IMG/VR virus record: IMGVR_UViG_3300008224_000001
DNA: 50,991 bases
Source: a virus
Reading direction: 5' to 3' (one strand)
The notes under the pieces were generated by a model. That model was not told where the DNA came from and ran no database searches. It saw only the letters and a program-made list of their open reading frames with translations. Made by a program: the position numbers and the translations under genes. Below, one piece after another: positions 1-50,991 of the stretch; the stretch's first letter is position 1, and each line of letters starts with the position of its first letter.

Positions 1-123
1 CGAACAACGCCATTTTCGCCTTGCTGCCTACCTTGAACCGCTAATTGGTTAACTAAAGCAAGCCGCTCTGCTAACAGCTCATTTCTGATCGCCTCATCCG
101 ACGGGTCGATCATATTTTTAGCG
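1..123. repeat. Terminal overlap: identical to 50869-50991, so the molecule is circular or circularly permuted with a 50,868 bp unit
   Basis: Base-by-base identity of both ends. The tape-measure reading frame is continuous across the junction. Confidence 0.95.
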
Positions 124-1070
124 GCTATCGCTAAATCAGAAGCCCACTTAGTCGCACTTAAGGTAAAGCCCTCAAGCGTCGAGTTACTACCGATTGACTC
201 CATTAGCTCGTTAACACTTTGCCCCAGCGTATCGAAGCTGCCTTTTAATTGGCCCACCCCATCCGCCGCATCAGGCAATTGAGTGTCTAAAACTTGCAGC
301 ACTTCGGCCATTGCTTTGGTTTTTTCGCCGGTATCAACCAGTGAAATAATCAAGGCACGCTGCTCTGTCGTAAAACCCACCCCAGAACGCCTTAATGCCG
401 TCAAACCCACACGCGGATCTTCTAAAGCTTTACCTAACTGAATAGCCGCCGCTTTGGTCGAGCCACCCATAATTTGCGCAAGGTTATTACTCGCTTTAAC
501 CGCCCCTTCAAACGCATCCCCCGTAATGGAGGTAAAGGTTAACATTACCCCCATCGCTTCGCGTATATCGCTGGTATCTGCTAAAGAATCCCACGCAATA
601 TTACGGGCCATTTCATCTAACTGACCCGAGGTAAACCCCACCGCATGACCGGTTAAAGTCAGCTGTGATTCCAGTCGTGCCATCTGGTGCTCTGTTTCCG
701 CATAAACACCGATAGATTTTTGCGCAACAAAAGCCGCACCTGCAATCCCAAGACCAATACCCGCTAAGGCGATATTACTACGCCCCGCGACAGCACTTAA
801 GGCACTTAATCGACCCGCAACCCCGCCTAATGGCCCTTCAACTAATGCCGCTGAAGCCGCTGCTTCTCTTAAAGAAAGCTGGAGTTTATTAACATCCTTC
901 CCGGTTTTTTTAAACTGCTTACCTGATTTACCGGATTTTTTATCCAGCGCACCCAACGAAGCCGCAAACTTATCCGCCGAGTTACCCCCTGCTTTAAAGC
1001 TTTGAACCGCCCCCGAACTATCGGCAGTGACTTGTATTCCGTAGGTGAAGGTTTCGTTATTTCCAGCCAT
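1..1070 (-). CDS. Tail tape measure protein, N-terminal part. ATG at 1070; continues across the wrap into 50868..49347; about 863 aa in total.
   Basis: Own translation: MAGNNETFTYGIQVTADSSGAVQSF...LGGVAGRLSALSAV...GLTALRRSGVGFTTEQRALI, a lambda-family TMP motif. RBS AAAGGAAAGTC precedes the ATG. Position 113 is in frame with the 49347..50981 ORF. Confidence 0.85.
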   Translation of the reverse strand, partial: MAGNNETFTYGIQVTADSSGAVQSFKAGGNSADKFAASLGALDKKSGKSGKQFKKTGKDVNKLQLSLREAAASAALVEGPLGGVAGRLSALSAVAGRSNIALAGIGLGIAGAAFVAQKSIGVYAETEHQMARLESQLTLTGHAVGFTSGQLDEMARNIAWDSLADTSDIREAMGVMLTFTSITGDAFEGAVKASNNLAQIMGGSTKAAAIQLGKALEDPRVGLTALRRSGVGFTTEQRALIISLVDTGEKTKAMAEVLQVLDTQLPDAADGVGQLKGSFDTLGQSVNELMESIGSNSTLEGFTLSATKWASDLAIAAKNMIDPSDEAIRNELLAERLALVNQLAVQGRQQGENGVV

Positions 1071-1082
1071 GACTTTCCTTTA

Positions 1083-1113
1083 GGCATAAAAAAACCCGCA
1101 CAATGGCGGGTTT
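1083..1113 (-). terminator. Hairpin-T7-ATGCC element #1 (intrinsic-terminator-like), 13 nt upstream of the TMP start
   Basis: Minus strand reads ACCCGCCATTGTGCGGGTTTTTTTATGCC. Confidence 0.6.
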
Positions 1114-1263
1114 ATTGATTATTGGGGCGCTGGCTTCAGCCTGCTTCTTATAGGTTTTTTAGGGTTGTAGCTTGGGTTAGCTTTTCTAAACGAAGGGCGG
1201 AAAACGTAACCCAACGCGATGATTACTGGCGCAAATGTGTTGGGCTGCGTGCCTTAGCCTAAC

Positions 1264-1419
1264 CTACGGCATTTTATCTGCCGACCCAATAAGCTTAATA
1301 CTCACTACATCCGATATGGTTAACGTACTGTTAAGCAGAGCATTAATAACATCACTACCCTGCACGATATGCTCTTTCGATTGGCCGCCACAAAACACCA
1401 ATGCTACATAAATATTCAT
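1264..1419 (-). CDS. Hypothetical small protein (51 aa), below the ORF-track cutoff
   Basis: ATGA start/stop overlap with the upstream ORF. Own translation MNIYVALVFCGGQSKEHIVQG... Confidence 0.35.
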   Translation of the reverse strand: MNIYVALVFCGGQSKEHIVQGSDVINALLNSTLTISDVVSIKLIGSADKMP

Positions 1420-1640
1420 GTTTTTTTACCTGCATTTTTTAGCGCAACTAACTCCTCGTACTGTTTTTGCGACGCGACTATCAATTGCGCCGCTTCCAAT
1501 ATCGCCGCACTCACAATGCAATCGACAATTCTATTTGTCGCATTAGATGAATCCCCTTCTTGAATATTAAACATACTATCCAACAAACTAACGGCCTCAG
1601 CCTTCAACTTATCTACTTCTTCTGACAAATTATCACTCAT
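1416..1640 (-). CDS. Hypothetical protein (74 aa) between the GT chaperone and the tape measure
   Basis: ORF track; co-oriented and tightly packed. Confidence 0.5.
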   Translation of the reverse strand: MSDNLSEEVDKLKAEAVSLLDSMFNIQEGDSSNATNRIVDCIVSAAILEAAQLIVASQKQYEELVALKNAGKKT

Positions 1641-1670
1641 CTATTTTTACCCCTAAAACAATCATCAAAT

Positions 1671-2272
1671 TCACTCACCCATCACCCGCCTAACTTCTGT
1701 TTCCATTAACTGAATCTCTGCAAACACGGCAAGGCGCTCATGCCTATGCCGATATTGCGCATTAATGCAGGCATGAACGGCGGCATAGTCTAAGCACCAA
1801 CCAATAAGCGATTCTTTCCATTGGGACTTTAAGGAAAGAAAAAAAGCGACCTTTTCTTCATTTTCTGGCCATACCCCAAACGGGGATAATATAACCTTCG
1901 ACTTTAACTGCTTTGCCCAATGTTCAGCAGCGCCTAGACGTTTTTTAAGGCGGGCTCATTGCCTGCAATGCGATTGTAATAGGTCTGAATAATCGGTTGC
2001 ATTAAATAACTACGATCCACAATCGCATCGAGTAGACCGCTATCGAGATAAATTGCCTCTCCTTCATCATCAATAAATCCCTCCACTGATTTTAAAATCA
2101 AATTCAATACCGCTCTATCACCACCGGCCTTGATCGTTGCCGCCATTTCAGATTCAGTGATAATTTTATATTCACAAATAACCGCCTGATTATCAAACGC
2201 ATCAACACCCGTGGGGATTTTGATCCCTACCGTGGCTTTAAACAGTCTTTCTTCTGCTAAACTAAAGGCCAT
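1671..2272 (-). CDS. Tail assembly chaperone -1 frameshift product (gpGT analogue)
   Basis: The -1 frame is open for 91 codons from the heptamer to TGA at 1673-1671. It translates to KKRLGAAEHWAKQL...VWPENEEKVAFFLSLKSQWKESLIGWCLDYAAV..., a DUF1799-like TAC signature. Confidence 0.7.
1934..2272 (-). CDS. Tail assembly chaperone (lambda gpG analogue)
   Basis: Lies between the major tail and TMP genes. Ends 2 codons after an A_AAA_AAC slippery heptamer. Confidence 0.75.
   Translation of the reverse strand: MAFSLAEERLFKATVGIKIPTGVDAFDNQAVICEYKIITESEMAATIKAGGDRAVLNLILKSVEGFIDDEGEAIYLDSGLLDAIVDRSYLMQPIIQTYYNRIAGNEPALKNV
1940..1946 (-). promoter_or_regulatory. Programmed -1 ribosomal frameshift slippery site A_AAA_AAC
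   Basis: The zero frame reads TTA AAA AAC GTC TAG. This is the canonical X_XXY_YYZ pattern. Confidence 0.7.
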
Positions 2273-3051
2273 TATGCGGGTCTCCCATCAATATAAACCT
2301 GCGCAAAGGTTACGCCATTGGCTGTTCGCGTGCCGACACTGCCATCAAAGGCCAAGTCTTGCACGGTATCCCGTGATTTCCAGTTAACTTCACCATTCGG
2401 TGATAGCGTCACTTTAGGGATATACGCATCTTTATTATCACCCGTGGTATTGTCCGCAATAAAACGTAACGCACCCGACTTAGAACCGAGTTGATCGGTG
2501 TTAATTTGTTGGCGTGTATTGGCCGTGGGCGTGAAATCAGCAAGAATTGCATCGCCTTCATTAATACCCGCGCCCGCCACAATAAAAATACGGCCTAAAA
2601 CCGCATCTAAAGTGTAATCTGTATCTAATACTTTAGTTGCCGCACCCACTTTAATCACCACCGCAGAAATGCCCCGCACCCCCGTTACGTTGATTGATTT
2701 ACCCAATTGCATGTGCTCACCTTGTTTGGCTAAGCCCACCGCCTCAGCGACAACCGGCGTTGCTGATTGCGTAATCGTCGCTTCACTACCTAGCACAAAC
2801 ATGGCTAAAATTTTGGCACTAATATCTTTAGTTGAAAAAGCTAATGAGCGAATGACTTTGGTCGCAATGTCTAAATCTTGCTCAGCAATTGCCCCATCTG
2901 AATTATCATCAGTGACACGCTCTGTGTTGATGCTTTGCGATAAGCTAGGCGTTTCTGCCAATAGCACTTCACTACCGGCTAAATCGCCGTTTGCATCTTC
3001 TTCTTCCCAGTACAATTTACCTGCACCCAATACTTTATTAACAACTGCCAT
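2272..3051 (-). CDS. Major tail (tube) protein
   Basis: 259 aa, immediately upstream of the G/GT chaperones and preceded by a hairpin element. The call is synteny-based. Confidence 0.7.
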   Translation of the reverse strand: MAVVNKVLGAGKLYWEEEDANGDLAGSEVLLAETPSLSQSINTERVTDDNSDGAIAEQDLDIATKVIRSLAFSTKDISAKILAMFVLGSEATITQSATPVVAEAVGLAKQGEHMQLGKSINVTGVRGISAVVIKVGAATKVLDTDYTLDAVLGRIFIVAGAGINEGDAILADFTPTANTRQQINTDQLGSKSGALRFIADNTTGDNKDAYIPKVTLSPNGEVNWKSRDTVQDLAFDGSVGTRTANGVTFAQVYIDGRPA

Positions 3052-3080
3052 TTGTGTTCTCCACGTTTAGATATTTTTTG

Positions 3081-3108
3081 GACATAAAAAAACCTGCGAT
3101 AGGCAGGC
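3081..3108 (-). terminator. Hairpin-T7-ATGTC element #2, upstream of the major tail gene
   Basis: Minus strand reads GCCTGCCTATCGCAGGTTTTTTTATGTC. Confidence 0.55.
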
Positions 3109-3134
3109 TGTGTTTAATGTTTTGATGATTCCCG

Positions 3135-3213
3135 CTCGTCATTCCCGAAGTCTTTAATCGGGGATCCATGCGTACATAATAGATTCCTGCTAAGAACATG
3201 CAGGAATGACGAG
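3135..3213. repeat. 79-bp element bounded by 11-bp inverted repeats (CTCGTCATTCC / GGAATGACGAG) with two internal hairpins; REP/MITE-like or a structured RNA
   Basis: Inverted repeats at 3135-3145 and 3203-3213. Inner hairpin is ATTCCTGC-N9-GCAGGAAT (3183-3207). Confidence 0.5.
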
Positions 3214-3222
3214 GTTTCTTAT

Positions 3223-3387
3223 TTAAGCAATAACACCCTGTTTCTTTAAGCTTTCTGCTTGATCAAGATAAAGATCAACGCTCGCGTCTTTAGTCACTTC
3301 AGGGTCAATCAATTTGCCTTTATAGTGCAATGGCTTAATTAATTTATAAGGGAGTGCTTTTTCTTCTGCTTTGATTGGATCGGCCAT
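3223..3387 (-). CDS. Hypothetical small protein (54 aa), below the ORF-track cutoff
   Basis: Own translation MADPIKAEEKALPYKLIKPLHYKGKLIDPEV... RBS AGGAAAAACA precedes the ATG. Confidence 0.35.
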   Translation of the reverse strand: MADPIKAEEKALPYKLIKPLHYKGKLIDPEVTKDASVDLYLDQAESLKKQGVIA

Positions 3388-3395
3388 TGTTTTTC

Positions 3396-3809
3396 CTATG
3401 AATGCGTTGATATGTAATCAACATTAATTAAAATCATGCTGTCCCAGTAGGTGATCTCACCCGTTGAGTCCGGCTCTAAATCTGTTTCGATTAACATAAC
3501 GCTGGTTGCCAGTCCTGATAATCGATAATCTTTTAATAGCAATAATTCAACTTCGTCACATAAACTATTGGCAATGTCTTCATCACCTGCGGTTGCAATG
3601 CCTATTTTGACTAATAAAGTCCGCTGATATTGCACCGGCTCTTCACCCAGCAATTGTCGCACGTTATCTTTACGCGCTTTAACCACAATGCCAGGTACTT
3701 GTTCCGCTGTTAAACCATCAACCATCGTGCCAAAGACATTCGCCCCCGCAAGTGTGTTACCTAACAATAAGCTAACAATTTTTTCTCGTATCGCTGTTCT
3801 TGGGTGCAT
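3396..3809 (-). CDS. Tail terminator / minor tail protein (lambda gpU-like)
   Basis: 137 aa, lying between the gpZ-like gene and the major tail gene as in lambda Z-U-V. Confidence 0.5.
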   Translation of the reverse strand: MHPRTAIREKIVSLLLGNTLAGANVFGTMVDGLTAEQVPGIVVKARKDNVRQLLGEEPVQYQRTLLVKIGIATAGDEDIANSLCDEVELLLLKDYRLSGLATSVMLIETDLEPDSTGEITYWDSMILINVDYISTHS

Positions 3810-3811
3810 AG

Positions 3812-4423
3812 TTAAAATTTCCGTCTTAAATGAACACCAATGGCCCGATTAAGTTCTATCGACCAATTATTTTTGACTAATAGGGTGATTTCTTTTTGAA
3901 TGTATTTTCTTGAGAACACTTTAGCGATAGAAGGCCCTTTCAACTTGACCAAAGGTTGACGCTTTATATTAGTATCTTTGTAACGCCCTTTTTGCGGTTT
4001 GACCTTAGCTGCGCCTTTTATACGCTTTAGCACTAATTTTCCACCCGCCCGATTGATAATAAACGCACCAGGAACAACCGTTCTTACGCCACGCTTATTA
4101 ATAAAAGAAGCGCCTGCTTTGCGCTTATCCCACTTAGCCGACATACGACCTAGCCCCATGCGCTTTCCGGTGGATTGAACCGAGCCGATCGGGCTGTTTT
4201 TGGTGGCTTTTCTTACCGAGATCAGTGACTTTAAATTCTTTTTCTTACTGCCTCTAATGGATTGCTGCTTAACCCCCGCATCTTTGGCAATCAATCTAAC
4301 AGCCACCGTGTTGGCATTACGCGTAATCCGGTTAATGGTAGTCACGGTCGAGGCTTGCAGCGCCGCATCCATTTTGGAAAAAACGCCCGCCAATGTGCCG
4401 CTGGATTCAATCTTGACTGACAC
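3812..4423 (-). CDS. Minor tail / tail completion protein (lambda gpZ-like)
   Basis: 203-aa very basic protein. Size and synteny match the gpZ family. Confidence 0.55.
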   Translation of the reverse strand: MSVKIESSGTLAGVFSKMDAALQASTVTTINRITRNANTVAVRLIAKDAGVKQQSIRGSKKKNLKSLISVRKATKNSPIGSVQSTGKRMGLGRMSAKWDKRKAGASFINKRGVRTVVPGAFIINRAGGKLVLKRIKGAAKVKPQKGRYKDTNIKRQPLVKLKGPSIAKVFSRKYIQKEITLLVKNNWSIELNRAIGVHLRRKF

Positions 4424-4424
4424 C

Positions 4425-4739
4425 TTAAGCTTTCTTTAAGATCAGCAAAGCCATGCCTGTGCCATCGGGTTGCACGCTTTTTATCGTGTAACTTTTACCA
4501 CTGCGCACAATATTGCCCCCCTGCGCATTAGTGACATCTTTCTCTAAACATTCAATCGCAGGCGTAACGGTTTCCACCCCCGTTTCTGCATTGGTTAAGT
4601 AAAATTTTTCATTAAACTCACCCTGAATCGGTATGCCCCCGCCTAAAGCAGAAATAAAGGTCACGCTATCACCCAGTTCTTGCATGATGTCATCATCAAA
4701 ATCTGCATTGAAGTCGTCGATAAAGCTCCCCATCAGCAA
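4425..4739 (-). CDS. Head-tail joining protein (lambda gpFII-like)
   Basis: 104 aa, with a C-terminal ...SGKSYTIKSVQPDGTGMALLIL pattern typical of FII-type connectors; synteny. Confidence 0.5.
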   Translation of the reverse strand: MLMGSFIDDFNADFDDDIMQELGDSVTFISALGGGIPIQGEFNEKFYLTNAETGVETVTPAIECLEKDVTNAQGGNIVRSGKSYTIKSVQPDGTGMALLILKKA

Positions 4740-5056
4740 GCCCCCTTAACTAAAAGCACACCCGAACAAGTCCGCGTTGCACCAATTGATGTAATCACTT
4801 CACAAGTCAGGCAATAATACTCGCCGTCCGTGCCGCCACCGATCCACGCCTGCGCATTCACACCGCTATCATGCGATAAGCTGGTTATTGATACGTCAGC
4901 AGATAACGCAACATCGCCGCGTTTAATTTGAGTAACCGAGCTAATGCTCGCGATCACTTCGCCGTCTACAAACGAGCCAAATTCAAACGTAAAAGGGTAG
5001 AACTCGCTTGGGCGTTTAATCTGAAGCGGTAATCCTGTCGTGGTATCAATATTCAT
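4733..5056 (-). CDS. Hypothetical structural protein (107 aa)
   Basis: ORF track; overlaps its neighbours in an operon-like way. Confidence 0.5.
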   Translation of the reverse strand: MNIDTTTGLPLQIKRPSEFYPFTFEFGSFVDGEVIASISSVTQIKRGDVALSADVSITSLSHDSGVNAQAWIGGGTDGEYYCLTCEVITSIGATRTCSGVLLVKGAC

Positions 5057-5064
5057 TATTTACC

Positions 5065-5745
5065 TTATGAAAAATAACGCTCTGTAAAAACCGAGCCGCG
5101 AAGCTGTTCTTTGAACACTTTAGCGCTCGCAATAAAACCCACTAAATCAGATAACGACCCGTTTGCACTGGCTTGTACTAAGCTTGATGTTGCTAAGCTA
5201 ATTCCGGTGCTAAGGGTTACTGTGTTTAACGCTTCAATGAGTGCTGCGCCTGATAAGCCTTGTTCTGAGGATAAATCCCCTAGCATCACTGCATCCGCTA
5301 AGGCGGCAACATCGAGCGTGACGCTGGTTGTTAAACCGCCGTTTACGTTAACCGCTGCCGCTGAACTGGCAATAATCGGAATAGAGGTAGTCATTAAGCC
5401 CGAAATAGTTGCTGTGACAGTAGCGGGGGCAAGCAAAGGAATGTCGGTACTGAGTAATCCGCTGGCGCTTGCGCTTGCCGTTGCTGCACCGGATAAACCC
5501 GAACTTTCAGCGGTTAATCCAGCGGTTGCCAGTGCGGCAGTTATCGCGTCACCGGAGAGGGTTATTTGTGTATTTAATGTTGCACCTGCATTGCTGTCTG
5601 CTGAGACACTGGCCGCTAGATTAATATTTGAATCTAATAAAGCCGAGGCAATGGCTTCGGATAATGCTGAGCCGGATAGGTTTATTTGTGCATTAAGCTG
5701 ACCGTTTGCGATAGTGATTGCAGACGATTGACCGGCTAGGCTCAC
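5065..5745 (-). CDS. Ala/Ser/Leu/Thr-rich repeat protein (226 aa, GTG start)
   Basis: About 5-6 degenerate repeats of (I/L)xLSG(S/D/A)A(L/I)xxA(L/I)A. The antisense ORF 5111..5701 is a composition artefact. Confidence 0.5.
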   Translation of the reverse strand: MSLAGQSSAITIANGQLNAQINLSGSALSEAIASALLDSNINLAASVSADSNAGATLNTQITLSGDAITAALATAGLTAESSGLSGAATASASASGLLSTDIPLLAPATVTATISGLMTTSIPIIASSAAAVNVNGGLTTSVTLDVAALADAVMLGDLSSEQGLSGAALIEALNTVTLSTGISLATSSLVQASANGSLSDLVGFIASAKVFKEQLRGSVFTERYFS

Positions 5746-5876
5746 TTGTGTTGTAAGCGATCCTATGGCGGTGCTTATGACTGTTGCAGCAGCTATTAGC
5801 TGTATTTCCGCTGGGCCGTTAGGAGTGTCATTACCACCAATGACCCCGCCACCGATAGTGCCGCTGCCAATAGGCC

Positions 5877-6404
5877 TTAGATAGCCTCTATCTGAGCAAT
5901 GATACTATTCGCAATTGTTACGCAGTTTTTCCAATCAGTTTCCGCATTGATTAGTATGTTTGCCTTATCTTCTAACCCTGCAATAGCTGCACCAACTAGT
6001 TTCCAGCCTGCACCTTTGGCATTCCATTCTGCTGCTACAGCTACCGCTGTTTCATTAGTTGCATTAATACGACCTTGCATAAACACACCGATTGAACCAT
6101 CCGCATCGAAACGAGTCGCTTCAAGTGCTTTATATGTATACTCTGCATCTTTACCTGCCGCTTGAGTAACAAACTTTAAGCGTTGTGTTGCAGAGGCTTG
6201 TTTGACCAACTCTTTGGCTTCTGCTTGCGCGGCGGGCAATGGGTCGTAGATGTCTATTATTGCTTGCACTGCTGCGTCTATTTCTAGTGATTGACTAGCA
6301 TTAAGATCAAGCGCAACAACAACTCCGTCATGTAATTCTAATTTATAGCCCGCAGCACTTAGTATATCTTCAAGAGATGCGTGAGTCTCAGCATAGTTAA
6401 TCAT
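5877..6404 (-). CDS. Hypothetical protein (175 aa), possibly fibre-associated
   Basis: ORF track; ATGA-type coupling to the upstream fibre-like gene. Confidence 0.5.
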   Translation of the reverse strand: MINYAETHASLEDILSAAGYKLELHDGVVVALDLNASQSLEIDAAVQAIIDIYDPLPAAQAEAKELVKQASATQRLKFVTQAAGKDAEYTYKALEATRFDADGSIGVFMQGRINATNETAVAVAAEWNAKGAGWKLVGAAIAGLEDKANILINAETDWKNCVTIANSIIAQIEAI

Positions 6405-7287
6405 TTTACTACCCCCAAAAATGGCTGCTTGTAGAACCCTACTGACCCGCCTGATGCAGCAATAGATGAAGGAAGCACCGTCCAGCCCGGAGTTTGTGCG
6501 AAAGCATTTAATGGTGTAGCTTGAGAACCGTTACCTGCACCTGTGCGTGAAAACCCCACTCCGACTGATGTTTTATAGTTGTAATTACCATTAAATCTGA
6601 GAATAGTTGCATCATCCGTAATTATTGCTATACCGTAAAGCGCATTAGGTATCAGAGTAATGCTGCTATCTAGCGAAACTTTTTGGCCGAGCGTACTTGT
6701 TGCATCAAATGTAGCAGATGCTAATAACTCAAATGATTGACCATTTAGCGCATATATGCCGCCAATAAGAGTCTCAGTAGTTCCTTCAGTGGCTATCCTA
6801 AGACTGATTTTACTAACTGTCTCGGCTGATTCTGGGCGTATAAAGTTCATGCTGACAGCATCTGTTGTCAGCCGAGTATCTGATAGATTACCTATATCTG
6901 TGGACCTCCCATCATTCCCAAGAATCTCCCCCCCCCGATAGTAGTGTCGAAAACCATCCATCCACATGACGTAACGTCACAGCTAATCGTATGCGTACCA
7001 GCACTTAGCGTAATATTAGGCCCACCCGCATACTCTGTAGTTGGGTTTTTATTAGTAACAGTTCCATTATCATTTTCAGTATCATTACGGGTTGTTGTCT
7101 TTGCAGTAGCATCCCAAATACCGATACCGCTGCACGTAATAACACCTCCTGAGTCTTTAACGACATACGCAACTTGCGCACCATCTGCAAACCCCCTGCT
7201 AAAAGGCCTGTGACCTGCGGTTGCTCCTGTATGCGTGATTACGTCGCCCGTGCCAGTGCAGGTTTCTTCTGTTGAATTAGCAAACAT
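6401..7287 (-). pseudogene. Fibre-like protein split into two overlapping ORFs (6892..7287 and 6401..6967) at a G9 tract. One extra G, or a -1 slip, would give a protein of about 296 aa.
   Basis: Frame A reads ...DTTIGGG|RFLGMMGGPQI*. Frame B reads ...RGGEILGNDGRSTDIGN... The two frames join exactly within the homopolymer. Confidence 0.6.
6928..6936 (-). repeat. Homopolymer: G9 on the coding strand (C9 on +)
   Basis: Read directly: ...tctccccccccccgata... Confidence 0.95.
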
Positions 7288-7636
7288 CTACCGCCCTCCA
7301 TTCATCACCTTTCTCATAACCCGACATCGCAAGCCATCGATAAGGCAAATCATCAATTCGCTTAACTTCTTTCATACGATTATCCAAAATATACCCCTTA
7401 GATTCTAAACCACAGTGCATTTCACCCGTTTCGACTTTACAAAGCACTAAGCGGGATTGAGTGTCATTAGCACGACATAAGGCCCGACACGCTAAGGCAA
7501 AATCTTCACAATCGCCCTCAATTTTTACGCCATCGGGCATGGCCCATTTTTCATCGACCCCATATTGCTTGCGATCAGTGACGTATTTAAAATCACGTTT
7601 AATGGTGTGGAAAATATCAGCAATCTGCATTAGCAT
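7277..7636 (-). CDS. Transglutaminase-like cysteine peptidase (BTLCP / C93-like)
   Basis: GDCEDFA catalytic-Cys motif, a downstream His (EMHCG) and an ILDN motif. Confidence 0.6.
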   Translation of the reverse strand: MLMQIADIFHTIKRDFKYVTDRKQYGVDEKWAMPDGVKIEGDCEDFALACRALCRANDTQSRLVLCKVETGEMHCGLESKGYILDNRMKEVKRIDDLPYRWLAMSGYEKGDEWRAVDVC

Positions 7637-7748
7637 CCGCCGCTCTTAAATCAACACAGCCAGGCGGGGTATTCACTACCTCACCGGCTTTAAATTGCGC
7701 ATCAGAACAGCCACTTAATAACAAAGCCACCAAAACTAGCTTAAACAT
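7617..7748 (-). CDS. Small lipoprotein (43 aa), o-spanin-like, below the ORF-track cutoff
   Basis: Own translation MFKLVLVALLLSGCSDAQFKAGEVVNTPPGCVDLRAADANADC. LSGC lipobox, extra Cys and Pro residues. Confidence 0.45.
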   Translation of the reverse strand: MFKLVLVALLLSGCSDAQFKAGEVVNTPPGCVDLRAADANADC

Positions 7749-7750
7749 AG

Positions 7751-7921
7751 CTATTTAGAGGCTTGCGCATCGTTAATTGCATCAACCAGTTCTGCACGCG
7801 CATCGTCATCCATTGTTTGCGCACGCTGCATAATATGCACGTTATCCGTGCCCGATTTGTGCGCTTCATTAATCGCATCGTTTAAAATGCTCTGTAAAAG
7901 TAGGGCTTGTTCTAATTTCAT
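7751..7921 (-). CDS. Hypothetical small protein (56 aa)
   Basis: ATGA overlap with the upstream ORF. Own translation MKLEQALLLQSILNDAINEAHKSG... Confidence 0.35.
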   Translation of the reverse strand: MKLEQALLLQSILNDAINEAHKSGTDNVHIMQRAQTMDDDARAELVDAINDAQASK

Positions 7922-8286
7922 AATCTTAACTCCAGTTTTTCAGCGGCTTTTTCGATTTGTATTTCAGCGGATCGAATCGATAATAAGCTGCGTTTAGCGA
8001 CTGCCTTATCTAAAGCAGCGCGAATTTTATCTGATTGCGCCAGCGCTTTATTTGCCTGATATAAGCTAATTCGATTAGCGCGAAACAAGGCCGCTGCGTT
8101 ATAGCGATATTTTGCTAATTTCACATACGCAACCGATGAATTTAACTCGACGGCATCACCCGTGCTACTTAATGTTGCAAACGAAACAAACCCTGTTTTT
8201 GATTGATCCGCCGCTAACTCAATCGGTGTTATAACGGCGCAGGCAAACAATAACGACGCAATGAAAAGTGAGACTAATAATTTCAT
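7918..8286 (-). CDS. Signal-anchored or lipoprotein with a helical periplasmic part (i-spanin-like candidate)
   Basis: N-terminal MKLLVSLFIASLLFAC, then an Ala/Lys/Leu-rich helical sequence. Confidence 0.4.
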   Translation of the reverse strand: MKLLVSLFIASLLFACAVITPIELAADQSKTGFVSFATLSSTGDAVELNSSVAYVKLAKYRYNAAALFRANRISLYQANKALAQSDKIRAALDKAVAKRSLLSIRSAEIQIEKAAEKLELRL

Positions 8287-8295
8287 GTCTAACTC

Positions 8296-8781
8296 CTAAT
8301 TATCAATCTGAATCGTTAGCGCACCAATCGCAAACGCGGGGGCTGCATCACCATTATTAATAGTCTTTGGCGTAGTTAAATCAGTACACACAATAGGATT
8401 TCCTGCGGTACTGGCATCTAACATCCCAAATGCTGTCACACTCCCCCAGTTAGCCGTAGGGGCTGGAAAAGTGAGCGTGCCTGCATTACTAATTGTGCCG
8501 CCCGTGGCATTACCATGCGTTCCATTCCAAGCGGCTTGTGATCGCGCAATAGCAACACGTGCATAACTGCCGCCGGTGACTTCTGTACCCAAAGCGGCAT
8601 CAGTGCAGCTGGTAGTAAACAGGGCCACATAATACGAGGCAGGAGCGGTTTCACTAAAAGCCGTGCCACGGAATACGTGATCTGCGATTTTGTTTTCACT
8701 GTAGTCGTTTAAAGAGACGGCTGAGGCAGAAAATGCCATTGCCATGAGTAGTGCGGTTAAAACGTATTTCATTAGTTTCAT
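8296..8781 (-). CDS. Secreted protein of unknown function (161 aa)
   Basis: Cleavable-looking signal peptide MKLMKYVLTALLMAMAFSASA. The mature part resembles small phage fibre-tip-like beta proteins (weak). Confidence 0.5.
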   Translation of the reverse strand: MKLMKYVLTALLMAMAFSASAVSLNDYSENKIADHVFRGTAFSETAPASYYVALFTTSCTDAALGTEVTGGSYARVAIARSQAAWNGTHGNATGGTISNAGTLTFPAPTANWGSVTAFGMLDASTAGNPIVCTDLTTPKTINNGDAAPAFAIGALTIQIDN

Positions 8782-9119
8782 TATTTTTTCCCAATTGTTT
8801 GATTGATTATTTTTTTAGCGCGAGATTCAACGATACTTTCAATAATATAAATGGTCCTGCCTCCCATGTGGCCTGAGATAGCGACCAATGCCGCTGTCAT
8901 ATAAAAACCCACCCCGTAGCTTTGGCAAAAATACGCGGTAACAATGCCAGAGAAGCCACTGATCGACCACTCACTCAGTAATTCAGCTATCGAGAAATTA
9001 CCTTTTTCTTTTTTTAATTTTGAGATATAAGAAGCTGTCCCCCCCCAAATTGCGAGGAAAACAAACCACGCATAGCCCACGCTATTCTCTAAAATTGGTT
9101 TAATATGTTGTTCTAGCAT
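8781..9119 (-). CDS. Putative holin (three predicted TM segments)
   Basis: 112 aa with hydrophobic stretches (YAWFVFLAIWGG, GFSGIVTAYF, MTAALVAISGHMGG) and a charged C-terminus. Confidence 0.4.
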   Translation of the reverse strand: MLEQHIKPILENSVGYAWFVFLAIWGGTASYISKLKKEKGNFSIAELLSEWSISGFSGIVTAYFCQSYGVGFYMTAALVAISGHMGGRTIYIIESIVESRAKKIINQTIGKK

Positions 9120-9388
9120 TACGGTATTTTCCCTATTAGTGCATTCAACGCGTCATACGCTTTATCGTTACCTTTCATACCCACGGCTGAACTGCTGACC
9201 GTGCAACCGGCTTGTATATTCAAATCACCTGCCCCAAATTCACGCATACTGCTAAGCGCTGTTTCGCACGTCTCTTCAACCACGATTACAACCCCTTCAG
9301 GTGTCTTTGTTGTTGTAATGACGTGCTTTTTGTTTGAGTAATTTGCACAACTCAGTAAAAAAACAGACAGTAATAAGATTATTTTCAT
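9119..9388 (-). CDS. Lipoprotein (89 aa)
   Basis: MKIILLLSVFLLSC lipobox. Confidence 0.55.
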   Translation of the reverse strand: MKIILLLSVFLLSCANYSNKKHVITTTKTPEGVVIVVEETCETALSSMREFGAGDLNIQAGCTVSSSAVGMKGNDKAYDALNALIGKIP

Positions 9389-9978
9389 ACCAACGCATCA
9401 ATATAAAATTGAATGTCATGATCGTCCCACGTGGGCTTTGTAGCTTCAACAGGCTTGTTTACACGAATAACGGGGTAGTTATGCCGATACCACGTATGAC
9501 GAGCCATTAATGGCACAACATCTGCTTTATGGCGGTAGTTAATCTGATAAAAATCAAGTGTTTTGCGTGAATGCTGCGTTTTAGGTGAACCAAAACCCAC
9601 CCAAGACACCGAAAACCCTCGTCTTTCTAACTTAGCCGCGCAGATTAAAGCCAACGCACCGCCTAAACTATGGCCCGTTAAAATCACGGGCTGATTTCTA
9701 TCTAGCTTATTGCTTAAAAATTCAGCCGCTGTTCTGCCACCCTTTAAAAATCCGGCATGACACCAACCGCAGTCTTTGTCGTACCAAGGCAGCAAGCGTA
9801 AATCACGCAACACATCAACCCAGCCACGCCCTGCAAATAATGATCCTGTTTCCGTGCCGCGAAAAGCGACCACCTGGCAATCATCTTCATATTTAATGAT
9901 TGCCTCGCATTCGCCTAGATTAAACGTGGCGTATGCGTAGGATTCTTGGCAGATTGTGGCTAGGTTGGCGTGATCCAT
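9385..9978 (-). CDS. Class-3 lipase / alpha-beta hydrolase
   Basis: AFRGTE...W..D motif and GHSLGGALA nucleophile elbow. Confidence 0.7.
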   Translation of the reverse strand: MDHANLATICQESYAYATFNLGECEAIIKYEDDCQVVAFRGTETGSLFAGRGWVDVLRDLRLLPWYDKDCGWCHAGFLKGGRTAAEFLSNKLDRNQPVILTGHSLGGALALICAAKLERRGFSVSWVGFGSPKTQHSRKTLDFYQINYRHKADVVPLMARHTWYRHNYPVIRVNKPVEATKPTWDDHDIQFYIDALV

Positions 9979-9982
9979 GTGC

Positions 9983-10990
9983 TTATACCTTAGTCAGCTT
10001 AATGATAGAACGCGGCTTAGTGGATAAGTTCAATGGGTTTGATTGCGCTTCTAAATCAATCCCTTTATTGAACGCACGGGGCTCTTGCTTAGCATAAAAT
10101 GGCAAGCCCATTGTATTAACGGTTTCCATGTAATCAGCAGGCGCAAAGCGAGTGATTAATAAGCCTTGTACGATAGGAATTAAGTACGCATCATCTGTAC
10201 CGATAAATTCAACCGAACCTACTTTTCCGTAGTATTCAACAAATTCAACATCTGCGACAGAAAACCCACGCTGACGATGATCGCCCAACATAATGTTAGC
10301 CGCTTGATTCCAGCCAGCATAAGCGACTTCAATGGTTTTATGGCCTGTTAAGGCATCAAAGAAGTTGCGACCACACACGCAGCGCCAGCCGGTAATTATT
10401 CCTGAATCACCAATGGCATCTTCTGCTTTACGTTTTGCAGCAATAATTTTATCTCGAACCTTAGTGGCTTCCGTTGTTAATGCCATTGCTTGTGTTTGCT
10501 GCGTCACACCAAACCGAGCAAAAACATCTAACAAAACGCCCGACCCATCGGCATCAAGCACTTGCCCTTTGATTGCACCAATACGATGAAAGGCCATTGT
10601 TGCTTCAAGGCGATTACGCATTTTTGTTAATTGCTTAGCAACAATTGCTTCAACTGTTTGTAATTCTGTTTCAGAACCAAACGCTCTAACACCCTGCACT
10701 TCATCAGCATTAATTCCGCCAATTGCGGGTAAGTGAATCGTTGAAAAAGGAATGGCAGTACGCTTACTTTTCGCTGTCGTACCACCTGGCTGACCACGCT
10801 CACCGGCGGGCACTAAGGTTAATGAATCGCCGTCTTTTTCAATCCAAACAGCGGTTGATGTCACCCCATCTTCTTCAAATAAATCATCAACGACACCCGG
10901 GACGCGCTGCCCTTCTGTTGATTCATTAATTGATGCTGTTAAGGTCGATACGCCAAACGCATCGCCTTCAAAAATATCTAATCCTGGCAT
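9983..10990 (-). CDS. E: Major capsid protein (lambda gpE family)
   Basis: 335 aa; N-terminus MPGLDIFEGDAFGVSTLTASIN... typical of Phage_cap_E; follows the gpD-like gene. Confidence 0.8.
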   Translation of the reverse strand: MPGLDIFEGDAFGVSTLTASINESTEGQRVPGVVDDLFEEDGVTSTAVWIEKDGDSLTLVPAGERGQPGGTTAKSKRTAIPFSTIHLPAIGGINADEVQGVRAFGSETELQTVEAIVAKQLTKMRNRLEATMAFHRIGAIKGQVLDADGSGVLLDVFARFGVTQQTQAMALTTEATKVRDKIIAAKRKAEDAIGDSGIITGWRCVCGRNFFDALTGHKTIEVAYAGWNQAANIMLGDHRQRGFSVADVEFVEYYGKVGSVEFIGTDDAYLIPIVQGLLITRFAPADYMETVNTMGLPFYAKQEPRAFNKGIDLEAQSNPLNLSTKPRSIIKLTKV

Positions 10991-11003
10991 TGGTTTTCTC
11001 CAA

Positions 11004-11030
11004 ACATAAAAAAACCCACATTAAGCGGGC
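11004..11030 (-). terminator. Hairpin-T7-ATGTT element #3, upstream of the major capsid gene
   Basis: Minus strand reads GCCCGCTTAATGTGGGTTTTTTTATGT. The stem needs a G-U pair that exists only in the minus-strand RNA. Confidence 0.5.
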
Positions 11031-11056
11031 TGTTATTAACTAAAAATGATTAAGAC

Positions 11057-11401
11057 TTATCGAACGATGATATTCAGCGCGAGTAAATCCGCTGTACCGT
11101 TGGCATCATTGCCGGTTAATGAATCGCCAGCGACTTCACCTAAACGCGCAAATAACACGCCTTTCGCATCAGCCGCCGCTGCATCAACGCCATCATATAA
11201 AATACCCGCTGCGACTTCTGATCCATCCGCCGCTGCATTGTCGTAATCTTTATATTTACCCGACGCGGTAATCTTGCCTACTACTGTGCCAGCAACAAGG
11301 ACTTGCCCTGATAGCACGGTAATGCCTTCACGACTAATGCTACCGTTGCCTTTCGACACGATAAACTCACCTGCGTGCATTCTTTCTGTTTGTATAGCCA
11401 T
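11057..11401 (-). CDS. D: Head decoration protein (lambda gpD-like)
   Basis: 114 aa, between the protease/scaffold and capsid genes; the sequence looks gpD/DUF2190-like. Confidence 0.65.
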   Translation of the reverse strand: MAIQTERMHAGEFIVSKGNGSISREGITVLSGQVLVAGTVVGKITASGKYKDYDNAAADGSEVAAGILYDGVDAAAADAKGVLFARLGEVAGDSLTGNDANGTADLLALNIIVR

Positions 11402-12405
11402 TATTTATTCCTCATATTGGATTTTTTACGTTCTGCATAAATATCATGCGAATTGACTGTCTTTTGCTCTTTTTCTGCCACGATAGTCGGCGTGGGTACT
11501 GAGGCGTTAATCTCTGTATCACCCGTTGTTAACATATCAAACAAGTCAGCTCTGACTTGCTCAACACTCACACCCGATTTAATGTAATCTGCCGCAACTT
11601 CAGGCACTTTTGCCGCTGCACAAATCGCGCGGATTTCTGAGGCGGTTTGTTCGGATTTTGCGGCGATTGCTTGCTGTTGTTCAGCGGATATTTCATTCGT
11701 CGATTCTGGAGATTGATTTTCTACTGAATCCCCCGTTTCTTCAGCCTTAATAGCCAATATTTCAGCCTCTAGCGCCGCAATACGGTCAGTTTTAATCACT
11801 TGCTCAGCTTCAGACACCATAAGCGATGAAAAATCGTCATTGCTCATCAGATTTAAAATAGGGGTACTGGGTGTTTCGATGGCGGTAATAAATCCACGAC
11901 GCAATGCCTCTTGAGCATTCATCATGGTTTCATTTTTTAATAACGCTTCCAATGAGGCTCTTGATTGCCCTGTTACGCGCTCATAAATATCTAAAAGGCT
12001 ATTTTTAACGGTTACTAAATAATCAGCCGTTTTAAATAAATCCTCAGCATACCCTTGAACACCAGTTAAAGGCTCATGCACATACATGGTTGTCCCCTCT
12101 AACATTACGCGCTCATCACCTGCCAAAGCAATAACCGAGGCAATACTAGACGCCTCACTAAAGACGACCGTTTTTATATGTGCCGAGTGACGCGATAAGT
12201 AGTTAAAAATACCTAAGCCAACGCTAACGCTACCGCCTTTTGAGCTGATATGTACTTCAATATTATCAACACTGCCTAGCGCCTCAACATCAGCGATAAA
12301 ACTTTCTTCTGAAACGCCTTCTTCAAAAAAACCGCCCCCAATAATTCCCCTGATATTAACAACAGGGGTCTCACCACTTTTATCTATATTGTAAAATTCC
12401 TTCAT
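11401..12405 (-). CDS. Prohead serine protease (ClpP/S49 fold) fused to a scaffold-like C-terminus (gpC/Nu3 analogue)
   Basis: The N-terminal 200 aa are ClpP/S49-like (GGSVSVGLGIFN..., SSIASVIALAG). The C-terminus is an acidic coiled coil. Confidence 0.75.
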   Translation of the reverse strand: MKEFYNIDKSGETPVVNIRGIIGGGFFEEGVSEESFIADVEALGSVDNIEVHISSKGGSVSVGLGIFNYLSRHSAHIKTVVFSEASSIASVIALAGDERVMLEGTTMYVHEPLTGVQGYAEDLFKTADYLVTVKNSLLDIYERVTGQSRASLEALLKNETMMNAQEALRRGFITAIETPSTPILNLMSNDDFSSLMVSEAEQVIKTDRIAALEAEILAIKAEETGDSVENQSPESTNEISAEQQQAIAAKSEQTASEIRAICAAAKVPEVAADYIKSGVSVEQVRADLFDMLTTGDTEINASVPTPTIVAEKEQKTVNSHDIYAERKKSNMRNK

Positions 12406-13856
12406 TAAGCATCACTCTCTGTTGTTAGTTTAAGATCTTTTTCACGATTCATATCTTCAGCCCGTTCTTCATCAACTTTAATAGGATCGCGGTTATTTTT
12501 AGTAATTTGTTGCTGCCTTGATTCCAACCCGCCTTCTCTATCTACTTTTCTTGCATTGGCATCTTGCAATGGATGAATAGACGGCCATGCTGGTGCGGTA
12601 TGGTCTGCACGTAGATATTCATGACGCTTGGTTTCAAAATTAGGCGCACTAATCGCACCGGATAACACGGCGGCATCCACGACAGAATCCCACATCACCC
12701 GACAAACTTGCTGAATAGTGATTAGGTCTTGCGTTTGCTCTACTTCTTTGCGGTATTGGTTCATAATCGCACGCCAAACCCGATCATTAATGCCGCGATA
12801 ATCACCGGTGGTTAATTCGTAAGGCACGTCTTGCCCAGCGGCGACCGCTAGTAATTGCCGACGCTGAAAATCTTCATAGCCTGCGCCAGTTTCGTCACCA
12901 TTGAATAGCTCGATGTTTTCACCTGGCAATAAACTAGGGAAAGTTCCGGTCTCTAAATCCAGCATCGGAATGCCATTACCATCATCAACAATCGGTTGGC
13001 CTGAAATGGGGTCAAACTCATAATCTGCTTCACCATAATCAGGTCGATGGATAACACCAGTAAATTGACTGCGCGTTTCTTTGCGGGTTAATTCTGCATC
13101 GTCGTATTTATCAAATACATGTGCTCTTACCATGGATTGCACGGCATTAGGATCACCGCGCATTTGGCCCGGTCTTAATGGCACGTAATGGTGAATAATT
13201 TGCTCAGCAGGGACGCGAACTAAGCCGCTAAAATCCATCATGCCTTCGTGTGGATGTTTTTTATACATCCAGTAGGCAACACGCTTTCCAGCGGAATCTA
13301 TTTCGATACCCGAGGTAATATCATTGCCATTGCTGGCTGCTTTATTCAGGCTAACAGGGCAAAAGGCCGCTTCTAATACTTGGAATTGCACCGGAATTGG
13401 TAAGCCATCGGACAATTTTCTTTGTCTGATTCGCACAAAGACTTCACCACTTTCTTTTCTTGCCCTTGCTGCTTGCCATTGAATGCCGTAGGCGCTTAAT
13501 ATGCCTGAAGCATCGGCATGAGGGATGTAATCATTCCAAAGCTCACGCATTGCTAGTCTAAACTTTTCATTAGGCGATTTAGAGCGGGGAATAATGCCAG
13601 TACCGATTTCATTAGCAATATCAGCTTTCAATCCACGCGATAACCAAGGGTTATTACGTATCAGCGAGTGCATTCGGCGGCGGATAAATTCCACTTCGGC
13701 GGTCGCTGCTTTATTGGGGCCTAATTCTGGAGCATCCCAACCGCCTAATTTACGGCCGGTTGCGCTGGCTTCATACGCACGGTTTTCTATATTGAGTGGA
13801 TTGCCCTGTAAATCAACAATCACACCCGCTTTTCGTCTTGATTTAAGTGCGCTCAT
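12405..13856 (-). CDS. B: Portal protein (lambda gpB family)
   Basis: 483 aa, between the gpW-like and protease genes. Confidence 0.8.
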   Translation of the reverse strand: MSALKSRRKAGVIVDLQGNPLNIENRAYEASATGRKLGGWDAPELGPNKAATAEVEFIRRRMHSLIRNNPWLSRGLKADIANEIGTGIIPRSKSPNEKFRLAMRELWNDYIPHADASGILSAYGIQWQAARARKESGEVFVRIRQRKLSDGLPIPVQFQVLEAAFCPVSLNKAASNGNDITSGIEIDSAGKRVAYWMYKKHPHEGMMDFSGLVRVPAEQIIHHYVPLRPGQMRGDPNAVQSMVRAHVFDKYDDAELTRKETRSQFTGVIHRPDYGEADYEFDPISGQPIVDDGNGIPMLDLETGTFPSLLPGENIELFNGDETGAGYEDFQRRQLLAVAAGQDVPYELTTGDYRGINDRVWRAIMNQYRKEVEQTQDLITIQQVCRVMWDSVVDAAVLSGAISAPNFETKRHEYLRADHTAPAWPSIHPLQDANARKVDREGGLESRQQQITKNNRDPIKVDEERAEDMNREKDLKLTTESDA

Positions 13857-14075
13857 TTATAAGCCTTTGCTTGTTCTAGCTCGGAACCCAGTCGGGCGGC
13901 GTATGCCTGAAATGGCTGCTGATTGAGCATTAAAATCGCGCTGCATAGCATCCAAAGCAGTGAGCATTTCAGGAATAGATTGGTATTCAACCGAACGCCC
14001 GTTTAACTGAACCTTGCGCTTACCTGTTGCAATGGCAGCTTTTAGGGTGTCAATATTTGCTTGTGTCCATGCCAT
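13857..14075 (-). CDS. W: Head-tail joining protein gpW-like
   Basis: 72 aa; MAWTQANIDTLKAAIATGKRKVQLNGRSVEYQS matches the gpW family pattern. Confidence 0.7.
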   Translation of the reverse strand: MAWTQANIDTLKAAIATGKRKVQLNGRSVEYQSIPEMLTALDAMQRDFNAQSAAISGIRRPTGFRARTSKGL

Positions 14076-14088
14076 AATTTTATTGTTC

Positions 14089-14115
14089 GCATAAAAAAAC
14101 CTGCACGGGGCAGGC
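14089..14115 (-). terminator. Hairpin-T7-ATGCG element #4, between terL and gpW
   Basis: Minus strand reads GCCTGCCCCGTGCAGGTTTTTTTATGC. Confidence 0.55.
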
Positions 14116-14136
14116 TTTAGGGTTAATTAAGGGGTG

Positions 14137-16239
14137 TTATCGTCTTGATCTCATTCGTGTTCGCCTAATAACCGCCGGTTTAACTTCTTCTGCGACGACT
14201 TCAACAGGCTTAGCACCGTAAATTTCTGTGTTTTTATCCCATGTTTCAGCCCATAACGGTGGGCTTTCCCAGTTTATTTCTGATTGCCAATGGCTGATTA
14301 GTTTCACTAAAAAGGCGGCTTCGGCATAACAAAATAGGTCAAATGTCTCATTTCTGAGCTTATTAGGGTTTTCCCAGCCTTCTTCGGTGCGTTTTTCAGC
14401 GACTAATTCATCATAAAACCATTTCCCTAGCCAATCAGGAAAGTGAATATAGTTATCGCCAGGCTCTACCCGACTTAAATCAGCAAAGATTGAATCTTTT
14501 AAAGTCGTAGTATTCAGTAACCACAAGGGCAACTCACCGGTTACTTTTGCTTTTCGTGCGGCAGAACTGGTCTTATCTGGATTACTTTTATGCACTTTCG
14601 GCTTATTGGCGGTACGCTTTGGCCTTTCACCTTTAATCAAAATAAAACGGTGATGTAATTGCTTTCTGCGCATTTCACGCCAGAATACATAAGCTCTTTC
14701 TGTTACCCCGTCACGCCCACCTGAATCACACGCAGTCATTAACACGGCCATTTCTCGATTGCTGTCATCCGCCAAGGGATAACGCTTTTTAATCACTTTT
14801 TTCTCGATTAAAAACCAATCTTCAATGTGCGCAGCGGGATCAACAGGATGGAATCCATCAGCACTCATTCTTTCGGATTGCGTTATATCAAACCGATCAA
14901 TCAGCCATTTTTCTTTATTAACGCCGTAGCCAATAATTTGCACAACCCACTTGGTTTTCTGTACATCCACTGAAGCCATCAAGAAACGTACGCCGTCGGG
15001 AACCATTTGCTTAGGTAACGACTCGGCCCGCTCCATGTATTCATCTGAATTGACCGCCGACATTAATCGACGCGGTAAATAAGGCGCTGCAAAATCAACA
15101 TTAATAGTTGTTTTCAGGTTTTGCTCATTGCCGGTAATGTCATATTCACGACACCCATTGAGATATTTCTCAACTAAAGCGGTCGGATTTGAGTAAGCCG
15201 CAAAGATGCCAGGGAACCAAAAGGTGGCCATGCGACTTTTACGCGCTTCACCGACTATTTCGCCATTTTCAACATGACATCCTTGCGGAACCCAAAGGCT
15301 CGACTGGTTCATCTTGTTTTTATGCTTAATGTCGATTAAACAGCCATTTTTAGTACAGACATATTTAACGTCGCGAAATATTTCGGCATCCGTCGCCCCG
15401 AATAAATCACGGGTATGGATAAAATCTAAGCCACGCTCATCAGGCGGTGGCATAAAATATTGGTCACATTCAGGGCATTGCACGTAATATCTGTGCATAT
15501 TTCCCATATTGAACAAGGATAATGCACCACCACACGGCGGGGCTTCATGTTCAAATTTTGGTGTGTAATGTGGGTTACTGACTTCAAAGCCTGGTGATGT
15601 TTCTACTAAAGTCATGCCACGGCTTAAAAATTTTGTGGTTCTTTTTTGTGCTAATGAAAATGGGCTACCTTCTTTTTCAATATCCTGATCCATTCGATCA
15701 TAATCAGTTAAAAGCACGTATTTAAGCGGCTTTCCTGATAGTTTGTTAATCGATGGCCACGCCTGAAATAAAATATTTCCGCCGCGAAAAACCTTATCAA
15801 AGGTATTGTCTGATTTATTGCCGGGGGCGAGTTCTTTTCTTAATTCGGGGCTATCACGTAAAGTACGTTTCACCACCTGCATATCAAAATCACGCGCAGT
15901 ATCTTTACTGGTCTGCAAAATCATAATATCTGATTTATCGCATTTTAAAACGTAGGCCAGAAAGCAGGTAATCATGGCCTGAGTCTTGCCACTTTGGGCA
16001 GGCCCTACAAAAATAACCGATTCATATTCACGACTGGTTAAGCAATTCATCGGCTTAACCATGTACGGCGTTAATTTAGGGTCCCAACTATCGATACCCC
16101 CGCTGGACGTTCGCACATTCACATATCGAGTTGCTGCTTCACTGACTGTAAGGCGTTCAGGTGGCCTAACAATATTGGCAATATCTCTGCGAATACCGAT
16201 CGCACCAAAATAACTCACGATTCCAAGGCGATTGCCCAC
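14137..16239 (-). CDS. A: Terminase large subunit (lambda gpA family)
   Basis: 700 aa; Walker A GPAQSGKT; CPECDQYF zinc motif; gpA-like length. Confidence 0.9.
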   Translation of the reverse strand: MGNRLGIVSYFGAIGIRRDIANIVRPPERLTVSEAATRYVNVRTSSGGIDSWDPKLTPYMVKPMNCLTSREYESVIFVGPAQSGKTQAMITCFLAYVLKCDKSDIMILQTSKDTARDFDMQVVKRTLRDSPELRKELAPGNKSDNTFDKVFRGGNILFQAWPSINKLSGKPLKYVLLTDYDRMDQDIEKEGSPFSLAQKRTTKFLSRGMTLVETSPGFEVSNPHYTPKFEHEAPPCGGALSLFNMGNMHRYYVQCPECDQYFMPPPDERGLDFIHTRDLFGATDAEIFRDVKYVCTKNGCLIDIKHKNKMNQSSLWVPQGCHVENGEIVGEARKSRMATFWFPGIFAAYSNPTALVEKYLNGCREYDITGNEQNLKTTINVDFAAPYLPRRLMSAVNSDEYMERAESLPKQMVPDGVRFLMASVDVQKTKWVVQIIGYGVNKEKWLIDRFDITQSERMSADGFHPVDPAAHIEDWFLIEKKVIKKRYPLADDSNREMAVLMTACDSGGRDGVTERAYVFWREMRRKQLHHRFILIKGERPKRTANKPKVHKSNPDKTSSAARKAKVTGELPLWLLNTTTLKDSIFADLSRVEPGDNYIHFPDWLGKWFYDELVAEKRTEEGWENPNKLRNETFDLFCYAEAAFLVKLISHWQSEINWESPPLWAETWDKNTEIYGAKPVEVVAEEVKPAVIRRTRMRSRR

Positions 16240-16700
16240 GTTTCGCGTAGTGCATCAAGCCTAAGCTCAACTGAGGAAATCACATCAGAGGGCAATTGGA
16301 AATCTCTTTCTAAAATATCCGGTAAGGTTTCAATCACCTGTAGTCCCATCTTTACGATTTCGGCCATTTCCATGCGGCAATCTTCAACCGAAGCGGTCAC
16401 GCCTGTTTCTTTCTCAAATTTAACCCGATCATTTTCAGACCGATACCAATCAGAGCGTTCTTTAGGCGGCATAATTTCAGGATCATTAACTCGGCTTCCG
16501 TCAGATTTTGGCGGAGTCAGTATTGCCGCTGCTGCATCACCCACCCGATAAACAGGATGCCCGCGTCTTTCACCAGAAGGATTAATATGTGCATTTCTTA
16601 AACGACTGCCAACAGTCTCCCTAGCAATACCAAATTCACGCGACAATTGGTTCAACGACCAAGAGAAATACTCATCCTGAGTAACAACAACCGCGCTCAT
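16215..16700 (-). CDS. Terminase small subunit (Nu1-like, N-terminal HTH)
   Basis: 161 aa; overlaps the terL start; LSREFGIARETVGSRL helix-turn-helix. Confidence 0.6.
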   Translation of the reverse strand: MSAVVVTQDEYFSWSLNQLSREFGIARETVGSRLRNAHINPSGERRGHPVYRVGDAAAAILTPPKSDGSRVNDPEIMPPKERSDWYRSENDRVKFEKETGVTASVEDCRMEMAEIVKMGLQVIETLPDILERDFQLPSDVISSVELRLDALRETWAIALES

Positions 16701-17001
16701 TTAACCTATCTTTTTTCCAGAAAAAAACAGCCAAGTTACAAACATACCGACATCCTTTTTAAGCACTCTCAAGCAAAAATAAACCAAACCCCCACACCCC
16801 ACAAACCACGCCACCTACAGCCAAAACCCAACCCTGTAGTTGAGACCCATACGCCCCCAAAAATTCAAAAAAAACGCGCGTTTCACTTCTCGCAATTGCT
16901 GCCTATGGGGCTGGGGACCCCGACAACTAAAGAAAACAGATCAACCAACACCACCAAGGAAACCAGTGCTAGCGGATCAATCAACACCGCAATAAATAGC
17001 A

Positions 17002-17133
17002 GGCATAAAAAAACCCACAACACCGGGGCGGGTGTGCGGGTTTCGTGTGGGCATAAAAAAACCCGCTAAGCATTGGAGCTGGGCGGGCTTAAGGTAGGCA
17101 TAAAAAAAGCCCATCTAATTACTTAGCGGGCTT
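17002..17133 (-). terminator. Three tandem hairpin-T7-ATGCC elements (#5a 17002-17043, #5b 17049-17090, #5c 17097-17133)
   Basis: GGCATAAAAAAA(C/G)CC followed by an imperfect stem-loop, three times in 132 bp. The stems use G-U pairs valid only on the minus strand. Confidence 0.6.
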
Positions 17134-17216
17134 AAGGTGTACTTGTTTCAATTGTGGGAAATTAGAACAGTTTTATACTCAGTTTGCAAATTGTTTTGTT
17201 TTATTTATTTTATACC

Positions 17217-17248
17217 AGGCATAAAAAAGCCCCGATTAAGGGGCTTTT
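17217..17248 (-). terminator. Hairpin-T6-ATGCC element #6 (symmetrical, possibly bidirectional)
   Basis: aggcATAAAAAAGCCCCGATTAAGGGGCTTTT. Confidence 0.6.
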
Positions 17249-17264
17249 ATCTATGCGATTTGCC

Positions 17265-17633
17265 TTACTTTATCCATTCGTTATACTTAAAACTACTTAT
17301 CAAATCATTATCAAATTTGCTTAATTCGTCCGGGCTCATATCATCTAAGCACGGCGTACTGTTCATTATTTCTCGCAGTGCTTTTCCTTGCATCTGATCC
17401 GACTCGACTTGGTTAGCGTTAGTAATAGCCGCCGAAACTTTAGGAAGCATTGATAATGCTTGATTGTTTAATTGTGCTTGAATACTCATTTTATTAGCCT
17501 TAATCCAGTCGTTAATTATAATTCTTAATTGCATTTCCTGTTCGTCAGTAACCCAAACATTCCGTAATTCTTTTTTCCCTGCGCTGGCCCTGCGTTCACG
17601 CAAAGCCGCTTGGCGATCTTTTGATGTTGCCAT
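17265..17633 (-). CDS. Hypothetical protein (122 aa). The basic N-terminus weakly resembles RepB/CopB-type regulators.
   Basis: ORF track; QAALRERRASAGKKELRNVWV pattern. Confidence 0.45.
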   Translation of the reverse strand: MATSKDRQAALRERRASAGKKELRNVWVTDEQEMQLRIIINDWIKANKMSIQAQLNNQALSMLPKVSAAITNANQVESDQMQGKALREIMNSTPCLDDMSPDELSKFDNDLISSFKYNEWIK

Positions 17634-17932
17634 TAGTTAAATCCGAGCTTTTCCATAATCGCTAGATGATAAGGTATACCATCATATGGGTCGTACAAAT
17701 CCGATATAATTTGGTATTCTTCGGCACTAATATCTGTAATAAAGCTCCTTAACCCACTGTCAGAAGTGGGCGACGTGGCTATTAAAACAATTCTTTCGCT
17801 GCCTTCCGCATCGTAAATATCTGCGCCATATTGCCCCGTCTTTAACCCTTCAGCACTTAATCTTGTATACATATCGGTACAAGTTTTCTTGCTTATATTG
17901 TGTCTTTTACCGTCAATCATTACTGTGTTCAT
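17633..17932 (-). CDS. Hypothetical protein (99 aa)
   Basis: ORF track; start/stop overlap with the next ORF. Confidence 0.5.
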   Translation of the reverse strand: MNTVMIDGKRHNISKKTCTDMYTRLSAEGLKTGQYGADIYDAEGSERIVLIATSPTSDSGLRSFITDISAEEYQIISDLYDPYDGIPYHLAIMEKLGFN

Positions 17933-17986
17933 ATTATTACCCCGTTTTGTCTAGAGAATTTCTAAACTCTATGCATGAATACACGC

Positions 17987-18000
17987 TGTTACGCGTAACA
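17987..18000. promoter_or_regulatory. Perfect 14-bp palindrome TGTTACGCGTAACA upstream of 17932
   Basis: Read directly. Confidence 0.4.
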
Positions 18001-18085
18001 ATCAATAAAAGAATGTAAGAAAGACTAAATACTTTTTTAATTAACCCGATCAACGCAACCAATTCCAGCACCGCCACAAATACCA

Positions 18086-18116
18086 GACATAAAAAAACCC
18101 TAATTAAAGGGCTTTT
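18086..18116 (-). terminator. Hairpin-T7-ATGTC element #7
   Basis: Minus strand reads AAAAGCCCTTTAATTAGGGTTTTTTTATGTC. Confidence 0.55.
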
Positions 18117-18240
18117 CTAATTAAAAATTAATATAAATAATTATTATCATCAGATAAATATTATGTAATAATTTTTTTTATAACTGACTCATTAAAATTA
18201 TAGCCAACAAGCCCCGCCTGCATGCAATCGCTTAAGCACT

Positions 18241-18459
18241 TCATGATGTCACCCCGCTTTTATTTTGCTTAGCATCAGCTAATATCTCAAGTGCAAACTG
18301 TACCAAGTAAGGCGTAACACCATCAACCGACACGTATTTTTTCATCGTACTATAGCCAACACCCACCGCCGCCGCCGCGCTTTTTTGATTTAATCCCGCG
18401 CGACGAATTAAGCGCCGCGTATTTTCGGCGCTTGTATTATGATTATTAATATCTAACAT
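18241..18459 (-). CDS. HTH DNA-binding protein (72 aa), paralogous to 20395..20649
   Basis: The AAAAVGVGYSTMKKYVS...TPYLVQFALEIL motif is shared with ...MGIGISTVKTHLS...APYYFQFMLECL. Confidence 0.55.
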   Translation of the reverse strand: MLDINNHNTSAENTRRLIRRAGLNQKSAAAAVGVGYSTMKKYVSVDGVTPYLVQFALEILADAKQNKSGVTS

Positions 18460-19682
18460 GATAGCCCCCTTAAAAATGTATACACCTCGCTTTGCACATC
18501 GTCGCCGCCCGAATGATAGCCTGATAATTGCATATTCATCAACTCGCCGCGTCTATACTGCTCAACCGTAGGGCATCCAAGATCATCCCGAATAAAATTA
18601 GCTTTAAATTTCACATACATTAGATTAATTGCTGATTTTATAGCGCTGTCTGACACCTCGCGACTTGAGGATACATACTGAACAGACCCAAACGCCGCAG
18701 AGAAAGGCGTATTACTATAATTATAACTGTCTGTCATGCCATCAAACCGCCCCGCTTGATACCTGTTAATAATATCGTCAACACATTCAACCGCAGGGCC
18801 ATCAGTCCACCGAACATAAACGCAATGATAATCCTCTTTACGCACTGAAAACTTAACACCAGGAAACGCCTTTTTTAACTCTATCCTGATATTTTTAGCC
18901 ACCAAAACCGCCCCGCCGTGGTCTGTGTCAGGGATTAAATGGGGGTGTTGGGCAGGCATCGCCGCCACCGCTTCAGCATATCGAGCCGCCTCATTATCGG
19001 CCTTGATTTTATCCGTAGCGGCCTTGATATGCGTTTGTGCTAATAAATTACAAACAGCCTCTAAACTAACAACCTCAGCGAGAATATCCCACTGCACGCC
19101 CCTAACTATACATTCGGGGGTACGTTTTGATTCTGTAAGATTTTCCCAAACTATATCAAAATTAGCGCCCCCGCCGCGATGAATAACCCCCCCTGATACC
19201 TCGCAAGTTTCCGGCGATTGTTCACCCTCAATATTTTGTATATAACCCACATTTCCACCATACAACCCACAGCGGACTTTCTGCCCAACATGCAAAACTT
19301 CAACTTTATTATGATAGATCGCAGGATCACAGCCAAATTTTACAAAATTCTCAATCTTAACCAACAAAAGCGCCGCTTCAGTCTCTCTATAATCTTCAGT
19401 TTCGCAGGATTGATACTCCAAACAGCTCACAGACTCCAAAACCGCCAACTGATCCGCGTGGAACTCCACCGCATCAGATAAATTAAACGTGATTTTTTCC
19501 ACCTCATTTTTATCATCATAACGATAATTAACAGAGCGTACATTCTCAGACATCAATAGATTAGCTTGCTCTGTTGCTGTTCTAAGTGATATTTTTTTGA
19601 TAATACCGCGTTCAAACAACGCTAAATTATAATTAACCACAATTGTTTTAATAACTGACTCACTCACTATATAAGCACTCAT
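18453..19682 (-). CDS. Hypothetical protein (409 aa)
   Basis: ORF track; no confidently recognised domain. Confidence 0.55.
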   Translation of the reverse strand: MSAYIVSESVIKTIVVNYNLALFERGIIKKISLRTATEQANLLMSENVRSVNYRYDDKNEVEKITFNLSDAVEFHADQLAVLESVSCLEYQSCETEDYRETEAALLLVKIENFVKFGCDPAIYHNKVEVLHVGQKVRCGLYGGNVGYIQNIEGEQSPETCEVSGGVIHRGGGANFDIVWENLTESKRTPECIVRGVQWDILAEVVSLEAVCNLLAQTHIKAATDKIKADNEAARYAEAVAAMPAQHPHLIPDTDHGGAVLVAKNIRIELKKAFPGVKFSVRKEDYHCVYVRWTDGPAVECVDDIINRYQAGRFDGMTDSYNYSNTPFSAAFGSVQYVSSSREVSDSAIKSAINLMYVKFKANFIRDDLGCPTVEQYRRGELMNMQLSGYHSGGDDVQSEVYTFLRGLSC

Positions 19683-19684
19683 GA

Positions 19685-20119
19685 CTAAACCCCTATTCCA
19701 TAATCGCCCGCTATATCATAGTAATCAGCAGAGACTAAAGCCTCTAAATCATTCCCATAGATAGCGCTTATATCGTCTACTTGCTCAGAAGTAGCCAAAT
19801 GCTCAATAAAATAAATAGCTAAACTTTTATAATAATCAGCGGGTTTTTTTGTTGTATCAATTTTCGCTAACTTACAATCTAATGCATCAGCAAAAGCCCC
19901 CGCAGGATAAACTTGAACGCTGGGCAATCCATCAACAACCCATACGGTTATTTGCTCAGCCCCATTACTAAAAACTAATTGTGGGTTTTCATTAATAAAT
20001 ATAAATTGAGGCTGATCAACATCCACCACCGCCAAACTATTACCATAATGAACAACCTCAGCAACAGTAAGCATCTCTCTTAATTTTAATTCTAATTCTT
20101 GTAAGTTCATTTTCTTCAC
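19685..20119 (-). CDS. Hypothetical acidic protein (144 aa)
   Basis: ORF track. Confidence 0.55.
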   Translation of the reverse strand: MKKMNLQELELKLREMLTVAEVVHYGNSLAVVDVDQPQFIFINENPQLVFSNGAEQITVWVVDGLPSVQVYPAGAFADALDCKLAKIDTTKKPADYYKSLAIYFIEHLATSEQVDDISAIYGNDLEALVSADYYDIAGDYGIGV

Positions 20120-20196
20120 CTTTTATTTTTCGATTGAATCGCAAGCGTTACCGCCTCGATATGTTTTAAGCGTCCCGTTTTGAGACCTTGTGAAAA

Positions 20197-20225
20197 ATTA
20201 TAGTCTCAATTCGAGACCTTAGCAA
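20197..20225 (-). promoter_or_regulatory. Sigma70-type promoter TTGCTA-17-TATAAT reading into 20119..; three GAGAC(C/T)T repeats around it
   Basis: -35 at 20225-20220, -10 at 20202-20197. Repeats at 20182-20189, 20202-20209 (inverted) and 20213-20220. Confidence 0.5.
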
Positions 20226-20355
20226 GCAATAAAAACAAATAAGACTAAATAACGGATAAAATAAAGGCTCATTAAAAGACTATATAAGAGTAATAAGAAC
20301 CATATACAGCCTTTTAAATACAGGGAGACAGCACAACCTCCCATAAAACATATAG

Positions 20356-20386
20356 AAAATGGGAAGCAAACCGTTTTTAAAAAAAG
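20356..20386 (+). repeat. About 30-bp direct repeat, copy 1 (AAAATGGGAAGCAAACCGTTTTTAAAAAAA)
   Basis: Near-identical copy at 20649-20679. Confidence 0.85.
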
Positions 20387-20394
20387 AGGAAAAC

Positions 20395-20649
20395 ATGAAA
20401 CCCAATAGCGATAATCTCAAAAAAGACTACACGTACTTATGGGATTTAAAACAAAAAACAGAAATGACTAACAAGGAATTAGCGCAAGCAATGGGCATAG
20501 GCATATCCACCGTAAAAACCCACCTATCCTCAAAAAGCCAAGCGCCCTACTACTTCCAATTCATGCTTGAATGCCTGGTAATAGATAAAATCGACCATGA
20601 GCAAAAAGAAATAGACAGGCAACGCAAAGAAGTCACAGAAAACCTATAA
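20395..20649 (+). CDS. HTH DNA-binding protein (84 aa; start moved to the ATG that follows AGAGGAAAAC)
   Basis: ORF track 20359..20649. The internal ATG has an RBS. Paralogue of 18241..18459. Confidence 0.55.
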   Translation: MKPNSDNLKKDYTYLWDLKQKTEMTNKELAQAMGIGISTVKTHLSSKSQAPYYFQFMLECLVIDKIDHEQKEIDRQRKEVTENL

Positions 20650-20679
20650 AAAATAGGAAGCAAACCGTTTTTAAAAAAA
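20649..20679 (+). repeat. About 30-bp direct repeat, copy 2 (AAAATAGGAAGCAAACCGTTTTTAAAAAAA)
   Basis: See copy 1. Each copy sits upstream of a + strand gene. Confidence 0.85.
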
Positions 20680-20719
20680 CAGGCTATACTTTGTGATTTA
20701 TCATAAAAATACCTGAAAA

Positions 20720-21376
20720 ATGAACAGCTACCTAAACACCGATACAATAACGGGAATATCCCTACTCATCCTATGCGGCTTTATTTACTTCCTGCCATCA
20801 ATTATCGCCAGCGGAAGAAACCACCCAGCCATCACAGGAATAGTCTCACTCAACCTATTCTTAGGCTGGACAGGCATAATCTGGATTGTTTGCTTTATTT
20901 GGGCTTATAGCTCAACCAATAACCAAACAGAAAAGCTAGCCCCACAGAAAAAACAAAAAACCAACCCACCCTACTTCCTCATAGCCATCATTACCTGCAT
21001 TGGGATTGCCGCTTTCATTGGCTCAAAACCCGACAAAAAAGAAATAGTCCTACCAAAAGAAACACAAATAAACGTAAAAAAATACTTAGAAGAATTACCC
21101 ATTGAAATTCACTACGAACGAGCAAAAACAAAAATAGCATTACTAACCGAGGGCACTCCAAGCTACAAAAATGCCATGATCTTCGGCTTTAACACCTGCA
21201 AACCAGAATCATCATGCCTTATCTGGTTCTTCAACAACAAAGACAATGCCGACCAAGCAAAAAAATCACTACAAAACTCAATCAACCTAAGCTCGATAAA
21301 AGGCATATTCGCTATTTACAGCAAAAACAAAACAACCAACAAAGTAAGCTGCTACCAAGCCGACGGAACGTGCTAA
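20720..21376 (+). CDS. Superinfection-immunity-like membrane protein (Imm family N-terminus) with a 140-aa C-terminal extension
   Basis: YFLPSIIASGRNHPAITGIVSLNLFLGWTGIIWIVCFIWA matches the Imm_superinfect signature. Confidence 0.6.
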   Translation: MNSYLNTDTITGISLLILCGFIYFLPSIIASGRNHPAITGIVSLNLFLGWTGIIWIVCFIWAYSSTNNQTEKLAPQKKQKTNPPYFLIAIITCIGIAAFIGSKPDKKEIVLPKETQINVKKYLEELPIEIHYERAKTKIALLTEGTPSYKNAMIFGFNTCKPESSCLIWFFNNKDNADQAKKSLQNSINLSSIKGIFAIYSKNKTTNKVSCYQADGTC

Positions 21377-21386
21377 CACAACCAAC

Positions 21387-21406
21387 AAGGGGCAACTAAG
21401 CCCCTT
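21387..21406. terminator. Hairpin AAGGGGC-N6-GCCCCTT between the convergent genes 20720..21376 and 21415..21954
   Basis: Read directly; no strong T-run. Confidence 0.4.
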
Positions 21407-21414
21407 CACACACC

Positions 21415-21954
21415 CTACGAAATCACCCTACCGTCCTTACGATTCACATCCAGCGCAAAGCGCACCTGGCTATCCAACGACTCACAATAACCAAACAACA
21501 TCTCATAACGATCACGCCACAGATTAACCCACGAGTTCTGACACAAATCCACATATCGATAACGGTCAGCATGAGAAATACCCTTCCTACGCTTAGCACA
21601 TGAACACACCTTCTCACCCGCCATACCCACACTATTACACGCAAAACATAACAACGGATTAACCGACTCAATCGCCGACAACACACCCAGCGAAATAATA
21701 CACGGCTTACCCTTATTCACCTTCCAATCACCCTTCACCGCATAACCCACCGCCACCTGAATACACTGAATCTGAAGCATCCTAAACGCATCCGCATCAT
21801 CACAATACTTAGCCAACGCATAATTCATCGCCACAGGACTCAATCCCGTCAACATTCCCGACATTTCAGCCCGCGTTAACTCAGGCGAACCCCCACGGCC
21901 CACTGCATCATAATTCATCGTACTCGGTGTTAAAACTGCTAATGCTGCTGACAT
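21415..21954 (-). CDS. Late-gene antiterminator, lambda Q-like
   Basis: 179 aa; Cys cluster CFAC..(11)..CSC. The C-terminal pattern SWVNLWRDRYEMLFGYCESLDSQV parallels lambda Q TWSRTVKPLYDALVVQCHKEESIA. Confidence 0.5.
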   Translation of the reverse strand: MSAALAVLTPSTMNYDAVGRGGSPELTRAEMSGMLTGLSPVAMNYALAKYCDDADAFRMLQIQCIQVAVGYAVKGDWKVNKGKPCIISLGVLSAIESVNPLLCFACNSVGMAGEKVCSCAKRRKGISHADRYRYVDLCQNSWVNLWRDRYEMLFGYCESLDSQVRFALDVNRKDGRVIS

Positions 21955-21978
21955 AAATATAACTCGGAAAAGTTTAAA

Positions 21979-22401
21979 TTACTGGCTAAGGCTCGCTTTC
22001 AAACCCGCAAGCCTAGCAAGCTGAGCTGACTTATCAATCTCAGGAATAGGTGCAGGAAACGGATTATCAGGCACAACAGCCACTGGTTTAACCTCACTGC
22101 TAAGCTTAGCTACGCCGCCCCGCAGCGAGTAAGTAATCTCAATCGAATCCAAATAATTAATGCCGTGCGAAGTAATCTTAAACTCCATCACCAACTTTCC
22201 TGTCTGACCGCACTCTCGCTTATCAGTTTGCGTCAAATACCCTTTCTTGGCTAAATCGCCAGCACGCTTTTGTGCAGATGATATTTGCGCAACACCTAAG
22301 CCCAAACCATCAACCCCGACCTCCATCGCCGTTGATTTTGGCATTGATGCAAACTTAGCTAGCAAACGATCCCCTAATGAAAACTTACTTTTTTTACTCA
22401 C
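21979..22401 (-). CDS. Hypothetical protein (140 aa), possibly winged-helix
   Basis: ORF track. Confidence 0.5.
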   Translation of the reverse strand: MSKKSKFSLGDRLLAKFASMPKSTAMEVGVDGLGLGVAQISSAQKRAGDLAKKGYLTQTDKRECGQTGKLVMEFKITSHGINYLDSIEITYSLRGGVAKLSSEVKPVAVVPDNPFPAPIPEIDKSAQLARLAGLKASLSQ

Positions 22402-22838
22402 CTCACACCCCGCAATCCAGCCAGTGCCGCACGACCAACAACGCGATTAACCGGCTTAGGCAATGCACGCTGATGCAACTTGTACGCTTGCCCCGCATGT
22501 TGCCAACCTTTTCCAGACTCCTTAGCCAAAGCAATAAATTCAGCAATCTCAGGCGGCCATGCCAATGTTTTAATGCTCAGATCAATACCTCTCCCCAACT
22601 GCTCATTCGTTAGATCAGATAACGCAACACCCCACTCCAGCATTGTTTCGTTGTACTCCTTAGCCGAAGCAAACTTAGACATAAACTTATTGCGATAAGC
22701 AGCCTTAAACCGCTCAAACAAAGCCTGTTGCCACACCATCGGCAATTGTTTGCTCGAATTGAGCGGTGGTTTCTCTTGAGATTCTTGCGTTTCTCTCGCT
22801 TGCTGATTCTTGCTTACTAAATCCGATATTGCCTGCAT
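22398..22838 (-). CDS. Replication protein P-like (helicase loader). Start set at MQAISDL; the true start could be the later MVWQQ.
   Basis: ...WGVALSDLTNEQLGRGIDLSIKTLAWPPEIAEFIALAK resembles the lambda P family (wPP..eF..lc). Confidence 0.5.
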   Translation of the reverse strand: MQAISDLVSKNQQARETQESQEKPPLNSSKQLPMVWQQALFERFKAAYRNKFMSKFASAKEYNETMLEWGVALSDLTNEQLGRGIDLSIKTLAWPPEIAEFIALAKESGKGWQHAGQAYKLHQRALPKPVNRVVGRAALAGLRGVR

Positions 22839-23508
22839 GATGTCCACCCTTCCCCTGTAAAACTCGATCCACAAATAAACCCTGATAACGCCCCGTAATT
22901 GAATAATCAATCACCTCACGCTGCTGATCGATAGACAGCGCCTTTAATAAATTAAAAGATTTCTTTCTAGCCAAATCTGTTAATGGCTTTTTCATATCCT
23001 TGCGATGCTCCTCAAACTCAACCCAAGATTCATGATTAATAAAATCAGGCACAGAGAGAGAGGCTTTCTTTCTCTCTTTCTTATCTGTGTTTACTATCTG
23101 TGTTTTATTATCTGGTATAGGTTCGCCCTTTTGGGCAATTCCATTTTCCCGTTTGGGCGATTCCATTTGCCTATTTGGTGAAATGGTCTTTATCAGCGGC
23201 TCTAGCCATTTCGACTCATCATCAAACGCATACCAAGTTGTCCTGTCATAAGCCACTTTATTGAAGTTCCCAACGATCAAAACATCATGCTTAATTAACG
23301 AATCAATCACCCTTCTAATCTGCTTTGCCGTCCAAAAAGGAAAAATAACACTAAGCGACTTAATTGTGTTGAACGTCCAAGTACGACCCTCATTCAAATT
23401 ATTATTACAAGCACGATTTTTTAAAATCCAAAACTGGAAGTTATTAATAACGATTGCCTCATCAACGCCAAACGCCTTAGCAACATCAACGTCAAAATTA
23501 TAATTCAC
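22714..23508 (-). CDS. Replication initiator / replisome organiser (lambda O analogue)
   Basis: N-terminal winged-helix pattern FQFWILKN...TWTFNTIKSLSVIFPFWTAKQIRRVIDSLIKHDVL; lies upstream of the P-like gene. Confidence 0.55.
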   Translation of the reverse strand: MNYNFDVDVAKAFGVDEAIVINNFQFWILKNRACNNNLNEGRTWTFNTIKSLSVIFPFWTAKQIRRVIDSLIKHDVLIVGNFNKVAYDRTTWYAFDDESKWLEPLIKTISPNRQMESPKRENGIAQKGEPIPDNKTQIVNTDKKERKKASLSVPDFINHESWVEFEEHRKDMKKPLTDLARKKSFNLLKALSIDQQREVIDYSITGRYQGLFVDRVLQGKGGHHAGNIGFSKQESASERNARISRETTAQFEQTIADGVATGFV

Positions 23509-23690
23509 CGACCCACCCTCTTATCAAACCCATCACAACTCAATCCCTGAAACTTCGGATCATTACGCACCGGCACAAAATGCCGCACCGTGCCGACCGC
23601 ACCAAAGCGATTACACGTTGACTTCAACGTAGCTGGGCAATGTTCATTACGACACGCAAACCCATCCTTCTTAATTCCCATGACTCGCAC
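23505..23690 (-). CDS. Hypothetical Cys-rich protein (61 aa)
   Basis: ORF track. Confidence 0.4.
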   Translation of the reverse strand: MRVMGIKKDGFACRNEHCPATLKSTCNRFGAVGTVRHFVPVRNDPKFQGLSCDGFDKRVGR

Positions 23691-23904
23691 CCTTAACTTT
23701 CACATCAAACTTACTGCAACGCCGCTCAACATCAGGATAAAGCGCCTTACCACCCAGTGCCTTCCTTGCCTGATCCAACGCCTCGCGACTCGGTGACGTC
23801 AGCAAATACGCGTCATACTTAGCGCAATTACCAATACCACTACCAAACCCCACCTTATCGCGCATGAAATAACTACAATCCGAACACCTAACGTTATTAG
23901 CCAT
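23671..23904 (-). CDS. Hypothetical Cys-rich protein (77 aa)
   Basis: ORF track; CSDCSYF...C...C. Confidence 0.45.
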   Translation of the reverse strand: MANNVRCSDCSYFMRDKVGFGSGIGNCAKYDAYLLTSPSREALDQARKALGGKALYPDVERRCSKFDVKVKGASHGN

Positions 23905-23907
23905 CCT

Positions 23908-24342
23908 CTAGAACGGCACATCGTCATATTGATCCGCCGGTGTTTGTGCAGACGCTTGCCCCGCCCCACCCTTGGAACCAGATGAACCAGAAGACGCAGA
24001 CGAACCCAACCCCTCCGACTTAGAATCAAGCATAATCATGTCAGTTGCGATAATCTCAGTCGTATAACGCTCAATACCGTCTTTTTCCCATTTCTGAGTA
24101 CGCAAACGCCCTTCAACATGAATCTTGCTACCCTTACGCAAATACTCAGCCACCACCTCAGCCAGACGATTAAAAAACACCACACGATGCCATTCCGTCG
24201 CTTCCTTCCTTTCCTTTGTATCCCTATCTTTCCAGCGCATCGTCGTTGCAATACTCACTGTCGTCACCGCATTACCATTCGGCATATGGCGAACATCAGG
24301 ATCGCCCCCTAAATTGCCAATCAAAGTTACTTTATTTAACAT
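23908..24342 (-). CDS. ssb: Single-stranded DNA-binding protein
   Basis: MLNKVTLIGNLGGDPDVR...TEWHRVVFFNRLAEV... OB fold, Gly/Ser tail, terminal DDVPF. Confidence 0.9.
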   Translation of the reverse strand: MLNKVTLIGNLGGDPDVRHMPNGNAVTTVSIATTMRWKDRDTKERKEATEWHRVVFFNRLAEVVAEYLRKGSKIHVEGRLRTQKWEKDGIERYTTEIIATDMIMLDSKSEGLGSSASSGSSGSKGGAGQASAQTPADQYDDVPF

Positions 24343-24551
24343 TTATATTTCCAACATGATGTATTGCAATATTCAACAAACTGAGCATCCCGCATTTCTT
24401 TCTCAAAAACCCTGATAGCCTCATCAAGCTCTAAATCCTTAACTTGAAAACTTTCCGCCGCTTGGCGAGCAGACCTACGAAAAAGACGCTGCGTACTCAG
24501 CAAGCCGTAAATTTTATGTCTTAACTCAAATGCTGTTTTACTAGCCATCAA
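24336..24551 (-). CDS. Hypothetical protein (71 aa)
   Basis: ORF track. Confidence 0.45.
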   Translation of the reverse strand: MMASKTAFELRHKIYGLLSTQRLFRRSARQAAESFQVKDLELDEAIRVFEKEMRDAQFVEYCNTSCWKYKC

Positions 24552-24766
24552 CCCAACCCCTTACGATTACACTCAACACAAACAAATACACCATCCTGGC
24601 TAGCTTCCGCCAACTCACTGGAACCACAAAGACAACACGACACCCAATGAGACTCAAAATAACCCCGCGTCCACCTAAAAAAATCAACCAGCAACCCGCA
24701 CGCCATCAAAACCGCAAACGCAAGATAACCAACCACCATCCAAAACAAAGACTCTAAAACCTTCAT
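24548..24766 (-). CDS. Hypothetical membrane / zinc-ribbon protein (72 aa)
   Basis: One TM segment; CCLC...CVEC. Confidence 0.45.
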   Translation of the reverse strand: MKVLESLFWMVVGYLAFAVLMACGLLVDFFRWTRGYFESHWVSCCLCGSSELAEASQDGVFVCVECNRKGLG

Positions 24767-25185
24767 GCAACAAAACCCCTTTGATTAACACGAACAGACG
24801 AAGCCTGCGGTAAACGTAAACGACGCATTTGAATCGGCTCATCAGCAAACAACTGCGCCCCCGTTGAAACCATAAAACCCACCAACAGCAAATTACGCAC
24901 GCTACGAGCTACCGCTTCAAACGTCAACGCCCCCTCAGAGCAGGCCAGCGCAATCGCTTCCGCCACGCTATGAACCCCCAGTTTTGAATAAACCGCATCC
25001 ATGTGCGAATCAATGGTTTTTAATTGACGCGAAAACAAAGCCGCTGTCGTCGGACGATTAAACCCCGCCGCCATCATTTCAAACGCACGCGCTTCAGCCT
25101 TAGATAAACCGAACGCCCCTTGCTCAAATTTAGCAATTACCCCTTTTTCGGGGTTATTCCCGATTTCATTAATGATTGAACTCAT
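24763..25185 (-). CDS. LuxR/GerE-type HTH regulator in the cII position
   Basis: LSKAEARAFEMMAAGFNRPTTAALFSRQLKTIDSHMDAVYSKLGVHSVAEAIALA. Confidence 0.6.
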   Translation of the reverse strand: MSSIINEIGNNPEKGVIAKFEQGAFGLSKAEARAFEMMAAGFNRPTTAALFSRQLKTIDSHMDAVYSKLGVHSVAEAIALACSEGALTFEAVARSVRNLLLVGFMVSTGAQLFADEPIQMRRLRLPQASSVRVNQRGFVA

Positions 25186-25229
25186 TACAATTACCTCAAA
25201 GTTTCTTAAAACAGCACCGAGTTAATCCT

Positions 25230-25260
25230 AAAAAAATACCGCCCGAAGCTATCGAGCGGT
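25230..25260 (-). terminator. Intrinsic terminator between the cro-like and LuxR-type genes (tR1 analogue)
   Basis: Minus strand reads ACCGCTCGATAGCTTCGGGCGGTATTTTTTT. Confidence 0.5.
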
Positions 25261-25309
25261 CAAGTTGCCCGAAGGCTCAAGGATCGCAATAAGTGCATTT
25301 GTTGTTTGG

Positions 25310-25504
25310 TTAAGCGGCATTAACATCAATACCGTGCTTTATAGCTAAATTTTTTATTGCCTCGTACCGCTTATAGGTTGATGGCTCTTTATGCTTACCG
25401 TTTCGTAACCTAGAAACCGTAGCTTGTGGTGCGTTAATTTCTTCCCCAATTTTCCAATCAGGCATTTTTTTATTTAACTCAGATAAAACAAATTGGATAT
25501 TCAT
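25310..25504 (-). CDS. cro: Cro-like HTH repressor (64 aa)
   Basis: IGEEINAPQATVSRLRNGK helix-turn-helix; divergent from the CI-like gene. Confidence 0.65.
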   Translation of the reverse strand: MNIQFVLSELNKKMPDWKIGEEINAPQATVSRLRNGKHKEPSTYKRYEAIKNLAIKHGIDVNAA

Positions 25505-25512
25505 AATGAATA

Positions 25513-25541
25513 ATAATAATACGTTATCGTATCTCGGTCAA
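25513..25541 (-). promoter_or_regulatory. Rightward-type promoter for cro: TTGACC-17-TATTAT, with an operator in the spacer
   Basis: -35 at 25541-25536, -10 at 25518-25513. Only 8 nt separate the -10 from the cro ATG. Confidence 0.6.
25519..25532. promoter_or_regulatory. Operator palindrome ATACGTTATCGTAT
   Basis: ATACG-N4-CGTAT. Related copies at 25567-25580, 26442-26457 and 26467-26482. Confidence 0.6.
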
Positions 25542-25566
25542 TACGAAATGGTACTATATAAACAAA

Positions 25567-25580
25567 ATACGTTGTCGTAT
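25567..25580. promoter_or_regulatory. Operator palindrome ATACGTTGTCGTAT
   Basis: Same consensus; a degenerate third site lies at 25541-25555. Confidence 0.55.
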
Positions 25581-25589
25581 GATTACGCC

Positions 25590-26279
25590 ATGAGCGATTT
25601 ACGAACGAACTTACAGCACGAAATGGACCTTAAAGGCTGGAACGCATACGACTTATCAAATGCGTCAGGCGTGCCGCAGCCGACAATACACCGGTTTCTT
25701 AGCGGAAAACATGGTGACCCAAGAACAACTACGATAGTTAAATTAGCTACAGGACTAGGCGTTACAGAAGAAAAGCTAAGAGGATTTGCAGAGCAACATC
25801 ATTACGCAGTAAATGACGTGCAATCAGGCTATTACGAAGAGGCGCAACCACCGAGCAGCGAATTTACCCCCGTACACTATGCAAATATTAAATTATCGGC
25901 AGGCGTTAATGGCTTTGAAGTTGATTATCATGAGGAAGCCATGCAACCCATCTTCTTTCGCCATGATTGGCTGTCGTCAAAAGGCTTTAAAGCAAGCAAA
26001 CTGATTGCCTGCGAGATCACTGGAGATTCAATGGAACCTCGGCTATATTCAGGTGATAGCGTGGTTATTAACACAGAATCAAACGACCCCATTGACGGAA
26101 AAGTATTCGCTGTCAACTATGAAGGCGAACTGGTTATAAAACGACTCTATCGAGACAATGGGAACTGGTACTTACGCTCAGACAACCCAGATAAAACGCG
26201 ATATTCAGATAAAAACTGCGCAAGTGATATTTGCATCATGATTGGCGAAGTCGTACATCGACAAAGTACCGAAATATAA
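25590..26279 (+). CDS. cI: CI-type repressor (XRE HTH plus S24 LexA-like autopeptidase). Start moved to MSDLRTNL.
   Basis: HTH AYDLSNASGVPQPTIHRFLSG; GDSMEP Ser motif; VIKRL Lys motif. The track ORF start at 25506 would abut cro. Confidence 0.8.
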   Translation: MSDLRTNLQHEMDLKGWNAYDLSNASGVPQPTIHRFLSGKHGDPRTTTIVKLATGLGVTEEKLRGFAEQHHYAVNDVQSGYYEEAQPPSSEFTPVHYANIKLSAGVNGFEVDYHEEAMQPIFFRHDWLSSKGFKASKLIACEITGDSMEPRLYSGDSVVINTESNDPIDGKVFAVNYEGELVIKRLYRDNGNWYLRSDNPDKTRYSDKNCASDICIMIGEVVHRQSTEI

Positions 26280-26306
26280 CCCACCCATAAAATAAATAAC
26301 CAAATG

Positions 26307-26328
26307 CCCGCCCCATGCGGGTATTTTT
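26307..26328 (+). terminator. Intrinsic terminator after cI
   Basis: CCCGC-N5-GCGGG followed by TATTTTT. Confidence 0.5.
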
Positions 26329-26398
26329 CTGCCTAAAATCCGCATCAAACGCCCTAGCACACAAAAAAAATTAACACTTTCAAGCCTATATAAAGAAT

Positions 26399-26430
26399 AA
26401 AAGCCGCTTAATTGCGGTTTTTTTATGCCT
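26399..26430 (+). terminator. Hairpin-T7-ATGCC element #8, the only + strand copy
   Basis: AAAGCCGCTTAATTGCGGTTTTTTTATGCC. Confidence 0.6.
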
Positions 26431-26441
26431 TTTTAAAAAAT

Positions 26442-26484
26442 AATACGTAATAGTATTGAATTATTTAATACGTAAGCGTATTAT
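26442..26484 (+). promoter_or_regulatory. Promoter TTGAAT-17-TATTAT (26456-26484), overlapped by operators AATACGTAATAGTATT (26442-26457) and AATACGTAAGCGTATT (26467-26482)
   Basis: Read directly; same operator consensus as at cro. Confidence 0.6.
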
Positions 26485-26524
26485 TTACCCAACAAAAAAA
26501 ACAACCCAAACAAAGGAAACAAAA

Positions 26525-26725
26525 ATGCTAACCCAAATCATCAAAAACCGCGCGCAAATCGCATCCATTCAAGCCGCGTCACTCGTCAAAACCATGCAAG
26601 GCACACGACAAGGCCAAGATAACGCCGCTCACCATGCCCGAGATTTAGTCATTCAAGGCAAAACAGGCGCAACCGCTGTTGAAACTGGCTATCGCTTTGG
26701 CATGGGCCTGCCTGTTTTAGCATGA
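26525..26725 (+). CDS. Hypothetical protein (66 aa; start moved to the ATG after AAAGGAAACAAAA)
   Basis: ORF track 26456..26725. The upstream part overlaps the promoter and operators. Confidence 0.5.
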   Translation: MLTQIIKNRAQIASIQAASLVKTMQGTRQGQDNAAHHARDLVIQGKTGATAVETGYRFGMGLPVLA

Positions 26726-27045
26726 GCAATTCACAAGAAAACTGGATAAGCACCGACGACAGAATGCCGGACGATGAAGAGCTAGTTGTATTTTTAGAAC
26801 CCTTTGGCGAAAGCATCGCCGGTGATCTTCATTTAGGATTCAGGCTTGAAGGTGAATGGATCGCGCAAGAATCACACGCAGTATTAAAAGGCTTCATCTC
26901 GCACTGGATAGAAATACCCGATACCGCTGCATTAATCGACAGCATTCGGAACCAGACCTTGTTATTTACCCCGATGAGTAACCGGACGCAGCACGTTACG
27001 CTGCAATTATTATTAACCCAATCAGCAACAAGGAAAATAAAATGA
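26722..27045 (+). CDS. DUF551-like protein
   Basis: WISTDDRMPDDEELVV...ISHWIEIPD pattern. Confidence 0.5.
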   Translation: MSNSQENWISTDDRMPDDEELVVFLEPFGESIAGDLHLGFRLEGEWIAQESHAVLKGFISHWIEIPDTAALIDSIRNQTLLFTPMSNRTQHVTLQLLLTQSATRKIK

Positions 27046-27542
27046 TTAATAAGTACGACAAAGCAATCAAAAAAGCCGCCGCCCAGTTTTTACCTGGCAT
27101 CGACTGGCGCTTACTAAAAGCGCAGCTGCAAGCCGAATCAAACCTAGACCCAAAAGCAAAATCACCGGCGGGCGCAATGGGAATCGCTCAATTTATGCCC
27201 AAAACATGGGAAGAAGTCGCGGGCAAGCTAAATTTTCACCATGACACAACCCCTTACGATGCGCCCGCTGCAATCATTGCTGCCGCTTATTACATGAGCA
27301 CATTGCTCAAACAATGGACCGCGAAACGCGAAGAAACCGACCGTTATTTCTTGGCATTAGCCAGCTATAACGCGGGTTTCGGTAATATCTTAGACGCACA
27401 GCGGTATGCAGGCGGGGTTAATGACTACTTCAGCATTATGCAGCACTTGAATAGCGTTACAGGTAATAATGCACAAGAAACCCTTGATTATATCCCTCGA
27501 ATTTACAAAACCTTTGGCGAATACGTCATGGAAGGCCGCTAA
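27042..27542 (+). CDS. Lytic transglycosylase (SLT domain), probable endolysin
   Basis: LKAQLQAESNLDPKAKSPAGAMGIAQFMPKTW...YNAG motifs. Confidence 0.75.
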   Translation: MINKYDKAIKKAAAQFLPGIDWRLLKAQLQAESNLDPKAKSPAGAMGIAQFMPKTWEEVAGKLNFHHDTTPYDAPAAIIAAAYYMSTLLKQWTAKREETDRYFLALASYNAGFGNILDAQRYAGGVNDYFSIMQHLNSVTGNNAQETLDYIPRIYKTFGEYVMEGR

Positions 27543-28063
27543 TGATTATCGGACTCGCAGGAAAAGCCCGCGCAGGCAAAACCACCGCTGCTGATTACAT
27601 TTCCGCAAAATACGAAATCCCCACTTATGCTTTTGCCGATCCACTCAAAGCCGCCGCCTGTCAGCTTTTCGGCATCGCCCCGCAAATGGCCTACGGCACA
27701 GGTGGCTATGATCGTGAACAAATCGTACCGCAATGGGGTATTTCAGTCAGAGAAATGTTGCAAAAACTAGGCTCCGAATGTATGCGCATGAACTTTGGCG
27801 CTGATTTTTGGACAAAACGCGCTGAAATCGTAACAAATCAGCATCGTCATTTAATTATTAGCGATGTTAGATTTGATAACGAAGCAGACTGGGTAAAAAG
27901 CAAAGCTGGCATCGTCATTAACATCACCCGCGAATCATCAATAAACAGCAGCCACGCATCAGAAAGAGGCGTCAGTAAAACCGACCACCAAATCGAAAAC
28001 AATGGCAACGCGATGGAATTATTTAATAAGATTGATGAAATTTTAATGGCTTACGGTATTTAG
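27542..28063 (+). CDS. P-loop kinase, dNMP-kinase-like
   Basis: MIIGLAGKARAGKTT Walker A; phage dNMP kinase-like size. Confidence 0.55.
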   Translation: MIIGLAGKARAGKTTAADYISAKYEIPTYAFADPLKAAACQLFGIAPQMAYGTGGYDREQIVPQWGISVREMLQKLGSECMRMNFGADFWTKRAEIVTNQHRHLIISDVRFDNEADWVKSKAGIVINITRESSINSSHASERGVSKTDHQIENNGNAMELFNKIDEILMAYGI

Positions 28064-28108
28064 AGTTAATCCAAATAAACCACAACAACGCAACGACGGA
28101 GTAAACCC

Positions 28109-28741
28109 ATGATCGCAGCCAGCAGTTTCCCCTTAGAGCTAATCCGCCACACCCCAACCATCCTAAACTTACTCGGCGATGGCAAAACCGACACTGTACG
28201 CAGCATCAGTCAAAAACTATATACAATACAATCACAACATAACGAACGCAAAACCCGCCAACTTTTAGAACACCTCGAAGATAAAAAAATGTTGCGCTGG
28301 GAAATGGGCAAACGCCAGCAAAAAATATGGATGAAATTTGACACTATTCGCACAGGAAAGCCGGGGCTACTCACAAAAAAGCTCGTTACTAACTTATTCA
28401 CCGACCACAAGCCGGTCTTAACAAATCTTGAAATAGCCACCGCGTTATTCGATAGCATCGATAAAACAACATTAGATAGAACCGCCGTCGCCACCAATGT
28501 CATTGCAAACAGATTGGGGCTTAAAAAAGAAAAAATAATGCGCATTGTTTACTACTCCCTGCCTGATTTTAGCGGCGATTTTAAAGATTATCAAATCACC
28601 CCAGCAGCTAACAGAGATGCAATCAAACTCGCACAACAACAAACACCGGAATCGAACACTAGCAGATTGATGCAGAAAGCCCTGCTATTTTACCGAATAC
28701 TCGCCCAATTCAACCAACCCACAAGAGGGATAAACTCATGA
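28109..28741 (+). CDS. Hypothetical protein (210 aa)
   Basis: ORF track. Confidence 0.5.
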   Translation: MIAASSFPLELIRHTPTILNLLGDGKTDTVRSISQKLYTIQSQHNERKTRQLLEHLEDKKMLRWEMGKRQQKIWMKFDTIRTGKPGLLTKKLVTNLFTDHKPVLTNLEIATALFDSIDKTTLDRTAVATNVIANRLGLKKEKIMRIVYYSLPDFSGDFKDYQITPAANRDAIKLAQQQTPESNTSRLMQKALLFYRILAQFNQPTRGINS

Positions 28742-29130
28742 TCGAAGAAGAATTAAAAGCTGAAATGATTAGCTATCTATCAACCAGCGAAGCGACCACC
28801 CTGCCCGAACTCAATACTGCTTTCAGTGATTACGACGCGCAAGAAATCAGCGCAGCAGTGCAACACTTAATCAATCTCGAACAAGTTGAAACTACCCATA
28901 AAGACGGCACAATTGCTTATAAGCTAATCAGCGAAGAAACTCAGCAGAAAATAACAATTGAACATGTCAACATTCACATCGAAGAAATCAAAAGCAAGCT
29001 AAAAGGGGTTGAAATAATCGATTTCGACCTTAAAATTGCAGCGCTTAAAAAAATCGGTGAAATTATGGTCGATGATATTCAACAGTTATTGCATGATATT
29101 TGTGATGATTTAAACGCGGCGCATAATTAA
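28738..29130 (+). CDS. Hypothetical acidic protein (130 aa)
   Basis: ORF track. Confidence 0.5.
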   Translation: MIEEELKAEMISYLSTSEATTLPELNTAFSDYDAQEISAAVQHLINLEQVETTHKDGTIAYKLISEETQQKITIEHVNIHIEEIKSKLKGVEIIDFDLKIAALKKIGEIMVDDIQQLLHDICDDLNAAHN

Positions 29131-29140
29131 ATTTACAGCA

Positions 29141-29173
29141 CTTTGGTTTATCGGCTGGAGCGAGTAGTTTTAA
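29141..29173 (+). repeat. R0: a lone 3' half-element (CTTTGGTTTATCGGCTGGAGCGAGTAGTTTTAA) opening the array
   Basis: Nearly identical to the 3' ends of E7 (31616-31648) and E9. No matching 5' arm upstream. Confidence 0.6.
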
Positions 29174-29193
29174 GGCATTGAAAGGATAGGATT

Positions 29194-29385
29194 ATGATAA
29201 TGAACTGTCCATTTTGCAACAGCGATGCGGGATACTATACTAAGCAAGTAGTCAGATTCATACAGCATCATGAATTTGATAAAAGTGATACGTGCGCTGG
29301 GGAAAGCCGCCATGTTTCAGGCGGAAAAGTTAAATATTGTGAAAAATGCAATAAGAACATAACAAAGTATTTACCAGCCATATAA
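29194..29385 (+). CDS. Cassette 1: zinc-ribbon protein (63 aa)
   Basis: CPFC...(43)...CEKC; RBS GAAAGGA. Confidence 0.55.
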   Translation: MIMNCPFCNSDAGYYTKQVVRFIQHHEFDKSDTCAGESRHVSGGKVKYCEKCNKNITKYLPAI

Positions 29386-29442
29386 CGAGCAAGAGCTAAC
29401 CCGCCGGTGCTTTTTCCGGTCGGGTTGAGCGTGTAGTTATAA
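29380..29442 (+). repeat. E1, attC-like element (63 bp)
   Basis: ATATAAC|GAGCAAGA|GCT-AACCCG-CCGG [loop] CCGG-T-CGGGTT-G-AGC|GTGTA|GTTATAA. The TAA stop of cassette 1 lies inside the 5' box. Confidence 0.65.
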
Positions 29443-29475
29443 ATAATGTAAGATTTAATTAATGAGGGAATGATT

Positions 29476-29781
29476 ATGCTAAAAATGTATATGGGATTTG
29501 ATTCATATCAAGAAGCTTGCGAGGGAGCGGTTCTTATTTTTGCTAACGATGTAAAAGAAGCCAAGAAGCTTGCATATCCAACAATCAGAGATTGGTTTGA
29601 TACAGAATGGATAGGATTAAAAGTAAAGTTATTAAAAAATTGTGATTACTTAATGTCAGAGTCTATATCAGACCAGCCGCATGTTGTTAGAACCCCTAAA
29701 GTTTGCCCGAAATGTGAATTATGGGGGACTGGTGAGGTTATTAATGGTACATGCCCAGAATGTAATGATCCTGATTTATAA
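29476..29781 (+). CDS. Cassette 2: protein with a C-terminal zinc ribbon (101 aa; start at the ATT-ATG as in the other cassettes)
   Basis: CPKC...(13)...CPEC; RBS GAGGGA. Confidence 0.55.
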   Translation: MLKMYMGFDSYQEACEGAVLIFANDVKEAKKLAYPTIRDWFDTEWIGLKVKLLKNCDYLMSESISDQPHVVRTPKVCPKCELWGTGEVINGTCPECNDPDL

Positions 29782-29901
29782 CGAACATAGCTAAACAGCC
29801 TGCGCGAGTGCGGAACATTAATTAAATACCATGTCGTTGATGTCAACAAGATGGTTAAAAATGTCGTAGCTCAGCAGGTCTTTTTGAGCGGTATGTTATT
29901 A
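29776..29901 (+). repeat. E2, attC-like element (126 bp)
   Basis: TTATAAC GAAC ATA-GCT-AAA ... TTT-G-AGC-GG-TAT GTTATTA. The stop codon lies inside the 5' box. Confidence 0.6.
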
Positions 29902-29922
29902 GGCAAACAATGAGGAAATATT

Positions 29923-30132
29923 ATGTTAATAGACGAAATATCTTTAAATATAGTTAGAAAATTAAATGAACAAAAATATATTGGCGGTAGAGTCCAGAAA
30001 AATGCGGCATTACAGTGTGAATTAAATAAGATTCTTATTGCATTAAACGAGGCAATCGGTAGACCGGCTGGAGTTGTTCCAGCGTGTGCCGATGAGTTTT
30101 ATTCGCAAGAGTATAAAAGCAAAGCCTTATAA
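29923..30132 (+). CDS. Cassette 3: hypothetical protein (69 aa)
   Basis: RBS TGAGGAAATATT before the ATG. Confidence 0.5.
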   Translation: MLIDEISLNIVRKLNEQKYIGGRVQKNAALQCELNKILIALNEAIGRPAGVVPACADEFYSQEYKSKAL

Positions 30133-30254
30133 CAAAGTAAGTAATCTGTTTTGCGAAATGAAACTGGGAGCTATTTAAACAACTAATTTTAACGATAACT
30201 AAAGCCTAAAAAACATGACAGCTTAGCAAAATCTGGTTGACTGGTATGTTGGTA
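30127..30254 (+). repeat. E3, attC-like element (128 bp)
   Basis: TTATAAC ... GTTGGTA. The internal segment ATTTTAACGATAACTAAAGCCTAAAAAACA is shared with E9. Arm pairing is weaker. Confidence 0.5.
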
Positions 30255-30274
30255 GGCATTGAGAGGAACAGATT

Positions 30275-30469
30275 ATGAACATAACAAAGACCCTTAAAAT
30301 AATATCTTATTTACTTGCGGTAATAGGTATTTCATTAATTATTGCTTTGCGAATAATTGGTATTGATTTAACCGAGGGGCAGCTGCTAGTTAATTATGCG
30401 CCATACTGGTTTTTGGCCATCGGGTGCTTAGTAGGTAGTTATGCTATTTTTAATAATGCGAAAACTTAG
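30275..30469 (+). CDS. Cassette 4: small membrane protein (64 aa, 2 TM)
   Basis: Hydrophobic segments ISYLLAVIGISLIIALRIIGI and WFLAIGCLVGSYAIF. Confidence 0.5.
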   Translation: MNITKTLKIISYLLAVIGISLIIALRIIGIDLTEGQLLVNYAPYWFLAIGCLVGSYAIFNNAKT

Positions 30470-30471
30470 CC

Positions 30472-30599
30472 TTCCAACGAAGTAGTTGAGCTGAGAACGG
30501 CTTGATTAGAATATGTGATTTAACTAACGAATTTTAACAATAAACCTTCTGACAAAAAACGAGACGCAATAGTGAATCGGCTCGAACGCTATGTTAGTA
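30472..30599 (+). repeat. E4, attC-like element (128 bp)
   Basis: TTCCAAC GAAGTAG TTGAGC ... GCTCGAA CGCTAT GTTAGTA. Roughly 85-90% identical to E5 by eye. Confidence 0.6.
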
Positions 30600-30621
30600 G
30601 GTAAACAACGAGGTGAATATT

Positions 30622-30753
30622 ATGATTGAAAAACTGTGGCTAATTGCTTTAGTGCTTAATGTATTAATCAATATATTTTTAACTAAAAATTACTTATGCG
30701 CCGGTGCTTGGTTTGTTGCCATTCTTGCGTTATTCCATACTCCAACCTTCTAA
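30622..30753 (+). CDS. Cassette 5: membrane peptide (43 aa), below the ORF-track cutoff
   Basis: Own translation MIEKLWLIALVLNVLINIFLTKNYLCAGAWFVAILALFHTPTF; RBS ACGAGGTGAATATT. Confidence 0.45.
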   Translation: MIEKLWLIALVLNVLINIFLTKNYLCAGAWFVAILALFHTPTF

Positions 30754-30875
30754 CGAAGGAGTTGAGCTGAGAACGGCTTGATTAACTGAAGATAATTAAC
30801 TAACGAATTTTAACAATAAACCTTCTGACAAAAACCGAGTTGCATTAGTGAATCGGCTCGAACGATATGTTAGTA
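30748..30875 (+). repeat. E5, attC-like element (128 bp)
   Basis: TTCTAAC GAAGGAG TTGAGC ... GCTCGAA CGATAT GTTAGTA. The TAA stop of cassette 5 lies inside the 5' box. Confidence 0.6.
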
Positions 30876-30895
30876 GGTAAACAACGAGGTGGCTT

Positions 30896-31087
30896 GTGGA
30901 TAAAAAAGATTTTGGTGAAAAACTGGGTGCGGAGATGAGATTCTGTGATAACAAAGTTCAGGAGTTAACAAAGAAAAAGGAGGACATTACTTCTGCAATA
31001 GCATACTGGGAAGAACAAGCAAGCGCGGCAAGGTCAATGAATGCTAGGTTTGTATTTGAAAGTGCGGAGACAACATTCGATAAGTAA
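30896..31087 (+). CDS. Cassette 6: hypothetical protein (63 aa, GTG start)
   Basis: RBS ACGAGGTGGCTT before the GTG. Confidence 0.45.
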   Translation: MDKKDFGEKLGAEMRFCDNKVQELTKKKEDITSAIAYWEEQASAARSMNARFVFESAETTFDK

Positions 31088-31091
31088 GACC

Positions 31092-31219
31092 TTCTAACGT
31101 CTTGCTCAGTTGACGCTAGAGGGAATGAGAAGAACCCCGACAAAACAACTGAGCTTTGAAAATATTTGACCTTTGATAAAACCACGCTTCCAGCGGTCAA
31201 CTGGAGCAATTTGTTATAT
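31092..31219 (+). repeat. E6, attC-like element (128 bp)
   Basis: TTCTAAC|GTC|TTGCTC-AGTTGAC-GCT ... AGC-G-GTCAACT-G-GAGCAA|TTT|GTTATAT. Confidence 0.7.
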
Positions 31220-31237
31220 TTGATTATAGGAAAAATT

Positions 31238-31489
31238 ATGAATTTTGGACAAGCGATACATGAAATGAAAGCTGGTAGAAATGTTGCTAGAAATGGATGG
31301 AATGGTAAAGGCATTTTTATTGCCATTCAATTTCCTGATGAAAACAGCAAAATGACCAGCCCTTACACTTTTATTAATACAACTGGCTTGCAAACTGACA
31401 ATGACGATGCTCCAAAAAGCCTTGTTCCTTGGTTGCCATCTCAAACTGATATGCTTGCTGATGACTGGATTGATGTCGGTGCTGGATGA
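31238..31489 (+). CDS. Cassette 7: DUF2829 protein (Tad2-like candidate), 83 aa. Start moved to MNFGQAIHEMKAGR.
   Basis: MNFGQAIHEMKAGRNVARNGWNGKG.FIAIQ ... VPWLPSQTDMLADDWIDV is the DUF2829 hallmark. Confidence 0.7.
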   Translation: MNFGQAIHEMKAGRNVARNGWNGKGIFIAIQFPDENSKMTSPYTFINTTGLQTDNDDAPKSLVPWLPSQTDMLADDWIDVGAG

Positions 31490-31516
31490 TTTAAACCCTC
31501 GTATTCCAAGGATGGA

Positions 31517-31648
31517 ATATAACGAACATAGCTCAGTGTAAACCAAAAATTATAGGAGGTGCTTATGATTGGCGCAGGTTCTGGAGATTAGAAGAAGATA
31601 TTTAAGTACACCGCGCTTTGGTTTATCGACTGGAGCGGGTAGTTTTAA
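31517..31648 (+). repeat. E7, attC-like element (132 bp)
   Basis: ATATAAC GAACATA GCTC-AGT ... ACT-G-GAGC GGGTA GTTTTAA. The loop contains a strong SD plus an 8-codon mini-ORF. Confidence 0.6.
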
Positions 31649-31668
31649 GGCATTGAAAGGACATGATT

Positions 31669-31872
31669 ATGAATGAAGATGAATTAATTAAAAAAGTTAA
31701 TGATGAGTTATCTTTAGATGATGTTAAAGAATTAATACGCTGGGCGTGGAAAGAAGCAAAGCTAGAACAAAGGAATTTATGCATTGCAGCTATTAATAAC
31801 TGTGAAGATACTGGCTTCGGAAGAATACGTAGATTAGAAGCTCTTGGTGCGTGCGTAATTAGTGCCGAATAA
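31669..31872 (+). CDS. Cassette 8: hypothetical protein (67 aa)
   Basis: RBS GAAAGGACATGATT before the ATG. Confidence 0.5.
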   Translation: MNEDELIKKVNDELSLDDVKELIRWAWKEAKLEQRNLCIAAINNCEDTGFGRIRRLEALGACVISAE

Positions 31873-31998
31873 CGGTAGAGTTGAGATGAAACCAACATGC
31901 ACAAGAAAAGCTACTTTTGTGTGCATGAGTTAAGAACGTACACAAATTAATTTAAACACGCAGACTGTTGGTTTTCATTCTCCAACGCTGTGTTATAA
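31867..31998 (+). repeat. E8, attC-like element (132 bp)
   Basis: GAATAAC|GGTAGAG|TTG-AG-ATGAAA-CCAACA ... TGTTGG-T-TTTCAT-T-CT-C-CAA|CGCTGT|GTTATAA. Confidence 0.7.
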
Positions 31999-32016
31999 AT
32001 TTTTACAAGGCGATTT

Positions 32017-32196
32017 ATGAGTTTAGTAATTGAACATAAAAACATATATAGAAAAACTGTAAAAGGCGGTAGGTATTTTAAAATAATGAGCTTTCATCGA
32101 AAGATTGCACCTAAAAAATGGAAATTTAGACGCCCTGCAAATATTGATTTGATAATAAATAGGAGTGACTATGAAAATTACCTTTCCTTTGATTAG
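32017..32196 (+). CDS. Cassette 9: basic hypothetical protein (59 aa), below the ORF-track cutoff
   Basis: Own translation MSLVIEHKNIYRKTVKGGRYFKIMSFHRKIAPKKWKFRRPANIDLIINRSDYENYLSFD. Confidence 0.4.
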   Translation: MSLVIEHKNIYRKTVKGGRYFKIMSFHRKIAPKKWKFRRPANIDLIINRSDYENYLSFD

Positions 32197-32209
32197 TCGC
32201 TATCTTGAT

Positions 32210-32341
32210 TTATAACGAACAAAGCTCACCTGTTTTACGAAAACAAAAACAAGCGATAAAAAGCAGTAAAATTTTAACGATAACTTAAAGCCTAAAAAAC
32301 AAGTCGTAGCTAGTAAAATCTGGTGGAGCGAGTAGTTTTAA
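32210..32341 (+). repeat. E9, attC-like element (132 bp)
   Basis: TTATAAC GAACAAA GCTC-ACC..TTTTAC ... GTAAAA..GGT-G-GAGC GAGTA GTTTTAA. Confidence 0.65.
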
Positions 32342-32363
32342 GGCATTGAAAGGACAGAATACT

Positions 32364-32711
32364 ATGAGACATGAAATATCAATTCACGACGAAAATAACA
32401 AAGAATACACAAAAATTTTTGATTTTGAAAGAGAGATTAAAAAAGGAGACTCCCTTCTCCTAAAGGATCTTGATTGCGCAGAAGTATTTTCTTCAGAAAT
32501 AAACATGATTGATGGCGGCATATATTTACGGGCAAGTTTTATGGTGATTTATGAGGAGGATCTAATAGAGGCTGGATTCAAAACGAGAGAGACAATCGGC
32601 GAAGAAAAAGCCCAAAGAAAAGAGGATGATCTAGTAATAAAAGAAAGACATAAGCAACACATGACGCTCATGAAAAAACTTATTAATATAGGAAAAAGTG
32701 AAGCCGAATAA
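32364..32711 (+). CDS. Cassette 10: hypothetical protein (115 aa)
   Basis: RBS GAAAGGACAGAATACT before the ATG. The track ORF starts at an upstream TTG. Confidence 0.5.
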   Translation: MRHEISIHDENNKEYTKIFDFEREIKKGDSLLLKDLDCAEVFSSEINMIDGGIYLRASFMVIYEEDLIEAGFKTRETIGEEKAQRKEDDLVIKERHKQHMTLMKKLINIGKSEAE

Positions 32712-32782
32712 CTACTTATTAACCGGCACATTTGCCCTGCTATTGGATATTAGCCGGTAAATCGGGAATCAGAAAGTTATCC
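32706..32782 (+). repeat. E10, tentative short terminal element (77 bp)
   Basis: GAATAAC ... ACCGGC [loop] GCCGGT ... GTTATCC. The 3' box overlaps the DnaA box, so it may be coincidental. Confidence 0.3.
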
Positions 32783-32785
32783 ACA
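32777..32785 (+). promoter_or_regulatory. DnaA box TTATCCACA (perfect consensus)
   Basis: Read directly; flanks the AT-rich region and iterons. Confidence 0.6.
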
Positions 32786-32938
32786 AAAAATCTATTAAAA
32801 GATTAAAGAAGATTAGCTAAAAATAACGAATCGCTATAAGTCATTAAAATAAAGACCTCTAGCGGCTTTGTTTTTTTAATCTGCACATCTAATTACGCTA
32901 TTTTTTGTAAAAAAACTTAAAATCCGCTCCTTTTCTTT

Positions 32939-32962
32939 TTAATCTTGTTTTAATCTTGTTTT
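32939..32962 (+). repeat. AT-rich direct repeat (TTAATCTTGTTT x2) within the 32786-33000 AT-rich region; probable DNA-unwinding element
   Basis: Read directly. Confidence 0.45.
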
Positions 32963-33006
32963 AGAGCCTGAAAAACTTAGCTAAATCAGCAACATAAAAG
33001 CCCATA

Positions 33007-33091
33007 AGTGGAGTAAATGAAACTACAAGTGTAGTAAATGAAACTACAAGTGGAGTAAATGAAACGGTTAAGTAGAGTAAATGAAACTGCA
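33007..33091 (+). repeat. Four tandem 21-bp iterons (AGTGGAGTAAATGAAACTACA consensus)
   Basis: 33007-27, 33028-48, 33049-69 and 33071-91. A fifth copy lies inside rep at 33786-33802. Confidence 0.9.
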
Positions 33092-33137
33092 GAACGAAAG
33101 CTGTGGTGCATTATTCCACCTATAAAAAGGAGTGCTT

Positions 33138-33914
33138 GTGAATAGTAAATTAATCATCGCTAAAGACAATACGTTAATACGCGCTAGATATTCGTTATCT
33201 GTAGCAGAACAGCGCGTTATTTTGCTTTGTATTGCTAAAATTGATAGTAGAAAGGCGCATGGCGGGGAATTTGAGCTATCAGCCACAGAATTGCATAAGG
33301 AAACAGGCGTATCGCGTGAGAATGCTTACAGGGACCTTAGAGCCGCCGTTGATAGCTTATATTCAAGAACTATAATTTTAGAGAGTGATAGTGAATTGCG
33401 GTGGCTGTACCAGAAGGCGTTCTTCAAAAATAAAAGTACCGCTGTTATCTGTTTCTCTCCCCCTATTCTTGCGCTTATTACCGAGCTTAAAGAACGATTT
33501 ACAAGTTACAGACTAAAAGATGTGGCGAACTTTAAGTGCGTTTATAGCCTGCGGTTTTATGAGATTTTTGTACAATGGCAAATTAAAAATAGCTTAACGC
33601 TGTCAGTCGATGAATTGAGGCATATTTTACAATTGGACGACAAATACCCGCGTATATCGGATTTTAAAAAGTACGTTATAAATCCATCACTCGCTGAAAT
33701 TAATAAATATAGCAACATTAAGGCCAGTGTAAGCCAAGAAAAAACAGGCAAGGAAATAACGCATTTAACATTTAAATATTCTATAAGTGGAGTAAATGAA
33801 ACAAATAAAACAATTAAAATAAGTAAGTTAGAAATCGAAGAGGCCGCAAGACCTGGCGAAAGCTATGCAGATGTTGAAGCCAGATTAAAGCGAACCGTAA
33901 AAAAAGCAGAATAG
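33138..33914 (+). CDS. repA: Iteron-binding plasmid replication initiator (Rep_3 family). GTG start 5 nt after AGGAG.
   Basis: SKLIIAKDNTLIRARYSLSVAEQRVILLCIAKIDS..., typical of Rep_3 initiators, with adjacent iterons. Confidence 0.8.
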   Translation: MNSKLIIAKDNTLIRARYSLSVAEQRVILLCIAKIDSRKAHGGEFELSATELHKETGVSRENAYRDLRAAVDSLYSRTIILESDSELRWLYQKAFFKNKSTAVICFSPPILALITELKERFTSYRLKDVANFKCVYSLRFYEIFVQWQIKNSLTLSVDELRHILQLDDKYPRISDFKKYVINPSLAEINKYSNIKASVSQEKTGKEITHLTFKYSISGVNETNKTIKISKLEIEEAARPGESYADVEARLKRTVKKAE

Positions 33915-34257
33915 AAAAACATTATTATTTTTAAGGTTCGCATAATCATCAATATGTTAAATTTAACCCTTACTTATACATCAGCGCCTTAGCACTCTAC
34001 CTGCTTGCTTGCTTTTTAAATCGCTTTATGTACCTCAGTTTTAAGCGCTTGCAGGGAAAATAATCGGCACAGAGTGCAAGGCGAAAGCGGTTATTTACAA
34101 TCGATAAACCAGCAGTCACCTTAACGACTTATTGCAATCAATCTAAAAGTGGTATCTAATAGATACCAGATCGATATTTAAAAGATACCATAAAGCCACT
34201 AAATAATATCTTTATGGTACTTGTAAATAAGTTATATGAATCAAGCGAGATAAAGCT

Positions 34258-34617
34258 ATGCAGATAAAAAGAATGGGTGAAATAGAAGAAATATTAGCAG
34301 AACAGCTAAAACAGGGAATTGAAAGCGCGCTTCGTGATGAAGACAAAGTTTTTGAGGCGGCAGAAAAACTAATTGACGAACAATTAAAACACGCGTCAAT
34401 ACGTATGGCTCCCTCAGCAAATGGATTTACGCTGATGCTTTGCGGAACAGATCTCGAATGCAAATACGATGAACAAATTGAAGCATTCGCAAATGACGGG
34501 TTCGATCTGGGAACATTATTGAAAGTGAAAGACGCTTTAAAAAAGTGGCAAGATAAAATTGATGAAGAAATAGATAAAGCCAGAGACGAAAAAAGAGAAT
34601 ATAACCGCAAGATGTAA
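34258..34617 (+). CDS. Hypothetical acidic coiled-coil protein (119 aa)
   Basis: ORF track. Confidence 0.5.
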   Translation: MQIKRMGEIEEILAEQLKQGIESALRDEDKVFEAAEKLIDEQLKHASIRMAPSANGFTLMLCGTDLECKYDEQIEAFANDGFDLGTLLKVKDALKKWQDKIDEEIDKARDEKREYNRKM

Positions 34618-34639
34618 GATCACTTCATCAGTGCAATAT

Positions 34640-34705
34640 ACCATCAAATAGACCTCTAAAAGATACTTAATAGATACCAAATAGAATCTAACAAATACCA
34701 AAAGG
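34640..34705 (+). promoter_or_regulatory. Centromere-like repeat cluster upstream of parA (AGATAC(C/T) / ATACCA repeats)
   Basis: aaAGATACttaatAGATACCaaatagaatctaacaaATACCAaaagg. A related palindrome GGTATCTAATAGATACC lies at 34151-34167. Confidence 0.45.
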
Positions 34706-34711
34706 AAACAC

Positions 34712-35365
34712 ATGATTATTTTAATCGGCGGACGAAAAGGCGGGAGCGGTAAATCAACCATTACGGTTAATTTAGCGGCTTTGTTAGCCAAAAAAGGCAA
34801 AGACGTGATGATTGTTGATGCAGACGTACAGGTGACATCGAGCGAATGGGAGGCTGAGCGCAGAGAACTACAAGACAAGCCCGAGATTAACTGTGTGCAA
34901 AAGCGCGGAAAAATACACCAGGCATTAAAAGATTTGGCTAAGCGTTATGATTACGTGCTGGTTGATCCTGCGGGGAAAGATTCAGATGAATTACGCTCTG
35001 CAATGGCTGTGGCTGATATTTTAGTAATCCCCGTTCGACCTTCTCAATTTGACCTAAACACATTGCCTGCAATGCAGGACATTATTGGGCAATCTAAAAT
35101 CATCAATCCTGAGCTAACGGTTTATTGCGTTTTATCAATGGCCCCGACTAATCCAGTGATTAACGAAACCGCCTTAGCAAAGGAATACATCGCAGAACTA
35201 CCCGACATTCAGCTATTAAACACGGTCATTAGAGACCGTAAGATTTTTCGCGATTGCGGCGCAGATGGAATCGGCGTGGTTGAGTCTGCTATCAACAGCG
35301 ATTCAGTCAGAAAAGCGAAACAAGAAATAACCGATTTATTAAACGAGGTGCTAGATGCCCATTAA
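34712..35365 (+). CDS. parA: Partition ATPase ParA (type Ib, deviant Walker A)
   Basis: GGRKGGSGKST; 217 aa. Confidence 0.85.
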   Translation: MIILIGGRKGGSGKSTITVNLAALLAKKGKDVMIVDADVQVTSSEWEAERRELQDKPEINCVQKRGKIHQALKDLAKRYDYVLVDPAGKDSDELRSAMAVADILVIPVRPSQFDLNTLPAMQDIIGQSKIINPELTVYCVLSMAPTNPVINETALAKEYIAELPDIQLLNTVIRDRKIFRDCGADGIGVVESAINSDSVRKAKQEITDLLNEVLDAH

Positions 35366-35612
35366 AAAACCCAGCCAAAAAGCAAAAGCACCCGAGAAAA
35401 TTTTGGATGAAAAAGCGCTAGATAAATTTGTCAGCGGCGTTGACGGAAAAGATAGCACTCCGATTAAAAAGAAATTAAAGCCGATGACATTCAGAGCGTC
35501 TGAAGATGAGTACACCGCTCTCCTTGATTTAAAAAACAAAAAAGGGGTAGGCATACAAAGCATTTTACACCTTGCCTTAGCTGAATTTATCGTAAGAAAC
35601 AAAGAGTCTTGA
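35355..35612 (+). CDS. Small partition / centromere-binding protein (ParG/RHH-like)
   Basis: 85 aa, overlaps the parA stop. The C-terminus MTFRASEDEYTALLDL...IQSILHLALAEFI looks like a ribbon-helix-helix. Confidence 0.55.
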   Translation: MPIKKPSQKAKAPEKILDEKALDKFVSGVDGKDSTPIKKKLKPMTFRASEDEYTALLDLKNKKGVGIQSILHLALAEFIVRNKES

Positions 35613-35638
35613 TAGGTATCACATAGACACCACATAGG

Positions 35639-35672
35639 CACTATAAAGAATCTATTTAATATCTTTATAGTG
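35639..35672. terminator. Hairpin CACTATAAAGA-N12-TCTTTATAGTG between the convergent par and tail operons
   Basis: Read directly. Related hairpin ACCATAAAG-N14-CTTTATGGT at 34187-34218. Confidence 0.45.
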
Positions 35673-35701
35673 TCTTAAGGATATTTATTTATTCACCCCA
35701 A

Positions 35702-36049
35702 TCAAGCAGGCAACGGAATCGATTCATATAGAAAACTATCGTATGCCAACATCACCCCCGGCTGGTCCGATGCGGCAGATATTTCAAACCTAACCCTGTC
35801 ACGCTCGGCAATCAATCTGCCCTTCCAAGCTCTTACAGCCTCTATATGTAGTTTCTGAGCAGCATCTTCAGAAGTAAGTGGGGTTGTAAGCGCCTTTAAG
35901 ATCAGCATGGAATAACTATCTGAATAGTTTACTTGCTTCCACTCCGGAAAATCCGCCGTCTGTGTTATGAAAATATACAATTCCCCTTTCAGCTTGTCGT
36001 ACTGGTCTACGCGACGCTCTTCTAGGGGCTTGGTGATTCTAAGTTGCAT
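35702..36049 (-). CDS. Hypothetical protein (115 aa) downstream of J
   Basis: ORF track. Confidence 0.5.
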   Translation of the reverse strand: MQLRITKPLEERRVDQYDKLKGELYIFITQTADFPEWKQVNYSDSYSMLILKALTTPLTSEDAAQKLHIEAVRAWKGRLIAERDRVRFEISAASDQPGVMLAYDSFLYESIPLPA

Positions 36050-36440
36050 TGATTTCAGCCTCGTAAGGTAGGTAAGGGAACAGAGTTGCTGTTAGTTTAT
36101 AAGTCCCTACTATGTCGAAAAGGAGTTCTAGGTCGCTAGCGTCTGTTGTTACCGCAGATAGCTCACCTAGTGTTATTGTAGCTCCGATAGGGATTCCCGA
36201 AACTACAACGGGAATAATGCCAGAGGCCGAAGCCTCCGTTACGTGGGTTATAGGTAGAGAGGGTTTATCAATAATAGCTAGATTAGTTACATCAACATAC
36301 TGAAGTATGTCATCGCACTCACCCTCAAGCAGATGCTCGCCATCAGTTATCTGAAGGAGAGCCAATGCTTCGGGGCAAGTAACTGCCCGAAGTATCTGAC
36401 CTGCACTTGTGTAGATTACCCATGTGCTTGTATCTGTCAT
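36039..36440 (-). CDS. Hypothetical protein (133 aa) downstream of J (fibre accessory?)
   Basis: ORF track; ATGA-type coupling to J. Confidence 0.5.
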   Translation of the reverse strand: MTDTSTWVIYTSAGQILRAVTCPEALALLQITDGEHLLEGECDDILQYVDVTNLAIIDKPSLPITHVTEASASGIIPVVVSGIPIGATITLGELSAVTTDASDLELLFDIVGTYKLTATLFPYLPYEAEINAT

Positions 36441-39400
36441 TTTTTCAGTCCTATTGCGATGATAGATCTATTAGTTATGGAGGTAGCGTTGAAGTTTGTA
36501 CGCATCTTCCCTTGTAAACTGTACGTATGCGTTCCTATTGTTGGCGTATCTATTATGTTCAACATACTACCGTAAGAGCCGCTTGCTATTACTGCACCTC
36601 CTCTAAGCATCCTACAATCTATAGCCAGATCAGAAGCACCGCCAAAGGCACAAAATACACTAACCGGAATACTCCCGATGGAGTAAATAGCGACGCTTTG
36701 CACAGTAACCCAAGCCGCGTCACTTACATTAATACCCGCAGCAGTATAAGCCCCTACAGGAACGGTCACAGCATTCCCAGCTATTTGCAATGTATCTACA
36801 GCCAAATCACCTATCTTAGCGTTAGTCACAGCAGCAGTGCCTATTTGTGCAGTTCCTATAGCGGCAGTACCTATTTGTGCGCTCCCTATAGCCGCACTAG
36901 CTATATAAGTACTAATATTGCCAGAAGTAATTTGCCCGTTAATATCAGTACCGAAAGTAGCACCAACAGTTGCGCCGGTTGCTATGCTAACTAGCTTGGC
37001 ATTGGCGGTACTATCAAGCCCCAGTAAGTTAGTTGGTCTTGAAGTAACACTGGCCCAGTTTGCCGTTAGCGCAGCCGCATTTGCTTTGCTAGTGGCATCC
37101 GAAGCGGCAGAAGATAGCACGGTGGCGTCAGAGGTGTTATTGACGTTACCAAGCCCTACATCATTAGCAGTTGTATTTTCATTTAAAAGCTGCGTGTCCG
37201 TGGGCTTGCCTACTAAGTTCAAGTTCCAAGCTGCCCCCGCTGTCGCATTTGAGTCGCCACTAAACCCAATTCCGCTAAGCGTCACGCCACCCGCACCCGC
37301 ACCACTAAGCGTGCCATCTGAATTGACGGTGATTGCTGTGTTATCCGTACTGCTATCAAAAAGTGAAAAGCGCAGATTATCAAATAAAACAGTGCCCGTG
37401 AATACACCCGAAGAGAACCCAGACCAACTAGCCATCAGATAAATTCTAATGCCATAGATAGGCGTTCCAGCTAACCCTCTCGCAGTCCATGGAAGTCTCT
37501 GCCAAACACCAGCCATCGTGCTGGGTTGAACTCTTGTGTCCTTATAAGTCGTAAGTGCTGCATTTGTATATACACGAACTAGCAAGCCCGGCAATCCAGA
37601 CGTTCTTGCTGATAGATACATATCCACAGTTCCAGCGAAAAACGTACCAGGGCCCAATGGAGATGAGGCAAATGACGCGATCCTAGTCATACCAGGACCA
37701 CTTGCTAGCCCAGCGCCAATTCCCTTAGCCGCGAACTTGCCCACCCTAACATTTGAGGTCTCTTTGGTTAAGTTGCTTCCCCATGTAGACCAGCCTTCAG
37801 GCAGTGTTCCTGTCCAATCGCTAAAGGTAGGGTTGAACCCAAGAGCCGCCGCATCATCATTATTATAGATAGTTGCATAGGGGATATTTGTTACATCTGC
37901 ATCAAAGTCTGCACCAGCGGTAGCAGCTAAATCACCCGTGTACCCTATATCTGCTGGAGTAGTGTTAGTGTTTAATAATTGCTGATCCGAAGGTCGATTG
38001 GCAATGCCAGCCCAAGCAGATGTAGTTGCCGCCGCATTAGACTTGGTAGTTGCATCTACGGCTGCCGCAGTGATTGCCGCAAGTTCCGCAGCGGTTGCTT
38101 TGCTTGTTGCATCGGCAATAGCCCTTGCTTCTTCAGTGGAAACAACCCCATCAGAATAAGCATTTGCTACAATAGCAGCTAGAGCATCCTGAGCTTCCGC
38201 ATGTGCTTTAGCTGCATTTTCAGCAACTAATGTATCGGCGGATATTTGTATAAAGTCTGTACCTGAAGGTATGCTGTAAGCAGATGGGGTTGTTAAGCTA
38301 CCTACCTGCTGCTCTATCATGATGCCGTCAAACTGCATGATAGAGCCATTGCCCCCCTCATTATCAAGCCTTAGTAGGCAGGTTGTTGATGGGTTAGCTG
38401 AAAGGTCGATTGCCCAAGAAACCCTAGACCAAGTGTTCACAGTCCCGCTGGTCGTTGCTGACTTAGATGTATGGTTGGTATCAGATGTTTTTATAAATAA
38501 ATGTGTGCCTTTTGAGACAAGATTGCATCTAACATAGGCGCTAACTATCCACTTCTTATTGGGCGTTATGCTTATATTGTAATCACCAGAGGAAGCGCCT
38601 AGATAGACATAATTATCTATACCTGTTGCGGCTAATTGTAGAGAATGCTGTCCAAAAAACGCCGTAGTGCTGGGAGCTATAGTGCCATTACCAAAATGCA
38701 CCATTGTAGGCAAGACAGAACCAAAACCCGAGTAGCGGGTGCTTGCTATATTAACACCTGATCCGGCCAGCTTAGTTAGAGTGACATCAGCCCCATCTGT
38801 TACATTACCCAGTCCGACATCTATTGCTGTAGTGTTCGCGTTTAAAAGCTGTGTATCAGTCGGTCTACTTACTAGGCCGCTCCAAGCGGCAGTACCACCC
38901 AGATTACTGTCGTCACTTAACTGACTAGTTAGCGTGGTGTTATTAGCATCAGAATCACCAGTAAAGCCTACATCTAACAAGTCAAGAGAGTCTTTCTCAC
39001 TTAGATAACCACCAGCAGCTCCAGTTGTCCAAGGAGATAGCTCAGTTTGTCCGGCACCCGCAATACCCAAGTAAGGTTGTGTAACAAATAGGTAGGAGGT
39101 ATTGTTGATTGGGTCAGCATTTGTACCTATCTTTCTTATAGCTAACTTGGCAGAGAATGCCCCAGCCGGAGCAGTATCAAAAGCCCCTACCAAATCAAAA
39201 TCATTCAGAGACTTGCCCCCATTACTGCCAGAGTTAGCTATTGCAAAAGCTGAGTTATCTATAGCAGCCCCCGCCTCATTTAGCCAATAGATAAATATTT
39301 TAACCTCGCACCTGTGCCCTGCTAACCTTGCTTGGTATTCGTACCTAGTCCCTTCTATTACCGGTATATCGGTTGAGAAAATATCATGATACCCAGTACT

Positions 39401-42400
39401 TACAGCAGCAGCGACAACCTCTTGCTTGACATATAGAGCGTTGCCGTTTTCAGGAAACCAATTAGCTAGATTGACCCCTAGAGGCTCTACTACAATTGTT
39501 CCCGCACTAGCCGTCCATCTAGTCGTAGACCCTTGGCTAAATCCAGCATTCAATAGTAAGTTAGCACTTACCCCTGACTGAAGATTGCTGGAGTCAGCCC
39601 CCAGTGTCGCATTTAAGTCACCAGTAAAGCCGATGTCACTAGGCGTGGTATTAGCGTTAAGTAGTTGTGTATCAGTCGGTTTATCCGCTACACCTACCCA
39701 GTCAGAGGTAGTAGCGGCTACGTTAGCCTTATTAGTTGCATCAGTTGCCGCAGTCGCTATGGCCGCATCTCTAGCTATATCTGCCTGATCAACTGCATCA
39801 GCAATAGCCCTTGCTTCTTCTGCATCGACTATCCCATCAGCATAAGCACTACTTGTAACAGCAGCTACTATGTCTTGAGCATCGGCATAAGCCTTAGCTG
39901 CATCCTGCGCTGCCAGAGTATCTATAGCTATCTGCCCATAGTCTGTAGCATCAGCATACTCAGCTATAAAGAAACTATCAATTAGTATAGTTCCATCAAC
40001 ATCACCCTGAAAACCAAAGTAGTCACCACCATTAGTTAGTGGGAGGGCAACAGAGAATGTAAACCGATACTCTTGCCAAGTCGCAGTAGGGGTAAACTCT
40101 TGCCATCCTGAGTTACCCGCCTCGTTAGTAGAGTAACCTACTGAGAAGGAGCTACAAGCATTTAGGGTCTTCGCCATCACACTGACGACGATAGTTTTCC
40201 CAGCGAAATAAAGAGCTGTTCTTGCATCTATGAAGCCATAAATACCTCCCACAGTCCCACTAGCGACCGTATCTTTAGCTGTTGTGGTTATTTCTATCGA
40301 CTGACTACCGGAGAACTTCTCAAGTGTGTTTTCTATAAAAGTACTACCAGCGCCCTCGACTAAAGAAGAAACTTCCAACACCTCAAAGCCTGTAAAGAAA
40401 GAGGTATTTGAAGATGACTGTACTTGCGCCGCTGTAAGTTCACCTACATTAGTTGTATTTAACGCTGCATTCAATGCTGTTATATCTGCCCCCGCGGCAG
40501 CAGTTGATGTTTCTAACCTAACAACCGTTATTTCATCTTTATACACCCCATTAACAGTACACTGTACCTTAGCCGACCCAGCAGTACCGAACTGTGCTGC
40601 TGTAATGGTGTACGTATTTGATGTTGACGAGGTAGGTGCTGTCTGACAACCTACTTGGGACCATACGTAAGTAGGTGAACTTACGCCACTAGGGGTGGCG
40701 ATAAAGATAATGTCAGCTTGTCCGGCATCAAGTGTTGTATCGGTAGACTTAAAGCTAGTTTGTATATTAGAGGTAACAACAACAGATGGCCCTTGTGCTC
40801 CTGTTGCTCCATCACTACCGTCACTGCCATTGCTACCTGCATCACCTTTAATCAGGCTCCAGCTATAGTCAGCAGCAGTAGTAGACTCAGTTGCCGTTGT
40901 TTTGTTAGACGCTATACCTATATACGTTTGATTAGTCCAAGCCCCCGTAGTAAACCCAGTAGTCCCTGTTGCATTTGTCGCATAAGCAAACCAAGTATAA
41001 GTTGTTACCCCATCATCACCCGGATCACCCTTGACACCTTGACTCCCTGTAATAAGCCCCCAAGAGTAATCAGTAGGGTCTGTTGACTCAGTGGTAGATG
41101 TTTTATTATTTGCTATACCCATATATGTCTGGGTAGTAGGTGCCCCTGTAGTGAAGTTAGTTGTCCCAGTGACGTTATCTGCATAGGCAACCCAAGTGTA
41201 TAAAGTCGCTCCGTCTGCACCAGTTTCCCCAATGGCCCCTTGTGGCCCTGCACTACCTGCTGCACCTGCTGCACCTGCTGCGCCTGTATCCCCAGCCTTG
41301 CTTTTAGAGAAAGACTGTTGTGCAGTTGCGTTTAGGTCAGAACCATCAAAACGCTTACCTGTAATACTATAGAGGATACTTGATGCATCTGTACCTGAAG
41401 CAACACCACTATGCTGTCCAACGGTTAGAAAGTCACCAGAGTCAGTAAGGGAGCCCGTAGTGATATTAGTAGGTATCACGGAAACTTTCCACGTACCGTC
41501 GGTAGTCCCTACAGCATCATAGATAACTTCTCTAGACCCCTCAAAGACGCGGATAGTTGTACCTGAATCGGTGTAGGCTATTATATTACCCGATGCAGTT
41601 GCCGAGAAAGTGTGCGCTTCATTGCTAACTATTGCGGTTATAGCATCAACACCTTTCACAGCATACAATGACCAGTTTGTGTTAGATGCTGTGGGGTAAG
41701 CAGGAACAATATTGCCTGTTGTAGTATTGGCGCTAGAGGTATGTGTTGTTAAACTGCTCCATCCGTAACCCAGAGTATCGATGACAACATCACCAATAGC
41801 ATAGGCCGTACTAGTAGACCAATCACCCTTAAATACGTTTCTAGTTGCGTCCAAGTCACCTGTGTAACCTATGTCAGCAGCGGTTGTATGTTCATTCAAA
41901 AGCACTGTATCAGCAGGCTGCCCCCCTACATCATAACCCCATGTAGCACCCATAGTCGCTAACGAAGAGAGGCTACCTACAGCAATCCAGTCAATTTCAA
42001 AAGCATCACCTATGCCCCCAGCAGCTAGATCGAATCGAATCTCTATTATGGTATTATCAACCCAGTCTGCGTCCCCTGTGGTTAAGTCTGACATATCCCA
42101 TTCTAGTACAACAAACTCGTTTGTAACTGTTATATTTGTTATAGTCTTCTTATAAGAGGCAGAGTACCTATGCCCGCTAGTTCCGTAGTAGCATGTACCT
42201 TGCCAACTAGTACCTACAATACGCTTTACTCTCATCCTTACTAGTGTATTCTCGGCCCCAATCACACTAAGACCGGTCATTCTAATCTGAGGATCTGTTC
42301 CTGTAGAGGTTACAGTGACAGTAGACGGGTTTAAGACTACCGATGCCTGATTTACTGCCCAACCATCTAGTGTGCCATTTAAGTTCCAACCCTGTACGGG

Positions 42401-45400
42401 GGTGTATTGCGCAGACGAGGTTTTATCTGCATCCAAATCACCGGTGTAGCCAATATCGGCAGCGGTAGTATTGGCGTTGTTACCTACGTCAGTCACTTTT
42501 TTGATTAAAGCAACTCTCGCCGCATAGTAGTCATTAAACTTAGCTCTAAAAGTGGCGGCAACGATTGTCGTCGAGCCTGACAAGCTGGCATTGTTAATCC
42601 AAATAGGCACGCCAGAGGCAAAAGTCACTCCATCATTTAGATAGTCCGCAAGCGCGGTAAACGAATTGCCGTAAGTTGTTTTTTCAGTGGTGATTGAGTA
42701 CACATCTGCCTGCGCATCGATGACCCCCTTCTCAGCTGCAATTGCCTCCCACTCACGACGCACAGCAGCCTTCTCAACCGGAGATAGAACATCATCAGAG
42801 GCCATATCATTAGTTGCTGCGACGGCTGTGCTTGCCTTGCTTGATGCCGTGCTTAACGTGCCGCCATCCGTTGCGTTCAGCTCGATTAACGAAGTCGGCT
42901 TGCCATTGATATAATTCCACTCTGCACCTGAGCCCGAGGTCATGATCGCATTGCCTAGATCATCGTATATTCCGAACGAGTGCATGGATACGTGACCATT
43001 TGCGTCAACCACAAATTCGCCGGAGTTTATATCAATCGTTCCCCCGCTGATATTCCCCTTAAACTCAACATTGCCGAAGGTATCCATTGCAAACAGCGCG
43101 TTACCAGCGGTTTTCGCCCCCGTTCCGTACCACAATGGAAAGCTGCCTGTGTCCGACATCTCAACTCGGTAATTTGTATCCAGCGGGTTGGTTCTGAATG
43201 TGCCTGCTGTGACTAAGCCAATATCAGCCGAGATTGCCGCTAAATTAGTTACAGTAATTTTATCCGCTGTGACTGCTCCAACCGCAATTGAGCGACCATA
43301 AATAGAGCCGTCAATCAACAGATCGCCCAGAATACCGACTTTAGAGATGCCATTAACCAGCGCAACGCCAAAAACTGCCGTCGGTGTTGCATGAGTTGAC
43401 GGCTGAACGATAATAAACCGATCAGCCTCCACCACCACATCACCCACCCGACCAGGATCTTCTAAGATAGTGCCCACTTCAGCGGTCACATTAACCGATG
43501 CAACCACCGTACTTAATTGCGATGAATAGGTTAATCCATAAGGGCCAAAATCATCAACCCCCTGTAATTTAACATACCAAGTGCCCGTCGTATCAACAGG
43601 AAACGCCATCACTCGATCTGTTCCCTCAAACACTAGATTGCCCGTTCCCGCCGCCGCATCAGGAACGAAGCCCGGCGTTTGCGAGGCATAAACGCGTGTA
43701 TACGCATAATCTGAATCAGTCGGAGGGTAATACTCAACAAAAATTTGCGCCAATCCTTCGGACAGCGCGATATTAGAAAAAGTGGTTGGGGCTGGATTGC
43801 TCGCTGCCAAAGAGCCATCTATGGATAAATTGCCATAAAAATCACGTGCCGCAACCGTAATGGAAATGGCACGGAATGGCCCGCCATCTTCTATATTACG
43901 CTCAAACGAATAAGTGTAAGTCGCTTCTGTCACATATTCCGTGCGTAAAAAATTACCCGCCTGATAAACATCGACTTTAAAATCACGAAACCACGGCGTT
44001 TGCCCGCCATCCCCTGCGCCATAACTACTTTGCAGCCCTAAAACCGCATCCGCATCAGTCGCCCACTTAAATTCTGCATTCTTGCCCTCAAAAGTATTCC
44101 CCCCTGGGCCGGTTATTTGTAGATTAGTAATGCTAACCGCTGTAATTTCGTAAAATTTACCGATTAATGTTTGCACCGTAATCGACGAAGATGCAGCCCC
44201 CGCGATATTAACCGCATGTACTTTTATCGTATAAGTCCCTTGCTTTAATGGCTCTATTCGATAGCCATTAGCGCTGACTTTTACCTCTGTTTCTAAACCA
44301 TCATCTAAAGACCACGTTAAAACATGGTGCGCTAGTAAGGGATCTGTCGATGCCCAGAAAATATCTAAATAACGAGAAATACCTTCTAAACCGAGAAAAG
44401 TCCCTTCCTGTACACCCACCCCGCTAGGCGGAATAACCGCATTCGTATTGGCATACGGTTTTTTATAAATAGGCTGTAGCTGCAAGCCGTTTTCTATCTG
44501 AGCATATTTATCCGCATTATAAGCCACCGCACTCAACTCATAAAAACCGCCGTCTTTTTCAGTCGAGTTTTCAGTAATCCATAACACACGGTATTCTTTT
44601 GATGGAATTGCACCCGAGTGTAATGACCAAATGGCCGCATGATCAGGCGCTTGTGCTAAGGCAGGAAAAACCGTCAACGATTGCGTAACACCCGCAGCAT
44701 TCGTCACCGGCGCAATAACGGTTGAGCCATCTGGCAAGATAATACTTAAGGTATAACTTTGGCCGGACAATAAATCCACTTCTGCATCCAGCGGAATGGT
44801 TGTGGTAGTTGCGCCCGCACTTATGCGACCCGCCAAACGCAAGCCATTATGCCTAAGCGGATCAGAAACGCGGATAATATCACCCGGCTTATTTACTAGC
44901 CCACTTAAGCCCACCGCAAAACTAATCGCGTCGGTCTCCATGCGTGAGGTCAATAATAAACGCTTACCTGCCCTATGCGCTTGCCCGCGAGAGGTTGCAC
45001 CAATCGCCGCTACCTTTTTCTCACGATACCCATAGCGCTCAATGCCTTCACGATCCTCTACATATTCCGTGGATAGCCGATAAAAATCATCCGGATCATT
45101 CCACTCAACCAGCGCAACGGTATAGCGCATTTGACGTGCTGAACCGGCATAACTAAAACGGCCGTCAATGACATTCGCAGGGGTATACAAAGCACTTACC
45201 GCTTTAGGCGAATCTTGCGCAACAAACACCCCGCCGCCATGCCAGAATGCCATTGCATCAAAGCTTGAGGCTATGTCTTGAACTATCTTTTTAGCATCAT
45301 TATCTTGCTGTAAATATAAATCTAGCGAGTAACGCGGCTCAGTGCTACCAAAGCCATTATTAACCAAGGCATCACTACGCTGTGCAATCGCCCATAAGTT

Positions 45401-46435
45401 CCACTTATCGATAAACGCTTCAGGCACTTCACGCCCCAAGCCATAGCGAGGATCAGTAATCAAATCGTAAAAAATCCACGCAGGGCAACGCGTCCACGCA
45501 TTAACAAACGTGCCATCCCAATCAACCCCGGTATAAGTTCGTGCAACAGGATCATAAAACGCTGGCCCTGGCACACGTACTTTAATACCTTTTAATAAAT
45601 ACCCGCGCTTAGGGACTTGGCTAAAATGCCTTGCATCAAATGACAGGCGTGCATGAGCTGTATTGGGGTAACGTAATTTAGCATTAATTAGCTCGGTGTA
45701 GCTTTTCCATGTAATCGCATTCGCCACCGTGCCATCGGTAATTTCTGGTGTTAAGCGGGAGATACGAATATCGTACGGCGCAACCCCATATTGCGCGAGT
45801 TTAATATTAAAACTGCGCTCATAAGGGGACGATGCCTTGCCCTTGAAAAGACCAGGGCCTTCTAGGCGAGTCCCTGCTTGAAACTCAATCAAACCGAAAT
45901 TAGTAAAAATAGGAACTGACTCGACAACAGGCACATCAACAAAACTACCACCGCTGGCTCTAACTTCTACTGTAACCTGCACCTCAGTTCCATTCACATC
46001 ACCTGTCTCTGTATCACGCGACCACAAAGCGGCCACCTGCAAAGTAATACGCACCGCATCGGCAATGGCTGAATTAACGGTACGCGTGACCGGCGTAGCC
46101 AAAGTGACCTCACTCGCCACCGACATTTCAATTGCCGCCCCCGCGTTTTCATCCGCCGACATTTCGCCCACAGGAATATAAGTCTGATCTTGCGTACCTA
46201 AGCGGTAATCAAAAGAAACGCCCTTAAAATTAAGCGACCCATCCGCGTTTTTTACCGGCGTATTATCTAAAAACACTGATTCCAATGGATCAGCTGTGGC
46301 AAACCCCCCGATTTCCCCTTCTGAAATCCCATCAACAAATTCAATAATTGAAACGGATTGCAAAGAATCTTCAGCCACTACCGCGGCTCTAGGCGCACCA
46401 CCGCCACCACCCGCACCACCAATAATCTTACTCAT
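36437..46435 (-). CDS. J: Giant host-specificity / central tail fibre protein (lambda gpJ family N-terminus plus a long modular extension), 3332 aa
   Basis: The N-terminal ~1100 aa are colinear with lambda J (e.g. NTAHARLSFDARHFSQVPKRGYLLKGIKVRVP, RGQAHRAGKRLL). The remainder is repeated modules. Confidence 0.85.
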   Translation of the reverse strand: MSKIIGGAGGGGGAPRAAVVAEDSLQSVSIIEFVDGISEGEIGGFATADPLESVFLDNTPVKNADGSLNFKGVSFDYRLGTQDQTYIPVGEMSADENAGAAIEMSVASEVTLATPVTRTVNSAIADAVRITLQVAALWSRDTETGDVNGTEVQVTVEVRASGGSFVDVPVVESVPIFTNFGLIEFQAGTRLEGPGLFKGKASSPYERSFNIKLAQYGVAPYDIRISRLTPEITDGTVANAITWKSYTELINAKLRYPNTAHARLSFDARHFSQVPKRGYLLKGIKVRVPGPAFYDPVARTYTGVDWDGTFVNAWTRCPAWIFYDLITDPRYGLGREVPEAFIDKWNLWAIAQRSDALVNNGFGSTEPRYSLDLYLQQDNDAKKIVQDIASSFDAMAFWHGGGVFVAQDSPKAVSALYTPANVIDGRFSYAGSARQMRYTVALVEWNDPDDFYRLSTEYVEDREGIERYGYREKKVAAIGATSRGQAHRAGKRLLLTSRMETDAISFAVGLSGLVNKPGDIIRVSDPLRHNGLRLAGRISAGATTTTIPLDAEVDLLSGQSYTLSIILPDGSTVIAPVTNAAGVTQSLTVFPALAQAPDHAAIWSLHSGAIPSKEYRVLWITENSTEKDGGFYELSAVAYNADKYAQIENGLQLQPIYKKPYANTNAVIPPSGVGVQEGTFLGLEGISRYLDIFWASTDPLLAHHVLTWSLDDGLETEVKVSANGYRIEPLKQGTYTIKVHAVNIAGAASSSITVQTLIGKFYEITAVSITNLQITGPGGNTFEGKNAEFKWATDADAVLGLQSSYGAGDGGQTPWFRDFKVDVYQAGNFLRTEYVTEATYTYSFERNIEDGGPFRAISITVAARDFYGNLSIDGSLAASNPAPTTFSNIALSEGLAQIFVEYYPPTDSDYAYTRVYASQTPGFVPDAAAGTGNLVFEGTDRVMAFPVDTTGTWYVKLQGVDDFGPYGLTYSSQLSTVVASVNVTAEVGTILEDPGRVGDVVVEADRFIIVQPSTHATPTAVFGVALVNGISKVGILGDLLIDGSIYGRSIAVGAVTADKITVTNLAAISADIGLVTAGTFRTNPLDTNYRVEMSDTGSFPLWYGTGAKTAGNALFAMDTFGNVEFKGNISGGTIDINSGEFVVDANGHVSMHSFGIYDDLGNAIMTSGSGAEWNYINGKPTSLIELNATDGGTLSTASSKASTAVAATNDMASDDVLSPVEKAAVRREWEAIAAEKGVIDAQADVYSITTEKTTYGNSFTALADYLNDGVTFASGVPIWINNASLSGSTTIVAATFRAKFNDYYAARVALIKKVTDVGNNANTTAADIGYTGDLDADKTSSAQYTPVQGWNLNGTLDGWAVNQASVVLNPSTVTVTSTGTDPQIRMTGLSVIGAENTLVRMRVKRIVGTSWQGTCYYGTSGHRYSASYKKTITNITVTNEFVVLEWDMSDLTTGDADWVDNTIIEIRFDLAAGGIGDAFEIDWIAVGSLSSLATMGATWGYDVGGQPADTVLLNEHTTAADIGYTGDLDATRNVFKGDWSTSTAYAIGDVVIDTLGYGWSSLTTHTSSANTTTGNIVPAYPTASNTNWSLYAVKGVDAITAIVSNEAHTFSATASGNIIAYTDSGTTIRVFEGSREVIYDAVGTTDGTWKVSVIPTNITTGSLTDSGDFLTVGQHSGVASGTDASSILYSITGKRFDGSDLNATAQQSFSKSKAGDTGAAGAAGAAGSAGPQGAIGETGADGATLYTWVAYADNVTGTTNFTTGAPTTQTYMGIANNKTSTTESTDPTDYSWGLITGSQGVKGDPGDDGVTTYTWFAYATNATGTTGFTTGAWTNQTYIGIASNKTTATESTTAADYSWSLIKGDAGSNGSDGSDGATGAQGPSVVVTSNIQTSFKSTDTTLDAGQADIIFIATPSGVSSPTYVWSQVGCQTAPTSSTSNTYTITAAQFGTAGSAKVQCTVNGVYKDEITVVRLETSTAAAGADITALNAALNTTNVGELTAAQVQSSSNTSFFTGFEVLEVSSLVEGAGSTFIENTLEKFSGSQSIEITTTAKDTVASGTVGGIYGFIDARTALYFAGKTIVVSVMAKTLNACSSFSVGYSTNEAGNSGWQEFTPTATWQEYRFTFSVALPLTNGGDYFGFQGDVDGTILIDSFFIAEYADATDYGQIAIDTLAAQDAAKAYADAQDIVAAVTSSAYADGIVDAEEARAIADAVDQADIARDAAIATAATDATNKANVAATTSDWVGVADKPTDTQLLNANTTPSDIGFTGDLNATLGADSSNLQSGVSANLLLNAGFSQGSTTRWTASAGTIVVEPLGVNLANWFPENGNALYVKQEVVAAAVSTGYHDIFSTDIPVIEGTRYEYQARLAGHRCEVKIFIYWLNEAGAAIDNSAFAIANSGSNGGKSLNDFDLVGAFDTAPAGAFSAKLAIRKIGTNADPINNTSYLFVTQPYLGIAGAGQTELSPWTTGAAGGYLSEKDSLDLLDVGFTGDSDANNTTLTSQLSDDSNLGGTAAWSGLVSRPTDTQLLNANTTAIDVGLGNVTDGADVTLTKLAGSGVNIASTRYSGFGSVLPTMVHFGNGTIAPSTTAFFGQHSLQLAATGIDNYVYLGASSGDYNISITPNKKWIVSAYVRCNLVSKGTHLFIKTSDTNHTSKSATTSGTVNTWSRVSWAIDLSANPSTTCLLRLDNEGGNGSIMQFDGIMIEQQVGSLTTPSAYSIPSGTDFIQISADTLVAENAAKAHAEAQDALAAIVANAYSDGVVSTEEARAIADATSKATAAELAAITAAAVDATTKSNAAATTSAWAGIANRPSDQQLLNTNTTPADIGYTGDLAATAGADFDADVTNIPYATIYNNDDAAALGFNPTFSDWTGTLPEGWSTWGSNLTKETSNVRVGKFAAKGIGAGLASGPGMTRIASFASSPLGPGTFFAGTVDMYLSARTSGLPGLLVRVYTNAALTTYKDTRVQPSTMAGVWQRLPWTARGLAGTPIYGIRIYLMASWSGFSSGVFTGTVLFDNLRFSLFDSSTDNTAITVNSDGTLSGAGAGGVTLSGIGFSGDSNATAGAAWNLNLVGKPTDTQLLNENTTANDVGLGNVNNTSDATVLSSAASDATSKANAAALTANWASVTSRPTNLLGLDSTANAKLVSIATGATVGATFGTDINGQITSGNISTYIASAAIGSAQIGTAAIGTAQIGTAAVTNAKIGDLAVDTLQIAGNAVTVPVGAYTAAGINVSDAAWVTVQSVAIYSIGSIPVSVFCAFGGASDLAIDCRMLRGGAVIASGSYGSMLNIIDTPTIGTHTYSLQGKMRTNFNATSITNRSIIAIGLKK
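41255..41281 (-). repeat. 9-bp tandem repeat (ACCTGCTGC x3 on +) encoding an (AGA)n / GAA collagen-like tract in J
   Basis: Read directly; a 4th degenerate copy follows. Confidence 0.85.
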
Positions 46436-46998
46436 AATTCAATGTCCTGCGTATTTACTCGTGATGATAAAACCATAGAGCCGACTAACAAAGGGCCGCC
46501 GTATAACACAGGGATTCGCCCTCCTTGCCGACTGGTATTGACTACGCCATTAAAGATATAAGAGGGTTTATTTTCAGGCGCTTCATTTGCGCCTGAGCCA
46601 TCAGGCGTGCCGGCGATAAGCGAGGCTATTGCGGATATAGCTAATGAAATAGCCATATTGACGACAATCGCAACGATTGTAGCGGCAGTACCAGAAATAA
46701 CACCAGACGTAATACTTGCGATAATTGCGGCGGTAACATTACCACTAATCTTAGGCACAACATAAAGCATCTCATCACCCCACGCATCCAAGCCACACTC
46801 ATTCGTCACTTGCCTAGCTGCATCAGGATTAGACTCGTCAATTAATATAGCGACATAACCCCCTGCATCACACGCCGCTAAAAACCCCGGTCGATTGGCA
46901 TTAATTGCTCTTAATGCTTCCGAGGCGGTATCAACTTCTAACAACCAATCCGCTTTGTATTTTTCTGCAATATCGCCTAATAACTTAATTTTTTTCAT
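46432..46998 (-). CDS. I: Tail assembly protein I (lambda gpI family)
   Basis: 188 aa with a hydrophobic Gly/Ala/Ile-rich C-terminus; lies between K and J. Confidence 0.7.
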   Translation of the reverse strand: MKKIKLLGDIAEKYKADWLLEVDTASEALRAINANRPGFLAACDAGGYVAILIDESNPDAARQVTNECGLDAWGDEMLYVVPKISGNVTAAIIASITSGVISGTAATIVAIVVNMAISLAISAIASLIAGTPDGSGANEAPENKPSYIFNGVVNTSRQGGRIPVLYGGPLLVGSMVLSSRVNTQDIEL

Positions 46999-47695
46999 GA
47001 TGCCTCAAATAACAAATGGTATTTTTACGCCAATAATTTCCGTACTGCTCTTGCTTGCTGATATTATTTAGCGTTTGATGAACAATCAAGCCACCCTCCA
47101 AATAAACCGCCACATGATTAGGAATCACCCCTTGTAATTGCACTACCACCACATCGCCATGCTGGGGGCTGTCTACCCGCTCAAAACCCCACTTTTTATA
47201 ATCCGCAATAATGCAGCTATTCACAGCCTTATCGTGCCACCAGCCATACGGCGGACGCTCACGGTCGGGTAAGTTAATATTTAATTCATTCTGATAAAAA
47301 TCTTTAACCAAGCCAAAGCAATCAAAAATGCCATACACAAATTGCCGCCCTTCATAATCCGCCGTATAGCCATCGGGGTAATAACACTGGATGTCACACG
47401 AGGGATAACCCATAATTAAAAACGGCACATTGGCCCGCTCAGAACTGGCTTTATCCGCCTCGCTCGGTTCAGGCGAGCGGTTAGGGTGAGAATGCACCAC
47501 AATCACCACACGATTAGCGGCTTGCGCATAAAAAACAGGGTCAATTAAAAAGGACTGTTCAGGGGTAGGTGACTGGTTTTCTGCCTCAACATATTGCAGC
47601 AACCCGCCATTATCCAGCACCAAGCCACAGCACTCATTCGGAAACACACGCTCTGCATGTTGAGTTATTTGATCTATAATAATATCGTCAATCAT
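46985..47695 (-). CDS. K: Tail tip assembly protein K (JAB/MPN plus NlpC/P60). Start moved to MIDDIIIDQ.
   Basis: HSHPNRSPEPSEAD JAMM motif; the GIFDCFGLV catalytic Cys of NlpC/P60. Confidence 0.8.
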   Translation of the reverse strand: MIDDIIIDQITQHAERVFPNECCGLVLDNGGLLQYVEAENQSPTPEQSFLIDPVFYAQAANRVVIVVHSHPNRSPEPSEADKASSERANVPFLIMGYPSCDIQCYYPDGYTADYEGRQFVYGIFDCFGLVKDFYQNELNINLPDRERPPYGWWHDKAVNSCIIADYKKWGFERVDSPQHGDVVVVQLQGVIPNHVAVYLEGGLIVHQTLNNISKQEQYGNYWRKNTICYLRHHEKN

Positions 47696-47699
47696 TTTT

Positions 47700-48389
47700 T
47701 TAAATCCGCCCCAACGCAGGAAATCCGCCAAAATCCAACGGACTGGTCGCACCAAAGCGCAATTTGCAATCATCCAAGCGTTTACCGCACATGTCATCCA
47801 CTTGATTAACCACACTCACCCCCGCTGCATCAAAATACTTAGCGGGATTAGTGCCCGCCCAACCACAGCCCGACCCGTTCTCACTGGATTTATATTGCCA
47901 CGGGCAAGAATTAGCAATCGCGGTTCTACCTGGCAAACGTTTATCCACAAAATCCATTGCTGAAGCCAGTTCAAACTCAACCACTAACGGGCTTTCACTG
48001 ACTTTTTGCTCAATAAAGAAAGACTCTTCGGCATACGCCCCGCTATCGGGCGTTTCGGTATTCAGGTATTGCTCAAAAGTGCGGCGACGTTTAACAATCG
48101 CACCCACTAAATCATCATAGGTTTGTAAATCAGCGGAAATAACCCCGCCAAAGTTTGAAATACTCACTTTTGGCCGCGCTTCCGCCCCTGACCCCCGCTT
48201 TTCTAAGCCTTCAATCGCAATCGGCCACGGGGTATAATCTTGGCCCTGAAAATGCAGCGTGCCATAGTTGGCATCTGTGCCAGGGTAAAAATAATGCACG
48301 ATCCCCACGCCGATATTATTAAGATCAATAATATATAAATCAATTAACGCACCGGGTGAAAGTTTATGAATATCCGCGTCTAAACTCAT
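47700..48389 (-). CDS. L: Minor tail protein L
   Basis: C-terminal Cys cluster CPWQYK...GCGW...MCGKRLDDCKLRFG, typical of the lambda gpL Fe-S site. Confidence 0.8.
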   Translation of the reverse strand: MSLDADIHKLSPGALIDLYIIDLNNIGVGIVHYFYPGTDANYGTLHFQGQDYTPWPIAIEGLEKRGSGAEARPKVSISNFGGVISADLQTYDDLVGAIVKRRRTFEQYLNTETPDSGAYAEESFFIEQKVSESPLVVEFELASAMDFVDKRLPGRTAIANSCPWQYKSSENGSGCGWAGTNPAKYFDAAGVSVVNQVDDMCGKRLDDCKLRFGATSPLDFGGFPALGRI

Positions 48390-48724
48390 GGTTCAAATAC
48401 CTCAAAAATACTGGCTGAAAAACTATTACTATCATCACCCACCGGCACAGCATCCCATTGGCCACAAACATACTTTTTCGGAACACTGGCATATTTAGAC
48501 TGCCACGTAAAATTATCTACACCGCCCAATCCTGCAAAGAAGGCGAGTAAAACACCCACCTCGTCATCGGTTAAATCTTGATAGGATAAATCCCATGATT
48601 CCACTAACGCATTGAGTCCGTTTGCAGCGCGCTGCGTATAGCCATCACCAAACCCCGCCGCCAATACTTTAGGCGTAAATTTAACGGGGGATGAATAATC
48701 TGGCTGTATCGGTAAATTAGCCAT
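48386..48724 (-). CDS. M: Minor tail protein M
   Basis: 112 aa; FGDGYTQRA...NFTWQ pattern of the gpM family. Confidence 0.7.
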   Translation of the reverse strand: MANLPIQPDYSSPVKFTPKVLAAGFGDGYTQRAANGLNALVESWDLSYQDLTDDEVGVLLAFFAGLGGVDNFTWQSKYASVPKKYVCGQWDAVPVGDDSNSFSASIFEVFEP

Positions 48725-49350
48725 TACACTTCCCTCAATTCTAAGGCAGGCAAATTATGAATGCTTTGCCCTTGGTTTTTATAGGCTAAAAACTTGGTGG
48801 TAAAATTCCGAGTGGTGAATTTAGCGCGCACATCAAACTCAAAATCAGCGCTGATAATAACGCCATTAGCCGGTGCAACCGAAAAGGTAACGAGGCCGGT
48901 TAGCACATCAACCGTCCAGCCCGACGACTGCACCACATCATCAAAATAAAGTGCGACGCTATTCGCCACAGGCTTAGTAATAATGCGCTCGGTGATGTCG
49001 GTATCAATATAGCGCTTAATGAGCTGAAACTGATTAATAGCCCCATCACCCACGCCCAAATACCCTTGCTGATCAATGCCATTATGCAGCGCATGGAAGT
49101 CAGCCCAATCTTTATAACGAAAGCGCTGTAACGTGCCTTTTCTAGCACTGTAAAAAGCGGCTAATTTGCTTATTTTTTCATGGCTAATATTACGCGTGCC
49201 AATCGTCCAAGCCCGTGTAAAGCTAAATTCGCTAGTATTTTGTACAACATCGGCCAGTAAATCAGGCATACGATTACCCCGCACATTAATAGAACTGATT
49301 GCACCTAAGTCATAACCTAGATCAAGGCGGCTTTCTGAATTTATATTCAA
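48724..49350 (-). CDS. DUF2460-type distal tail protein (GTA g12-like)
   Basis: AAFYSARKGTLQRFRYKDWADF matches the DUF2460 signature FFeaRrG.l.gFRfKDw.Dy. Confidence 0.6.
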   Translation of the reverse strand: MNINSESRLDLGYDLGAISSINVRGNRMPDLLADVVQNTSEFSFTRAWTIGTRNISHEKISKLAAFYSARKGTLQRFRYKDWADFHALHNGIDQQGYLGVGDGAINQFQLIKRYIDTDITERIITKPVANSVALYFDDVVQSSGWTVDVLTGLVTFSVAPANGVIISADFEFDVRAKFTTRNFTTKFLAYKNQGQSIHNLPALELREV

Positions 49351-50991
49351 GACAATAACCCTCCAGGGCGTTTCTCTTTGACTAATGCTTGAGTGATGGC
49401 TGTTTTAACTAGCTCACTTATCCCCTGCATTTTTTTCTGATCGTTATCGCCGCCTTCAATGGTGACAGGCACGGTGATATTAAAGCTGGTTGTTTTGCCT
49501 GATCCGCCACCCTGACGGCTATTTCTAGGATCAGAGCGCGAGATAACATCCTCACCCGTCTGCAAAATGGCCGGAAATTCATCCGCTTTTAAGCCATCAT
49601 GAAAGCGCGATGCATTATTAAACACCATGGGGTTAACATCTATCGGCTTACCCGTTCGACCGGTTAAATTATCCCCGCCGGTATGAAACGAAAATCCACT
49701 AAACAAACTACCCAAACCACTCACCGCCGCATTAGTGATTGCTTGTGACGCACTCTTTGCGGTAATTTGCGCAATGGAATCTAATATGGATAATGAAAAC
49801 GCCTTAAACGCATCCCCTGCGCTATTAATATCTTTACCAATACCAGAAAAAACATCACTAAAAGCCCCGCCTAACGCATCACGCGCATGGACTTCTAACA
49901 AAGAGCTTTCGCCCCTGAGTTGTTCAATTTTAGATTGTAAGGATTTAACCCCTTTACCCAAGTTAGGATCATTAGAAATAGCCGCGACGGCCACCATCTT
50001 TTCCAGCACTTCATCTAAGGCATCCGCTGTGTCTTTATGAATATCCAACACTTTCTGTCTTGATTCATAATCCGTCAATACGCCGGTATTTACGGAAACA
50101 TCAATACTGGCTTCACGCTGGCCCATTTTATTGAGTTCTGCAGAAACCTGTTTTTCCATTTTTGATAAGGCTATTTTTGTCGCTTCATTATCAATCAGAT
50201 TATTAACAATAGCTTGCCCTGCAACACGGCTATCACCTTTTAAATTGGCTAACATCGTCGCATAGCGGGCGGCAATTTCTTTTTGCGAGGCTTCCGCATG
50301 ATTACCCGTCGATTTCAACAAAGAAATTTGTGCGGCATTCAGTGTTTTTAGTGCATCTTGCTCACGCTTTGCGGCTGATTCTGATAGTTTAGTCCGATCA
50401 TCAGCGGCTTTTCTTCGCGCACTGGCAAGATCAAGCTCACCCTGTTTAAGAATCGTTACCCGCTCATTTTCTTTGCGCTGGATATTTTCATCCGCCCTAA
50501 ACTTAACAATCGGAGTCGCTTCTTCATTATCTAGCTGCCTACGGCGCTCCTTTAAGCTGTTTACTTCACGCTGATTTTGCGCCAGCTTTAAAGCCGTTAC
50601 CCGCTGCCCGTGCTGCTCTATGCTGATTAGCTCATTCGCTAGGCTTTCATCAAGCTGTTGCGTTTGTATTTTTGTAGCTGCGACACCTGATTGCTCAAGC
50701 GTGCGCGTGCGAATGACAGTTTCTTTAATGCCATTGGCAATTCGCAGTTTGTTCTTATCTTCTAGCTCTTTTTGTAAATTAGCCGCACTCCCTTCGGCTA
50801 ATTTTTTATCATCCGCTTGTCTTTTTGCATCAAAGACATCCAGTTGCTTATCAATTTCTTTAATCTGGCGAACAACGCCATTTTCGCCTTGCTGCCTACC
50901 TTGAACCGCTAATTGGTTAACTAAAGCAAGCCGCTCTGCTAACAGCTCATTTCTGATCGCCTCATCCGACGGGTCGATCATATTTTTAGCG
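49347..50991 (-). CDS. Tail tape measure protein, C-terminal part (continuation of 1070..1)
   Basis: Long coiled-coil-rich ORF directly upstream of the distal tail genes. Its N-terminus MIDPSDEAIRNELL is the same sequence as codons at 113..1. Confidence 0.85.
   Translation of the reverse strand, partial: AKNMIDPSDEAIRNELLAERLALVNQLAVQGRQQGENGVVRQIKEIDKQLDVFDAKRQADDKKLAEGSAANLQKELEDKNKLRIANGIKETVIRTRTLEQSGVAATKIQTQQLDESLANELISIEQHGQRVTALKLAQNQREVNSLKERRRQLDNEEATPIVKFRADENIQRKENERVTILKQGELDLASARRKAADDRTKLSESAAKREQDALKTLNAAQISLLKSTGNHAEASQKEIAARYATMLANLKGDSRVAGQAIVNNLIDNEATKIALSKMEKQVSAELNKMGQREASIDVSVNTGVLTDYESRQKVLDIHKDTADALDEVLEKMVAVAAISNDPNLGKGVKSLQSKIEQLRGESSLLEVHARDALGGAFSDVFSGIGKDINSAGDAFKAFSLSILDSIAQITAKSASQAITNAAVSGLGSLFSGFSFHTGGDNLTGRTGKPIDVNPMVFNNASRFHDGLKADEFPAILQTGEDVISRSDPRNSRQGGGSGKTTSFNITVPVTIEGGDNDQKKMQGISELVKTAITQALVKEKRPGGLLS
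50869..50991. repeat. Second copy of the terminal overlap (same as 1-123)
   Basis: Identical 123 bp. Confidence 0.95.

Follow-up and report, generated by a model that had tools for sequence, protein, structure and literature searches.

The phage-plasmid sequence analysed here (the window, 50,991 nucleotides in all) probably contains, at positions 29141-32783, genuine attC sites of the integron type, clustered together with gene cassettes but lacking an integrase (a CALIN). The array lies on the + strand and consists of ten small genes with hairpin repeats, E1-E10, between them, plus a truncated half-site, E0. The phage-plasmid that carries it is complete at about 50.9 kb and circular, since its first 40 nt recur at position 50869; its structural genes are lambda-like, and it encodes a CI-type repressor, a Rep_3 initiator with iterons and ParA. 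Neither a tyrosine or serine recombinase nor a transposase was detected by Pfam among ORFs of at least 60 aa (the giant tail gene set aside), or by PHROGs among the unannotated non-structural proteins, and the complete genome contains no intI or attI. Consequently, the array is a CALIN rather than an integron and would need an integrase in trans. The preliminary description had read the region as an integron-like cassette array. Its attC sites and cassettes are upheld by the model tests and natural variants presented below, but the integron itself is not; that reading is therefore partly supported and appears largely right.

Layout of the array

As the preliminary description had it, ten small ORFs, all on the + strand, are parted by repeats; the ORFs measure 43-121 aa and occupy positions 29194-32711. 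From one box to the other, the repeats E2-E9 span 126-132 nt, in agreement with the earlier figure for eight of the ten repeats, while E1 (64 nt) and E10 (about 75 nt) are shorter. Each repeat starts with an ..AAC box and finishes with a GTT.. box; the boxes quoted previously are all present, and E3 ends in GTTGGTA. The left end of the array is formed by E0 (29141-29177), which comprises only a 3' L''-R'' arm and leader and was recognised through a 75-nt direct repeat that recurs in the 3' portions of E7 and E9. A 5' crossover box is missing from E0, and the sequence upstream contains no complementary 5' arm.

The first gene, O1 (29194-29385), encodes a Cys-rich, zinc-ribbon-like protein of 63 aa with weak zinc-ribbon and PHROG matches; it is always preceded by a 130-aa backbone gene, and the junction is identical in L002, L003, L049 and L050. 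The short site E1 (29379-29446) separates it from O2 (29470-29781; 101-103 aa, with a C-terminal CxxC zinc ribbon, supported by a family search), and E2 (29775-29905) separates O2 from O3 (29923-30132; 69 aa), for which family searches, including PHROGs, gave no match. There follow E3 (30126-30258), O4 (30275-30469; 64 aa, a predicted membrane protein), E4 (30471-30603), O5 (30613-30753; a predicted membrane peptide of 43-46 aa, for which the gene call in L001 gives 43 aa) and E5 (30747-30879), which is 90% identical to E4. The remainder of the array is made up of O6 (30896-31087; 63 aa), E6 (31091-31223), O7 (31238-31489; 83 aa), E7 (31516-31652), O8 (31663-31872; 67-69 aa), E8 (31866-31999), O9 (32017-32196; 59 aa, basic), E9 (32209-32345) and O10 (32346-32711; 115-121 aa). 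The terminal site, E10 (32705-32783), is degenerate: its R boxes (GAATAAC/GTTATCC) pair at six of seven positions, its stem is imperfect and a clear bulged base is absent. Directly downstream on the + strand lie four iterons of 21-22 bp (33005-33091) and the Rep_3 initiator gene (33132-33914; PF01051/PF21205).

Hairpin anatomy, strand polarity and attC models

The repeats display the hallmarks of attC sites, namely AAC and GTT boxes, a spacer left unpaired, an L stem of few base pairs and bulges formed by G or T. E1 is laid out as 3 bp, a bulged G, 6 bp, a bulged T, 4 bp and a loop, matching the bottom strand of attCaadA (L028); E6 as 5 bp, a bulged G, 7 bp, a bulged G and 3 bp; and E8 has three bulged bases (C, T, T) with VCR-like spacing. 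A G directly follows AAC in nine of 11 sites. Such a G has been described for the R' box, and extrahelical G and T bases for the R''-L'' arm (Bouvier et al. 2009). Since, on the + strand, the additional unpaired bases of the array lie in the 3' arm, this strand reads R'-L'-VTS-L''-R'', that is, as a bottom strand. The preliminary description was right about attC anatomy but had the strand reversed (R''-L''-loop-L'-R'). E0, the degenerate state of E10 and the assignment of the extra unpaired bases to the 3' arm had no place in it. Judged by this anatomy, the coding strand is the recombinogenic bottom strand and the 5' box (TAA/C) the crossover box. When single-stranded, each + strand repeat is predicted to fold into a hairpin that begins at its base with a 7-bp R box (..TAAC / GTTA..), followed by an unpaired spacer and an L stem of 3-5 bp; beyond a bulged G comes another stem, in many cases with a T bulging out after it, and finally a variable centre.

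With the coding strand as the bottom strand, the cassettes are inverted relative to canonical ones, with the attC first and the gene second. This holds for all cassettes in the window, L014, L020 and L021 and for four of five in L019, whereas class 1, Vibrio, Shewanella and phage TJE1 cassettes have the opposite polarity; insertion at a normal attI would thus leave the phage cassettes antisense to Pc. The crossover box contains the TAA stop codon of six of the ten genes, and a conserved leader with a ribosome-binding site belongs to the repeat. The mobile unit would accordingly run C-[attC body]-GTTRRRY-leader with ribosome-binding site-ORF-..TAA.

These sites could be recognised by a strict pattern requiring AAC..GTT, a paired R box, an unpaired spacer, an L stem of at least 3 bp and, in the 3' arm, a bulge of 1 nt with at least 3 bp more beyond it. 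This grammar scan returned seven loci on the + strand, all within the array (E1 and E4-E8 among them), and two on the - strand, both outside it, compared with 2.6 loci per 51 kb, both strands together, in shuffled windows. In three control integrons the matches fall on the strand opposite the genes. Plain minimum-energy folds of whole elements were not significant for E3, E4 and E9, whose short terminal stems are masked by long variable centres. Across 17 members of the family, 83% of predicted pair cells were paired, against 37-46% when the partners were slid, and 59 cells were compensatory (double-sided) against 21 in shuffles (0/500).

The attC reading also held up against two covariance models, home-made substitutes for the IntegronFinder model whose E-values are roughly calibrated. 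R1 was trained on phage repeats only. It recovered six of six class 1 attC sites (E=2.5e-5 to 0.13) and nine Vibrio anguillarum sites at E<=0.2, with further ones weaker, always on the bottom strand; unrelated loci totalling 276 kb gave no match at E<=0.1. Within the window it found E1, which had been held out of training (E=2.6e-5), E2 (a training member, E=6.8e-15) and E7 (E=1e-19), and a match at 29029-29177 that includes E0 (E=0.022). R2 was trained on 16 canonical attC sites only, with an alignment guided by R1. Over the whole 51 kb it recovered eight of the ten repeats, all on the + strand: E6 (the top match, E=6.9e-5), E5 (2.2e-4), E4 (4.5e-4), E9 (7.7e-4), E3 (9.1e-4) and E8 (1e-3), and more weakly E2 (0.035) and E1 (0.057). 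The next match had E=1.9. E7 was weak under this canonical model (E=3.4), and E10 gave no match with R1 and just a weak - strand match with R2 (E=1.9). Held-out Shewanella sites and three published TJE1 phage sites scored in a similar range with R2. The phage repeats and canonical attC sites thus recognise each other in two independent model tests.

Because the element has no intI and no matching host integron was found (a scan of genome contigs for the same attC family gave two chance matches only), we infer the recombinase. A non-IntI recombinase, unrecognised and encoded by the host or the element, might instead act on attC lookalikes, the inverted polarity then marking a separate origin. 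Consistent with this are the missing IntI and host integron, a polarity contrary to four of four canonical controls, the conserved leader within the repeat, and the fact that the repeat family was seen only on mobile-element-like contigs that are CRISPR-targeted. Nevertheless, the repeats carry the features that IntI reads (AAC-G, the L-box bulged G, a T about 6 bp further on and the unpaired spacer), each model recognises the other's sites, the 51-kb genome offers no candidate enzyme, and IntI1 has been shown to recombine attC sites carried by phages (Qi et al. 2023, PMC9892861). We consider such a lookalike system unlikely.

Natural variants and cargo

Metagenome contigs 99.7-100% identical to the window, at a low coverage of 2-4x, reveal variants of the array. 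In L001, L005 and L021, a 599-bp cassette consisting of a short attC and a 174-aa GIY-YIG-like gene sits exactly at the 5' box of E9; it is bounded by TTATAAC/GA and ACATAAC/GA, with 7 nt in common. A second junction, seen in two samples, joins O10 to E1-O2, the DNA 3' of the E10 5' box being replaced by E1. At the third, also seen in two samples (L021, L051), a different 62-aa gene (ORF62) takes the place of O7 ahead of E7. All three breakpoints lie at 5' TAAC boxes, with a shared identity of 5-7 nt (ATAAC or ATAACGA). Cassette gain or loss and reordering therefore occur at TAAC boxes in natural populations, and relatives of the window thus show the cassette-level polymorphism that the reading in the preliminary description requires.

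Could the 599-bp difference instead reflect homing of a GIY-YIG endonuclease gene, and the other differences mis-assembly across repeats? The 174-aa ORF has weak GIY-YIG/endonuclease matches (Pfam E=0.001, under the family threshold; PHROG E=9e-5), coverage is low, and L001 is an apparently circular 4-kb contig that closes on itself by a 77-nt overlap; it may be an assembly-graph cycle of two coexisting cassette orders and not an excised circle. Yet the insert brings its own attC, detected by the grammar scan, and a TAAC box at either end, the variant junctions recur in independent samples, and the gene order of the window is supported by six 100%-identical contigs from three datasets, which makes this explanation extremely improbable.

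The repeats might also act at the RNA level or in transcription, as terminators, mRNA stabilisers or translation leaders, with the contigs differing through ordinary homologous recombination between similar repeats. Such shuffling is proposed for the PeSL elements of T4-type phages, each a promoter plus a stem-loop; these too are intergenic hairpins that recur among small early or accessory genes, where they would favour the modular shuffling of genes. In accordance with this reading, the repeats sit in 5' untranslated regions with a ribosome-binding site, and several of them share identical stretches of 20-30 nt, e.g. GTAGTTTTAAGGCATTGAAAGGA. Moreover, ORF57 in L014 and L019 has unrelated attC bodies on both sides, as if exchanged independently of them; the exchanged unit is thus not always an attC with its downstream gene, and additional routes may be recombination of the top strand or homologous exchange within the conserved leader. 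However, the 5-7 nt of identity at the three recent breakpoints, between otherwise unrelated repeats, is insufficient for homologous exchange; promoter-like sites show no enrichment (25 vs 23.9 expected), few repeats are terminator-like, and the strand-specific bulges, an attC-type hairpin asymmetry, and the cross-recognition with attC sites are left without explanation. An RNA-level or PeSL-like origin, the latter resembling the alternative offered in the preliminary description, is accordingly very unlikely.

The array genes appear to be real, as indicated by a Tad2-like match and an excess of synonymous changes. O7 matches the Tad2 family (anti-Thoeris, formerly DUF2829; PF11195) over its full length with E=5.5e-23, and also has PHROG matches. 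The O2 homologue in L020 differs by 16 synonymous and 8 non-synonymous codon changes, synonymous changes prevailing 16:8 and 7:1 in the comparisons made, and an O9 homologue is located in the different array of L020. Type I-F-like CRISPR arrays carry spacers against both repeats and cassettes; one spacer matches E3 at 32 of 32 positions (30207-30238), with a CC PAM ahead of the protospacer.

Relation to known cassette systems

The preliminary description knew of no attC-type cassette arrays in phages, a view outdated by the report of 17 phage CALINs (Qi et al. 2023, Front Microbiol) and by the class 1 integrons of P1-like phage-plasmids (Pfeifer et al. 2022; P1 isolate MH445380). Like the present array, phage CALINs combine attC sites and small genes in tailed-phage genomes without intI, and their cargo has been proposed to counter host defence (PMC9892861). 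The examples published in detail, however, have few sites (three in TJE1) and canonical polarity, with the bottom strand opposite the genes, whereas the present array has ten sites and a half-site, carries all its genes on the bottom strand, incorporates a conserved leader and ribosome-binding site into its repeat, exhibits insertion and reordering among natural variants, and resides on a Rep_3/ParA phage-plasmid. The integrons of P1-like phage-plasmids also place cassettes on a phage-plasmid, and E1 shares its stem and bulge layout with attCaadA; those are complete or fragmentary mobile integrons, transposon-borne, with resistance genes and intI1, in contrast to the phage-type cargo found here without integrase or transposon context. 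The sedentary chromosomal integrons of Vibrionales resemble the array in their 120-130-nt attC sites of related families, with two or three bulged bases in VCR-type sites (three in E8), in the recovery of V. anguillarum sites by R1, and in their many small genes of unknown function. They differ in having intI, attI, Pc and top-strand genes, while the phage array lacks this platform, has inverted genes and is heterogeneous, with several attC sub-families.

In the CALIN interpretation, an integron integrase, supplied in trans from the host chromosome or another resident element, would cleave the 5' box at its A-C step, and attC x attC recombination would swap cassettes. The array would be transcribed from the repressor-side operon, each cassette having its own ribosome-binding site, and the cargo would be small accessory genes, one Tad2-like anti-Thoeris protein among them. 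Accessory genes thus seem to be traded among phages via a bacterial gene-cassette system.

The repeats as attC-type sites

Ten small ORFs (O1-O10) on the + strand, at 29194-32711, alternate with the hairpin repeats E1-E10, as the preliminary description had it. Measured from box to box, E2-E9 are 126-132 nt long, E1 is 64 nt and E10 ~75 nt; a 5'-truncated half-site, E0 (29141-29177, + strand), precedes O1. The G+C content of the array is 36%, against 44% for the element overall. The genes look real, since O7 encodes a full-length Tad2-like domain (E=5.5e-23) and homologues of cassette genes in other contigs differ by more synonymous than non-synonymous changes (16:8 and 7:1). The ribosome-binding site of each cassette is part of the repeat's conserved 3' flank (GTT..AGGCA..GAGG/AGGA), and in 6 of the 10 genes the TAA stop codon sits inside the crossover box, directly before the crossover. 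E4 (30470-30615) and E5 (30746-30891), leaders included, are 90% identical copies placed before the unrelated genes O5 and O6; O4 and O5, near these two repeats, encode tiny predicted membrane peptides. Between the stop of the Tad2-like gene and E7 is a small perfect hairpin, TATTCCA-AGGA-TGGAATA (31502-31519), whose sequence overlaps the E7 box in its 5' part.

All of E1-E10 begin with ..AAC and end with GTT.., as expected of the R' and R'' boxes of attC sites, and these AAC/GTT pairs are kept in 16-17 of the 17 sequences in the alignment of the phage repeat family. The R-L spacers are unpaired in every parsed element (4-8 nt on the 5' side, 4-5 nt on the 3' side). Whole-element minimum-energy folding was uninformative for E3, E4, E5 and E9, and arm-only folding with a structural grammar was used instead. 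The repeats range from 64 to 132 nt, within the general attC range that we applied (about 57-141 nt), and, as in attC sites with their variable centres, structure is conserved more than sequence. The alignment used to assess covariation comprised 17 long members of the family; eight of them are window repeats and the other nine come from metagenome contigs. Mean column identity was 56%, yet 83% of the cells were paired, compared with 37-46% when partners were slid, and compensatory changes occur. Compensatory cells numbered 59, against 21 in shuffles (0/500), and both sides change in 11 of the 12 pairs of the L-box, second and third stems.

A structural scan of the window found seven loci on the + strand, all within the array, and two on the - strand, both outside it; shuffled windows gave 2.6 loci per 51 kb. 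In each of the control loci, L006 (a V. anguillarum chromosomal integron carried by phage p16), L028 (class 1 arrays of a P1 isolate) and L029 (a Shewanella integron), the scan matched the strand opposite the cassette genes. We then compared two covariance models, which are stand-ins for the model of IntegronFinder and whose E-values are rough. The first, R1, was trained on phage repeats only. It recovered 6/6 class 1 attC sites (E=2.5e-5 to 0.13), all on the bottom strand, and nine V. anguillarum sites at E<=0.2, with more at weaker scores, again without exception on the bottom strand. The phage portion of the V. anguillarum locus gave no match at E<=10, and 276 kb of unrelated loci gave none at E<=0.1. 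Within the window, the held-out E1 scored E=2.6e-5 and the half-site E0 E=0.022.

The second model, R2, a proxy for the IntegronFinder attC model, was built from 16 canonical sites only. A MAFFT alignment of these sites, which are of unequal length, misplaced the arms, and a model-guided alignment was used in its place; the R2 alignment was guided by R1. On the + strand R2 recovered 8 of the 10 repeats at E<=0.057 (E6, E5, E4, E9, E3 and E8 at E=7e-5 to 1e-3, E2 at 0.035 and E1 at 0.057), with the next match at E=1.9; it missed E7 (E=3.4) and E10. Held-out Shewanella sites and the three published attC sites of TJE1 (L053; 242-294, 1014-1076 and 1460-1517) had R2 scores in the range of the phage repeats. 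The TJE1 sites, recovered on the strand opposite the genes, are a useful external check of the model. The proposal that the repeats are attC-type sites therefore passed the covariance-model check by proxy in 8 of 10 repeats, and R1 reciprocally matched canonical sites.

A CALIN is a group of at least two closely spaced attC sites (4 kb by the IntegronFinder default) with no intI nearby. The array corresponds to this class: no intI was found, and nine model-supported sites share one strand over 3.1 kb. It does not correspond to a complete integron (intI, adjacent attI and Pc), as no tyrosine recombinase was found in the scanned ORFs of >=60 aa.

Strand and polarity

In a hand parse of the folded arms, E1-E9 carry a bulged base on the 3' arm after an L stem of 3-5 bp; the base is G in eight of them and C in E8. 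The structural scan confirmed this bulge in 7 of E1-E9. A second bulged base, T, is present in E1 (6 bp further) and in E8, and E10 has no clear bulge. By arm-only folding, E1 reads TATAAC-GAGCAAGA-GCT-AACCCG-CCGG-loop-CCGG-T-CGGGTT-G-AGC-GTGTA-GTTATA, that is, R box, unpaired spacer, 3 bp, bulged G, 6 bp, bulged T and stem. The attC site of an aadA cassette in the class 1 control has the same layout when read on its bottom strand. The extrahelical bases of attC sites, an L-box G and a T 6-8 nt beyond it, lie on the R''-L'' arm, and a G usually comes after the R'-box AAC (Bouvier et al. 2009). AAC-G is read in 9 of 11 sites here, and the bulges lie on the 3' arm of the + strand; the + strand is thus the bottom, recombinogenic attC strand. 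The attC architecture with extrahelical bases proposed in the preliminary description was upheld, and its R''-L''-loop-L'-R' labelling has to be reversed.

In a canonical cassette a promoterless top-strand ORF is followed by its own attC site; here, the bottom-strand matches lie on the coding strand. The bottom strand is opposite the genes in all four controls (class 1, V. anguillarum, Shewanella and TJE1, a published phage CALIN); it is the coding strand for all ten window cassettes and for almost all family members. The only polarity exception seen in the family is the leftmost cassette of a sediment contig, L019 (positions 1-620, oriented), where a GIY-YIG-like gene (motif recognized by eye) lies on the opposite strand and so has canonical polarity. 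Inversion of an array does not change the strand relation between attC site and gene, and the relation is therefore a property of the cassettes themselves. In a normal integron such inverted cassettes would be antisense to Pc. In the window they are co-oriented with the repressor-side operon. In large chromosomal integrons, the recombinogenic strand has been reported as the leading-strand template. The + strand of the window would have this role, and so share the arrangement, if the array is replicated by a fork that leaves the neighbouring Rep_3 origin in the leftward direction. The inverted polarity raises the questions of how the cassettes arose, which strand is exposed in transcription and replication, and whether they could be expressed in a normal integron.

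Cassette exchange in natural variants

Variant contigs were collected from several metagenomes by exact-protein look-ups and a motif scan. The cassette order of the window itself recurs in six contigs from three datasets, five of them 100% identical (L002, L003, L049, L050, L052) and one 99.98% (L004). Three variant junctions lie on an otherwise 99.7-100% identical background. In L001, L005 and L021, a 599-bp unit, consisting of a short attC site and a gene for a 174-aa weakly GIY-YIG-like protein, is inserted between O9 and E9; its junctions are TTATAAC|GAGCAG and ACATAAC|GAACAA, which have only ATAACGA in common. In L001 and L005, O10 is followed by E1-O2 instead of E10 (junction GAATAAC|GAGCAAG), and in L021 and L051 E7 is preceded by a 62-aa gene rather than by O7. 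The expectation that relatives swap cassettes at the repeats was thus borne out by an insertion, a reordering and a change of neighbour. All three junctions, which are independent, fall within the ATAAC(GA) of the + strand 5' box, at a resolution of 5-7 nt rather than a single nucleotide. Canonical attC recombination cuts the bottom strand in the R' box, between the A and C of AAC. Since all breakpoints are in the 5' box, the unit that moved is an attC site together with its downstream gene. The ends of L001 overlap by 77 nt and so close the contig on itself; it was not adopted as an excised circle, since a graph cycle arising from two coexisting cassette orders explains the closure equally well.

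The same repeat family surrounds other small genes in L014, L019 and L020, with R2 matches on the coding strand. One gene, ORF57, is flanked on both sides by unrelated attC bodies in L014 and L019, which suggests that the conserved leader or the vicinity of the 3' box is also a place of exchange. In the 4.9-kb contig L019 (2155-4032, oriented), the array ends at a GAATAAC box. The ATG of a Rieske-type oxygenase gene adjoins this box, and a gene for a heavy-metal-associated/membrane protein comes next; the G+C content jumps from 0.32 to 0.45. If it is not a chimeric assembly, the contig represents an array in a replicon of bacterial type. In L021 (526-660, oriented), the variant array opens with an attC site preceded by a 139-aa gene; the gene lacks a DNA counterpart in the window, and its product may be Ntn-hydrolase-like (judged by eye). 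The 5' box of this attC site reads TAAT instead of TAAC, making it a boundary site that, like E0, has lost its crossover box. This boundary site and its neighbour suggest that the same cassettes may sit in a different backbone.

The preliminary description had offered, as an alternative, a modular shuffling of the PeSL type, in which an early promoter and a stem-loop accompany each module and exchange is homologous. This was not borne out: promoter-like sites are at background level, and the breakpoints share only 5-7 nt. Integrase-mediated movement of the cassettes remains our preferred reading. Among window ORFs >=60 aa other than the giant tail gene, Pfam detected no tyrosine or serine recombinase and no transposase. 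A recombinase hidden among the unannotated proteins was considered as well, and PHROGs revealed none among those that are non-structural, matching only a replication initiator, a Ren-like protein and regulators. Phage attC sites have been validated experimentally and are recombined by IntI1 (Qi et al. 2023, PMC9892861). An integron integrase supplied in trans would then move the cassettes, a mechanism that we regard as the best-supported one, given the IntI-specific determinants of the sites and the published recombination of phage attC sites by IntI1. A scan of species-representative genomes with the 3' arm motif gave two matches; as both arose by chance inside coding regions, no host integron was found.

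The carrier element, its host and the role of the cassettes

The first 40 nt of the window recur at 50869, the ends 1-123 and 50869-50991 overlap by ~123 nt, and the tape-measure gene is split over both ends, so that the window is a circularly closed genome of ~50.87 kb. Its phage genes encode a lambda-type large terminase, a portal, a ClpP-type protease, a decoration protein, the major capsid protein and tail proteins, one of them 3332 aa long; a CI/S24 repressor, SSB, an O-like replication initiator, a holin and a transglycosylase are also present. Plasmid functions are represented by ParA and by a Rep_3 initiator behind four iterons. It is reasonable to infer from this gene content that the element is a phage-plasmid. 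The iterons (21-22 bp, consensus AAGTGGAGTAAATGAAACTAC, 33005-33091) immediately precede the Rep_3 gene, and their distance from the array end is only ~220 bp. Unusual passenger genes are found elsewhere in the genome (7277-7636, 9385-9978, 18453-19682 and 20720-21376); they encode a transglutaminase-like cysteine protease (BTLCP), a class 3 lipase beside the holin, a 'polyvalent protein' with LPD29 and LPD30 domains, and a superinfection-immunity protein.

The large terminase is at most 45% identical to those of known phages and plasmids, and the element thus has no close cultured relative. Homologues of Rep with 50-60% identity sit on other plasmids and phage-plasmids, which have no arrays. 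Near and distant DNA searches of phage and plasmid collections with the array and its flanks found no match save for the Tad2-like gene. Scans of viral contigs with the Rep protein and the repeat motifs gave nothing or chance single matches, and R1 was negative in those loci.

Two CRISPR arrays, the metagenome contigs Ga0209495_1043108 and _1050102, have the type I-F-like repeat GTTCACTGCCGTACAGGCAGCTTAGAAA, and at least eight of their spacers are directed against the repeat/cassette family. One spacer matches 32/32 inside E3 (30207-30238), preceded by a CC PAM; two spacers have near-perfect matches (32/32 and 30/32) to a cassette gene of L019, one spacer matches L014, and another matches 24/26 in the 130-aa gene upstream of the array (29012-29037). 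Three spacers target the conserved attC arm and ribosome-binding-site leader (3' arms of E0, E7 and E9). The arrays themselves are frequent CRISPR targets, which shows that an element can be put at a disadvantage by the conserved recombination sites it carries. The spacers tie the array system to a host whose CRISPR array is type I-F-like and, since they match the window, L014 and L019, probably one host population harbors all three.

The earlier view that attC arrays are unknown in phages was overstated. P1-like phage-plasmids with class 1 integrons have been on record since 2022, and about 10,700 phage genomes yielded 17 CALINs and 3 complete integrons (Qi et al. 2023, PMC9892861). What is new here is the size of the array, its uniform inverted polarity with a built-in leader, its phage-type cargo including a Tad2-like gene, its targeting by CRISPR, and direct population evidence of cassette gain and reordering. 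We tentatively propose, as a reading that falls just short of probable, a phage-adapted, polarity-inverted branch of integron cassettes, in which the attC site comes first, the cassette has its own translation leader and the gene lies on the recombinogenic strand. These cassettes would form a pool common to phage-plasmids and other mobile elements of one marine/sediment host population, would be moved by an integrase in trans and would deliver anti-defence and accessory genes, with conserved attC arms common enough to be recurrent CRISPR targets.

Integrons are usually viewed as bacterial stockpiles of resistance genes and, lately, also of anti-phage defence genes. The accessory and anti-defence genes of phages turn over fast, by routes that are poorly defined. 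Here, ten accessory genes of a temperate phage-plasmid, including a Tad2-like one, have the form of integron-type cassettes, and natural variants of the element show that cassettes were recently gained and reshuffled at the attC boxes. The recombination machinery would then be common to phages and to the defence "biobanks" of their hosts, a concrete, testable route for the exchange of anti-defence genes.
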